The position numbers and the translations under genes were made by a program. Below, in pieces: positions 1 to 64,000 of a stretch of 64,000 bases of DNA. Within the stretch, counting starts at the first letter, position 1. Every line of letters begins with the position of its first letter. The notes beneath the pieces were generated by a model. The model saw nothing but the letters and a program-made list of their open reading frames with translations. It was not told where the DNA came from and did not search any database. The DNA is taken from NCBI GenBank assembly GCA_024137785.1, contig JAHRHZ010000019.1, positions 44,489,624-44,553,623 on the forward strand, in the 5' to 3' direction. This DNA comes from Ginglymostoma cirratum. Lineage: Eukaryota.

Positions 1-229
1 AGTTATCAAAGAAAGAATAAAAACAGGCATAAATTTGAGGATAATACTGAAAATTACTACCTATTAGACGTACTCAGTAGAAAACACATCAGTAACATAT
101 GACCTAATGTAGGAGGTGTCATTATGATACAAACTTTATATCCACGTGCAAGACCTCAAATATATAACAAGGGATGGATGTGCACACCCAAAAATAAGTC
201 TGGAGCCAAATTCTGCACAGCACTGACTG

Positions 230-856
230 TCAAACAATGACAGAAATTGTTGGAAAAACTCAGCAAGTCTAGCAGCATCTGTGAAGAGAAAGTAGGGTTA
301 ATGATTCAAGTCTAGTGAACCATCTTCCGAAGAAGGAAAAAATGGTATATATTTTGAATACAGGGGAGGGGAGGGGGAAGGAGAGAATGGACAGGCAAAC
401 ATGGAGCCCAGAGGGAGAGAACGATAGTTGGGGAAACAAAGGAATAGATGATAGTCCGCCAGGGAGAAGAAAGGCTTATAATGGAGAATGTAAGTAGGTG
501 AAAATGCCAGTACTAAAAGCCGGCCATGTCATGGTAGGGCCTGGGGTTTGGGTGTGGGAAAAGGACACAGAAGAGTGTGTTCAGGCCCTAAAATTATTGA
601 ACTTTACATTGAGTTCTGAAGGCTGCAGGGACCCCAGGCAGAAAATTAGACACTTTTCTTCTAGCTCACACTTAGCCTCACTGGAGCACTGAAGCAGGTG
701 CCGACCCTGTTGGCCAGGGAACACAGTGATGTGTTGAAGTGGCAGAAAACTGGAAACTCAGGATCATTTTTGTGGGGAGAACATAAGCGTCCTGTAAAGT
801 GGTCTCCCAGTCTGCATTCCGTCTCCGCGATGTAGAAGAGACCACACTGTGGGTTA
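230..856 (-). mobile_element. Degraded Penelope-like element, 3' part (GIY-YIG region and terminal repeat)
   Basis: Minus strand near 790-852 translates PQCGLFYIAETECRLGDHFTG, the same motif as the GIY-YIG ORF near 53500. The terminal motif ggaaaaactcagcaagtctagcagcatctgtg lies at about 250-285. Confidence 0.7.
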
Positions 857-3509
857 ATGATGAATTAACATGACTGGTCTCACCGGATTTCAAACAAACT
901 AACACGATATATCCTTCATGAATGGTGACAACGCAAATCTATGAAGGACCCCGGAAATATTCACAACTGGCAAAATAATTGGAAATTAAGAACTTTTCCA
1001 TTTCCCTACTTGAAACCAATCCTTTAAATTGTAACTAACATGAATTTAGAAAAGGCTTGTGAGGCCTTTGATATTCTTCTCAAACAAGTGACATCTCAAA
1101 TATTGAAATAACAAGGAGTGAGGATAAATGATTTAGTTGTAATAGCGTAGGCTCAGCCAGTATTAAATTCTGAGCTCACCTGCAGTCCATTTGTTAGCAT
1201 CCTAACCAAAACTGATCGGAAAAGGCAACTGAATGGCCAGCCAATTAAACTAAAGAAGTGGTCACTGGCATTGAGGTAATTTGTTGGGGCGGAAGGTTTC
1301 AGGAAGATTTTGCAATGGGAAAATGATGTGAGGTGGGACTGCAGTTTAAAGTTTTCTCAAGGGAGCCAGACAAGGGAAAGTAAAAATATTTTAATGGCCC
1401 AGATTTTTCAATGGTCAACCAGTTGTTCCTGCAGCATGGATGGGAGTTGTATGTCACAATCACGTAAAATCCCCAACATAGCAGACTTCGACGGAATTGC
1501 CAGGGAAATTGAAGATTACGATAGAGCTCTGTGAATGTATCAATGAAAATCGGAAAATTCAATGGGTTCAGCTGAAGTAAACAGTTACCCAGGAAAAATT
1601 ACACAATTAAATACATAAATACCCTAACTCCCAGGTAACTATTAAACTGACCCACAACTTACTACACACACCCCAAAAATTAAAGAACCCAAGGCCCCAT
1701 ACACACCACAGATCCGACTTCTCCACTCTGTCGCCCAGGATATGACAATTATTCACTTTCCCTGTGAACTGATATCATCCCTTCTGTGCTGTTGGACCCA
1801 ACAACGTCCAACACCACTGGGATCCAACAGGCCTCTTACCTCTCCAGGATATGTTAGAGCCAGCCCTGCTGGGAACAAACATCTCACCTCTGCTGGACAT
1901 GATATTTTCTGATCACCCCTACCTACTCTGATTACTCTATAACTTGCTTGTCCCAACTTCTACCTTGCACCCTAGCATGGTACACATCTAGCACCCTATC
2001 ATCAGGGTACCCTGCTGGCCTGGCACCGGAGTAATCTACCCACTTCATACCTGGCACTCTAACAAACTGGCATGCTTTCCTCCTGCTAGCCTAACTTACT
2101 TTTCATGCTTGCATACTTTCACAGAAGCTATAAAAGGAATTGTCTGTGTGCTGGATCTTTAATTAATCGCATACAGCAACTGGCTGCTATGTAAAAGGGG
2201 CCTTGTTTCAATTTCTCGAAATTATCCTGCACAGAGTGATCTGTCATATTTAAAGTATGTCCTACATTTCTCAAGGACCCCTGGTCAGAATCTCCTGCAA
2301 GAAATATGGAGCTCTGACTTAACATTAAAAAAAAACCCCATTAAGGATCAGAGTGTGGTTGTCACTCCTCAGGTAATCTAGCCCAAAATGTGTTTTAACC
2401 TCTTCCCACAAAGGCTTCCCATCTCAGGCCGCAGTTAAAATTGCAACTGAAGCAAATGATGCATTGGACTCTGACTTGTATTTTGATAGACACTGTCTGC
2501 TTTATGTGTGAGGGTAGCTAGCTGATCGGGAAGTTGGCTAACATAGGAGGAAGTAGGATTGTTGGTGGATGTTGATGCACAAATCACCTGAATGATTTTA
2601 CTGAGTACCTGCTTGGTTTGATCCAGTTAAAGGTTCCCAGATGTGCTGAGTCGAGTGGAGTTCTTTAGGTAGTTCAATGGATAAATAATCACCAGACTCA
2701 GGCATGTCTACAAGAACGCGGCAGCAGGTAGGGACTCTGTAACAAGTGACTCATCCAGTGACCTTGCAAACAGAGGTCAAATCAAGAATGTGACAGAATA
2801 TGACTGCATTAAAATTGCATTTTTTTGAGGCATTAAGTAATGATAGACACTCAACCTGTTCTGCCTCGAGGAATTGAGAATAGACGATCAATCTGGAGGA
2901 TCAGATGATAGTTGATTTCTTCAACTTTTATTTTATCTTTAAATCCATGCGACAGTTTGGGCAGACTGCATTGTCAGTAATTCAGCAACTATTTGAGCCA
3001 CATTCCTGTTTCTTCCAGGATCTGCTCAAACATTGAAAAAGCATCTTTCCTGGTGATAGGCAAAAGGCATAAATGTTTCATAATCTGCTATGTTAATAGC
3101 TTCGCGTCAGAGTATTTGCAATTACAGCAACAAACCTCCAGCAAGTTTTAACCAATACTGAAAATAAATCATGTGCTGTTTCAAACAATGTGACTCAGCA
3201 GTACATAAAGTACTGAACGTGGTTCACAGTGACAAATATTTCCAGAAGTAATGAATGGCTGTCAGGATCGGTGTCGACTGCAACATTGCATAATTTTAGC
3301 CCATTTTCTCATGATATCTAAGCCTATAACGGACTGACCTTTCTGTCTCTATTCAGTGCAACTGTTAATGACTCCCTTGTACCCTAGATTCTGTCACCAC
3401 GGTCAGACATATGGTTGCCAAGCTATGTAAAAACTGCTGTCAATCAAACATCAAACAATGATACATTCTTTGGAACTAATAATGGGTAATCACTTGTCCT
3501 GTAGAATTT

Positions 3510-3700
3510 GAGATAACAATCGTGGGGCTGGATGAACACAGCAGGTCAAGCAGCATCATAGGAGCAGGAAAACTTGACGTTTCGGGCCTAAACCCTTCAT
3601 CAGAAATGGGGGAGGGGAAGAGGGTTCTGAAATAAATAGGGAGAGAGGGGGAGGCGGATAGAGGATGGATAGAGGAGAGGATAGGTGGAGAGGAGGCAGA
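3510..3700 (-). mobile_element. Penelope-like element terminal (pLTR) fragment with hammerhead motif
   Basis: Nearly identical to 52881-53070. Confidence 0.85.
3572..3607 (-). ncRNA. Minimal type I hammerhead ribozyme motif, intact core
   Basis: Minus strand: attt-CTGATGA-a-gggt-ttag-gccc-GAAA-cg-TC-aagt. Helix I is attt/aagt, helix II is gggt/gccc, and stem III is the palindrome ACGT. Confidence 0.7.
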
Positions 3701-5047
3701 TTGAATAATGAGAAAAGAATAAAGAAACCAGAGTTTAAAAAAATAGAAACATTTCAGAACAGCTGACTTCATTCCAAGGCACTGGTCTATGTTTGCCAAA
3801 ATAATGCACTCACACCCAGAATTCGACACATAATAACTTCCTCATTTTAGAGGCCCGGTCTTTCTCCACAGGGAGGAAGGGACGGAAAGCAAAGTATCAA
3901 GCTCCTCCAGGCACTTTTCAAATGATTCTTAGCAGCTGGGTGAGAATACCCATCAACAGTCGCCTGGGAACAAATTGCCTGCCTGCTTTCTCAAGCAGGA
4001 AATGATGCAAGACAGCTGGGGAAGCTAACACTTGGGAGCAAATAAAAACACTCGAGCCTTGAAGAAGCTTGTGGAATATTAGCACATGACTGCTGAACAC
4101 ATTTTTATCAAACTGCTTTGTTGTTATTTAATTGAGGCATTAACCTGCTCAAAATAAATGGGTCAGCCCCTTCGTTAAAATGGTTGTCAAAGGAATTTCA
4201 CACCAGACGTTTAGAAGTAAATGGTTTAAAAACCTTGGAAACAAGTTAAAATATTTTAACAAGTATGGCCCCATTCATCCAATACGAAAACTCGATGTGG
4301 AGTGAGGGCACAGGGCCGGTCAGGGATGGGGTGGGGATGGTTGGTACATGTGAAAATGTAAAAGTAAACAAATTAAAGTGAGAACTCTTTTTACCAATAA
4401 TAGCTCAGGCTATTGCTGTGTCAAAACAGAGAACAGCTAGCCTCTCGCTATTAATCACTGCAGGCTATCTTGAAATTACACGCTGCACAAATGGAGCTTA
4501 AAAATAATCCAGGCCTTTAAAATATAATAAAGGAGAATATTCATGTAATATTTATTCTCTTTATTTCAATAAGCTCAAAGCCTACATCACTAGATATCTA
4601 AGATAAAACTAGGGATCTGAAGAACACAATGACTAATATTAAATAGATCTATATTTTATCAGGGCACATATATAACAAGTTTTTTTGAATAAAGAAGAAA
4701 TCATGAAGTACAGGACTAGTTCACACGCTGGAAATGTGTTTTTAACTCAATAAATATGAAAAATAATAGTTTGAAAAATTCAATCTTGATAGTTTGGGAT
4801 TCAAAACAGGAAATTAAATGGCTAGTTAGCTATGATTTGACATAGAAACTAACTGCTAAATGAACAAAGCACTCTCACTTGCAGTGGACAATTCAATTAG
4901 ATGGATCAGAATGATACTTCAGTTCTGACAATCCACATATTAATGTCTTTTTTCACGTAGTGTTAACACAAACAACATGACAAATACCGCAACGGTCTTG
5001 AGTGTCCCTAGAAAGTGAATGGTTGGGGCTAAGGAACATAAAAGTGA

Positions 5048-5420
5048 TCAGAGATAAAAGGTACTGCAGATGCTGGAGAATCCGAGATAACAAGGCGTGG
5101 GGCTGGATGAACACAGCAGGCCAAGCAGCATCATAGGAGCAGGAAAGCTTGACATTTCGGGCCTAGACCCTTCATCAGAAATGGGGGAGGGGAAGAGGGT
5201 TCTGAAATAAGTAGGGAGAGACGGGGAGGCGGATAGAGGATGGATAGAGGAGAGGATAGGTGGAGAGGAGGCAGACATGTCGAAGAGGCAGGGATGGAGC
5301 CAGTAAAAGGTGAGTGTAGGTGGGGGGGTAGGGAGGAGATAGGTCAGTCCAGGGAGGACGGACAGGTCAAGGGGGCAGGATGATGTTAGTAGATAGGAGA
5401 TGGGGGTGGGGCTTGAGGTG
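5048..5420 (-). mobile_element. Penelope-derived ~370-bp unit with hammerhead motif (stem III variant GAAATGTC)
   Basis: Highly similar to 52881-53215 and to the reverse complement of 46183-46549. Flanked by the near-duplication cataaaagtga (5037-5047) / cataaagtga (5422-5431). Confidence 0.85.
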
Positions 5421-7999
5421 GCATAAAGTGACCTCCTTTTCACACCAGCTGAATAAAAGTTTGGGCTAGGCTACACCATGTCTGCACAATTTTGTACCCT
5501 GATGGATGCTCAAGTTTCACAATCCTTCGGATAACTAGGTAGTCAGGGCCCACACTAATATCCAAACATACACCAGCTCAACCTAAGACAAAATAATATG
5601 CTGTCAACCACACATATATCTCTCGTTGCCTACACATAGCCTCCAGTGGTTCAGCCAGGATAGACGCCTTGCCCAAAGCAATATCCCTGACATTTTGTCC
5701 TTTCTTGGCCCTGTTGAACTATGAAATCACTATTAGCGTGAGGTCTGACATGATGAATAAATGATGGTGTGAACAGATGTGTCTTGCTTCCCAACTCACC
5801 CACTTTCTTTCTTATTCCACTCTGCCCTTTCTGACACTAAGGAGCAGTCCTGCAGACCAAGGAGAAACAGAGAGAATAATAATGCAGCACCGATGTAAAG
5901 GCCATGTCAAAGATCTGTGACACCTAACTATCGTTCAGATAGCACTACACACATTTTGGAGGTTAGGGTAGAGTCGAAATCAGTATTTGGTAATCTAAGT
6001 CAGTCAATAAGAATAAGCTGCAGCGTTGCCACGAGTAAAGGTCAGTTTGTTTGCTCACTCACAAAGTTGTAGATGAGCTCTGCTGCAGAGGGCCGAAACT
6101 AGGCTCTCCATGGGGTGGTATACAGGAGTACTATATAAGCAAGTACTCCAATACAGTGGGAACATTGCTTGATCTTGACAGGAGGCTGTCTAGTAATCTA
6201 AGAGAATGTAGGAGCTCTGTTCTATCTTGGCAGAACAGGTATCATCTCCACCCTGTAAGGAACTCTTTATTTAACTTCCTGAGATGTTGTAGACCCAGAA
6301 GCCCTATCATTGCAGCCTCTCCTAACTATTGCAGTCTTCTCTGTATAAACAGCTCACTTCCTCTGTCGAATAAAGATACATCAGGAGAGTTTATAAAGAT
6401 GATGATCATGATCATGATAATGGTATGTGCACTTGGTGTTAGTATCACATGATTATGTAGGTAGATCAGCAAGGAGGCAGAAACACGACCAGAGTGTGAG
6501 AGAATAAATTTATCTACTATGTTGCAAATGAAGAGTTTTAAGGATAGAACCCCCAAGGTGTAGTACTCAGGCGATTAAAACTAGTTAGACCCCATTCACA
6601 TGATAAAACACAGTGGCAGTGGGAAAAGCAGTGGAAAAGGCAGCAAAGTATAAAAGTGGTATTGATTCCAGCTATTGAAGTATAGCTGATTGTCAAAAAT
6701 GAACAGAAAAGAATTTTTCAAGACAAACCTGGAAGTTGGGGATGTCAAGAGCACAGCAAAAGTTTGACCCACGGATCAGACAAATACTAACTGAAGCAAC
6801 AGACAGCAGGACTAGCACTGTGTGATGGATTGATTGTGAGTTCCAAGACATATCTCTCTCCATATTCTCACCATCTTTCAATATAATCTATCCCTTTTTT
6901 TAAACATTGGTGGCAAGTTTCCCCACTCCCTCTGTTGGTGGACTTTGATTGTGTAAAAGCCACCACAAACACGTTGTGAGCAAATTCGAAGCAAGATTTA
7001 TTTTGTACAATCTCAGACATGATGGGGTGGGGGTGGTCTACTTTGCAATGCTGTCATACTTTGAAATACACACAAGGAGAACTGAATCGAAAATGATAAA
7101 GGCATTTTTCAGCTAGCAACAAACTGAGGACAAAACAACCAAAGGATACAAATTTATCCAAGTTATTTTTTAAAGTTCAAAGAAGCCCAAAGCTTGAGTT
7201 AGCATCTGGAATTCCCTTGTGGGGTGGTTAGTTGGTTAGTCAGCAGTTCAGGAGTCATAGACAGTTTCTCCTCTTTAAAATTTCTTCAAAGGTCTTCTGA
7301 GGAATATTGCTGAAATGTAATATCTGTTTTGCTGTTTGTTGAAAGAAAGTTGATTATTCACAGAGAGAACAAATACAGGTTGTTGGCTTTTTTTTAATAT
7401 GCCAGAGACTTTTTCTTTGCAGCCTGGAGTTAGGGGCTTTGATGTTGTGATTTTGATGTTGTCAAAAAACAATGCTGACCCTTTAGATATTTCAAACTTG
7501 CATGGTTAAAAAGTAGTTGAATTTGGCACTGTGAGAATCATTTGGCCAATCCTCCTGGAGTATTTTTTTGGGCTGGGGAGGAGAATACTACGGAGACAAA
7601 GGCTTACATTGTCAACTTCTATGGCAGTTTGTAACATAATGGTATGCATTTCAGTACCATTATGAGGTATGTTTTGCCTTCTGAAAAACTTCTGGAAGGT
7701 TATCTCTAAGTCCAGTCATGTGATTATAACAACCACCTTTATTCGGCCGTCTAATGTATTTTTAAAACCAGACACTATGCATCCAGATATGTTTTCAAGT
7801 TAGTTTTTACCCTGTGACACAGAACCACAGTCAGGCTAATTTGCCAGTCCCAGAGCCATTGCAAGCAATTGATAGACCACAGCAAAGCCAGGAATGAAGG
7901 GTTTGGAAGATAAGATTTACAAGGGATGCTACAGCTTCAGGTTTAAACAAGAATCAGCAAACGGACCAGGTTAAGGGGCCCATCTTGAACATTGTAATT

Positions 8000-9691
8000 G
8001 TATGATTGTAAGAATGAAAATATTGTGTCCTATGTAGAAGTATATAGTATACGTACTTCAGTGTGAGAACAAATTTAATAATACAGCATGGTAAATCTAA
8101 TCAGAGAAACAAAATCCTGGAGAAAGCATGGATTTGTTCATAAACGATCTCTCCAGACTGAAAGAATATTGTGCATACAAAAGCTGAAGGCAAAATTAAT
8201 GTGTGACTGAATCATGGTCAGGGTTTCAGATGACACCTCATTAGACCTTATTACCAGCCAGGCAGGATCTGATACTAGAAAAAGCAGGGCAGAGCACAAG
8301 GGAAGTAAAGGCAGAACAGGGATTTTGATCAAAGAGAAAGTGAAGAGCCGGGGAGAAACTCATAAAGTATAAAGTCTTCAGGAAAGAAGGTAGTGAACAC
8401 CAAAATGGAAACAAAAACTCCACCACTATCTTGAATTGTCTATTATATACAGGGAAGAAAGCACCACAAGTGGTAGAATTGTGCACAATGCATAAATTGC
8501 AGGAGAGTGGGACATTTTTGAAAACTCTGCAGAATCCCATATAGAATATAGAGGATAAACAGAGAAATCCTGTGAATCTATAGCATGCCCAGAAAACATC
8601 AGAAAACCAGAAAAAATAACAATAATGGGAATAATCAATTACTCCGTGAATGAGTAGTGGAGTGTTCAACATGAAGGCAACAGACAAACCATGATGTTTA
8701 AATTAGACACCAGGCTGGAAATCTCATTTTTATCACTCCAGGTTAAATGGATTAAAAAAGATTAAGTTGCAGCCAGTATAAATGAAAATTCAGGATGTGG
8801 AGATACATCATTGAGCATAAAAGGACAACACACAATAAAGCTCAGTTAAAAGGGAAAATAACTCACTGAATTTCTTTATTTAGAATCATGAATGTTCCCT
8901 ATTAAGCAGGAAGGCATGTTCAAACCTGAAATCAATTCATGAAGCCAACAAGGTTGCAGGCCAAGGAAATGAATTTCCAAGATTGTTCACAGGTTTAGGG
9001 AAATTGAAGACAGAGTATTGTGTTACTCTGAGGGACACTGCAAAACCATTTGCGTGTACGTATCAAGGAAAATGCTGCATCCACTTTTTGATAGGCATAA
9101 AGAAGAAATAGATTACATGCTCAGACAAAGAACAATTTCCACACGTATGGTACAGATGTGATGGTGTTCACGAATAGTTACAGCAAGAAAACCAAAAGGT
9201 TTCAGTACCAAAGAATTTCTGTGGAGCTAGTTCAACTGAATAAAGCAGTGGGATGTGAGATTTATCCAACAGTGGTTGAAAATGTGATGACAACTAGCCA
9301 AAAATGCCCTATGCACCAAACGGGATGTGAACAATAAATTTCAGCAATTCTGATTTGATGAAGACTCTAGAAAGCTGACAACTTTTATTTCACCAATCAG
9401 GCATTATGGCTTTATTAGATTATCCTTTGGAATAGCATCCATATCAAACATTTTTCAAAGATTATTAAATGTATTGGAAGGCGGTGATGTGGTCATATGC
9501 CACATGAACGTGCTAGTATAGTACGTCACAAAAGAAGAACATGACCAAAGAGTTAGAACACTTATAATGTTGCAAATAAAGAGTTTTAAGGAAAGAACCT
9601 TAGACTCAAGAAGCAGTTTTGGGAAACTGAAGCTACTTAGGTTGCGTACACACAATAAACATTCATTATCCTTGCTGTAAGGGTGCACCAA
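8000..9691 (+). mobile_element. Decayed Ty3/Gypsy LTR retrotransposon (gag-protease-RT remnants)
   Basis: Protease-like FKLDTRLEI near 8697-8725. RT motifs HYGFIRLSFGIASISNIFQR (~9402-9460) and DVVICHMNVLV*YVTKEEHDQRVR (~9487-9557). Many stops and frameshifts; boundaries approximate. Confidence 0.75.
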
Positions 9692-9961
9692 CACTCTGTC
9701 AAAGACAGGAACTCACTAGGACATCTCCAAGCACATCCTGAGATTAATTCTTAATATTTTGCAATAGCAGATTTTCTAAATCAACTTGCCAACAAGTGTG
9801 TTCCTGGCCCTTTAATTGGTGTTGTAAAACTCAGCACCTTGTGTGACGATTCAATGGACCTGCATGTTTCAACTTAGAAAGTTAATTATGACATCTGTCA
9901 ACAGGGCTATGTAACATCATAACAGTGTAACAGTTGCTTCTGGTGCGCTTAAGCCATACTG

Positions 9962-10300
9962 AGGAGGCGATGGCATGTTGGTATTATCACCAGATTATTA
10001 ATCAAGAGTCCCAGATAATGACCTGGGTTTAATACTATCATGGTAGAATTTGAATTCAATAAAAAAAAAATCTGGAATTAAGGGTCGAATGATGACCATT
10101 AATCCATCATCAATTGTCAGGAGAAACCCATCTGGTTCACTAATGCCCTTTAGGGAAGGAAACTGCCATCCTTACCTGGTCTGTCCTACATGTGAATCCA
10201 GACCCACAGCAATGTGTTTGACTCTTAACTACCCTCTGGTAATTAGGGAAGAGCAATAAATGCCAGCCTAGCTAGTGATGCCTTTGAATGAATAAACAAA
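9962..10300 (+). mobile_element. Shark SINE with LINE-derived 3' tail
   Basis: Matches the reverse complement of 59783-60122. Its tail (gcaataaatgccagcctagctagtgatgcc...tgaatgaataaa) resembles the 3' end of the LINE at 54900-55362. Confidence 0.7.
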
Positions 10301-13300
10301 AACCCCATTCAAGTGTCCTTCACAAGAGGAAATATAGCAGGGGACAATCCAAAATGTAATGTCCTCTCCAGCGATATTTCAAAAAAGACGTTCAGAATCT
10401 TTAAATCCAATCAGCAACACTGTAAGGACTGAAAATACATGGTCCTACTTAAAAATTTCAGTCTTAACTCCTAAATATAATTCCCACTTTTGTTTTCTAA
10501 TGTAAACTTACAGGAAAGTTGCAAGGATTTCTAGACAGGTGGGGTGGAACTCATTTTTTAAGAAGGGACAGCATGGTCAGCCATTATCCGCATAACAGCT
10601 CAGATTTTCTCATTGTTACTATTGAAGTAACATGCATGGACGGCACTGTAAACAGTCTGCAGCACTGTCTGCCCTGGAATCAATATGGTTTGCATAGCAA
10701 TGTTTTAAATATGAGCCAGTATGCAAACTATCTTTTCCTTCTTGATCGCTCATTTAGCTGGGAGTTTAGTGACAATTTTAAAATGATACAGATGCTGTAT
10801 GATTAGATTGTATAAAATAAAAGAAACGGATCACAATTCCTCGAACCATGAGAACTGAACAGAAATACATGAAGGTGATAACAGTAACTATATTCAGATG
10901 AGGGAGAATAAAGGCATTAAAAACAATACAAGCTATAAGCTTGTGAACAATTTTCTGGAGGTGGAAGAATTGATAAAAGAGATGACATCTGGCTTCTAAT
11001 TTGCAACCATCATGTAACACTGTTTGTGACTAATGATCAATTTCATATCCATTAAGAGGAAATTTCAATATGATGGCAAAGCACTTTAAAATGGCAAAAA
11101 GCCATCTCTGATTTACAATTAAACTTAAAGTCAAATATTGATCAAATGAAAAATAATGTCACCACCACTTGTGTTGTGAGCAGAGTACACAAATGGAAAG
11201 CCATTAAATGCACAACTGAAATGAATTGTGAAGTAAAGTAAAACAGCCCAGCATCAGCCGAAAGCAGTTGTTAGGCACTTCTTGTGTGTGGACTTAATCA
11301 ACAGCTTACTATTGAGCATCTCACTTTTTAACAAACATTTTTATATGCTTAAAATATTTTCTTGCATTTCACTGATGTCTCATGACCTCTGAACATATTT
11401 TTAATGGCTCACTCTACATACAAACCCTAGTTTTTGTTATGTTCCCTGAAATAACAATGTTCATTTTATATTATTTCACAATTGGATTGCACCGGGATTG
11501 TTTACATAATTGTGTTGCACAGCTTCATATTTTTTCCAAACTAGACTTTAAATAAAATATATATTTTGAAGAATCATTTCATCAACATTAGTCCAGAGAC
11601 AGTAATTTGCTAATACATTGATACATTTTGTAGTTCTATTGTCCATAGGGATGGCTGCTCAGATTCTGCCAAACTACTCTCAGCCTGGCTAATACTTTGA
11701 TTTATTTAAGGAAATACCAAGCCATGATCTGTGAAGTTGATGGAACTTTGAAATACAATCTGGCAACGCAGTTGAGTTGTGAGGTGCTGCCTGAATGCAT
11801 AGTGCAATGAATATCTCACCTCTGCAGCATTTTGTAGAGGACAACCATCTTCTCAAGGAAACAAAATGTATACAAGAGACAATTGTCATTAAATACCCTG
11901 TAAGCTTTTAAGTGATTCAGGAGGCCTGAGTTCAAGTTCCATTTGTTCCAGAGGTGTGCCATTACATCGCTGAACAGGTTGATTAGAAAATACAATGAAG
12001 TGAAAAGCTTACAGCATAACTCTTAACAGCAAGTGACCCACCTGCATTCTTCGTTCGCAAGGTCAGAAGAAGAGAAAATCAGTAGAAAAGTTAATAATAT
12101 AAGTATTATAACTTCAATCTTCTGATTTTGGGCAAAAACTTAAATTGGTACCGAAATTTAAAAATCCATGGCTTAATCTGTCTCTAATAAATCACTCCGC
12201 AAATAGAGGGGTAAGCCAAAGTCAGTTAAATTTTGCTAAGCGTTTAGGATCAGCATTTTCCTCGTACAACAATTCCAATTTTAATTTAAGCAAATGACAT
12301 GTAGGGTAGGAGGAATATCTGCAGAGAATCTGCAACACGATATCCACATTATTTACATTAATACCTACATAAGAGATATATGTATACACACGTGTGTGTG
12401 GGTGTGTATGCATATACAGGTATACATACAGTATATATCTAAAATAGTATATGATATCTTAGGTATGTTTATATAACAAGTGATGTGATTATTGTTCATG
12501 TCGTGTGGAAACAGAAGGCTAGTTACTGAAGAGCTTGAATCTGGAGGGGACAGGATTTGAGTGAGACATTCGGCAACTTGGGAACAAGTCAAAGAGAAGT
12601 AATATTTTAGAGAACACTGAATTTTTGTGACAGACAACACATGGGACTTCAAAATCAGCTCAAGATCAAGCAGGACTTTGAAGTATGCTGAGCATTGGTT
12701 GTGGAGTTGAAAGGGAAGCCAATGAGATAAAACCGGATACAATTAGTTTAGATATAGAAGCAGTTTGAGTGCTTGTGGATAATATCACTGACTGACAGAA
12801 TACAAGTGAAGCACTGACAAGGGTCAACACAGAAGCTTGAAGTGTATGATTGGTACTTTGCATGCCAGCAAAGACAAATTATTGCAGAAGGTGTGAACGG
12901 TTCTGCTTACAAAATAGATCACATAGTCCTTACAATCTGTGGAAAATCTTAATAGAAGTTGAACTGTCAAAATATTGAGTACCCACCAACTTAGGGTTTT
13001 TCTTTCTAGCTGTGTAAATAAATTTGCATTCAAACACAATAGTTAAAGGTAGTTATTTTTGCCCCACACATTTCTATTTCTGATCGTGAAATATGACAGC
13101 AGCACTGGTATTTTCAGTGGTCTTAGAGATGAAGAGGATGCCAGTAATTTAACTGCCAAAGGGAAGGAGAGTTCAATGGTCAGCTGTTAAAGCAAGATTT
13201 TTTTAATAACAAGATAATTTCAATTCCTTAGGTTTTACAAAGGGTTGATCTTCTACAGTAATCCAGCAATTCTTCTTCATGAGTTTTCTGTCTCGAGACA

Positions 13301-13363
13301 CACAATGTCACAACTTCCCCCACATGTAGGCCAGGGAGGCAGGTCCTGAATCCACCCCAGCTG

Positions 13364-13688
13364 GAATCACAGAATCCTTACAGTGTGGAAACAGGCCCTA
13401 TGGCCCAACAAGTCCACACCGAACCTCACAGCATCCCACCCAGACCCATCCCCTTATAACCCACCTAATCTATACATCCCTGAACACTATGGGCAATTTA
13501 GCATGGCCAGTCTACCTAGCCTGCACACCTTTGGACCATGGGAGGAAACCAGAGCACCCAGCGGAAACCCACGCAGACAAGGGGAGAATGTGCAAACTCC
13601 ACACAGACAGTCACCCAAGGGTGGAATAGAACCCGGGTCCCTAGTGCTGTGAGGCAGCAGTGCTAATCACTGAGCCACCATACCACCC
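13364..13688 (-). mobile_element. HE1-type tRNA-derived V-SINE
   Basis: Reverse complement shows A box tggtggctcagtga, B box gggttctattcc, and the V-domain gtggagtttgcacattctcccc...gggtgctctggtttcctccc. Matches 37996-38314. Confidence 0.88.
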
Positions 13689-16209
13689 TAAATAGTGATC
13701 GGATACCATGCTGTTGCCACAAATCTCAATTGCAATGGCCATCCAGCCCAGTGAGCCAACTATTTGCCTGAGGAGTCCATGTTTCTGTGACAGCTTAAAC
13801 TTTTACAAAAGATTTTATCATCATTGAACTCTGGATGGCCTTGTCAGGAGTACAATTTCTTTCCAACTCATGGCTGACCAGGAATCTTTCCTTCTCTTAC
13901 TGCCTGCCATTGGACTATGTTCAAAGGACTTATAAGTTGATGCCCAACCTTTCTGGCCATGGTACAAATGTACCTTCCTTAACAAGCAAGTCCGTGAGTG
14001 GAAGTTGAAACTAGAGACTCTGATTTGAGGAACACCACTGCTGTGAAATAAAGTCTCCCTCCCCTAGGATTTAGGAGCTAACACTACAAAATAAATTTGC
14101 TACACATCCAGAAAGTATATGAATAAGCCATATATTGAATTTCTGCAGAATATGGTGACCAAACATCCAGAACAAAGCTGTGGAACATCGTTATTGTTGT
14201 TTTTCCTGAATTATGAAGAATGGTTTTAAAGGATTTCTCCTTGTTCTACCAGATAGCAGAAAGGGGAGGCAGAACGGGAACAGCAATGATTGCTGTGGCA
14301 CTAGGCATTGATAATACATACACAAATAAGTTTACTTTCTCCTACTTTACATTTACTTGAAGCCTACATGTCAAACTCATTCGAGTTGCCATATTTGCAC
14401 TGTTCGCCCCATTATGGATATCTCCAAAAAAAAAATGTAAAGTCACGTTTAGTGCAGATGAAATGTACACATAAATGTTTCCACATAATTAATTTGACAT
14501 GTATGCTTCATTATAAGCAACAGATCTCATCCTTAATTTATCTACTAGATAATCAAGTAAAACTATTTCCAACAAACATCTTGTGAACAGCTGAAGTGAG
14601 CTAATTACTGCTCTGACTGTGGATCAGTACAATTCTGAGAACAGAAATCACTGGTAAATCTCCATTTACTTTGGTGTAAGCCAAATGTAATTAGTTGTGG
14701 CTATGTCCTGTAAACATAGCATCACCAAGGACACAACAGAAAATGTTTTGGAATATATTAAACAGAAATCACAAATGTATTAGACTTCTCATGGTTTAGC
14801 GACGTATTACAATTCACTGGCATTTTATTTGGAAAGACAACATTAATCATTGTACTTGAGAAAATAGCAGATATTCTTTTTGTTTTGTTTTGCAAATGTA
14901 GGTCTTGTTTTCAGCAAATTGAATTAAAATGCACCATATTTTGCACATTATTTAGCGTTGGAATTATTTCCATCAGATTCTCTTCAATGTTCCATTGTCT
15001 GGATAAGAAATACATCATTGCCAGCATGATTGCAGGATGGGTGAAATTGGTTGCACCCAATACTTGTCCATTCTTGAAATGCAGCATTCCACTTTACTGA
15101 CCCACTGGAAAATGCACGCTTTCTGAAGCAACTTTTAAAGTGTTAAAATGGCAAAACACTTCAGACGCTGTAAATCTGAAATTTAAATAAAAACCTGAAA
15201 ATTTCTGATACAGTCAGCAGATTTGGCATTCCGCTTTTGTGAGCCTGTTCCCCTAAGAACTCATTTGCTGGGTGCTCACTTCAGATAGATCAGTGCATTC
15301 AAACATCATCAGATGCATCGTTTACCTGCACATGCAGTTTGGATGGCAACTTTTAGTTAATGTCAGCCATGGGTTATTTTGCTTATAAACAATAAATGGA
15401 CTCATGTGAATGCTCACGCGTGATGTGCCCTCCAATTTATGTTTTAAACTGCCATAGGTCAACACTGGAGGGCTCCAAGGGAAGCCGATCCCTGTGCAAG
15501 CCCCTGATTATGACTCAGATTCTCAGCCTCTATTTCTTTAAATAAAATTTCTTTCTCCTGTATTTTAAATAAGATATTAACTGATATATTTTATATTAGT
15601 ATGTTCATTTTTTAACCAACATGCCAAACTATTAAATATAAGATAAAATAAAAATCATAAATGACCAAAGTGTAACCACATTTTGATAAAGCCTAAATTA
15701 ACTTAATGCCATAATTCCACATAAACTGAAGTGCTGCTCTGAGTTGTATATGCTGAACTAAAGATAAAATCTTAATTTAAATGGAAGTGTTCATCTAATG
15801 TTTCCATTGAATTACTGCTCTGTTCTGGTGAGAAAATATAAGCATAGAATTCAAATGGTGTGCTTTCAAACATTGACTCCATTCACTGGGCAAGAGCACC
15901 CACTAGCTTATGGAGGAAGGGACAGATTCTCTCTTTGCCATTTGCAGTAAAATCATGCATATTTTTTCTTTATAAATGTTAAACACTGCTACAGATAGTA
16001 TACGGGCAAATGCAATATGAGCCGATTATGAATAGTTGCATTGTTTCACAAACCTGCAGAGCACATGAGGCAGAGCAAATCTTTTTCTTCAGAGCATAAA
16101 ATGGTGCAACATTTTCCCGTAAATCTTATTTAAAATACCATTTATAAAGATACGTCATACAATTGTATTTGACATTTAACTTCAAATAGTTGGTGAACCC
16201 AGTGAACAT

Positions 16210-17062
16210 GTCCATGGTTTGGTATGTCATGTTGTGGCTGTACAAGGTATTGGTGAGGACCACTTTTAGAATACAGTGTACATTTCAGGTCACCCTGCTA
16301 AAGGAAGGATGTTGTTAAACTTTTCCCTAGGATGGGGGATTTCCAGTTTAGGGGGTCACATTTTTAAGATGAGAGGAGAGAGATTTAAAAAAGACATGAG
16401 AGGCAAATGTTTTACACAGAGGGTGGTTTGCGTGTAAATGAACTTCCTGAGGAAGTGGCGGATGTAGGTACAATTACAGCATTTAAAAGACATTTGGATA
16501 TGCACTTGAATTGGAAGGTTTGGAGGGATATGGGCCAGGATCAGGCAGGTGGGATTAGTTTAATTTGGGATTATGTTTGGCATGGACTGGTTAGAGCGAA
16601 GTGTCGTTTCCGTATGACTCGACTAGAAAGGGTGCAGAAAAATTACAAGGATGTTGCCGAGACTTGTGGGTTGGCATTATGAGGAGACACTGGATAGGCT
16701 GGGACTTCTTTGCCTGGAGCATTGGAGGTTGAGAGGTGCTCTTATTAAGATTTATAAAATCATGAGGGGCATAGATAAGATGTATAGGCAAGATCTTTTC
16801 CCTAGGGAGGAGGAATCCAAAACTAGAAGGCAAATGGTTTAAGGTGAGATGGGAAAGATTTAAAAGAGACCTGAGGGGCAATTTTTTTCACACAGAGAAT
16901 GGTGCATGTATGGCACGGGCAGCCAGAGGAAGTGGTAGATGCAGGTACAATCATAACAGTTAAAGGACAGTTAGACAGGTACTTGAATAGGGAAAGTTGA
17001 GAAGGATATGGACCAAATGCACATAAATGGGTTCCGTGCTGTACAACTCTTTGGCTCTGTGC
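16210..17062 (+). mobile_element. Two adjacent CR1/HER1 LINE 3' fragments (junction near 16620)
   Basis: Translated motifs LDRLGLLCLEHWRLRGALIKIYKIMRG, FFTQRMVHVW and FKRHLD, plus a CR1-type 3' UTR present twice. Confidence 0.85.
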
Positions 17063-17489
17063 ATTGTAGACTCTGATCTACCAATTGTAGGTAAATAGAA
17101 GAGTTTGAAGGAGCTAGTACTAAAATGACCATTCTGATATAATGGAGCTGAATTATTTTCTGAACTCCGAATGATGTTTCCTGGATGATGGTAGTAGATA
17201 ATGAAATTGGGAAACAAACGTATTGGCAAAAAATGGCTATATTTTTAGAAGAGAGTATAGAAGAAGAGCATGGGAATCTATTAACTCTGACTTTATGAAC
17301 AAGAAAGTAACATGTACTACAAGTAAGCAGACTTTTAAAAAGTGTTATTTTGCAAATTTCCTGCAATTTTTGATTGAATTTTGCATGCACGGAATAAAAA
17401 GTTAAATACTTGCCACAATGTCAAAATCTCTACTTGATTATCAACAATAGGGATGAAAAGCACATACTACAATACGGTTTAAATGAGCA

Positions 17490-17508
17490 TACTGCCATCT
17501 GATGGTCA
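17490..17508 (-). promoter_or_regulatory. Candidate CTCF-binding motif
   Basis: Reverse complement TGACCATCAGATGGCAGTA resembles the CTCF core CCASYAGRKGGCRS. Motif match only. Confidence 0.4.
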
Positions 17509-18536
17509 CTGTTAATATTTCTGTGTTAACGTTGAGTTCTCAAAATCCATTGCACATAAAGGAATAAGAAAAAGACAGCTGGCATGTAATGATATTTACC
17601 CTTTAGGATTAGCATTTGGCGCACTGCTTTACCTCATGTGCACATATATTATTTACAATTGTTTTTCATCATTTGTCACTGAATAGCACATGGCACATAT
17701 ATCTAATTAATGGTTATCAATCACACAGAATTCTCAACCTCAACAGCAAATAAGACTGATGAGAATTACGGTTATACTGGACACTTAGTACAACTACATT
17801 CACACCGGAATCCATCCCTTTTCAAGATTACTTCTCTGCATTCACAATCTCACCATTTAAATTATTAAAGTGTGCTAATACAGTGGATGGTAATTTTTCC
17901 AGTAGGTATGCTAGATATAACCTAGGAGAATAATATAAGATTTGAAAGCTGTTGACTAAATAAGCATTAAGACATTTTAAAAAAAGTTTGTTACTTTTTG
18001 AAGTAGCTGACGGAAGCCTAAACAATAGGTTCACTACAACAAAGCTTCCCACCTGATTGGAAGTCAAGTCTACCAACCTGGTCTACTTCCTGATCAAATC
18101 CTGTCAAAACAAAATCCACATACTGTGAGAGTTAAAATTCTGTAGAATATGGTAAAATCCAGGCCCCTACGTGACAAATTCACATGTCATTATCGGGACT
18201 ATTTTGTTTTCGCTAAATTTGCATCTAAACTCACATTATTCGCTTAGATCTATCATAAATATTCAGTGAATGTGCAATTCTAAGATTACCACTTGTGACA
18301 GCTCATAATATTTTTCTCTTGTAAGCTATACAGCCTCTTAGGTTTGGTCTCCTCAATGAACAGATAAAATCAAACTTCATCCTGTAGGAAATTCACCACA
18401 CTCCATTCAGGCTTGTAGATTCTACTCAATATTCCTTTAGTAAGCCTGTAAATTGAGGCTTTAATTCAAAAGAATTTACTTTTCCAAAGAAGTAACAGAT
18501 CTGTAAATATTTATGTAATATGTTATCATTGTTTTG

Positions 18537-19520
18537 AAATATGTATTATTCTCGTAGATTTATCTAACTCATTCAGTCAAAAAGAAAACAACTATATTTA
18601 CCCAGTACATTAATTAAATTTGTTGAACACTCTAATTATCTTTCACCAAAGGTACCAAAGGCCCAAAAATCATTTATATCTTGCTCTACACAGTTACAGT
18701 GCAGTCTTTTGTTTCTTGCAGTAGGTACTATTGGGTTTCTTCCTTCAGAAGCAGTGAAATAAAATGTATTGTACTTTCAGAGGTTGCAAGGCTTCAACAT
18801 CACACCTAACATCTCTGTAGCAGTTACTGTTTTGTAATGATTCTTAAAGTTTCAGTTGCGTTCTCAAAATTACTTTCACTACACAATACAGCAGCAGATT
18901 TGATAAAAAGAAGATTTAATGAGTAACAAATTCTAAGATTGATCAGTAATTTAATTACACCATTGCATAATTTGCATGTGCAGCTTTTTCTGAAGAGGTA
19001 GATATTTAATTTCATTTCAGAATTTTGTATCAAGATCCCCAATTTATGATTTATGCACCTACTTTTTATGATAGATGTTTATTACTTGAATACACTGTGA
19101 TTGCCTGCTTTAATAATCTGCACAGTTATCATAGTAGGTCATGTCTTATCCATGATTCTAAGAATTTCAAATGCACATGTTAAAGTGACAACTAAGTTTC
19201 AGGAATATTGAACTTCACATGAGAAATGAGCAAAAAGGACATGAAAAGGCTTAAGAACCAGAAGTGTGATGTTGAAGCTTTGAAAACTCTGAAAGTACAA
19301 TACATTGTATTTCACTGCTTCTGAAAGAAGAGACCCAATTGTACATACTGCAGGAAATACATGACTGCACTGTACCTAAGTAGAGCAAGATATAAATGAT
19401 TTTTGGGCCTTAGGTGCAAGATAATTAGAGTGTTCAACAAAGCTAATTAATGTACTGGGTAAATATAGTTGTTTTTTTTTACTAGATGGGTTAGGTAAAA
19501 TTAGCAGAATAATACATTTT
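18537..19520. repeat. Long imperfect inverted repeat (arms ~18537-18806 and ~19263-19520)
   Basis: For example, aacaactatatttacccagtacattaatta in the left arm is the reverse complement of taattaatgtactgggtaaatatagttgtt in the right arm. The alignment continues over ~260 bp with scattered mismatches and one short indel. Confidence 0.95.
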
Positions 19521-21391
19521 TTACCTCAGGGTACAGGATGAGTGAATGCAGGATGCATCAAGCTACCTTGCAATTGTGAGCCCTAGGATATTCCTGGGCT
19601 TTATCTGCAGATTTCCAGGGTAGGATTTAATCAGAAGTCTTGCCAGCAATGGAAAGTGAGCAAAAGCCTTTGGTCTGCGATTCTTGGGGAAGGCCTGCCT
19701 TATTAAATGTCAGTTAAGCATATGCAAAGCCAGTGATAGGCATTCCCTGAGATGAAAGGGCCTGGGGAACCAAAATCAGAGGTTCACCACTGGACGAGCA
19801 ATGCTAGTCACCAGCAATGCATCTACTGCAGCCCAGGAGCAGTGAGAGACTGCTCCCCACAAGGGAAATAGAATGGAATGGGGGAGGCAGAGAGGGAGAC
19901 ACTGGTTGGGGAAGAGAAGTGGTGCAGGGGTTGACTCTCAACGGGCCTCCCTTTCCTGGTGCCAAGTCCCTCAAACATACACTGTACATTTGAATAAAGG
20001 ATCCCACCAGCCGACTGCAACCAAACTTGCTTCTTGGGCTTCCTCTGTGACTGTCTTGCCTGCTAGTGGTTGAGTAGCAGCAGCTGTGGCACAGCTAGCA
20101 TCAGGGCAGGAAGGATATCTGCAAGCCTTCCTGTAAAAGTTACCCATTTGTGGCAGAGGCAGGAAGATGTCAGGGTCCTCAACTGGCACTCTCCCACCTA
20201 ATTAAATACCTTTACTGCCTGAATGCCCACCTCATGGGGAGGGCATTTAATCCTGTCCTTATCTGTAACTAGCAACTAATGGCTGCTGGCACAGCATTGA
20301 CAGATTTTGATAGCTGGCCAAATAAACCCCAAGATTTAGGTAAACTGATCAGCTGATGAAGCACTGGGTAAACAAACCTAACCTTTCTTTGCAGGCTTGG
20401 TGGAGCATTTCTTCCTCTTCCAGCACATAAATATATGTTTTTTTTTTGAAAGGTAAATTAAATATGCATCATTACTGACCTCTTCTGACTCCTCTTCCTG
20501 CTCATTTTTCTTTGATGGGACAACTACTTGCCTTTTCAGGCTGATGGTTATAATAGTTGCCAGGCCTGAACAATATCGTTGGGACCCAACCTGCGTGTTC
20601 AAAGAAGGTATCTGCCAATTCCCAGCTCATATTTAACTTGCAATTCAAAATTGCAAGTTAAACTCGCAGCCTGTGGAATTGGGGTGGGATGGGAAATGGG
20701 TGAAAGAATGGGGTCCCACCAATGATTTTAACTTTGTGCTTGGTTTTGTTGGCAGTTAGAGTTACAATCAGCCCTTGAGAGTTAGAAAAGACCAGCATCT
20801 TCAAAGGCAGGTGTTTGGCTGCAGTCAGAATAAAAATGGAACTGAGACAAAGATATTTTGAAAACAGTTAACAGTGCAATGATACAATACCATAGCAAGC
20901 TAAGTATTTCTTACTACGCCCTACTTGACACATTATTACACTTCACCAATTCTCCCCACGCTAACTTTACTTCTTCCATTCACCACAGACTTCCATTTAA
21001 CTAATCTTGCATTGAAATGCCACAGAAAGATACAGTGAAGAAACACCAAATTTGAAAGGTACACAAAACCAAAGAGTGACCATTCAGAATCTATAGAGAA
21101 ATCTGCCAATCCGTGTATATTTTGCTTCTGGTCAATTACACTCAGCAATATTTCCGCCAAGCACCACTCATAGCTTCAGATATAATGAAATCAGCAGCAT
21201 GTTATATCTGGTTCAGCATTTCACACTACATTTCATAAGCGATGTCTTCACAAAATGATCTCACACTCAATGAACTATTACAGAAGCCCATCAGATTCAT
21301 GCTGCATTATTACTTGTCATGTCAAAAGTTCAAAACCATTCCAATAAATTTGGGAATCACAACCATACGACACTTGTTTATATGTACTTAC

Positions 21392-21511
21392 GGTCATTGC
21401 ACAGGGTTCCCGTATAGGATGTCATACTGCAGTCACAGCTGAAGCCATCCCACTGCTGAAGACAGACACCTTGGTTTCCACAGGAATCCTCTTGGCAGGT
21501 TGTACTTGGTC
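21392..21511 (-). CDS. NRXN1: Neurexin-1 alpha internal exon (120 bp, third EGF-like domain); not in the ORF track
   Basis: ctaacttag|GA CCA AGT ACA...AAT GAC C|gtaagt. Translates [39 protein letters not shown] with six EGF cysteines. Phase 1 to phase 1. Confidence 0.96.
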
Positions 21512-22434
21512 CTAAGTTAGAACAGACAAAAACTTGCATGTTGGCCTAGGGACGTCATTAGTCATACACTAATAATTTTTGCATGCTTTCTGTCAACTGA
21601 AGACTGGACAAAGAAAGGAACGTGGTTAGGTTTGATGTCAGAATGAAAACGAAATAACTTTACATTTCTAAAACAGCTACTAGTGAAATCAGAATCCAAG
21701 GAAGAGTCTAAAACAAATGTGTTTAACATACTAAAATAACTGATATAGAAACATTCAAGACTGAAAGCCCTATGATAGGCAAATTGTTTTTCAAAATGTT
21801 GATCTGATTCTGAAATTTTGAAATGAATGCAATCGAGTTCCAAAGCAGATATATGCTGTTTGTATGCATATTGCACAGACATGGATTTCAGTCTTGTTTT
21901 GTACAAACACACAGCTATCTACCTTGCAAGTCAGCTTTCATCATTGCAACTTTGCCAGCAAAATAAAAGCAAAATATGTAAAAGGTTAGTAAGCAGTTTT
22001 GGCATGTTAGCAAACATCAGAAAAAATTTAGCGCAAACATGCCGTTTAAAGGAGAGAAAGGTGCAGTAACAAACAAAAGATATGACAGCAGCAGGCATTG
22101 ATCATCTATAAGCAAGCCAGAAAGAATAAATGGTTATCTATAGCCATCAGAATGATACACTCTACCATAATGCCATTATCATAAGAAACTATTTAAATAA
22201 AAACAAACTATCTTGGTAAGGCAGGCATGGCAAAGCTAAAGACAAGCAAGATTACTCACCTCTAGGTGTGACAATTGAATATTTCTAAATTATGATTCAC
22301 ATAACATGGAAAATACCTACTTAGCACCATATGGCATTGTCTTGCTGTGACCTCTACAAAATGTTTCCCCTGTGGTCATTTTATTTCACCAAAAGCTCAG
22401 TGATTGCAAATATTGATTGATTAAATTCTATTAC

Positions 22435-22720
22435 TTATCAGTTTGGCAAAGTTGGCTGTCTTCATACCTCTGAATCAAACGGTTGTGCATTCAAACGCCA
22501 CAACAGGATTTGGGTTGATAATTATGAATCGTATTTAGCTATGTCATTGGGAGAGTGTTGCATTATTGAAAGTGCTGTATTTTGGATAAGAAATTAAGAC
22601 AGGCCCTGTGAAAGATCCTATAATTTCAAACAATGCAGAGAACTTTCCCAGTTTCCTCCCTGAACCAAGAAAACAAAACCCAAATCATCACTAATACTAT
22701 TTATTGCTTGTGGGACCTTG
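22435..22720 (+). mobile_element. Degraded DeuSINE-like (SacSINE1/AmnSINE-type) element
   Basis: gggagagtgttgcattattgaaagtgctgtattttggataagaaattaagacaggccctg...aaagatcc...ttgcttgtgggaccttg resembles the Deu-domain SINE core as recalled. Heavily diverged. Confidence 0.45.
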
Positions 22721-24393
22721 ATAAATGGAATTATCATCAAATCGTTGTCATCGTTTGAAAACATCATCGACAGAGAAAGTTGACTTGACTTGCATTTATT
22801 CATAAGACTGAATAAATGCAAGATACCATTATAAAACTGAACACTTTCAAAACACGAAATGACAAAACGCTGGATGATGTTGCCAAATTGACTGCATTGA
22901 GATTCCAGTGGCCATGTTTAAGCTCCATTGTATTGACAGGATGGTAATTTAACTAAGCTCCTGAAGCTGGAGCACACCTCTACCCGTGGACAGCAGCAGT
23001 TCAGAAGGCAATTCACCGTCACCTTCTCAATGGTATTTCAGGAGGGGTAGTGAAGTCCACCTCAACTGAACCAGGTTTGAAACAAAAAAAATCATAGAAT
23101 GGTAGGACTAATTGTTGAGATGCGGTGGACAAAAGATGCCTTGGTGGAGATAAGTATAATTTAGCCTCTCCCCCGCTTCTCCAGGGGTAAATTTGCGGAC
23201 AGACAGAGGGCTGCAGTGCCATCAGGAAGGAAGTTTCATAGCAGAGATCCCATTACCTTCCTTCGTCCCTCCAATTAAGTTCAATTAAGTTCACACGAGG
23301 AAAGCATGTGGGCAGCGATTCACTTGGAGGTCAAATGTGGCCCATACATCACCCTTAAAAGACCTAGGAGATCTAGGAACACCAAGGGCAGAGTTCCTAC
23401 TCTCAATTAGGAACAGTTGGCAGAGGTACCATCAGATTTATAGCAGGCAATGGGTCCCTCTGATGCCCACATTAAATTTTGCTTAACATATTTCATATAC
23501 ATCACATTAGCAAGACAATTGGGCACAGCTTGAAGGTTACTAAAGACCAGTTCAGAGAAGAAACCAGAAAACATTTCTTTATTCAGAAGGCACTGAACAA
23601 GTTTGTAGATATGTTTGTTGTGGCCATGGCATGGGATATATTTTAAATACAGCCAGACAGGGCACAGCAACTCATGGAAAGCTGCCAAGAAAGTCATACC
23701 ATCTTTTCTTCATCATCCTTGGGTGAAATTTCTGGTACCCCTAACCTGGAACTTTAAGTCAATGGTAACATTGTCACCTTTCATTCAGAAGTCAGCTGGT
23801 TGAAACTGGTGTTTATTTATTTGTGCTGGTTGTGACATCCATGGTTTCTGCTTTTCCGAAAATGGGCAACCTGTAGTTGGGCCTTTCCTCAAATTAGCTC
23901 AAGTTTCAAGCTCAGAAAGATGGGTAACTCTTGCATCTTGCACCAGAGAATACTATCAAGAACACCAAGCATTTGTTACATCCAGAACCCTGGTGAGGCT
24001 TCCCAACTCACTCTGGTTCCAAATAGTATACTCAAAACTGTTACAGTCCTGGGTGAGGAGGGACTATCTAACTCCCCTTCTTCATTCAGCCAGCTCCTCA
24101 GTTGGTTGCAATGAGGTTGATTTTAAAAAAAAAATTCTTTTCCTTGAGGATAACTTTCTATCAGACCCAAATGAAACTATACTTCAGAAACAGCCAACTG
24201 AACCATGAATTATAAAATGTGAGAAGTAATGCAACATACACACAGATCAGAAATAAGAGATGCATAAAAGATAAAAGTTATTACAAAATCCGATATAGGA
24301 ATCAGACTCTGAATTATGTGCAAAGACCCAAGGGTTGAACCTTGCGGTTAGTGCAGTGGAGGTTACAGGTGGTGTAGATGTTAATGGTTAGAA

Positions 24394-24873
24394 CAGCAAA
24401 CTTTGTTTTAACTGGCATCTTATCTATTGGGACTCTCAATAATCTGGCAAAAAAAACACCTCAAATACCATGAAGTTTACTGTATTATGCTGTTCAATTA
24501 TTACAATTTTTAAAATGTATTTACCTCAGTGTAAATATACTTGTTGTTCAATCGAAAGGCCATGTGAAATATCAACAGTTGATTCAATGTCGAGTCAATT
24601 TCTCCTCAAATGCAGCGATGTTCGAGTAGTCAGTTGAGAGTGCAAATGAAGAGGCTGTCGGCCAGTAAGTTTTATTCAAGTTAAAGTTGCATTATTATTT
24701 AAGTGATATATGCTGTAAATAAAGTAAAGCAGTGATGTGTATACTCCCTCCATTATATTTCTATTACTTAGCGTGTGTTTTTACATTGATTATGTGGACC
24801 TCCTGATTGTCTGGAATATTTGATCAACCAGCATATTCCTGGTCCCGTAGGCGCCGGTCAATAAAGTTTGCTA
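24394..24873. mobile_element. Possible old Tc1/mariner (pogo-like) MITE
   Basis: Imperfect terminal inverted repeats: cagcaaactttgttttaactggc and gccggtcaataaagtttgcta, with TA at the right end. Confidence 0.4.
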
Positions 24874-25119
24874 TAGTCCTTTTCACGATCGTTAGATTTG
24901 AAGACTAGTTGAGATTCTGTAGCTCTGATTCCTTTTGCCTGTGGTTGAATTCCAGTATTGCTTCTCACAGTTTAGAAGACTTTCAATCATTCTCAGGCCA
25001 CTTTACAAGTGTGAGACAGTCACTCTGGGAATGCTGCTGCATCATCTAACATGGAGTCTTCTGTCTTCTATTCCTAAAACCGCTCTTCAAGTAGTTTCAG
25101 AGGATTGCTGACCATAAAC

Positions 25120-26900
25120 TAGTTCAAGCACAGCAAACCTGGCTGACTCTTTAAGCAAGACTCTGGTGGTGAATGGCAGAAGGTCAAATCCTTCAATCCA
25201 GTCATAGAGATTCTCGCGGCAGTATGCCCTGATCATTGTTTTTAAGGTCTACTGGCTCTGTTCCAGTGCACCCTGTTAAATGCAACTGATACGCTAAAGA
25301 TTTCGGTTGAGTTATACCCAGGACTTTCAAGATTTCCTGGAATATTTTGGACATGGAATTTGAGTTATGGTCCGTAAGGGTCTCAATAGGCAGACTGTCC
25401 CAGGTGAAGAATAGGGTCATTTCTCTCATCATATTTTGGCGGATATGGAGAGCAGAATATGGCAAATGGATAGCCATATCCATGATAAGAAGTATATATT
25501 GATTGTCAATGTTCCCTCTCAGCAACAAGTCTCAAAGGCCCATGCAACCAGGAAGAAATTTAGAGGAAACACTGTTGGAAGCCTTCTCTTGTTTTAGCAG
25601 GGGTCTCACACAGTCCACTAACAGCTTTCTTATCAGTTCCCCAAACATGGAAATCATAGTTGCAGGTCTTATTGCAGGGTGGGGTCTTCCCAAAACCTGG
25701 CAGGTGTGCCATGTTCTGCAAAACCTGACCACAACCTTGTGGAGCTGTGACCAGTTAAAAACATTGGCTGATGAATCTTTCCCTAGGTGGAGGGATCAAT
25801 GACCAGGAGGCATGGATTTAAAGTAATGAGCAGAAGATTCAAAGGGATGATCGGTATCTGGAACTCACAGCCTGTAAGAGTGGCAGAGGCAGGAACCCTC
25901 ATAACATTGAGGAAGTATTTAGATTGGCACTTGTGATACCAAGGCTATGCGAGGCTACAGGCCAAGTGCTGGAAAGTGGGATGAGAACAGGTGCTTGTTT
26001 ATGATGGGGTGACAGGCCTTTTTCTGTGTTGTAGACCAATATGACTCTCTGACATGAGCTTGAGTTTGGTGTATACCGACATGCCCAGCTATCAGAATCA
26101 CATGAGCGAGCCATACTATTTTCCTCTGGTACCTAATGGCACCACTATCTGGTGCTCACTGTCCACTTCTCACTTGCAGCTCTGTGAGGGGGATCTGTAT
26201 TTCCTTATCAGTCCCTAATTTCTAATGTAGTAGCGTTCAGGGGCTGCTTCTGACTCAGCTACAGTGTAGGCAGTCAGAGTTAGTGTTCTTAACTGTGGGT
26301 CAGCTTGTGAAGCTGCTACGAATGAAGTTTTACTGAGTAACTCCTTGGCACCTTCTAGATCTCTGAAAAAGACATCTGATAACCAGACCCCGGAGGATCT
26401 TTTGTTTGCAGTGCCATCTCCAATGGTTGAGCTTATCTGGCCACAGACCACACGGTCAAGGAAAACATAAGGCATTTGTTTTTTACTGATGCTGTTCAGT
26501 CTTCTTAATCTCAGCCAGCTTTTCAAAGACCATTGGGGCTGCTATTAAGTTTGATACTGTCAGATCAATACCAAGCAGCAGGTCAATCCCAACCAAATGC
26601 AAATTAGGTATGACTAATTTAGGATACCTGGTCAGCAGGGATGAGTTTGACCGAAGGGTCTGTTTCTGTGCTGTTGTACTGTACAACTCTATGATTTTCA
26701 GGGTCACTGGTTACACTCCAGATGGACCTAGTCAAGGGGGATGGGCTTGGCATTTCTTGCATTCTCTGGAGGGAAGATCACACCTTCTTCCCGGCAGTGG
26801 GGTTTGGTTTGTTCCAGTGACGCTCAGTAACACTAGAGACCTGGTCATAACACTCTGGGGACATACAGCCATTCTTCATTTAAATGCAAAATCCCAGTAA
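25120..26900 (-). mobile_element. Decayed Gmr1-like Gypsy LTR retrotransposon (protease end and integrase)
   Basis: GIDLLLGIDL (end of protease region), SQADPQLRTL, VRFCRTWHTCQVLGRPHPAIRPA (integrase Zn finger), LLVDCVRPL, NQYILLIMDMA and LTDHNSN...SLAY (integrase core). Confidence 0.72.
25775..26052 (+). mobile_element. CR1 LINE 3' fragment inserted in the Gmr1-like element
   Basis: Similar to 54690-54890 and 55363-55428 (ggtggagggatcaat...gcaggaaccctcataacattga...ggccaagtgct). Confidence 0.75.
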
Positions 26901-28334
26901 CTTCCAAACATTTGTTGAACTTCATTTGCACTCTCGGGAGCAGCTTTCAGGAGATTCAGAGCTGCAGTCAGAACCATAGGCTGGCTGACCTTGAATTTGA
27001 AAAATAAATTGTCTTGGCAATAGTCTTCTTAACAGGAAATTGTGCTATCAGTTCACTTGGTTATCAATACATTGAGTAGCATTGATTTTTTTTTAAAAAA
27101 TGGATAACAATGAAGATGGTATTGCAGAAAAAAATAATACCACCTCAAGAATGTGAATGTTTTGCCAATCAGATTTTGCCTGCATTGTGAAATATGTATA
27201 TGGAAAACTAGGCAAGCAATGAGTTAATTCAATGTAAATAGTTAAAAGTTTGATACACAGGAAAAATACAGTGGCTAGAGTCATTAAACATAAACATTTG
27301 AGAAATACTTCCAGCTGTGGTTCGAGAGCTGACGAGAAAGGTATCAACTGGTTTCCAGACGCTTTTAAATAAATAACTGCCGTATGTGACAATTGATCAA
27401 TCTAGCAGGAACTAGCAACTCGCTGTGAAAAATTACATTTTAGGCATATTCCAATGGGTATAAGTAAGGGTTTTCACTACAATGAACGATAGTGATGACT
27501 ACTTTGTGGACAACAGTCTGAATCCTTTCAGAAAAGAAACTTTGATAACAAAGCTATGTGGATTAAATTTAAAATAAATTGATTAATTGTACCTTTTTAG
27601 GTGTCTCTTAAAAGTCATTTAGATCGTAAGACCTTCAAAGCTAAAAAAGGAAAGTTCACTTTACTCGTATCATGAAGAGCACCTGATTCCTGGGAAATGT
27701 TTTTACACAGTCCCTGAAAGTAGCTACCTTTTTAAATTTGAGGCTTACAGACACCTTCGTGGGGATAAAGACAAACATGCTTATGCTTCAAACATTCGTC
27801 TGAAGTACTTATTTGTTTTTTTTTAATCTTTAAATGTTTTTCTGTAATTGTGAATTTTCAGGTTCACGAGAAATATCATAATTTGTTGGTGAATACTAAT
27901 AGCTCTTGAAAAGGTGATGGGTGAGCTGCTCTTTTGAATCCACACACAGCACATGGTGTAGGCAGAGAGAGTTCGAAAACTTTGATGACTTCAGTGAAGG
28001 AGCAGTAATGCAGAGACATAATACACAATTCTTTGTTGACATTCATATAGTGTCATGTTGATATGAAAAGAGATCATAAATTGTTTTTAAAAATATGTTT
28101 ACTTGTTAAATTTTAAAATGGGCTTTTCTGGATTAAAATGGCTGCTGTAGATCACACAATTCACAAGTTATCTACAGTTCCAGAATTTTCTTGTGGACAA
28201 AGTTAAATCATCACCCTTGTGGAATTTTGTGCCTATAAACGCATGGACAGTGTAAGTGTGATAAGACAATGAGGGGATAAACTTTTTGTCATCAAACTTG
28301 AATTGATGACAAAGGAGACGTATCGAAATTCAAA

Positions 28335-29480
28335 AAACTAAAACCAAAGAACTGCAGATGCTGGAAATCTATGAATTAACAACAGCAATTGCCAGAAAAT
28401 CTCAGCAGGTCTGGCAATATCTGTAGAGAGAAAGCAGACTGAACATTTTGGCTAATTATCCTATGGCTGTGGATGCTGGTGGGATGGTAGGACCAGGGAC
28501 CCTATTGCTGCTGTGGGAGGGAAGAGAGGGGTTGAGGGCCAAAGTGCAGGAGATGGCTCAGACATAGCTGAGGACCCTGTCAACCATGGTGCTGGGAAGT
28601 CCTCGGTAGTGGGAGGAAGTGGACATTTTGGAGGGCCCCTTGTCATAGTTGGCATCATCGAAACAGATGCAATGGAGATGGAGCAACTGGGAGAACGGAA
28701 CACAGTCTTTACAGAAAGCATGGTGTGAGGATGTAATCAAGGCAACTATGGAAGTCTATGGGTTTGTAGTGGACACTGGTGGCCAGCCTATCCCCAGAAA
28801 TGGAAATGGAGGAGACAGACATAGACCAGGTGAAGGTAAGAAGGGGATGGAAATTGGAATCAAAACCGATACAATTTTCCAATTCCAGATGAGAGAGGGA
28901 AGTAGCACCAATGATGTCAACAATGAACCAGAGAAAGAGTTGTGGCGGGGGCTGGGGTAGGACTAGAACAAGGAATTTCCATGTACCCCACAAAGAGACA
29001 GGTATAACTGTGGACCATGGCCACTCCCTCGACCTGAAGAAAGTGGGAGGAGTTGAAGGAGAAGTTGCTCAAAATGAGGATAAGCAGATCCTGGTGGAAG
29101 AGGGTGGTCGTAGATGGGGACAGTTCAGGCCTTTTATCCAGAAAGAAGCTGATAGCCCTGAGATCATCCTGATGAGAGATGAATATGGAATGGATTGCAT
29201 GTCCAAGGTAAAGAGGAAGCAGCTGGAGTCTGCAAACTGGAAATTTTGAAAGTGATGTAAAGCACCAGAAGACTTGCAGATGTAAGTAGGAAGGGATTGG
29301 GCAAGGGGAGAGAAAATCGAGTCAAGGTAAGAAAAAATCAGTTCCATGGAGCAAGAGTGGGCAGAAACAACGGAACTGCCCAGGGAGTCTTGTATGTGGA
29401 TTCTGGGAAGGAGGTAGAAGTGGGCTGTGTGGGTTTGAGGGATTATGAGCTTGGAGACAGTGGTGGGGAGATCACCTGTT
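28335..29480 (-). mobile_element. Decayed Penelope-like element, RT region plus terminal repeat
   Basis: ORF 29069-29521 reads GDLPTTVSKLIIPQTHTAHFYLLPRIH...SYLDSIFSPLAQSLPTYI...LFTLDMQS, typical of a Penelope RT N-terminal region. The terminal motif aactgcagatgctggaaatct...ctcagcaggtctggca lies at 28350-28440. Confidence 0.8.
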
Positions 29481-30342
29481 GAAATACCATTTGTTATTCT
29501 GTTTACCAAAGATATGTTCATTAGATTTTAACCAGAGGAATAGAAACTACAGTAATGAGTTGACCTAGTTAGTTGACCAACTGACTCATCCATGGACAAC
29601 ATCATTTGACCAAATCCAGTCTGGTCTTTGAAGAGTTTAATTGCACACTTGTGTATGAAGTTGTGAAGACTTCCTTGGACTTGAATGTGAATCAATAATA
29701 CACTTCCTTTTTGTCTGACTCCCTGTCCATAACAACACTTTAAAAAAATAACAAAATGACTCAGAAATCTGAATGACACGACACAGTACACCTGTCTACT
29801 AAAATGAATATTTAGAATGAAAGAAGTTATTTTTGACATTGATCTTCCCTTCCAGCTGCACTTGTGATCCTTGTCCATGTTTTACTCTTCTCACATCGCT
29901 CAGCTCAGGTGATAGCATGAGATAAATGTCTCTCTGGCCCTGCCATTTTAACTTTCTGAATTAGCATATGAATCGTAAGATATTTGATGACAGGGGAAAA
30001 AAAGTGTTGACCAACTGTGCTGTGTTGGCTCTTTAGAAAAGCTATCAATTACAGTGATCCATTCTCTTGGTCCTTTCCAATAAGCCCTATTTTCTTCTTT
30101 CTACTCACACAAGAGGATATCCAATAATAATTTGAAAGCCATTATTGAATTTGTTTCAATTCTGCTTTTATGGCATCATATTCCAAATCCATCACAGTTA
30201 GTGGGAACAAAATCTGAGCAGCTAGTAAAACAGGTTACAGTTTGCTCTGGAGATAGTAGGAACTGCAGATGCTGGAGAATCTGCGATAACAAAGTGTAGA
30301 GCTGGATGAACACAGCAGGCCAAGCAGCATCAGAGGAGCAGG

Positions 30343-30742
30343 NNNNNNNNNNNNNNNNNNNNNNNNNNNNNNNNNNNNNNNNNNNNNNNNNNNNNNNNNN
30401 NNNNNNNNNNNNNNNNNNNNNNNNNNNNNNNNNNNNNNNNNNNNNNNNNNNNNNNNNNNNNNNNNNNNNNNNNNNNNNNNNNNNNNNNNNNNNNNNNNNN
30501 NNNNNNNNNNNNNNNNNNNNNNNNNNNNNNNNNNNNNNNNNNNNNNNNNNNNNNNNNNNNNNNNNNNNNNNNNNNNNNNNNNNNNNNNNNNNNNNNNNNN
30601 NNNNNNNNNNNNNNNNNNNNNNNNNNNNNNNNNNNNNNNNNNNNNNNNNNNNNNNNNNNNNNNNNNNNNNNNNNNNNNNNNNNNNNNNNNNNNNNNNNNN
30701 NNNNNNNNNNNNNNNNNNNNNNNNNNNNNNNNNNNNNNNNNN
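30343..30742. other. Assembly gap (400 N)
   Basis: Run of N characters. Confidence 1.
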
Positions 30743-30766
30743 GGGCCTAGACCCTTCTTCAGAAAT

Positions 30767-30798
30767 CTCTGAAGAAGGGTCTAGGCCCGAAACGTCAG
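30767..30798 (+). ncRNA. Minimal hammerhead ribozyme motif (CUGAAGA variant)
   Basis: ct-CTGAAGA-a-gggt-ctag-gccc-GAAA-cg-TC-ag. The core is intact but helix I has only 2 bp locally. Confidence 0.5.
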
Positions 30799-31264
30799 CC
30801 TCCCTGCTCCTCTGATGCTGCTTGGCCTGCTGTGTTCATCCAGCTCTACACCTTGTTATCTCCTTTAGTTTGCTCTGTTTCCTTAAACCCTGACTCAGGA
30901 CAGGGTTTTTTTTTGTGGTTGGGAAGATGGCACAGATGTTGAAGAAGACGATTCCCACCCTCGATATTTTGCTGCTTTGGGAGATGGCTGCAGGTGGTGA
31001 GCCTCTGACCAAGCCAGCTCCACTGTAGGACTAGTTATCTACTCGTCTCCAGCAATTCTCGTGGAGACAGGTCAGTTTCTCTGTCACCTCTAATTGTCAG
31101 AATCAAAAAAGGAGTCATGAATCATTGTCTGGGTGTAGAAACCTTTTGCAGTATGCCTTCAAATGGTCTCCTCATGCTTCCCTTGACACCCGTGCTATCA
31201 CCACTCCCAATGATCCCTTATTCTTTTCATGTCTCTCACCTCAATTGCTCCTTGTGCTCTCTAT

Positions 31265-31570
31265 GCCACCTTATGCCCTTTCACCCACCAATAATTGTCA
31301 TTCATACCCTCCATGCCAAATTGTAGCATTTCTGTTCACTCAGAATACACTCTGTACAGAACTAATAAACACTATGGTAACAATGACATGTATGTAACTG
31401 CTTAATAAAGCCACCTTATGCCCTTCACCCACCAGCAACAGTCCTTCATACGTTCCATGCCATATCTTAGCATTTCTGTCTACCCAGCATGTCTATTTAC
31501 CCAGCATACACTCCGTGTAGAACTAATGAACCCTATGATAACAATGACGTGTGGACCTGTTTAATAAAGC
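31265..31570 (+). repeat. Diverged tandem duplication, two copies of a ~145-160 bp unit
   Basis: gccaccttatgccctt...tagcatttctgt...gaactaat...acaatgac...ttaataaag occurs at 31265-31409 and again at 31410-31570. Confidence 0.9.
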
Positions 31571-31961
31571 CATTCACAACTTTGTTTCGAAAATGAACTC
31601 AGGTTACTACAATTCTACAAGCGTGTCAATCTAACAGACATTTAAAATATCCATAGCAGAAAATATAAACACTTAGGGTCCTCTTCATCTCATGTAATTA
31701 AGCATTGAGTCATTGGCAATATACGTTAAGGAAAAAAATATCAGTGAAGAAATGGTCTCTTTTTTGTGTAGCTATTTCAACAAACAAATGGAAGTCTCGG
31801 CTCATCATGAATAGAGGGGTATGGGTTATCAAGAAGGGCCTTGGGGCTTTTAGGGGTGTGTGGTGGGGCATGATTTTACATAGAATGCATGAGGAGCCAC
31901 TGAGAGTAGATGAAGGGTAAAACGAGTGTGTGAAGGGGTTTGCATGTAAGAATATCTAATG

Positions 31962-32331
31962 AGATAACAAGGTGTAGAGCTGGATGAACACAGCAGGCCA
32001 AGCAGCATCAGAGGAGCAGGAAGGNNNNNNNNNNNNNNNNNNNNNNNNNNNNNNNNNNNNNNNNNNNNNNNNNNNNNNNNNNNNNNNNNNNNNNNNNNNN
32101 NNNNNNNNNNNNNNNNNNNNNNNNAGCTGGATGAACACAGCAGGCCAAGCAGCATCAGAGGAGCAGGAAGGTTGACGTTTCAGGACTAGACCCTTCTTCA
32201 GAAGAAAGGTCTAGGCCCAAAACGTCAGCCTTCCTGCTCCTCTGATGCTGCTTGGCCTGCTGTGTTCATTCAGCTCTACACCTTGGTATCTCAGATTCTC
32301 TAGCATCTGCAGTTCCTGCTATCTCTGAAAC
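31962..32331. mobile_element. Palindromic Penelope-terminus unit 2, containing an assembly gap
   Basis: Arms are inverted about cttcttc-a-gaagaa (centre ~32200). 10-bp target-site duplication atatctaatg at 31952-31961 and 32332-32341. Confidence 0.85.
32025..32124. other. Assembly gap (100 N) with overlapping flanks
   Basis: Run of N. The sequence agctggatgaacacagc...aggaagg appears on both sides, suggesting an unmerged overlap. Confidence 0.95.
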
Positions 32332-33913
32332 ATATCTAATGGGATCTGAATTAGAGCCAGGCTATCCACTACTCCACTAAGGCACATGAGGCCCAGCTTT
32401 ATTGATAGCCATGGCTCTCTGATCTCTGTTATCACTTTCACCAAGGCTACTTACATAAGGTAAAAATTTCAAGTGCTTTTCAGTTTCAATTACGAAAACT
32501 TTAAAAGTTTGGATGACTGAGCACTTTTATCGTGCTATAATAAGAAGGATTTCTTTCATTTTAGTGGAACATTAAAAGAAATGTTTATAGAAATTTTTGT
32601 TTATGCATCTAACTATTGTGTAGAATTAATTTCTTTTTATAATAATGTAATGGGTGAGTGAATATGGAAGCTTAGCATGGGAGGCAGATATTGTCACAGT
32701 TGTTGTTTTGGTGCATAACTTACAATGGAGGGCAGGAGGGGCCATGAGAAATGGGTTAGGTTGGGCACAAACTGGTATGGACAGGACAGGGACAGTGCGT
32801 GGAGGGAGAGGAGTGGGAGAGAGATGGTGGTTCTTCCTGTTTTTTATTGTTGCTAGGGTGATGTCCTACAGCACAATCCTTTTGAACAGCCTCATACCCT
32901 ACGGCCTCTCTGATTGTCTCTGAACATTTTTGCAGTCAGTCAGTCTGACATGCATAACCTGGCAATGAAAATCCTGTCCTTATGGGCAGTGTCTCCCAAC
33001 AGGGCAAGGTGGAAATTTTCCCACTACTTGCTTCGAGACTGAAAATCCATGTTCAAAAGCTATTTACAGTCAAAGTTTTGGACTTGTCCATGGAGTGTGA
33101 TTTCATTTCAGTACATCATTCCCTTAGATAAATGGAAAAACACTGAAAATTGAAAAATCAAAATAAAGACATAAAATTGAAAATTTATAGAAGATGTAGC
33201 AGAAGGAAAGAAGAAATCTCACTCGGATGAAGAGTACCTGCCTGGGATATAGTAATGCTCAATTTCTCTTTAAGGCATGGACAGACCTGTTAGATAGTTT
33301 CAGAATTTTGTAAATTCATCAAGACTTTAAGTTTTTGAAGATTTTGCATTTATGTACTTATTTGATAGATTTCACCAAATTTACACAATATGTATTTATG
33401 ATACTTGAAGTTATATTAATCATCACAATGTGATACTGGAAAAATGTTTAGGTAGTCAGTGCAATATTTGAAGAGTTCACGTCTTTGAGCTTCAGGAACA
33501 ATATTACTTGTTGTAGATCAGATTGGAACAGCATGTCAAATAAAAGAAAAACTCTGCCTCACTTATTGAAATAAACAATGCTAATGGATATATGAGAAAG
33601 TTAGTTATCTCACTTCATACCCTCCCAAACCTCATGGGAGAAGAAAAGAACCAAAGATGACCACAGAGGAACACAGGAAGAGAAACCACATGGTACAAAC
33701 TGTAAATTCCTTGGAAGGACATGTATCACTTGTGATCTTCAAAAAAGATTAGCCATGGTATGTGAAAGATAATAACATAGCCACCTATCTAAATTGCTAT
33801 TTTTATGTTAATGCTTGCAACAAAGATTATTCTAATTTTGCAATCTTCAACTTTTGCTCATGAACATGCATTTTGATAAACTGGATTTCCTAAACCAATC
33901 GCTTAATATTTTT

Positions 33914-34012
33914 GAGATAACAAGCATGGGGCTGGATGAACACAGCAGGTCAAGCAGCATCATAGGAGCAGGAAAACTTGACGTTTCGGGCCTAAACCCT
34001 TCATCAGAAATG
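33914..34012 (-). mobile_element. Short Penelope terminal fragment ending at the hammerhead
   Basis: Near-identical to 3510-3608; similarity stops immediately after helix I. Confidence 0.85.
33976..34011 (-). ncRNA. Minimal type I hammerhead ribozyme motif, intact core
   Basis: Minus strand: attt-CTGATGA-a-gggtttaggccc-GAAA-cg-TC-aagt. Confidence 0.7.
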
Positions 34013-35244
34013 CCCTTTTCATTGCAACCAAAGATAAACAAAGATAAAGAATGCATTTCTACACCCAGCCAATAATGTTGAATTTTCAGGCGTTCTTCTC
34101 TGCATTAAATTTTTATGCTTTATATATGTCCACGTGCATCTAATTGTATTCTTGTTTGCACGAACAGCAATCATTAAGAAATCGGCAATCATTTCTACTC
34201 AGATTTCCTTCTTTCTATTCCATCGCATTACCATGAATTGAATTCTGATCCATCAACTGATTATAAAAATAGTTGCGGTCTTTAAGCACAAGCAATTGTT
34301 CTTTGTGAGTGAGTCGTACTATAGAACAGAATTAGTAACTGGACATACTGGGAAGGGTCCTGATGGATAGATACCAGCTTTGTCCATATGCATTTGTTTA
34401 TGTGGAAATATATTTCTTGGACAATGAATGGAACCGTGCAAATAAAAAGAGCTATGGATTTGAGGTAAGGAAGAAATAAGCAGCAACTAAAGGATAGTCA
34501 ACAACAGCAGGAGGTTCAAGGACCAAGAAGAGAGATGTGTAGAATGAACAAATGGTTTTGGCTGAGGCAAGTAGAGGAGTATGAGGGAAAGTGATGGTAC
34601 AGCAGTCGTACCAGTAAACAGGCTATTATTTTTCCATCTGGCTATTTTTCAGTGGAAAATTAGGGCAGAAGACCAAACAGAAGCAATCAGCAAGCCTGAA
34701 AATGAAATTATGGAGAAGATTTTATTACACAGATAGCCAACAATATGTCCATATTTAAACACGCAAAATTTATCTGCATATTTTAAATTTATGTGGAAGT
34801 CCCATACATATATATTTCCACATAAACGTAAAATACATGGATGAATAGGCATGCTTAAGCACACAAATAAAAAAGGTATCTGTACAATAAGCAGTTGAAT
34901 TGAATTTCTTAACAACGGATTTATTCATCAAAAGGATTCAAGCTGACTACTGATCTTTTTCTTCTCCATAGTTTCAGAAACTACAGTCAATCAAAATTGC
35001 TATTTTCAGACTGACTTGATCACTTGATATCAGCCAGATATTACTATAGTCCTAATTTAAGATTTTATGGAGATATGTGAAACTGTCAAGGATACATTGT
35101 TGTTCTTAACACATTATTTGGCTTATGACCATTCAATACTTTTAAAAAAACATGAAAACAGTTTTTAAATTAAAATAAATTATTTTTTCTTGAAAGATTC
35201 ACATGCTTTGTTTCCTTGATTTGAATAATTGCCATGCTTTCTTG

Positions 35245-35410
35245 ATGCGAATCAAAAGCAGAATACTGTATATGTTGGAAACTGAAATAAAAATGTAAAA
35301 TGCTGAAAATACTCAAAAAGTCTGGCAGTATCTGTGGAGGAGAAGAAACCAAATTAACTTTTCCATGGCCTTCCATCAGGGCTTTTGATGAAAAGTCACA
35401 GCATTGAGAA
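35245..35410. mobile_element. Old Penelope terminal-repeat remnant
   Basis: tgctgaaaatactcaaaaagtctggcagtatctgtggagg resembles motifs at ~250, ~28400, ~58460 and ~63170. Confidence 0.55.
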
Positions 35411-35959
35411 ATTGGACAGAATCTTTTTGGTTGAAATAGCTTTAGAGGTGAGAGGGCAGGGAGTTTCTGGAAATTATGTATTGGGTCACCTACCTAAGAG
35501 GTTTCCATATTCAAGATATCTAGCCAGAGTTAGCCAAGAGTCATGCTAGCATTAGCTCCCTGCCTGACAGAAGTGGGTCAGTATTTAGGATCAAGTAAGT
35601 GAGCACTTGAGGACAAATTGGAGATACTCTGAAGATTGCCCTAAAGGTGGATGTGTCCCTGGTGAGACTGAACCCTGCAAGTGGCCTCATTCTGGAACCC
35701 TGCCAAATAAAGCTTTATAGTTGTGATGTTAAATTCAGAACTCTTCAGATGGACAGGCTATCTCGAGAGAACCACTCAGACTCGGGTGCTCCTCCAATTG
35801 GCACCATCTATGCAGCATCTCTAATCGCATGGCAAAGGCTAAGGCAGCCTATTAATTTGCCTCCTCCGGAAATATAGTGCAGGAAGTTGGGCCTCAGATA
35901 CCATCACAGTTGGGATTCAAAAATCGTCTTTAAATGTGAGTCGGACAATCGTCTTTGAT

Positions 35960-36385
35960 AATTCAAGGCAATGTAGGCATTGCTGGTCAGGCCAGCACTT
36001 ACTGCACGTCCTTAATTGCGCTGGTGGTAAATGGTTAAGTTTGTGGGTTAGGAAGGTACTAAGGAGCTGTGGTGAATTTCTGCAGTGTATTTTGGAGATG
36101 GTATACGCTGCTACTTAGCATTGGTAGTGGATGCTTATGAATGTGGTGCTGATCAAGCAGGCTGCTTTGCCCTGGAAGGTATCAAGCTTTGTGAGCGTTG
36201 TTGGAACTGCATCCATCCATGTAACTGGGAGGCATCCTATCACACTCCTGACTTGTGTGTGGTACAGACAATAAGGGGACAAGAGGTGTGTTGTTTGCTG
36301 CAGGATTCCTAGCCTCTGACCTGCTGTTGTAACTGCAGCTTTTATATTGGCTGGGCCAGTTCAGTTTCTGGTCAATGGTAATCTC
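35960..36385 (-). mobile_element. CR1/L2-group LINE 3' fragment
   Basis: Aligns with 54905-55360 (ggtgaatttctgcagtg...caagc..gctg.tttg.cctgga.ggt.tcaagct). Confidence 0.75.
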
Positions 36386-37995
36386 AGGATGTTAACTCTG
36401 TTCCCTTCTTTTCCCTTGTGCAGCCTGAAGGTTGAGTTGCCATAGAAACCAGCAGACCCATGACTGAGATTGAGATAAGAGTGAAGCCCTGCATTAAGCT
36501 GAAAATTAGAAGCTGTGCTGAAACGTTCGTACTTTGGGAGAAGCTATCTTGGATAAACAGACAAGGCTTTGCCCGGCAAATCTTGAATAAATCTCTGCTT
36601 GCTGAACTTAAGCAAATCAGCTGTGAGCCTCGCCTTTTAATGATATAAAACAGGCAAATGATATTGTTCTCTTCAGACCCTCCTCCTCTATCACTGAGCT
36701 GAAGTCTTGTCACCTACACTCAAACAATGAATTAAAATCCCTAACACCTCAACACCCATGCATTAGCAGAATCACACATCACTCTATAAAATATTATTTT
36801 TAACTTGACCACAAACAATCACTTCTTGCCCAGTCCCTGCTTTCCCCTCTTCTTGTTTCCTCAATGTCCAATCTCCCCTCTCTGCAGCTTTTTCTCTCCT
36901 TTTCCATCTTCCTGTATCATGTACAGCCTTTCCCCTCTGCCTTGGTCCAGCTATCTCATCCACCCTCTAATCCACTTGCCATGAACATTTGCACTGGTCT
37001 CAAATCACTCACAAAAGTACACCGATGGTATGGTTATAGTCAAGTACACTATTAAATAAATTTTTGTACATGATGTAACTGTTAGCAACTGGGATCCCTG
37101 TTTCTGTGAGGACAGAATGTAGGAGTGGGCTAAAGCTATGATAGAGTGCTCTAAAATGCACAATTGAATTGTACAGTCATATTAATTCTTTTATCTGTAG
37201 GGCTTATTAAATATGAACAGGTATGCGGACGATTCATAATGTAGGCTATGCACGAAAATTAGTGCTGGAAATTTGGCGGAAACTAGGGTGTGTGATTATA
37301 ACTAGATAGTAGATCATAGTTACTGTCACTGAGGCAAAATTATTTAATATACTTCACTTGGACGTGCGTGTAAAAGATCCAGGATTCATCAACAATGTAG
37401 TTGGAGGGAAGCAAAAGTCCTATCTTTCACATCCACTGCACCATTAACCCATTTAACAGGGCTAGCCAATTTTGAAGCCTTTGAATAGTGCAAACCAAAT
37501 ATATATTTTGTTTAAAAATTGAACTGTTCCTGTTGCTATTCTACAATTTGATGTGATCATCCCTGAGCTCTCTACCTCTCATTAAAAAATATACTGATTT
37601 GTCTGCTAGTTTTAAAATGCTCACCATGCTGAGAGATGTGTCATCTGTAATATTACAATACCATTCTGTTGTGCATCATAATGAAGAAGAAACAGCAGCT
37701 GTCGGAAATGCAGTTTAGTAACGCAATTGCATCTCAGGATAAGATAGCTTAAAATTCCATAGCTGTGATATTTTAAATTGCTGTAGCTTTTTTAATTTTT
37801 ATTTTATTATAGCCATATTTAAAAAGGCACTGAAACCCCGAGGTCTTTTTCGTATTGTGTATTCATTATAATAATTACATTAATACAAGGAATAACTGTA
37901 AAAAACTTTTCCTAAGTGATCAAGTTTGTGGTAATGTCTAACTTTGAATGCAGATGTTTCCATTCATTAAAATTACAGCTAATTTGTAGCTATTA

Positions 37996-38314
37996 GCCAT
38001 CATGGTAGCTCAGTGGTTAGCACTGCTGCCTCGCAGCACCAGGGAGCCGGGTTTGATTCCAGCCTTGAGCAACTGTCTACATGGAATTTGCATGTTCTCC
38101 CCATGTCTGTGAGGGTTTCCTCTGGGTGCTCTGGTTTCCTCCCACAGTCCAAAGATGTGTAGGCTAGGTGGATTGGCCATGCTAAATTGCCCATAGTGCT
38201 CAGGGGTGTGTAGATTAGGTAGGTTTCAGGGGGTGGGTCTGGGTAGGATGCTCTGAGGGTCGGTGCAGAAGTGTTGGGCTGAAGGGCCTGCTTCCACACT
38301 GTGGGGATTCTATG
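37996..38314 (+). mobile_element. HE1-type tRNA-derived V-SINE
   Basis: A box tggtagctcagtgg, B box gggtttgattcc, V-domain, and the CR1-like tail gggctgaagggcctgcttccacactgt. Confidence 0.9.
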
Positions 38315-38439
38315 AAAACTGAGAGATCACTCCAAAATAATATTAGATCTATTTATTCTAGTAAAGAGAAAACTGAGCGTTACCTGATAAGAGTCTTCCA
38401 GATTAGGAAAGGATTTGATTGATTATATGTAGAAAATAT

Positions 38440-38730
38440 GTTTCCATTTGTGGGTGACACCAGAACTAAGGGCCAGCCATAAACATAAGACAGTCACTCA
38501 TGAATCTATTAAAGATTCAGAGGAAACCTCTTTACCCAGAGAGAGGTTAGAAGGTGGTATGCCATGTCACAAGGGGTCATTGAAGCAAATGTCATTGATG
38601 CAATTGAGAGAAAAGGACCAAAAGAATCTTCTAGTCGAGCTGAAAAGACATGGGAGGAGACAAATATGGAGAACAAGAACATTTGTGTGTCCTTTTTGGG
38701 CCGAATGGCCTATTTTTAGGTTGTAAATAC
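38440..38730 (+). mobile_element. Old CR1 LINE 3' fragment
   Basis: tgtttccatttgtggg...agaactaagggccagccataaa...ctctttacccagagag...tgggccgaatggcct, a CR1-type 3' end. Confidence 0.6.
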
Positions 38731-41700
38731 TTTGAAACTTTGGAATATTTATCTTTGCCTCTAACAGGGCTGGAAGAGCTTGAAGCCTAAGCAAGCTATG
38801 AAATAAAATGCAAGATGTATAATTGTCCTTCAATCCTTCATAAAACAGGAACAGAGTTCCCCTATGTGCGACTTGTAGTGTGATTATATACCCATTTATA
38901 ACTGAATAGAGCACTAAGAAAATCCTCCTTAATAGTGAACTAACTAGTTTGTCAAGTGTATAGGGGTGCAAACGCAGGGCCATTGACTTCACAAAAAATA
39001 GTGAAAGGTACCAGCATCAACCTTACGATGACCGCATTAATCGGGCTGTTGACAAAATATCAGGAGGAGGCTTTCCAGCTGCCTGCTTAGCCAAATATGA
39101 AATGCGGAATAGATAAAAGATCAATTGATATAAAGTATGCAAACTGCCTAAATCATCATTCATTCTTATTTGTCATAAGTATTGAAAGTGAATCAGTGAA
39201 GTTGCAATCAGAAATAAATCCTTAAGGAATATTGGAACTACAGTAAATTCTGAAAGAAAGTTTCCCAAGATGCTTGCATTCATTACTGCAGGCCAACTTA
39301 ATTCATTCACAATTTGTCTGTTGTCCCACTCATTATTATTGCTTCAGTCTCAAAAAACAATTTACCGCTGCTTTTGAAAACAGATCCGGCTTTGTATTTT
39401 TTTTTTCCCAGTAACTACATTACTCATCTAGAATTCAAATTTAATAAATGTAATAATTTGCGATGGAATTAATTGTCAGTTGTAAATATTGAAGACTGAG
39501 ATTTCATATTTCAATGTGTAGGAAAGAGAAATGAAAGAAATGAGGAATTATAAATTAAAGTGATTTGATTTTCCTGTTCCCAAGCATCTTGTGTTATTGT
39601 ATTAAATAAAATTGGTAAGATATACAGTCAAATTCCCAATGCAGCTTTAAATTCAGTTAGCTATCACTCTTCAGAAATGGCTGGATACAGAAATGCATTT
39701 TGGGACAATTTTGCTTCACAAAGTTCAATCTTAACAAAGAATACTAGAAATGAAGGTGGTTGAGAAAGCATAAACAAGGAAAGATGAAAAGTAATACCAA
39801 CAAAAAAAATGGACAACAAAAGTCATAAACTTAATGTTTTATGAATCTGTAAATTTTTCATTAAGCAAATTAATAATATTACAAAATTTGGTTTACAATG
39901 AAGACAACAGTGTTTAACCTTTAGACTGTGAATTATCAAAGATTGAAATGAATATATTTAAGATCACACATGATTAGTTGAACTTCTGCCTTCGCTCTAT
40001 GAAGAAATTGGTTTATTTATGCAAGCATACTTTCAACACGTAATCCAATGTTTCATATTTATGTTTATATCTTTTAAGTTTAATTTAAATTTAAACATCA
40101 TGCTAAATAGCTGGTTGACTGATATTTTCCCAAGCTTCTTCTGCCTTGATTCTATTACACTTTCCTGGCTCAAGGAATGTTAAATCATCAGTCTAATGGC
40201 AGTGCAAAGTGGGGTATGATTCACTGGATGGAGGGGGCAAATTCTGTGACATTTTACACAGTGAAAGTACATTCAGGAATGTCTGCTAAGTAGCGTGTTG
40301 AGCAAGAACTTTGTAATCCAGCTTTTATCAGTCTAATTTCAACAAAAAGCTACAGTTTTGTTAAGTGGGTGTAATGCTGAGAGATACATGCTTGTATATT
40401 TTCCTCATTCCTATATTGTCATAATACATTGACTAACATTGACAATGATTGCTTATGCAACTGCACTCAACACATCCAGAAATATTGATCGGTTGGAAAA
40501 AGAATTAGGTGCCTGACATAATCAAGCTCTGCCCCTAACTTCAGTCTCGCCCATCCCAACCTAATGGAAAAATAAATTTAGCCTCTCATTAGGAGGATAA
40601 CAACATGGTGTGATGAATCTTTCTGTCTGCAAGTATTCTTTGTGCTGCAGAAATATGAAAATGCAATACACAAGGCACATTTGCTCTCAGGGTTGTTACA
40701 TTTGGCTGTTCGAAAATATTAATTGCATGTAATTCTGCCCAGAAATAGGGACATGGCTATGTGCAAGGACTTTAATAAGACATTAAGGCCAGTTCAAAGG
40801 TCACTGAAAGGAGTTCAAATGTGGTAAGCAGCAAGTCCAGAAGTTATTAAGTATGTGTGCATAAGAGAAAGAGAAAGGCAAAAAGAGAGAGCAGTACATT
40901 CCAAGGATGTTCTGGAAACTGAATAGTATAGTGCAGCTGAGAGTGTAGGTTGTGTGATGTGTGGGAGTATTTGCTTGTTGTAACTGAGCAAGATTAGAGT
41001 TCAGGGAAAAATCCAGGGGTAGCTCTAGTGTGGTGCAACTAGCTGATGGTGAAAACTGTGCGTGCGAGTACAGTTTCCAGAGTCCAGAGAAGCACACTCC
41101 CCAGAAAGGAGGTGATTAACCAGAATGGGAGAAATAATTCAAGAATTTTGCAAGGAAATGGTTCTTGAGAGGGAGTTTCAAGGCTACACTGGCAAAAGTG
41201 ATCAGTTGTAAATCCTTGTGAAGTTCAATGACATTTGTTAATCTACCATGTCATTCATGTCCAGGACGTTTGCGGGGGGTAGGGGGTGAGTTGCTGAGAA
41301 ATCTACAAGATCTGTCTTGATTGCATTTGCTGTTTGATGCACTTTTTATCACAGTCCATTACCCAAGTCTACCACATTAATTCTGGGTATCAGAATATAA
41401 AGTGTATTTTGATTGCATTATTGTTCTTATATTGCAGAGTTAAATTAATTGGTATTTGTTCAAAACCCAGATCCTTGCGGTTTTATTGTCTTAAGTCCCT
41501 CTGGATTTTACACTTTGGTTATGATAAACATTAAGTTACTGGTCCCTAGTTAGATTTTCAAACACATTTGGTTAGTAAGGTCTGGGATTTTAAGAATATT
41601 TCAGTAAATTAGAGAAATATGCCACTTTTATGTTGCATTAAACAAGAAAAGTAAATACTTTGAGAGAAGTTCTATAGAACTTTCATTTTATGATTGAAGT

Positions 41701-42241
41701 ATCAGCATCATAATTACTTTAGGACTACATAATTTTCACTTATGACTGCAAGCTTGAAAAATACTGCATGCAATATACTTGGATGAAGATTTAACAAAAT
41801 CATATTAAATTCTCTTTCACCACTAATTAATAGAAGCATTAACTATTTTTTTCTAAATGGGCACATACTTCAATTAATATTAAGTAACTTCACTTAGTAA
41901 TTTCTAATACATGATGATTTATACATTCTGAAAACATGTGTTGAGGCATCGAAAATGCCTAGGAGAACAAAAAATTCAAATCCTGCCTACAAAATCAATC
42001 CATTATTCTTTTGTTACCTAATCTTTATACAGTTTCAGTGACTTGATTTTAGCTTAAAAGTGTTCAGTGAGCTGAGGCATTTCTGTCAGAAAGTATCAGC
42101 ACTCTAAAGATTAAACATAACAGGATAATATCGAAAAATAAAATGACGTTGCAAAAGAAATTGAAACAACAACAAATATGCTGGATTCTTTATAGAATGA
42201 TGGTGATTGATTTTGCTCTCGAGGGAGAGAATGAGGGATAC

Positions 42242-42415
42242 CTTCACAGTCCCGTTCAATCTGCCCATTGCAGTACAAAGCATCAGAAATTAGGTCTGGT
42301 AGTCGTCCATTCAGGTCTACTGAAGCCAAGCAGCCTTGAAATCCCTCCCTCGATGCCACCAGCTTTGGTAATGTTTTGTACATGTCTTTGGCAATTCCTC
42401 CAATATACAAGTCTC
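42242..42415 (-). CDS. NRXN1: Neurexin-1 alpha internal exon (174 bp, end of LNS5)
   Basis: ccttag|GA GAC TTG...TGT GAA G|gtatcc. Translates [57 protein letters not shown]. The ISDAL(Y/F)CNGQIER segment is NRXN1-like; NRXN2 and NRXN3 have DALHR here. Confidence 0.96.
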
Positions 42416-43899
42416 CTAAGGATTGGAGAGAATATAAATCGAATTAACACAATCTTAAACCTTATTGATTTAACTTAACTCTTCAAACACAGTAATTCTG
42501 GAAATGAAAACAAAGAACTGTGTGGCTTCATGGGAGCTTTGATTTTGTGATTACGGAAATAAATTTTAATGAAGCATTCCGATCAATGCAATTTCAAGCA
42601 TGGTTTGGTTACAACTTCCTGAATGCATCCAAAAGTGAAAAATCCACCTATAAAAAAAGTCAGGTTTAGCATAGCATGCACCGTTGTCCACAATCTCCCA
42701 TTTCACACATATTTCATGTTTTCAGCACGTTTAGTTTTTGATTGCCGTGTAAACAATGCCATCCACTTTCATTTTGCTTGCAGTCATCGTACTGTCCTTC
42801 AAAAATTAACATTGTAAAGGAGGTGAAGGTAAGAACAAGAATTCATTCACTTTGTAAGCATCACTTCCCACAAAGGAAATCCTTTGTAGGCTACACACTG
42901 AGTGACATTCAATGAATCTGATGAAACAATACTTTCCAGTCGGTATTTAACACAGTCACTTCAAACTTCTGGATATTATTTGCTTGTGAATATTATATGA
43001 CTCATTGTACTTCAACAATCCAGAATGACACTACATTTCTACACTGCTGTATTCAATTGTTGTCTAGTTCCAGCAACCTACACAAATGTTCCTGCCAAAT
43101 ATTCATCACTTTTAACATTAAGTACTTTCAGCACTTGACTTAGGCAAGATGTGTATTTAAAACAATATTAGTAAACCTCGCCATGAATTGGTATGAGCAA
43201 AAGATGAGCAAATAGTAAAAATGATATTATTTCCCTATTTTGTGTGCCTTTACAATGTAATGATCAGTGACTGTACAAGGTACTGTGCAGCTGTTATTTT
43301 CAATCTACCTCTCAGTGGATGAAAGTATTGCTCCTGCTACTGATTCCATTTAAAAATACAATTTTGTAAGCCGCAGTAAAAACTTGCACTCCCGACATGA
43401 ATGTGGATCCGTCGGCAAGAGATGTTAGGAGTCGTGGCAAAATGAGATTGAAGTGAACTATGATGATATAACTGATTTTAACATGATTTTGTCATCAGTG
43501 AGTGATGTAGAAATAAACATGACAAGATAAAGGTTTTAAATGCTATACCAGTGTGTTGTATTGAGTAACCCAGAGTGATACTGTACACAAGGGGCTGGAG
43601 AAGCTTACTTAGACATAAGGAATAAGTGGCTCATGGAACAGTGCATGTGCAGACACCCACAGCTCAGAGATACTCCAGACAAGTATCACAGTGTGCAGAT
43701 AGCAGTATTTGCTTGAAGCACAAGGCAAAGCACAATGGCAGCTAAGGAAAGAACATCTAGAGCCAGGATAGGAAATTAAAATAGGCACAAGGTCACAACT
43801 GAACAAAGAGGACTCTGAAGATAGGCTGAGACCTCATAAGATTGGAGTAAAATAAAACTGGAAAAGAAGAAATCTCTAAATACAGAGGAATAAACGGAT

Positions 43900-45165
43900 T
43901 TTGAAAGACTTCAATTACAGGTCTACAGAGCGGGAAGACTCAGAGGATAGAAAAAACAACCTGGGAACACTTTGAAAGCTAACCATAAACCTGCCATGCT
44001 CTGGAGAGGTAAAATACAGGATCAGAACATTTCAAAGTAAAAGCCCAAGTACTCAGTCAGGTCAAACATAGAAGTACTGTATTTTAGCCCCAAAATAGTG
44101 TGCTGAAACAGGCGATATATAGTTGGTGATCCAAGAATCAACAGAAGTCCTTTGTAATGGATTGATACCTTCAAGAGGGGTGTGGCTAGGTTGAAAGGTG
44201 CATTGAGGCCATAAAGTAGCTGATGTGAGGAATGAGAAGTATCAGATTTTCCTAAAACCAAGTAGGGTTTAATGAGGAAATCTAATTCATTAAGCAGTCA
44301 GAAATCAGAGCCCCAAATTGTTCAGTGGTGCAAGGATATGTCATGGATTCTTCAGATACGATTGGACGGGTAGGACACAAGATGGTATTGCCACGCTCAC
44401 AGAAGCCCAGCAAAATGCCAGAAGAGTGGGATCAATGTCATCAACAACATTGGATTGTACGAGAGTGAGTCAAAACTGATCTGCATTCACAATGAATGCC
44501 CAGCAGGAGGATCCGAGTGCTGTATGTGTGGGCAGTTACAATATTCAGAATATTTTCTAATAAGAGAAACTTTATCAACTCAAAAGTATAAAAAGGACTT
44601 GCAAAAAGAAAACATCCAAAGAAGCAGAAATTACACAACAAGGAAGAATCTCAGGGAATATACAGAACAAAAGGTGAAGACAATTTTTCTGGGTGAGGTG
44701 AAAGAGAGACTAAACAGACTTGGGACTATCACCTTCAAGGTACAAGTGTTTGCGACTGAATTTAAATTCAACACGGGAGCAGTTATTTCAATGCTGGAGG
44801 ACAGCTTGCTTCTGTTGAAGAATGTCAACTGATTGAGAGTCAGACCAGCTAGCATACAATTCCAAATTCCATGAAGCATAGATCTTCAGGTGGATGGGCA
44901 AATAACCCTCAAAGCTTAGTCACAGAAGACAACATGTCAACGAGACATTTCACACACTGGGAACTCAGAATACTTTACTGTTGAGAAGCAATGCAGGTAT
45001 TTGTCAATGTGTTTTACTTCAGAATGAAAACTGAAGAGAATTTTGACAAGAAATTCCAAACTTATTTCAAGGCTGAAACAAACTGATGCAGCAGTATCAT
45101 ATTTCTCTGCAAAAAGATGTTAAACCCATCTTCTTGCACACTGTCAGGAAGTTCCTTATCCTTTG
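43900..45165 (+). mobile_element. Decayed Ty3/Gypsy gag-protease remnant
   Basis: ORF 44455-44832 contains HNECPAGGSECCMCGQ (gag zinc knuckle) and EFKFNTGAVIS (protease D[T/S]G site mutated to NTG). Downstream YHISLQKDVKPIFLHTVRK is typical of the pre-RT segment. Boundaries approximate. Confidence 0.68.
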
Positions 45166-45526
45166 CTGTCTCTGCATCATGCCCTGCTCAGTCCTCACCT
45201 TTGTGTTTGCTGATTCACATTGCTCCAGTCTATCAATGTCTCAACTTAAAATGTTTCAATGTTATTTTTAAATTCTTTTGTGCCATTGGCAATCCTTATC
45301 TCTGTTATTGCCTCGGACTCTCCAATCTTCTGAAATATCTGAGCTCCTCTAATTCTGGACTCAAGAGCATCCTAATTTTCATCACTTGGACAAGCTGGCC
45401 AAACACTTGGCTGCCTGGGGCTTATGTTCTTGTATTACCTCTCCCCATCTCTCTACAATTCTATCTCTCTCTGCTCTTTTAATACACCCGCTTGCAAGGC
45501 TGCGTACTCAGCCCCTTAATATACTC

Positions 45527-45840
45527 AGAGTCATAGATTGACAGACTCATACCACATAGAAACAGACACCTGGGGTCCAACCAGTCCATGCTGACCATGT
45601 TCCCTAACTAAACTAGTCACACCTGCCTGCATTTGGCCCATATCCCTCCAAACCTTTCCTATTCATGAACTTATCCAAATGTCTTTTAAACATTGTCACC
45701 GTACCTGCATCCAACACTTCCTCTGGCAGTTCATTCCACGCATGAACCACCCTCTATGTAAAAAAGTTTCCCCCTCATGTCTTTTTAAATCTTTCTCCTC
45801 TCACCCTAAAAGTACGCCGCCTAGTTTTGAACTTCCTTAC
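45527..45840 (-). mobile_element. CR1/HER1 LINE 3' fragment
   Basis: Reverse complement closely resembles 55660-55925 and 16350-16620. Confidence 0.85.
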
Positions 45841-45904
45841 ACAATCAAGGTTGTGTGGCCAAATTCAGCTCTAACTCCATTTGCAAATTTGCTCTTTACA
45901 CTAC

Positions 45905-46690
45905 CATAAGTGGGTCAGATCTCAAACAACGATGAGGCAGAGTACAGGAGACAGTGAGCTTAGTAGCTTGGTGTAAAGGCAATAATTTCTCTCTCTCAGT
46001 GTCAGTAAAACAAAGGAGCTCGTCATTAACTTAGCAAGCAGAGTGGAGGACACAGCCCTGACTATATCAATGGTGCTGATGAGGAGGTGGTCAAGGGCTT
46101 CAAGTTCCTAAGAGTAAATATCACCAACAATTTGTCCTGGTCCATCCACGTTGATGCTACAGTCAAGAAAGCACACCAATGCACCTCAAGCCACACCCCC
46201 ATCTCCTATCTACTAACATCATCCCGCCCCCTTGACCTGTCCGTCCTCCCTGGACTGACCTATCTCCTCCCTACCCCCCCACCTACACTCACCTTTACTG
46301 GCTCCATCCCCGCCTCTTCAACTTGTCTGCCTCTTCTCCACCTATCCTCTCCTCTATCCATCTCTATCCACCTCCCCCTCTCTCCCTATTTATTTCAGAA
46401 CCCTCTTCCCCTCCCCCATTTTTGATGAAGGGTTTAGGCCCGAAACGTCAAGTTTTCCTGCTCCTATGATGCTGCTTGACCTGCTGTGTTCATCCAGCCC
46501 CATGCTTGTTATCTCGGATTCTCCAGCATCTGCAGTACCTGTTATCTCTCACACCAATGCCTCTACTTCCTCAGAAGGCAGAGGAAATTCAGCATGTCCA
46601 TAATGACTTAGCAATTTTCATAGATGCACCAGAGAAAGCATCATATCCAGACGCATGACAGCTTGGTTATGGCAGCTGCTCTACTCCAGG
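45905..46690 (+). mobile_element. Rex1/Babar-like LINE RT C-terminal fragment, interrupted by a Penelope unit
   Basis: Motifs ISNNDEAEYR, WCKGNN, SKTKEL and FKFLRVNITNNLSWSIHVDATVKKAHQC. The frame resumes as LYFLRRQRKF after the insert. Confidence 0.8.
46183..46549 (+). mobile_element. Penelope-derived ~370-bp unit with a mutated hammerhead (TTGATGA)
   Basis: Reverse complement of the 5048-5420 type. Exact 11-bp target-site duplication cacaccaatgc at 46172-46182 and 46550-46560. Confidence 0.92.
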
Positions 46691-47020
46691 TCTATTCCTC
46701 AATTTTTGACTTCATGGGCAAACCAAGAATGCTGAACACAGTCAAATCTAGCCTATATTCTTATGTCCAAATTAATAATGGTATAAAATACCAGTGCAGG
46801 TCAAAACGAATTCTTGGCATTCTACCTGAACGTGAAAACATAAACTGGCCAGATCAAATCCTGTGAGGCAGTGATAAGTCTGAAGAAATCTGGTGAGGCC
46901 AAGACTCAATACAGAACAAGAATATTGGAAAATAATGTGTAAGGATTAAACCAGCACTCTTTGTTTTTAGAAAAGGGAAGAAATTCTGCTTTATTAGAGA
47001 ATAGGTCAACAGTCCCTTAC

Positions 47021-47211
47021 CTTTCAGATCGAGATTTCTGGCTCCAACTGTGTTTTGAGTGATGAGTTTGGAATTAATCTTCACAGTGTGCAAATTGCTT
47101 GCATCCCTCGAAATCAGCACATTGTGCCATTTATTGTCATTCAGTGGTTTGTCAGAGTTACCTTTAATGAGGGAAGGGCCAGTACCTAAATCGAATACAT
47201 AATGTAAGTAC
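47021..47211 (-). CDS. NRXN1: Neurexin-1 alpha internal exon (191 bp, LNS5)
   Basis: cctccacag|G TAC TTA CAT...CTG AAA G|gtaagg. Translates [63 protein letters not shown]. Phase 2 to phase 1. Confidence 0.96.
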
Positions 47212-47778
47212 CTGTGGAGGGAAGAAATAAGGAAGTTAGTTATCAGCTCACAGATACTAGAACTGGACAGTGTTGGTTCAGATTAGAACAGAAATCTCCA
47301 AAAGGAGTTTGGTTTGTTGGGGTGGGGACAGAATCAGGTAGGAGGGTAGTGGCTGGAGGGTCCTGCTGCCTTCTCATCTTTACCCTGATTAATTCTGGGG
47401 AGGGGAAGCTCTGCTGTCAAGTAAGGGCCTGAAGCAGGCAATTATTACCCACATAAGGACTTCACCTCCTTACTGCTGGAATTCAGCTAGCAGTAGATGG
47501 AGTATTTGCCAGGTGGGAAACCTTACAAACTCCAGTGCGCTCGCTTACTCAGAGTACTCCGTGCCGAATCTGGCAATTGAAAGGGAATGTCTACTAAAAG
47601 CCAATTCCTCTCCTTCTGGTTGACTCACCTCCCCTGGGCACTCCAAACACCATTACTTTCCTGTTCCCTGGATTCCTCGAGGATTCTAGGTCTCAGGTGG
47701 ACACACTGATAGCAGTAGTCACCTCTCTTGCTGGTGCTGCTGGCCTCTAATTGTCTGCCAGCTCTCAGGAGTTAGGAT

Positions 47779-47791
47779 CGCCATCTGCTGG
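47779..47791 (-). promoter_or_regulatory. Candidate CTCF motif (reverse orientation)
   Basis: Reverse complement is CCAGCAGATGGCG. Confidence 0.35.
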
Positions 47792-48234
47792 ATTTCAAGG
47801 TAGGACTGCTGCTTTCCAGAGAAGTGCCTAGTTGGACATTAATTCACTGGGCCTTGTCAACAGGAGATTCAGAGGTCATCCTGGCTCTTTATCCAGTGGG
47901 AGAAACCTTCATCAATCCAGTTAAATACCTCTCATTGTGTCCTTCTGTTCATGCCTCTTAAAGGCAAAATGTTTTCGACTACAATGTAACTCTTAACGAC
48001 ATAGTCATGCAAGAATCTATACATAGATCAATTGTTTTCCTATGCACTACGAACAAGGAAAGTTTCAGATACAGCTGCAAATTTTGCTTAATATTAGCAT
48101 GGGGAACAGAATTATGATTAAAACTATAATGGCAATAAAGTATGCAAGCATAATCTCCAAAAATGTAACTTGGTAAACTTAATTTCAGATTTTATACATG
48201 TACTGTATTTGAAATGTAATGAGTCCAATCATAC

Positions 48235-48616
48235 CCTTTAACGAGTTCGATCACAATGAAATCATTGCCATCCCCGCTGTTGAACAGTATCAGTCCATCA
48301 GCTGATGTGGTCTTGAATTGGAAGAACAGATGCATGGAGGTGTAGGCTTGCAATGTGGACAGTGCTACATAGCTGGACTTTGTCTTGAAGGTCACAGGGT
48401 CAGCAATAATATTTTTTAAACCAAATCTGGCATTAAGCTCACAGTAGTCGATATCACCATTTTTGCACAAGTCAATGTAAGGCATGCCATTGAACATTAG
48501 GCTCTGTAAATGGCCAATGAAATTTGAAGGGATGTTTGACATGTATCGTCTCTCCGTCACTATGCCTGTTTCAATATTGTGGAACTCGAGGCGCGTATGA
48601 TCTCCTGTCATTTGAT
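48235..48616 (-). CDS. NRXN1: Neurexin-1 alpha internal exon (382 bp, end of LNS4 and start of LNS5)
   Basis: tttatcag|AT CAA ATG ACA GGA...GTT AAA GG|gtatga. Translates [24 protein letters not shown]...[73 protein letters not shown]...[12 protein letters not shown]. Phase 1 to phase 2. Confidence 0.97.
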
Positions 48617-48906
48617 CTGATAAAGGAAAGAAACATTAAGGTATATAAAAACCACTTTGCATCCAAAAGTACAAAGGAAATAATGCAATATATGTTTATG
48701 AAGAAGTTCACCACTATTTATTGTTTAAAATCCATTCAACTCACCTCATTCTAAATTCTTGCATCCATTAATTATAAATGAATTTGTTTCAATTATTTTT
48801 CCAGGACTCCAATAATTGACCAGATTTAACAATAAAATATGCAACCAAAGCTATTTGAGTCACCCCAACATAACATGTACTTGTTCTTTCACGCAAACTG
48901 TTATGA

Positions 48907-48925
48907 TAGCCAGCAGATGGCGCAA
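48907..48925 (+). promoter_or_regulatory. Candidate CTCF motif (forward orientation)
   Basis: TAGCCAGCAGATGGCGCAA fits the CTCF core CCASYAGRKGGCRS within an AT-rich background. Confidence 0.5.
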
Positions 48926-49907
48926 TTTACACACTGATGATTCTGACTGATTAAAAAAACACGAAGAAAACTTTTCTATCATCGGCAGAAGAAAGTAATC
49001 TACAATCTATCATCATGATATACATAGGCACAAGTGTGTGATCATTCACCAGCACCTACTGTTTACAAAAACATTGCAATTAGCAGAAAGGAATAACAAA
49101 ATATCTCACTGTTACTGCATTTTACTTAGCATTTGCTTTTTACAGTGTATTTTTGTGTTGTGAAATCTCTATTTCATTTCATCAAACTAAGTGATAAACA
49201 TTTACCATAATTTAAAAAAAGTCAAACTAAATGCAGATTTCTACTCATTAGCAATCATGCAGTTAAGAATGAGGAAAGACATTGTGCAAAGGAATTTATT
49301 TTTGTGCAGGAATGTGACATTGAAACCGTATCTTCTAAAATTGCATAAATCAGACATCACGCTCACATTAAAACATATCTTTGCACTGGCTAGAATCTTA
49401 AAATGTTTTCATTCGTAACGTATGTCCCATTTTTACGTCGAAAAATACTGAGATTGCTTTAATGAAACGCATTCTGAGAACTAAGCATTTAGCTTGTTCC
49501 AAATTGCACTTTAATGCTTCAGAGAATGGCAGCAGCACTGTGATGTCAATCGGGATCAAAATTGTAAGGCTTGTGCTTGAGAACATGCTAACTGTGGGGC
49601 TAATTGATCTCACAACCATCAAAATTTGTTACAGTAGAAGTGAGAAAGGCATGGCGATACCAGTCCCTGGATCCTGGGTACATGCTGACACTTCAGTGAA
49701 CAACAAAAATCAATTTAACCTTGTGGTACCTTCTGGATCTTTTGTAAATTGAGCAGTGACTGTAAGAATTTTCAATAAGACTTCTTCTGCCCTTGAATAG
49801 TAATTCAAAACCATGAATATATCCATGACAGATACCAATGTTTCTTTTACGAAATTCATCCTGAGTGGGATGCCTGTTTATTTTTGAGTAATTGTTTGCA
49901 TACTACA

Positions 49908-50105
49908 GGGGCTCGGCTAGCTCAGTTAGCTGAGTGACTAGAGTATTGTGCAAAATGAAGCTAACAAAGCCTTTTCAAACCCTGTATGGGCTACTGTAGT
50001 TGATAGAGGCCTGCTTTCTCACTTGTCTCACACTTTATGGAGTGGTTACCTTCAAGCTATACACCATCAAATATTTCACCATTGGTCCTTTGTGGACTAT
50101 GACTC
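49908..50105 (+). mobile_element. Degraded tRNA-derived SINE
   Basis: Begins ggggctcggctagctcagttagc (A-box-like), followed by a weak B-box ttcaaaccc. Confidence 0.4.
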
Positions 50106-52880
50106 CTCACATACATACACATTTGTACTTTTTAAACTGTGAAGGATACCACTTCTGATCTCAGTACGAGGACGAAGCTTTCCTAAAACAGCCGGAAGAC
50201 TCATTTCCCACCCCACGTTATGGCTTCAATTGCAATGTCAGTGAAATCTTCCTGCAATTGTGCCTTGACATTGACAGATCCACATACATGCAGTTCTTTC
50301 AGTATGGATATATGGTGGGGACAGGATATGTCGGGTATAATTTTAAACTTTGGATGGCAGCATTAAAAATCTATTGCACCGCATGCGGTAAGTGGCCCTG
50401 CAAAGTGACAGCAGAGTCTGCCTCCAGTGGTCCGAGAAGCTCTGATTTTACTTTACATGATTCAAGCAATTATCGACCTGAAGTTGTGGATTCTGTCCTT
50501 CTGAGACAGGAGGTTGGAAACTGCAAGCCATATCAGTGGGCGAAATGGTGGCCTGGAAGAGAATGGAACTGTGCCCGCCCCGCAACTATATCCCCACCCC
50601 ACCCTCAACTGATCCAGCCATTGAATAAGGAGCAATTCAGCCAATTTGTGGACTCCATGTGGGTTCCCAGCCCACATCTACGTGAAACAATGGGCTACTC
50701 ATCCAATGGCTTTGCAATCGAGGCATGGAGCAGGAGGGTCAGAAGTAGCCAGAGTGTGAATTATTAAAGGGGCAGCTGGCACCACTCTGCGCGCATTGGT
50801 CAACCTCACCCATTTCACGAGGAGGAAAGGAGGATTATGTATTGTGTAGGGAAGCTGTGTATCTCACTGGAGGAGAGTCTTAAATGTCTTTTCTCACCTG
50901 AAGGGAGTAATTATTAAGGTTTCTTATCAAAGATGAAGAGATTAATCCGAAGAAAAAAAGTGGGAAAGTCGGCAGGGAGAAACGTTGCTGGATCAGAGTG
51001 ACCACAGGTGTGTTTCCCTAAGCAGCAGAGGGATGTCAGAATATACAGTCAGAAAGGTGAAAGGAGAATCCCTGTGGTTTGATGAGGACTCTGTGAGAGC
51101 CCTGTCTAGGCCAACAGCAGAAAGTGACAGCTCCTCATGCCAGCTGATCATTTAAGGACACCTCCCAGCTTCTCTCCCAAAAATAATCTGGATGGAGTTT
51201 GCAGTGGAGGTCAGCAACAGTGGCATCACTATTTGGATCTGGAAGTAGAGTTGAAAGCAAATGAACGATTGACTGAGATCAGCTGTAAAGCTTAATCACA
51301 GAAGTGGGCATAGAAGGAAAGGTAATTTAAAGGTGCCATCTTGGCATTGAATTGTCTGGCACCCAGAGGTGTGAGGGGAGAGGATATAGGCATTACAATA
51401 GAGAAAGGCCAGGGGATGATGAGGGGTTTGCAAATGTGATGGGTGGTGATTGGAAAGACAATGGCTGGAGCACTGTCATTGCCTGGCACAAGGTGGAGGA
51501 ACCACATTTTGTTCCTGCACCCGTTTGAGTGTGACTGAGGTACCACATGATCAGACCGGACCAATTCATGACGGCCCAGGGTAGGGGCTCGCACCTCAAG
51601 GCCGAGGAAAACTCAAGCTGGTGAGGGTACTGCCCACTCCCCCTTGCAGCTACCACAGACAAAGAAATGGAGACGGCTTCTGGGATGGCAGTCAGAGGAT
51701 TGAAGGTGTTGGTCCAGATGCTGAATCCCAGTGGGTATGATGAGTCACTGGAGTATGCATGAGAAAGATGCTGAATGTCCAGCCAGACCGGCTTGGAGAT
51801 ATGGCTGGGTTACGAGAGGATTTCCTTGCTATGGCAAGGACTTTGGAGGTGTCCATCCAGATGTTAAGCACTGCATTCCCCCAGTCGTCAGAGTGCTCTG
51901 CCTCTGCCCTGGTCAGGATGGTGACTGCCTTAGAGGGCCAGGTCCAGCTGATTACAGAAGCACTGAGAGGTGTTATGACCAGGACTCTATCACCCTCAGG
52001 CTGGGTCCTCGGGATGTACTACCAAGGCCACAGAGGAACCAGAGGCTGGACACACAACATTGTCCCTCCCGGGTAAGCATGGAACTACCGTCAGACCTCA
52101 ATGCCAGTGAGCAGGTGGTTCCACCTGCAAGTTCCTCTCAAGGTATTTCTGATGGACACATAACACTTCCCTCCACCACTAGGCCTTTGACCAAACCACA
52201 GTCTGTTTCTGCAGAGACAGGAGGTATCTGATCTTGAACATTATCCATGGCTGTTCCCTTGTGGCCAAAGCAAGTTAGAGAACGACATCCAAATATACCT
52301 AGCACAGAGCTTGAAAACAAGTCTAAATATCACTATCGATAATCACAAGTTGTTCAATTTTGCTGTCCTTTGATCACCCCAAATTGTGAAGGGGGTTTTG
52401 TCCAGTAAACATTTGTTTTATTTGCACCAGGTGTAAATTCATAGCTTTATTAATGCTTTAAGTTAGAGAAGAAACACAAAGTAATGAGTAGCAGATAATT
52501 CAAGATGTTAAAATAGATGTTGGATGGATTTGAGTTAAGTGTTGGCTATTGTCCCGAGTTATAATGTGAACATTCTTTCATTAGGAGGTGGTCTGGTGAC
52601 ACTGCAGCTAGACTGCAGGCTGTTCAGATCTGTACAGTGTGTATTCTCCTGAAACATCCGCATTATTAATATATCATGTATCTCATTGCCATCAAGGTGA
52701 TCCATTGCAGGGCCCTTCATCTGTCCTAATATAGTTTGTCAATGCTTTAGGGGAGTTAATCAGAGGATTCAATGTCATCTTGTGGTTCCTCTTCCTCCAT
52801 AGCATCCCATCCATGCAATGTACAGTTGTATCCTTATCCCCAAGCAGCCCAATTTCCAAAGCATCATGCCTGTTGACCCA

Positions 52881-54118
52881 GATAACAAGGCGTGGGGCTG
52901 GATGAACACAGCAGGTCAAGCAGCATCATAGGAGCAGGAAAACTTGACGTTTCGGGCCTAGACCCTTCATCAGAAATGGGGGAGGGGAAGAGGGTTCTGA
53001 AATAAATAGGCAGAGAGGGGGAGGCGGATAGAGGATGGATAGAGGAGAGGATAGGTGGAGAGGAGACAGACAAGTTGAAGAGGCGGGGATGGAGCCAGTA
53101 AACGTGAGTGTAGGTAGAGGGGTAGGGAGGAGATAGGTCAGTCCAGGGAGGACGGACAGGTCAAGGGGGCGGGATGATGTTAGTAGATAGGAGATGGGGG
53201 TGTGGCTTGAGGTGAGAGGGAGAACAGGTTCGGGAGGCGGGGACGAGCTGGGCTGGTTTTGGGATGCGGTTGGGGGAGGGGAGATTTTGAAACTTGTGAA
53301 ATCCACATTGATGCCATTGGGCTGCAGGGTTCCCAGGCTGAATATGATTTGCTGTTCCTGCAGCCTTCGGGTGGCATCACTGTGGCATTGCAGGAGGCCC
53401 AGGATGGACATGTCATCTGAGGAATGGGAGGGGGAGTTGAAATGGTTCGCGACTGGGAGGTTCATTGTTTGTTGCGAACTGAGCGCAGGTGTTCTGCAAA
53501 GTGGTCCCCAAGCCTACGCTTGGTTTCCCCGATGTAGAGGAAGCCACAACGGGTACAGCGGATGCAGTATACCACATTGGCAGATGTGCAGGTGAACATC
53601 TGCCTGATGTGGAAAGTCTTCTTGGGGCCTGGGATTGGGGTGAGGGAGGAGGTGTGGGGGCAGGTGTAGCACTTCTTGCGGTTGCAGGGAAAAGTGCCGG
53701 GTGTGGTGGGGCTGGAGGGGAGTGTGGAGCGGACAAGGGAGTCGTGGAGGGAGTGGTCCCTCCGGAAGGCAGATAAGGGTGGGGAGGGGAAAATGTCTTT
53801 GGTGGTGGGGTCTGATTGCAGATGGCGGAAGTGTCGGAGGATGATGCGTTGGATCCGGAGGTTGGTGGGGTGGTATGTGAGGACGAGGGGGATTCTTTTT
53901 TGGTTATTCTTGCGGGGACGGGGCATGAGGGATGTGTTTCGGGAAATGCGGGAGACACGGTCGAGGGCGTTCTCGACCACTGTGGGGGGGAAGTTGCGGT
54001 CCTTGAAGAATGAGGACATTTGGGATGTACGGGAGTGGAATGTCTCATCCTGGGAGCAGATGCGGCGGAGGCGAAGGAATTGGGAATAGGGGATGGCATT
54101 TTTGCAGGAAGGTGGGTC
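52881..54118 (-). mobile_element. Young 5'-truncated Penelope-like retroelement (RT thumb/linker, GIY-YIG endonuclease, pLTR)
   Basis: KNAIPYSQFLRLRRICS...RIPLVLTYHP...CNRKKCYTC...TCTSANVVYCIRCTRCGFLYIGETKRRLGDHFAEHLRSV. One frameshift near 53463, then LPVANHFNSPSHS...EQQIIFSLGTLQPNGINVDF. Confidence 0.93.
52942..52977 (-). ncRNA. Minimal type I hammerhead ribozyme motif, intact core
   Basis: Minus strand: attt-CTGATGA-a-gggt-ctag-gccc-GAAA-cg-TC-aagt, in the 3' terminal repeat of a GIY-YIG Penelope element, where such ribozymes are known to occur. Confidence 0.75.
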
Positions 54119-54899
54119 AGTCTCATAATCTGAAGGTCGTGAGATGCCTATTGACGCAGCCTGGTACTTTATAGTTCCTCAACATCAAAGAGACATGATC
54201 ACTGCCTGAATACCTGGCACGTATTTGTTGCTGATGGTCACACACTAATTGGGCACTGACAGAATGAAAAGCTTTCCTGTTGGTGATTGCACAGGGGTAG
54301 CCTGCAGCTGGTTTGTTGGGTTGTGAGATAGTTAGTCTATGAAAGTACTTGTGAAGCTTGTTATTGCAGAAAAAAAGAAGAAAAAAATCCTCAGGCTCTT
54401 TCAGACTAGCTGTAGTGGTTAATTGCAAGTTCAATAAATTGTTCAGCACATTTGGTTGTTTAGGCCGCAGCTGGAGTACAGTGTGCAGTTGTGGAATCCA
54501 CATTATAGGAGGGATGTGATAGCATTGGAGACAGTGCAGTGGGGTTTTACTGGACTGGAGAGTTTTAGCAATGAAGAAAGATTGGACAGACTCGGCTTAT
54601 TTATCTGGAAACAGAGGAGAGGGAGGAATATAATTGAGATGTATAAAATCATGAGAGGCATTCATGAAGTAGACAAGGAGGAGATTTACTCCTTGGTGGA
54701 GGGATCAATGATTGGGGGCATAGATTTAAGGTAAGGGGCAGGTGGTTTAAAGAAATGTTAGGAAAAAATATTTCACCCAGAGGGTGGTGGAAATCTAGAA
54801 TTCACTGCCTGTAAAGATGGTGGAGGCAGAAACCCTCATAACATTGAAGATGCAGCCAGATGTACACTTGCAATGACAAACCATAGAAGGCTTGTTGTA

Positions 54900-55362
54900 T
54901 TCATTTCAGGGATGTGGGCATCGCTGGCTGGCCAGCATTTCCTGACCATCCCTAGGTGCTCTTGACAAGGTGGTGGTGAGCTGCCTTTTTGAACCACTGT
55001 AGTCCTCCTGCTGTGGGTTGACCCACAATGCTATTAGGAGGGAATTCCAGGATTTTGACCCAGCGACAGTGAAGGAATGGCGATCAATTTCCAAGTCAGG
55101 ACGGTGAGTGACTTGGAGAGGAACTTGGAGGTGGTGGTGTTCCCATATGTCTGCTGCCCTTGTCCTTCGAGATGGAAGTGGTCGTGGGTTTGGAAGGTGC
55201 TGTCTGAGGATCTTTGGTGAATTTCTGCAGTGCATCTTGTAGATAGTACACACTGCTGCTACTGAGCGTCAGTCGTGGAGGGAGTGAATGCTTGTAGATG
55301 TAATGCCAATCAAGCGCGCTGTTTTGTCCTGGATGGTGTCAAGCTTCTTGAGTGTTGTTGGG
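54900..55362 (-). mobile_element. CR1/L2-group LINE 3' end nested in the CR1 fragment
   Basis: ORF reads CTIYKMHCRNSPKILRQHLPNPRPLPSRRTRAA. Same family as 35960-36385. Confidence 0.8.
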
Positions 55363-55429
55363 GTAGGCCAAGTGCTATAAAATGGGATAAGGGTAGTTAG
55401 GTGGTTGTTTTTGATCAGCACAAGTCATA

Positions 55430-55925
55430 GTAGTATTGTAGAAGAGAGGGACCTCTGGGTTCAGGCACATAATTCATTGAAGTTTGTGTCACATATAGAC
55501 AGTGTGGTTAAAAGGGCATTTAGCACTCTTGCCTTCATTGCTCAGTCCTTTGAGTAAGGGAGTTGGGAAATCATAGAAGTTATATAAATTCATAAAAGGA
55601 TGAGGGATTATAGATAGAGTTAATGGTAGTTGTCTTTTCCCTAGGATGGGGGATTTCAAGACTAGTGGACAAAATTTTAATGCGAGAGGAGAGAGATTTA
55701 AAAAAAAAGACATGAAGTTTTTTTTACACAGAGGGTGGTTCATGTGTGGAATGAGCTTTCTGAAGAAGTGGTGGATGTGAGCATGATTACAATGTTTAAA
55801 AAGACATTTGGATAAGCACATGAACAGGAAAGGTTTGGAGGGATATGGGAGCAGGAAGGTGGGACTAGTTTAGTTTGGGATTATGTACCGGTTGGCCCGA
55901 AGTCTCAGTTTCCATGCTGTATGAC
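55430..55925 (+). mobile_element. Second CR1/HER1 LINE 3' fragment nested in the first
   Basis: Closely similar to 16320-16620 (cttttccctaggatgggggattt...tttttacacagagggtggtt...aagacatttggata). Confidence 0.85.
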
Positions 55926-57265
55926 CCTTTGGGCCAAATGGCCTTTTTCTGCGCTGTATAACTTTATACCTCTATTGGAACAATAGATCTGTGAACATCT
56001 GAATGTAACAATGAGCTGTAGGTTGGATAACTCTACATAGGTCATTACACTGAGCCTGAAAAGATCCACAAAGAAAATCTAAGGGCCACGGTCAGCTTTA
56101 TACCCACTGGTACTATTTATCCCATGACACAGATGGAACCTCTTCCCCCAGCCAGCATGTCACCAAGAGATCTTACAGGCGCTCTGGAGACCATCAGTCT
56201 TCCTCAGCACTGGGACATTTGCAAGTAGTCCAATTTATCTTTGTAAACTCAGTTGGCCACATAATGCCCTCTAACGCACCTTTGAAGTTCCATCATTCTC
56301 TCCTCTGTTGACCTTTCATCCTATACATGAAGGGCAATACTGACTCCTTTAGATCAATCCTGCAGCTGTGCTACTCCCTTTCCCATTCACCCTCTCCTCC
56401 TTACTGCAGTTTGGTGTCCCACATATAAAAAATACTACTATCCCCACTTCCAGAGTACCTCACAGAATGAAATACTGATGATACAGCAATTATGAAAAGC
56501 AAGTGGCTGCAGGTTTCAAGTATTCTACACTCATATTAACAAAAAACAGATTTCAGTTAAACTTCCACTCGGAAGTGCTGACGTCTACCAGCTGGCTAAA
56601 CTGCTGAAGTGTGCCATTGCTTCCAGCAGCTGCTTTTCAATCTGCTCTGACAAGGAAAGTGATTAAAAGTTGAGTTCACAGCATGGCTCCATCACACCCA
56701 GAGACCGCATTGTAGCTGACTGCATATTTCTTTGCAGAGGATTGCTGTCCTAATGAGCTGTAAAGCTCAACAATTTTCAACCTTTGTTGAGTGAGTTCTT
56801 GACTTCCAGGGTCACTTGCCCGCTGTGTTCCCATGGGAATGTGCCCAGCGTCACGCACCAGTTATTACATTAATGTGGGTGGACAACAGAACCCCTAGCC
56901 TGGCAAGGTAACTTTCTGCCCAGCATATCCGTCTCTAAGAACTGCTAACATTCAGAGGACCAGCAGTTCCACAACTCCAGCAGGGACCACTACAGAGACT
57001 TCAGACCACAGGTTTCCCTGGGGGCTGGAAAATAATTGAGCTGAAATTCCCAAGGGGAGATAATGTCTTCCAAAACCTTCCCGAATGATCAGCTAGACCA
57101 CCAGATTTGCGAGTCAAGCAACACACGTTATGTTGTAAATCAAATAACGCAGAAGATGAGTCACACAGTGTCTTCAAATCACAAGATGTCCTATTTGAAA
57201 AAGTGCTCATCGTCACAGTGGAATGTTCAGAGGCATTTAAACAGTTTTCCAGTGAATTAGTGAAT

Positions 57266-57282
57266 GAGAGAGAGAGAGAGAG
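57266..57282. repeat. (GA)n microsatellite
   Basis: gagagagagagagagag. Confidence 0.8.
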
Positions 57283-58404
57283 TGTATGCATGTGACTGAA
57301 TGGCTGAGTGAATTGTGAGTGGGGAGGATGTGAGAGGGACCAGGATTGTCTTGGTGAGTAGGATATGTCAGACAAATGGAGTGGGATTGAATTAGGTAAG
57401 TGGAAGAGTTGCAGCTGGCTGGGGTGGCAGCTGGGTATGGTAGCAGGCAGGTGAGGTGGATAGTCAGGTCGGGAGGGATTAACAGGTTGGGGTGAGAGTC
57501 AGAGGGTTGAAGGGGTGGATGGTGTGCACCAGTCAGCAAAAGTCTGGAGGTGGGTAGAGTCTAGTCAGGTCCCATCTGCTCGGGGAGTCAGTGTTGAAGG
57601 GGTGTAAGGTGGGCAGCGAAGGACATCGTGGAGGAGGTGACTGTACAGTTACTGAGGAGTTAGAATAAGATTTTTCCATCGAACATTTTCAGGGTCATTA
57701 TCCAACCATGTAAAGAGGAAAAAAACAACTGCACGTGTCGGAGATGTGAAATAAAAACTGAAATTGCTGGAGAAACTCAGCAGCAATTCTGTTATTGATA
57801 CAGCTAAGTCAGAGCAGTTCAAGATCCCCGAATATAACTCAGAGCCAAAGAGATTGTCGTAGGGGCCCTGGAGCAGAGCAGTTGCTGTTGACAACTTGCC
57901 CGGAAATTCCCATTGAGTGAGTTAATCAGGAATTTCAAGGCGTTCTGGTATCAATCTTGGATCATATGTCCTGTCTTGGACTATTTGCAAACTGGAAGAT
58001 CTGGATTAGTTATTTTAAATTATTTTTAAAAATAATAAAAGTGAAGGAAGCTTTATTTATGATATTTATGGTGTAATGGCCAGTGAAATCAAAGCACCAG
58101 TACACATGCCTTAACTTGTATTCACTAGAAATCAACGATGTGAACTCCCTGGACATGCAATACCTTCGAGATAAACTGTTTATCGGAAATTTATAGAAAA
58201 CATTTCCACGTTGAAGAGGCAATTACACAAGAGTTACTTGTGCAAATTTATTTTGCATAACAAAATTTGAATAATCACGTATATAAATCCAAATGAAAAT
58301 GTGTGGAATGAGCTAGAAACATGGAAATTGCAAATGTGGCCATTAAAAACAGTTCAGTTTGAACACTTCAGAATTAGACTGAAATACAGCATGGTATGTA
58401 AGAA

Positions 58405-58578
58405 TAAAACAGAAGGAAGAACTGTAGATGCTGAAGACCCGAAACAAAAACAGAAATTGCTGGACGAACTCAGCAGGTTTGGCAGTATCTGTGCAGAGAA
58501 AGTAGAATTAATATTTCAATTCCAGAAGACAGGTCACTGGAGTTGCAACGTTGACATTGCTTTCTCTCCACAGATGAA
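58405..58578. mobile_element. Old, partly palindromic Penelope terminal remnant
   Basis: gaactgtagatgctg...ctcagcaggtttggcagtatctgtgcagagaaag followed by the inverted ctttctctccacagatg. Confidence 0.6.
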
Positions 58579-59559
58579 AAGGAGGATGCAGAGTTTGTTG
58601 TCTTCATTTAACATTCAGACTATTCAGATTAACATTATTTCTGCTTATTTGCTCTATCTTTTCATCGTGCTTTTGAAGAATTATGAGTATGAGCCAGCAC
58701 ATTATTTATCTTTCAATGCATTAAATGCTTTTGAAATATGTAACCGTTTATTTATTTTATGTTAATGATTGTAAACTAGTTGTGGCTCTGAAACTTTGTT
58801 TCATGGTAATAACCTGGAATATCAGAGTTGAAAGAAACACCCTGACAAAAGACACGTTCATAGTGGATTTGAGGATGCAAGGCAGGATGGTCAATTTCGT
58901 CGAGAAACAGCCTTACCAATACCAGCAAGGTGTACAAAACAAATTAAACTGGACAATAAAGCTGTCCTCAAATCGAGATAATAGACATTTTTGTGCTCGA
59001 GACAATAATCATGCCTCCATCACCACAGCCCTTGTGATTGATAACAATGTTAGAGATAACGAAACAAACAGCCTGCATTTGTTCAAGTGTGGTTTAGGGA
59101 GGTGAATAGAGGCTTCAGGACAGGAGTCATCTGGCATGACATAATGGAATTAAGAAATAGAGAAAAATGGACAATGGACAAACCAATTGTTACTTTATAT
59201 GGCACAGTGCAATATCAAAAAAACTGGCAGAAAAGAAGTCAGTCATTGAGGTTGCATTGTGAAGGGCGATCTGGCCAATCACTCTGAAGCCACATAGGAA
59301 AGGCCCCATCAACGGAGACAAACTCCAGCTGGCAAGGTTGCTAAGTAATTGGTATCTTCATAATATACCAATGCTCGTGGGTTTCATAAAAATACATCAT
59401 ACTTCATGGGACAATATCCAAGTTGCTTTAAGTCATGAATCGCCAAAGGAAAGGCTTTAGACCGAGTAGATAGCTATACATGGTAGTACCTATACAAAGC
59501 AATCAGATACAGTAACAGTGCATGGCAAAAGAATTCAAATCTATTAGCCTTCCTGAAGG

Positions 59560-59680
59560 AAAGTGAGAAGCAAGAGACACTGACTCCTCAGTGTCTGCGC
59601 CACCAAGCCATCTACGAGTATCACTCAGGTCACCTTGAGATAGGTTTAAAACGGTGCTGACCCCAGGAATTCAGAGCAGT
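59560..59680 (+). mobile_element. Gypsy integrase zinc-finger remnant
   Basis: Translates TPQCLRHQAIYEYHSGHLEI, resembling the IP..LR...L...H.GHLGI integrase motif. Flanking extent uncertain. Confidence 0.45.
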
Positions 59681-59782
59681 GTCAAAAGAAGTTGAACAGC
59701 TCCTCAGGCAAAGCAAAGTAAATGTCAGACATTCGATCTTCACTCTATTGCTCAACACTACAGTCATTGCCCTCAGACTCTT

Positions 59783-60122
59783 TTTTTAATTCATTCACAG
59801 GACGAGGGTATTGCTGGCTAGGCCAGCATTTATTGCCCATCCCAGAGGGCAGTTAAGTGTCATCCATGTTGCTGTGCATCTGGAGTCACATTTAGATCAG
59901 ACCAGATAAGGATGACAGTTTCCTTCCCTAAAGGATATTTGTGAGCCACATGGGTTTTTCCCAACAATCAACACTGATTATCATTAGATTCTTAATTCCA
60001 GATTTTTACTGAATTCAAATTTCACCATCTGCCAAGGCAGGACTTGAACCCAGGTCCCCAGGACATCACTCAAGTTTCTGGATTAACAGTCCAGCAATAA
60101 TACCCCTAGGCCATCAGCTTCC
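59783..60122 (-). mobile_element. Shark SINE, same family as 9962-10300
   Basis: Reverse complement aligns with 9962-10300 and includes the B-box-like gggttcaagtcc. Confidence 0.75.
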
Positions 60123-61710
60123 AAATGTAACATCTAAATGAATCTCCAGGGGACCTCATGACAGTTAAAAAGTTGAGAATGAGGACAAAAGGGCCAAAAT
60201 ATGTTCCTTGGCCTTGGCCAATGTACCACAACATCTAGAGCAAACAAATGCTTGGCATCACAGGGATTGTGAGGCTGGAATATAAACTGATTTCTCAAGA
60301 CCCCGGAGCTCACCATTATTTAAATGCTGCATGGTGACTGAAGAAAACTGTCAGGAGTAGGGTGAGTCAAGAAAATTTCTTAATTTTGGGGCTGGAATGA
60401 CAAGCTACCCATTGTGCAGCAGCTATCGGAAACACTTATTGGTAACAAGCCCTCCTGCAACTGGGTTAATCCATTTAACAGAATCAACTGGCCGTAGGGT
60501 GGGAAGGTCAACCACGGATCTTCCAGCCAGTGCATAATCCTGATGGACCTGAGGTGGCATCTGTGTTTGGATACGCTACCAAATCACCTTCAACATTGAG
60601 GAGCAAAATGTGTAGCCTTGTATGTGCATTTGCTAATTGCATTTAAAAGAAATGTAACATTCACCTGATTGAGAGGGAAGTAAGTTTAATAGACTCAAAG
60701 TAATGGACTCCCACATCCGCTGTAATATATAGTAACTGTTGACCTTGTTCACTTTCCAGGGACTCAGAACAACATGAAATAAGTCACAAACTGTACCCAT
60801 TGAAGTACAGTACTAGTAAGTTTAAATGTTCTTTATATTAACAGAACATGATTTCACATAAAATATAAAATTAATAACAGAAGCATCCTACAAAGAAACC
60901 CTTGAACAGTGGGTGCCTGTTGAAAAGTAAATCTGAATTTGAAATTCATATTACGTCACACAAATATTCCTCTTACGTTAAAACAATACTCTTCAGTATG
61001 ACGAGAATAAATAATTATTCTTTTTTAAAATTTCAAGCTATCTCTAATGACCCTTTTGAAATGGGTATATCGGTTTGCAAGTTGTAAAGACTTCTGTGAG
61101 CATAAAGCAAAACTAATTTTAGAGAATTTTTAATTTTTAATTTGAAATATTAAGTGTAAATATTTACTACAATTCCTTATTTTACCTACTCAGGCACATA
61201 GACAGTAATGATACTTCTGAGAGTTTGCTCCCAGCAGGAGTTAAGATTATTTTCTGCTGTGGTATTTTGAGTGATTACTAATTGGCATGTTTTTAGAAGT
61301 GCCTTGGTTTGGAGCAAAATATCGAAGCAAATTTTCTCTTTTGCCTTCAGAGCTAAAAGTTGTACATAGTGGAGCAAATAGCTTTCATGAATTATATGCA
61401 CCGTGATTTGTCCCTAAAGGGATGAATCAGTTAATAGCATTTTTACTTTGCTATTTCCATATCGATAAGGTAATTTCTCATCATATGTACAGCATCGAGA
61501 GGAGTATATAGTTGGTGGAAGATCAATTGAACTATGATGGATTTGGCAATGAATCAACTACAAATTAATGTTTGTTTAGAAACAGCATGAAATTCTTAAC
61601 AGTTTCTAGGACCAACAAAATACTTTAAGAATACGATTAACAGTTAGTATATACTATGAGAAATATTGAAGTGCATCCAAGGGTTACAAAGCCACCAGAA
61701 ACTTTATTAC

Positions 61711-61833
61711 CTTCAATAGGTTGTAGTTCATCCACTATCAGCTTCAGGGACTTTCCTCGGCGACTTACACGAACAGTGTGCCATTCATTGTCATTGAGAT
61801 TTTGTCCAGCAAAAAGCATTTCTGGACCCTTGC
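61711..61833 (-). CDS. NRXN1: Neurexin-1 alpha internal exon (123 bp, LNS4; the exon after splice site SS3)
   Basis: Minus strand reads tatgcag|GC AAG GGT CCA...ATT GAA G|gtaata and translates [40 protein letters not shown], matching the neurexin motif [21 protein letters not shown]. Phase 1 to phase 1. Confidence 0.96.
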
Positions 61834-62549
61834 CTGCATAAGAATATGGCAATGGATGATTAGGTTGTGAATTCCATTCTAATCTTATTACATTTCCTTA
61901 GACTTGAACCCCAGTGAATGAATAAAAGTACTTGAGAAAGGAAAGCAATATTAAAAACCATAACAAAACTATGCTTTACATCCTTATTCTAGGACAAGTC
62001 AAGAAAAAAAAAAGCATATTATGAAATCATGCATATCAATACATACTTAAAATACCAGTACAATTGTCTGTCATGAATAGGCACAAGTGTCTCCTTCATT
62101 ACAGGAAGTCCGTTTTTCACCACTCAACTTATTATTACCTTGGCAATTATTTAACTGAATTTGGAACAATTTCACACTTTGGATATAATAACATCCAACA
62201 ATCATGAAGCTTATATATTGCTGAACTATCCTTTCCAACTGTGCATCAGAATCCTTTGAAATTTCATTTACATTCCACTAATCTAGTCTCAATTTCCACT
62301 CAAGTACAAAATGCAAGGATAGTGTAATGATTTCATGCATTATTTTATAAACTTCCATCTACTTTGGACATCCTCCCCTCAGTTGCATTATTGCTGACAA
62401 AGCTATCAACTCTGTTGAAGTATCTTCCTTGATCCCTTTTCCCTTGCCAAATGTTTCCCAAGTTTCTACGGTCTCCACTGAAACTACCCTTTGAACTGAA
62501 ATGAAACAAAAGACTGCAGATGCTGGAAATCTGAAACAAAACCATAAAG

Positions 62550-63165
62550 ATGCAAGATGGTGGCAGAGCAAATAGCTCGATGCGGAGCTCTACTCTGCTC
62601 GCCAGTTCTCTTTCTCCTTCTTTCTTTGTCCTCCATTTTTTCTCCCTTCTTCTCTCTCCCTCTGTAGTAATTCTATACCAGAACTCCTCATAATTACCTA
62701 CCTAAGGAGTTGGGAAGGAGTTGGGTCACAACTGGGAACCACCTGGGGGAAGCTGAAATGCGTGGGTATGTCCTGCAGTGATGGTGGATTGAGCGTGGGC
62801 CGGAGAGAGCGAGCCAGTGAGGCAGCAGTGTCAAGATTGGGCTGGTGAGGCAGCGGCAGTGAGAGCAAATTGGCGAGGCAGCCGAGAGCCAGACAAAGCC
62901 TGGAGCAGGAATCTGGCATAGGCACGGTGTGGGCTGGAAAGACCGGAGAGGGGCTTTGGCAGAGGCATGGTGAGGGCTAGAAAGCCCTGAGTGGGACTGC
63001 GGCAGTGGGAAGGGGAGTTGAACTCTCTTAAATTATCTTTCTTTTTCTTGTCTTATTCTAAGTTAATGTGAATGGCGCTATATATGTGTGGCGAAGGTGC
63101 ACACATTTCACTGTATTTTTACATTGAATACATGTGGCAATAAATGATTCAATTCAATTCAATTC
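62550..63165 (+). mobile_element. Non-autonomous retroposon with (ATTCA)n tail, inserted into a Penelope terminal remnant
   Basis: Starts atgcaagatggtggc and ends tttcactgta...tacatgtggcaataaa-tg-(attca)4. Flanked by aaag on both sides. The host motif ctgcagatgctggaaatctgaaacaaaa...gtgctggaaaaactcagcaggtct is restored when the insert is removed. Confidence 0.7.
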
Positions 63166-64000
63166 AAAGTGCTGGAAAAACTCAGCAGGTCTAGCAGCAT
63201 CTGTGGACAGAAAGCAAAGTTAACACTCCTAGCCACAGATGTTGCCTGACCTGCTGAGTTTCTCCAACAATTTCTGGGGTTTTTTTTACCCTCTCAACTC
63301 TACCTGTGCCATTTTCCGGAAATACTCTCCATCTCCTCCTCAGTGTCAAGTTACAGATTTGAGGTACTTCAGCTACTACTGAAATGCAAGCTTCTATAAC
63401 AATGTGATACATGAAATAATATAGAAATTACTTCACTAAAAAGTCTGACATTTCATTCCCTAGATTTGGACATAACTGGCAAGATCAACATTTATTGCCG
63501 TTCTAAATTATCTGGAGAAAGTGTCAGGCACACTTATTGAATTGTTGGTGATGGTTTGATGCAATTTAGCAGATTGCTAGATTACTTCAGAAGGTCATTA
63601 AAAGTCAACCATGTCGATTGGGAAGATTGTAATCAAATCCAGATCAGAGTGGGTAAGGTCAGTATATTTCCTCTCCGAAAGGACATTAATACACTATCTT
63701 TTAAAAATGACAATATTAGAGGAATTGTTATTCTTATTATGAACAGGTTCTTATTTTCCTTTTATAGAAAAACAAATTCAAACTTACTTAACAACATATG
63801 CTATTGTGAAATTTGAATATTCTCCACACGACTATACATATAATATGACAGGACAAGTTAAAAAAGAAAATCGATGAAAGATCACAGTATCCATTATATG
63901 GTGCAATTGTCTGAACAAGCCTTCCCAATCAGTCATAATGATAATTATGAAGACAGCCAAATAGCAAGAGAGGGAGAGAAAACATGCCATATTTTAGGAA

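Follow-up and report, generated by a model that had tools for sequence, protein, structure and literature searches.

The window analysed here is a 64,000-nt stretch of the Ginglymostoma cirratum genome (contig JAHRHZ010000019.1). It carries two short palindromic units, each built from 3′ ends of a Penelope-type element (PLE), as well as a solo copy and a longer copy of the parent element. Positions within the element are numbered with the C of CUGA as +1.

30239..30249, plus strand: left target-site duplication of unit 1, exact over 11 bp; it may start at 30236 and span 14 bp, then with 2 mismatches
30250..30342, minus strand: long arm of unit 1, PLE 3′ end with its tail of ~33 nt, +127 to about +35
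30343..30742, no strand: assembly gap inside unit 1 (N400)
30743..30766, minus strand: end of the unit 1 long arm nearest the centre, with hammerhead stem II and the CUGAAGA core (its C at 30762); extends to -4
30768..30862, plus strand: unit 1 short arm, minimal hammerhead core intact, outer end at +94, the short RT start site
30867..30877, plus strand: unit 1 right target-site duplication, repeating 30239-30249
31952..31961, plus strand: left target-site duplication of unit 2, exact over 10 bp, 12/14 at 14 bp
31962..32203, minus strand: unit 2 short arm, split by an N100 gap, core C at 32201, reaching -2
32198..32331, plus strand: unit 2 long arm, degenerate core; the tail runs to 32325 and is followed by 6 nt from the element body
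32332..32341, plus strand: unit 2 right target-site duplication, repeating 31952-31961
33913..34013, minus strand: solo copy, T variant of the unit family, 5′ end at the hotspot described below (-5)
52880..54130, minus strand: longer, 5′-truncated parent PLE copy with Cys-rich linker, GIY-YIG, 3′ UTR, hammerhead and short end

Units and parent element in the window

The original prediction held that the two insertions are Penelope 3′ ends paired head-to-head within target duplications, and this was confirmed in the window sequence. The duplications are exact over 11 bp (unit 1) and 10 bp (unit 2), each matching at 12 of 14 positions if taken as 14 bp, and each unit joins a long arm to a short one. 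The centre of unit 1 falls at 30766-30768 and that of unit 2 at about 32198-32203, where the arms overlap by about 7 nt; both lie no more than 4 nt from CUGA, so that the fold-back point adjoins the hammerhead core as proposed. In the unit 1 short arm the core occupies 30769-30796, with a predicted cut after 30796. The further claim that each insertion consists only of the repeat and its reverse complement stood in part. It cannot be seen for unit 1 because the gap interrupts the unit, and about 17 nt would be missing there if unit 1 is built like gap-free copies; in its favour, the orthologous site is empty in another species, where one contig joins both flanks with 24 letters between them. 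The unit 2 gap (32025-32124) is likely negative, because its two sides share an identical 47-nt overlap. Neither gap was closed by contigs from four other sequence sets, and the unit 2 flanks are barely covered in the species with the empty site.

Copies of the parent show the ORF order RT, then C-terminal GIY-YIG (RT motifs in L208, L240 and L182), and the predicted link to the Penelope RT/GIY-YIG machinery is supported. On shorter pieces Pfam returned RVT_1 (E=1.6e-5) and GIY-YIG (E=0.0046), neither reaching its curated cut-off; the longer window ORF gave no Pfam match at 0.01, and a Cys-rich motif was recognized by eye in window ORF 53462-54178. No intact parent ORF was seen among the copies examined. 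The element has a pLTR with a minimal hammerhead, an optional 30-40-bp tail and a tandem or inverted arrangement, and from such sequence traits the parent would be an EN+ PLE of Neptune/Nematis type, the two types not being told apart here. As an Rfam gathering scan of the window gave 0 matches, the hammerhead call rests on sequence inspection and on motifs described in part of PMC4209133. Helix I is 4 bp long and covaries across families (AUUU/AAGU, AGUU/AACU).

Two other claims failed. A ribozyme motif had been expected on each strand; the unit 2 plus strand reads CAGAAGA...AAAAC, which amounts to two core changes, the unit 1 minus-strand core runs into the assembly gap, and of 78 gap-free units in the genome only 10 have both cores intact, on opposite strands. 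Bases taken as diagnostic of palindromes turned out to mark a subfamily: they are present in RT-coding copies of 2.2-2.5 kb, and palindromic-centre matches are more numerous for the other variant (997 vs. 711).

Palindromes across the genome

The family comprises tens of thousands of copies (35,916 exact genome matches to one 30-mer). For a breakpoint map, 322 arms were collected from initial portions of scaffolds C1-C4 in this gapped assembly, a sample enriched for the A variant in which arms are counted separately; 277 were scored and 45 were censored by a gap or edge. About half of the scored arms (135/277) belong to palindromes, mostly 130-280 bp in size with arm pairs 0-50 nt apart. Target duplications were scanned for with one mismatch tolerated, as an exact-match scan under-called them.

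It had been cautioned that the palindromes might be assembly artefacts around gaps. N gaps do interrupt both window units, and some palindromes look duplicated or mis-joined across gaps (L067/L068, L027/L028), but gap-free palindromes with unique flanks and ~14-bp duplications were found across the genome, the unit 1 site is empty elsewhere, and raw RNA reads from an independent study contain strand-switch joints, one side of which lies at +3 to -4 in 10 of the 14 listed. Reversed-pattern control searches of the genome gave 0 matches. An artefact is a most improbable explanation, and both window units are real and common leftovers of a Penelope-type element.

Arms end at either of two fixed positions, near +94 or +127. 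Among 73 units with both ends canonical, 66 combine a long and a short arm as in the window, 3 are long+long and 4 short+short (p=4e-13 vs. 0.5), while single arms divide into 100 long and 97 short. Clear target duplications (mode 14-15 bp, range 9-18 bp) surround 64 of 88 palindromes vs. 35 of 172 solos; with swapped flanks as a control, a duplication was called in 1 of 345 cases. The genome holds 94 palindromic-centre matches with mixed T/A-variant arms vs. 711 A/A and 997 T/T, indicating that some units used two templates; mixed centres make up ~10% vs. ~49% expected under random pairing. Long+short arms, intact ~14-bp duplications and some mixed-template arms are together consistent with both cut strands serving as primers, at the two known RT start sites.

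These data bear on fold-back self-priming, put forward for PLE palindromes in PMC3846280 as far as the consulted part goes, in which RT halts near -4, the end of the cDNA pairs with itself and is extended back along its own strand, after which the target is connected to the second end. At polymorphic sites the two arms carry matching bases in 87% of comparisons vs. 70% when shuffled; this concordance, with the few mixed centres, also fits fold-back or later gene conversion. Few rare alleles are shared (9; null mean 3.3, max 9). The short arm, however, outreaches the long arm on the 5′ side by >5 nt in 27 of 66 long+short units, which fold-back of one cDNA cannot produce, as no long arm is obtainable from a short cDNA. 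Centres such as AGAAAATGAAG suit a small snap-back loop, and at 5-6 of 30 loci with a AGAAAATGAAG-type centre a long primary arm is joined to a second arm oddly cut short; yet mixed templates are not obtainable by this route, and the second end at the other RT start site is left unaccounted for. As a general account fold-back is unlikely, and as the main route it is excluded. A minority of units probably do arise by fold-back of one cDNA, to which one non-canonical end in 15 of 88 units and short inverted remnants preceding some solos point.

The proposal of a coding-free, MITE-like retro-unit was not borne out. MITEs carry terminal inverted repeats that match each other and a target duplication of short, fixed length; here the ends are unequal in 66 of 73 units and duplications span 9-18 bp. 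Junctions differ in 75 of 78 units, with diverse microhomologies, and the commonest centre, present in several subfamilies, has the long tail on either side. Distinct junctions and a free tail side argue for independent origin of the units, and the 5′ boundary is common to solo copies. A palindromic master element copied whole by the PLE protein could leave repeated junctions, and two complex ones do occur at two loci each with differing flanks (L091/L092, separated by 41 kb; L212/L216, by 1.27 Mb); each, however, has exactly two genome occurrences, on one scaffold, which fits local conversion or mis-assembly. Palindromes attached to element body exist (L250) and could be transcribed, but the unit RNA is predicted to form one long hairpin of -183 kcal/mol in which the motif is base-paired to its complement, and palindromes are formed by both variants and by a second family. 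We regard a master element as very unlikely, nor do the units amount to a new self-replicating ribozyme element.

The 5′ boundary beside the hammerhead

Inversion points are not random relative to the hammerhead. Among the 277 scored arms, 74 have their 5′ ends at -6 to -1 in 688 nt at risk, i.e. 10.8%/nt, and at least one arm starts within -9 to +10 of CUGA in 65 of 78 units, in agreement with the reproducible event suspected beside the ribozyme. Elsewhere the rate is 0.66%/nt at the cut site (+27 to +30) and 1.0%/nt at +11 to +26; upstream of the hotspot it is 1.1%/nt at -14 to -7, 0.5%/nt at -40 to -15 and 0.27%/nt further up. Non-inverted arms alone give a hotspot rate of 6.4%/nt, with the 5′ end of solo copies within -6 to +10 in 59 of 142. 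The hotspot corresponds to the 5′ foot of helix I, ~30 nt from the cleavage site. In a second family, whose upstream sequence differs, 29 arms could be scored: 19 begin at -1 to -11 and 10 inside or after the core, with none further up. Many copies read through the hotspot.

Ribozyme cleavage was rejected as the cause of the 5′ ends given the low rate at the cut site, only 7 of 393 arms starting at +29/+30; the ribozyme marks the place of the stop, and its cleavage does not define that place. Endonuclease cutting at ATT alone was likewise rejected, with 6 ends in the ATT-rich -38 to -29 vs. 129 at -6 to -1 in a sample that includes core-anchored arms. A lariat branch point at -4 fits the consensus poorly.

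Judging from the sequence, we lean towards the cDNA stop marking the 5′ end of the RNA. The A at -4 matches the initiator consensus in both families; its conservation is also explicable structurally, because the same A closes helix I. A cap-derived G at -5 was not supported (3 of 22 solos, 3 of 24 inverted copies). Extra T's at many junctions resemble run-off additions. Compared by eye with the accessible part of PMC2377424 and with the element's consensus, no downstream promoter element was matched at the expected spacing. A poly(A) RNA-seq run, from a library ill-suited to this question, showed no pile-up of read starts or ends and equal depth on both strands; in a further RNA run 123 reads aligned, poorly matching.

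Priming from both strands could also be kept with the -6 to -1 stop as a barrier on a longer RNA instead of an RNA start, a combination that we find rather unlikely. Candidate barriers are the helix I 5′ strand in a ribozyme dimer, a hairpin with upstream TTCAGAA, and a protein on the C-rich tract; Lunse et al. are said to have reported in 2017 that PLE hammerheads cleave as dimers. The hotspot does coincide with the 5′ edge of the covarying helix I, but a fold should halt RT on its 3′ side (+32, +20), where rates are low. The A variant, which pairs better with its own upstream sequence, stops more (12.8 vs. 5.7%/nt); against this, monomer folds show no gain in stability over shuffled sequences (z from -0.4 to +0.9), and the second family shows the same boundary without C-tract and hairpin. 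Tandem copies restarting at -3/-4 may follow copies that reach far upstream (L241, L242, L254-L256), and such read-through after a jump also fits a pause, whereas the run-off-like T's speak for a template end. As the reason for the stop, then, an RNA start is somewhat likely, a barrier possible, and any other cause has a slim chance.

Proposed insertion mechanism and comparison with known systems

Each unit is probably a one-off insertion product of a Neptune-type PLE, with RT likely primed from both cut target strands. The RT/GIY-YIG protein, probably a dimer, would nick the target strands about 14 bp apart, and cDNA synthesis on element RNA would be primed by each 3′ end, at the short internal start for one and at the long start for the other, with a common source RNA or lineage providing the template in most cases. 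Both cDNAs would extend toward the RNA 5′ side, mostly halting 1-6 nt before CUGA, and their ends would be joined via short microhomologies or fill-in to give a 130-280-bp palindrome. Single-strand priming would leave a solo stub, usually without a clean duplication. In L1 twin priming, both target 3′ ends prime cDNA, microhomology joins the ends and an inversion results; there the two cDNAs cover different parts of the RNA, whereas here the same ~100 nt are copied from two fixed internal starts.

More tentatively, the reaction could be a PLE strong-stop as in LTR elements, with a dimeric RT, two staggered starts near the RNA 5′ end, both strands extended and a jump required; the template RNA would then begin at the foot of hammerhead helix I. 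If so, the stubs (~100/130 nt) and long+short palindromes, tens of thousands in all, would be failed jumps, and the inverted pLTR and one-sided tail would be accounted for across PLEs.

With tens of thousands of copies and about half of the scored arms palindromic, the genome records the insertion reaction at base resolution. Three rules can be tested: coupling of a long with a short arm, duplications left intact only where priming occurs on both strands, and a stop at a fixed place ahead of the hammerhead. Such palindromes also cause short-read assembly gaps and place perfect hairpins in introns and UTRs.

Inverted pLTR, tail and duplication are already published for PLEs. In Adineta Pen2a and D. 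virilis Penelope, the parts consulted of PMC3846280, PMC8557442 and PMC2377424 describe an inverted 5′ pLTR, a 30-40-bp tail at one end and a duplication, and the latter two call the origin of tandem or inverted ends unresolved. The units resemble these in their head-to-head pLTRs, one-end tail, duplication round the whole insert, junction microhomology and the trouble they give short-read assembly. In the published cases, as far as those sources were accessible, an ORF is framed and self-priming is the reading; here the two ends alone remain, palindromes make up about half of the scored arms, and junctions cluster beside the hammerhead.

For the Anolis Poseidon PLE (PAc), the available sections of PMC11167929 report that both target strands are cut and extended in vitro, that RT starts at two internal sites 30-40 nt apart, defining the tail, that uncleaved RNA is used and 5′-shortened RNA gives shorter products, and that the protein is a predicted dimer with the hammerhead ~100 nt upstream. 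The units share the two RT start sites, the hammerhead placement and the dispensability of cleavage; the clade differs. In those sections two-strand extension is not tied to inverted insertions and no 5′ hotspot is reported, though Fig. S2 may bear on the latter. Neither the hotspot nor a twin-priming reading for PLEs was found in the accessible portion of the open literature.

Metazoan PLE minimal type I hammerheads, as covered in part of PMC4209133, have a CUGANGA core with an extra base before helix II, a palindromic ACGU in place of helix III and a short helix I, all shared by the motif here. That source, whose consulted part has no breakpoint map, describes pairs on opposite strands, separated by 100-700 bp, as well as numerous single motifs left by truncated PLEs; the pairs here lie 0-50 nt apart, and a same-strand dimer is impossible. 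Like the non-LTR retrozymes in the available part of bioRxiv 10.64898/2026.07.22.740005, the units are short, non-coding, PLE-derived and hammerhead-bearing. Those retrozymes, however, are head-to-tail tandems that release unit RNAs, whereas the units here are head-to-head, rarely with two intact cores, and have at most one sense motif per strand.

The palindromic units and their parent element

The direct repeats, arms and centres of units 1 and 2, in which 3′ ends of a Penelope-like element (PLE) are joined head-to-head, were all present in the window as the original prediction had them. We call one such 3′-end copy an arm, inverted if part of a palindrome, and a single, non-palindromic copy a solo; A and T variants are two subfamilies of one PLE family. 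Positions are counted from the C of the CUGA core (+1), with the predicted cut between +28 and +29, and 5′ ends at −6 to −1 define the hotspot.

3499–3700: non-palindromic T-variant copy
5048–5420: non-palindromic T-variant copy
30239–30877: unit 1, direct repeats included
31265–31572: diverged direct duplication between the units, ~145–160 bp, 74–83% identity
31952–32341: unit 2, direct repeats included
33913–34013: non-palindromic T-variant copy, 5′ end at the hotspot (−5)
46182–46549: non-palindromic T-variant copy
46.9–47.3 kb (approximate): second likely exon
~48192–48635, minus strand: exon, neurexin-1-alpha match (PDB entry, E=6e-89)
52880–54130: non-palindromic T-variant copy
63166–63273: what remains of a palindrome from a second and older PLE family whose copies show the same 5′ boundary genome-wide; arms 75% complementary

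Because the exon at ~48235–48620 matches neurexin-1-alpha and a second likely exon lies nearby, the units probably sit in a neurexin intron. Each contains an N gap, that of unit 2 having 47 identical letters common to both sides. The empty site of unit 1 was found in a contig of another species (X20 record 25), which covers 29900–30249 and continues at 30903 after 24 intervening letters. In the 4.36-Gb genome, a palindromic-centre search gave 22 distinct loci, most of them gap-free across the centre and built to the same plan. Opposite-strand joints were also present in raw RNA reads of an independent study; of the 14 listed, 10 had one side at +3 to −4 (184 more lie beyond those listed, and library-made fold-backs may contribute). 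Neither unit 2 nor most genomic units bear out the suggestion of a ribozyme motif on each strand; among 78 gap-free units, intact hammerhead cores numbered none in 36, one in 32 and two in 10.

Each arm corresponds to the 3′ end of a PLE. Past the tail, the sequence passes into the 5′ body of the element, with 282 exact matches, as expected of a pLTR, and parent copies have the Cys-rich linker known from Neptune and Nematis (PMC8557442). The A-variant core has 7,135 exact matches in the genome, the T-variant core 22,340 and an A-variant 3′ 30-mer 35,916; palindromic centres gave 711 A/A, 997 T/T and 94 T/A strand-matches, symmetric units being counted on both strands. Bases thought to be peculiar to palindromes mark subfamilies instead, since they occur in copies that reach 2.2–2.5 kb into the RT and GIY-YIG coding region and T/T centres outnumber A/A. 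At four loci (L247, L252, L253, L257) a variant has GTGAGT right after the tail, which we take to be a splice-donor-like motif; in three of these body copies the start lies there or close by.

The 5′ boundary of PLE copies

Stretches of ~10 kb around listed matches on scaffolds C1–C4 (120 stretches in all), together with search loci and the window, yielded 526 distinct arms. Arms below 85% identity, centre-selected loci, window arms and arms targeted by core pattern were left out of the rate estimate; 322 were kept, and after censoring of 45 by a gap or edge, 277 were scored, 135 of them inverted.

5′ ends per 100 nt at risk (277 scored arms)
−300 to −41: 0.27
−40 to −15: 0.5
−14 to −7: 1.1
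−6 to −1: 10.8
+1 to +10: 3.0
+11 to +26: 1.0
+27 to +30: 0.66
+31 to +55: 0.44

The 5′ end fell within −6 to +10 in 71/135 inverted and 59/142 other arms. In the second PLE family, which has a different upstream sequence (25,125 exact genome matches), 19 of 29 scorable arms had their 5′ ends at −1 to −11 and 10 within or past the core, with no arm extending further upstream; by a loose scripted criterion 14/30 were flagged as inverted. These rates and ends indicate that the boundary is general to PLE insertion in the Ginglymostoma cirratum genome and sits at the 5′ base of helix I, and that it is not the cleavage site. A further hammerhead family (CTGATGATGTTACC type; L004, L154, L181, L237), in which 4/4 copies extend upstream of the core, may be without a hotspot and would offer a useful contrast to hotspot-bearing families.

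We lean slightly towards reading the stop as the RNA's 5′ end, because the rate falls tenfold immediately upstream of −6, extra T's are frequent at junctions, as in run-off addition, and the position is identical in two families differing upstream. A precedent is the promoter inside the pLTR of D. virilis Penelope (PMC2377424). A fold barrier on the RNA is less favoured, as it is expected to act at the 3′ side of helices, where 5′-end rates are low. Against an RNA start, read-through of the hotspot is common, tandems restarting at −3/−4 occur beside long copies, no cap-derived G was seen among the arms checked and poly(A) RNA reads showed no read-start pile-up. Both families have an initiator-like motif with its A at −4, which speaks for an RNA start; that this A also closes helix I counts against one.

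At six loci (L242, L245, L249, L258, L262, L267) a copy with its start at −2 to −5 directly abuts 5′-body sequence (+170 to +400), as if the RT had jumped back downstream after a hotspot stop; similar jumps also start from many 3′ UTR positions. Short telomeric-repeat-like inserts occur at the 5′ junctions of L040 and L042.

Arm ends and the route to inversion

Arms end at two outer sites, ~+94 (short) and ~+127 (long, with a ~33-nt tail), used equally by single arms (100:97). The 88 units with both ends visible, a set including some selected for their centre, comprised 66 long+short, 3 long+long, 4 short+short and 15 with one odd end; in the 66, the short arm reached further 5′ in 27, the long arm in 19 and neither in 20. 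Fold-back of a single cDNA, the reading given for PLE palindromes in PMC3846280, probably accounts for the odd second ends and for short inverted remnants ahead of solos. Yet it is excluded as the main route, because a folded cDNA cannot gain a tail never present or join two variants.

Clear target duplications flanked 64/88 palindromic units (mode 14–15 bp) vs. 35/172 solos, whose count may be lowered by their noisier 5′ junctions, and 1/345 controls. This contrast is as expected if palindromes form with both target overhangs priming cDNA and solos with one of the two trimmed away, the mechanism we propose. The two-site, two-strand pattern matches the in vitro behaviour of an Anolis PLE, for which PMC11167929 describes extension of both strands, two internal starts and a predicted dimer.

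Were the two arms always copied from separate RNAs, they should pair at random; however, across 11 polymorphic sites the arms matched in 87% of comparisons vs. 70% when shuffled (0/5000), and mixed A/T centres made up ~10% vs. ~49% expected. Two or more sites differed in 24/90 pairs. Given this concordance and the scarcity of mixed centres, both cDNAs of a unit mostly derive from the same RNA, the same source or the same era.

Copying of palindromes and comparison with known elements

From 96 head-to-head pairs 95 were kept, 78 of them gap-free and not centre-selected. Junctions were distinct in 75/78, frequently with short microhomologies or small inserts; both arms reached −9 to +10 in only 20 and at least one in 65. 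The commonest centre (155 matches) is present in several stem-II variants; among 30 loci with it, at least 17 have the long tail on one side and 6 have it on the opposite side. Three junctions recur among gap-free units. One (L067/L068) looks like a mis-join; in this pair and in L027/L028, a palindrome is repeated on either side of an assembly gap and its ends disagree, probably through mis-joining. The others (L091/L092, 41 kb apart on C1; L212/L216, 1.27 Mb apart on C3) are diverged palindromes with different flanks and a common complex junction, each found at just these two places in the genome, both on the same scaffold; local conversion, re-transposition nearby or cross-wiring in the assembly may account for them. 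As two complex junctions each recur at two differently flanked loci, rare secondary copying or conversion of palindromes is possible. Junction comparison of the 78 units and a genome search of shared junctions revealed no dispersed master family, and the proposed MITE-like unit also failed membership tests. The RNA of a gap-free unit folds in silico into a hairpin (−183 kcal/mol, z −25.7), which would pair the hammerhead motif with its own complement.

In openly reachable papers and supplements, we found no report of a hotspot or twin priming in PLEs. The units failed retrozyme membership tests. Inverted pLTRs, one-sided tails, duplications and opposite-strand hammerhead pairs are already published for PLEs (PMC3846280, PMC8557442 and PMC4209133). 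The palindromic units are a real, miniature and very frequent variant of this known insertion structure, and a handle on PLE mechanism.
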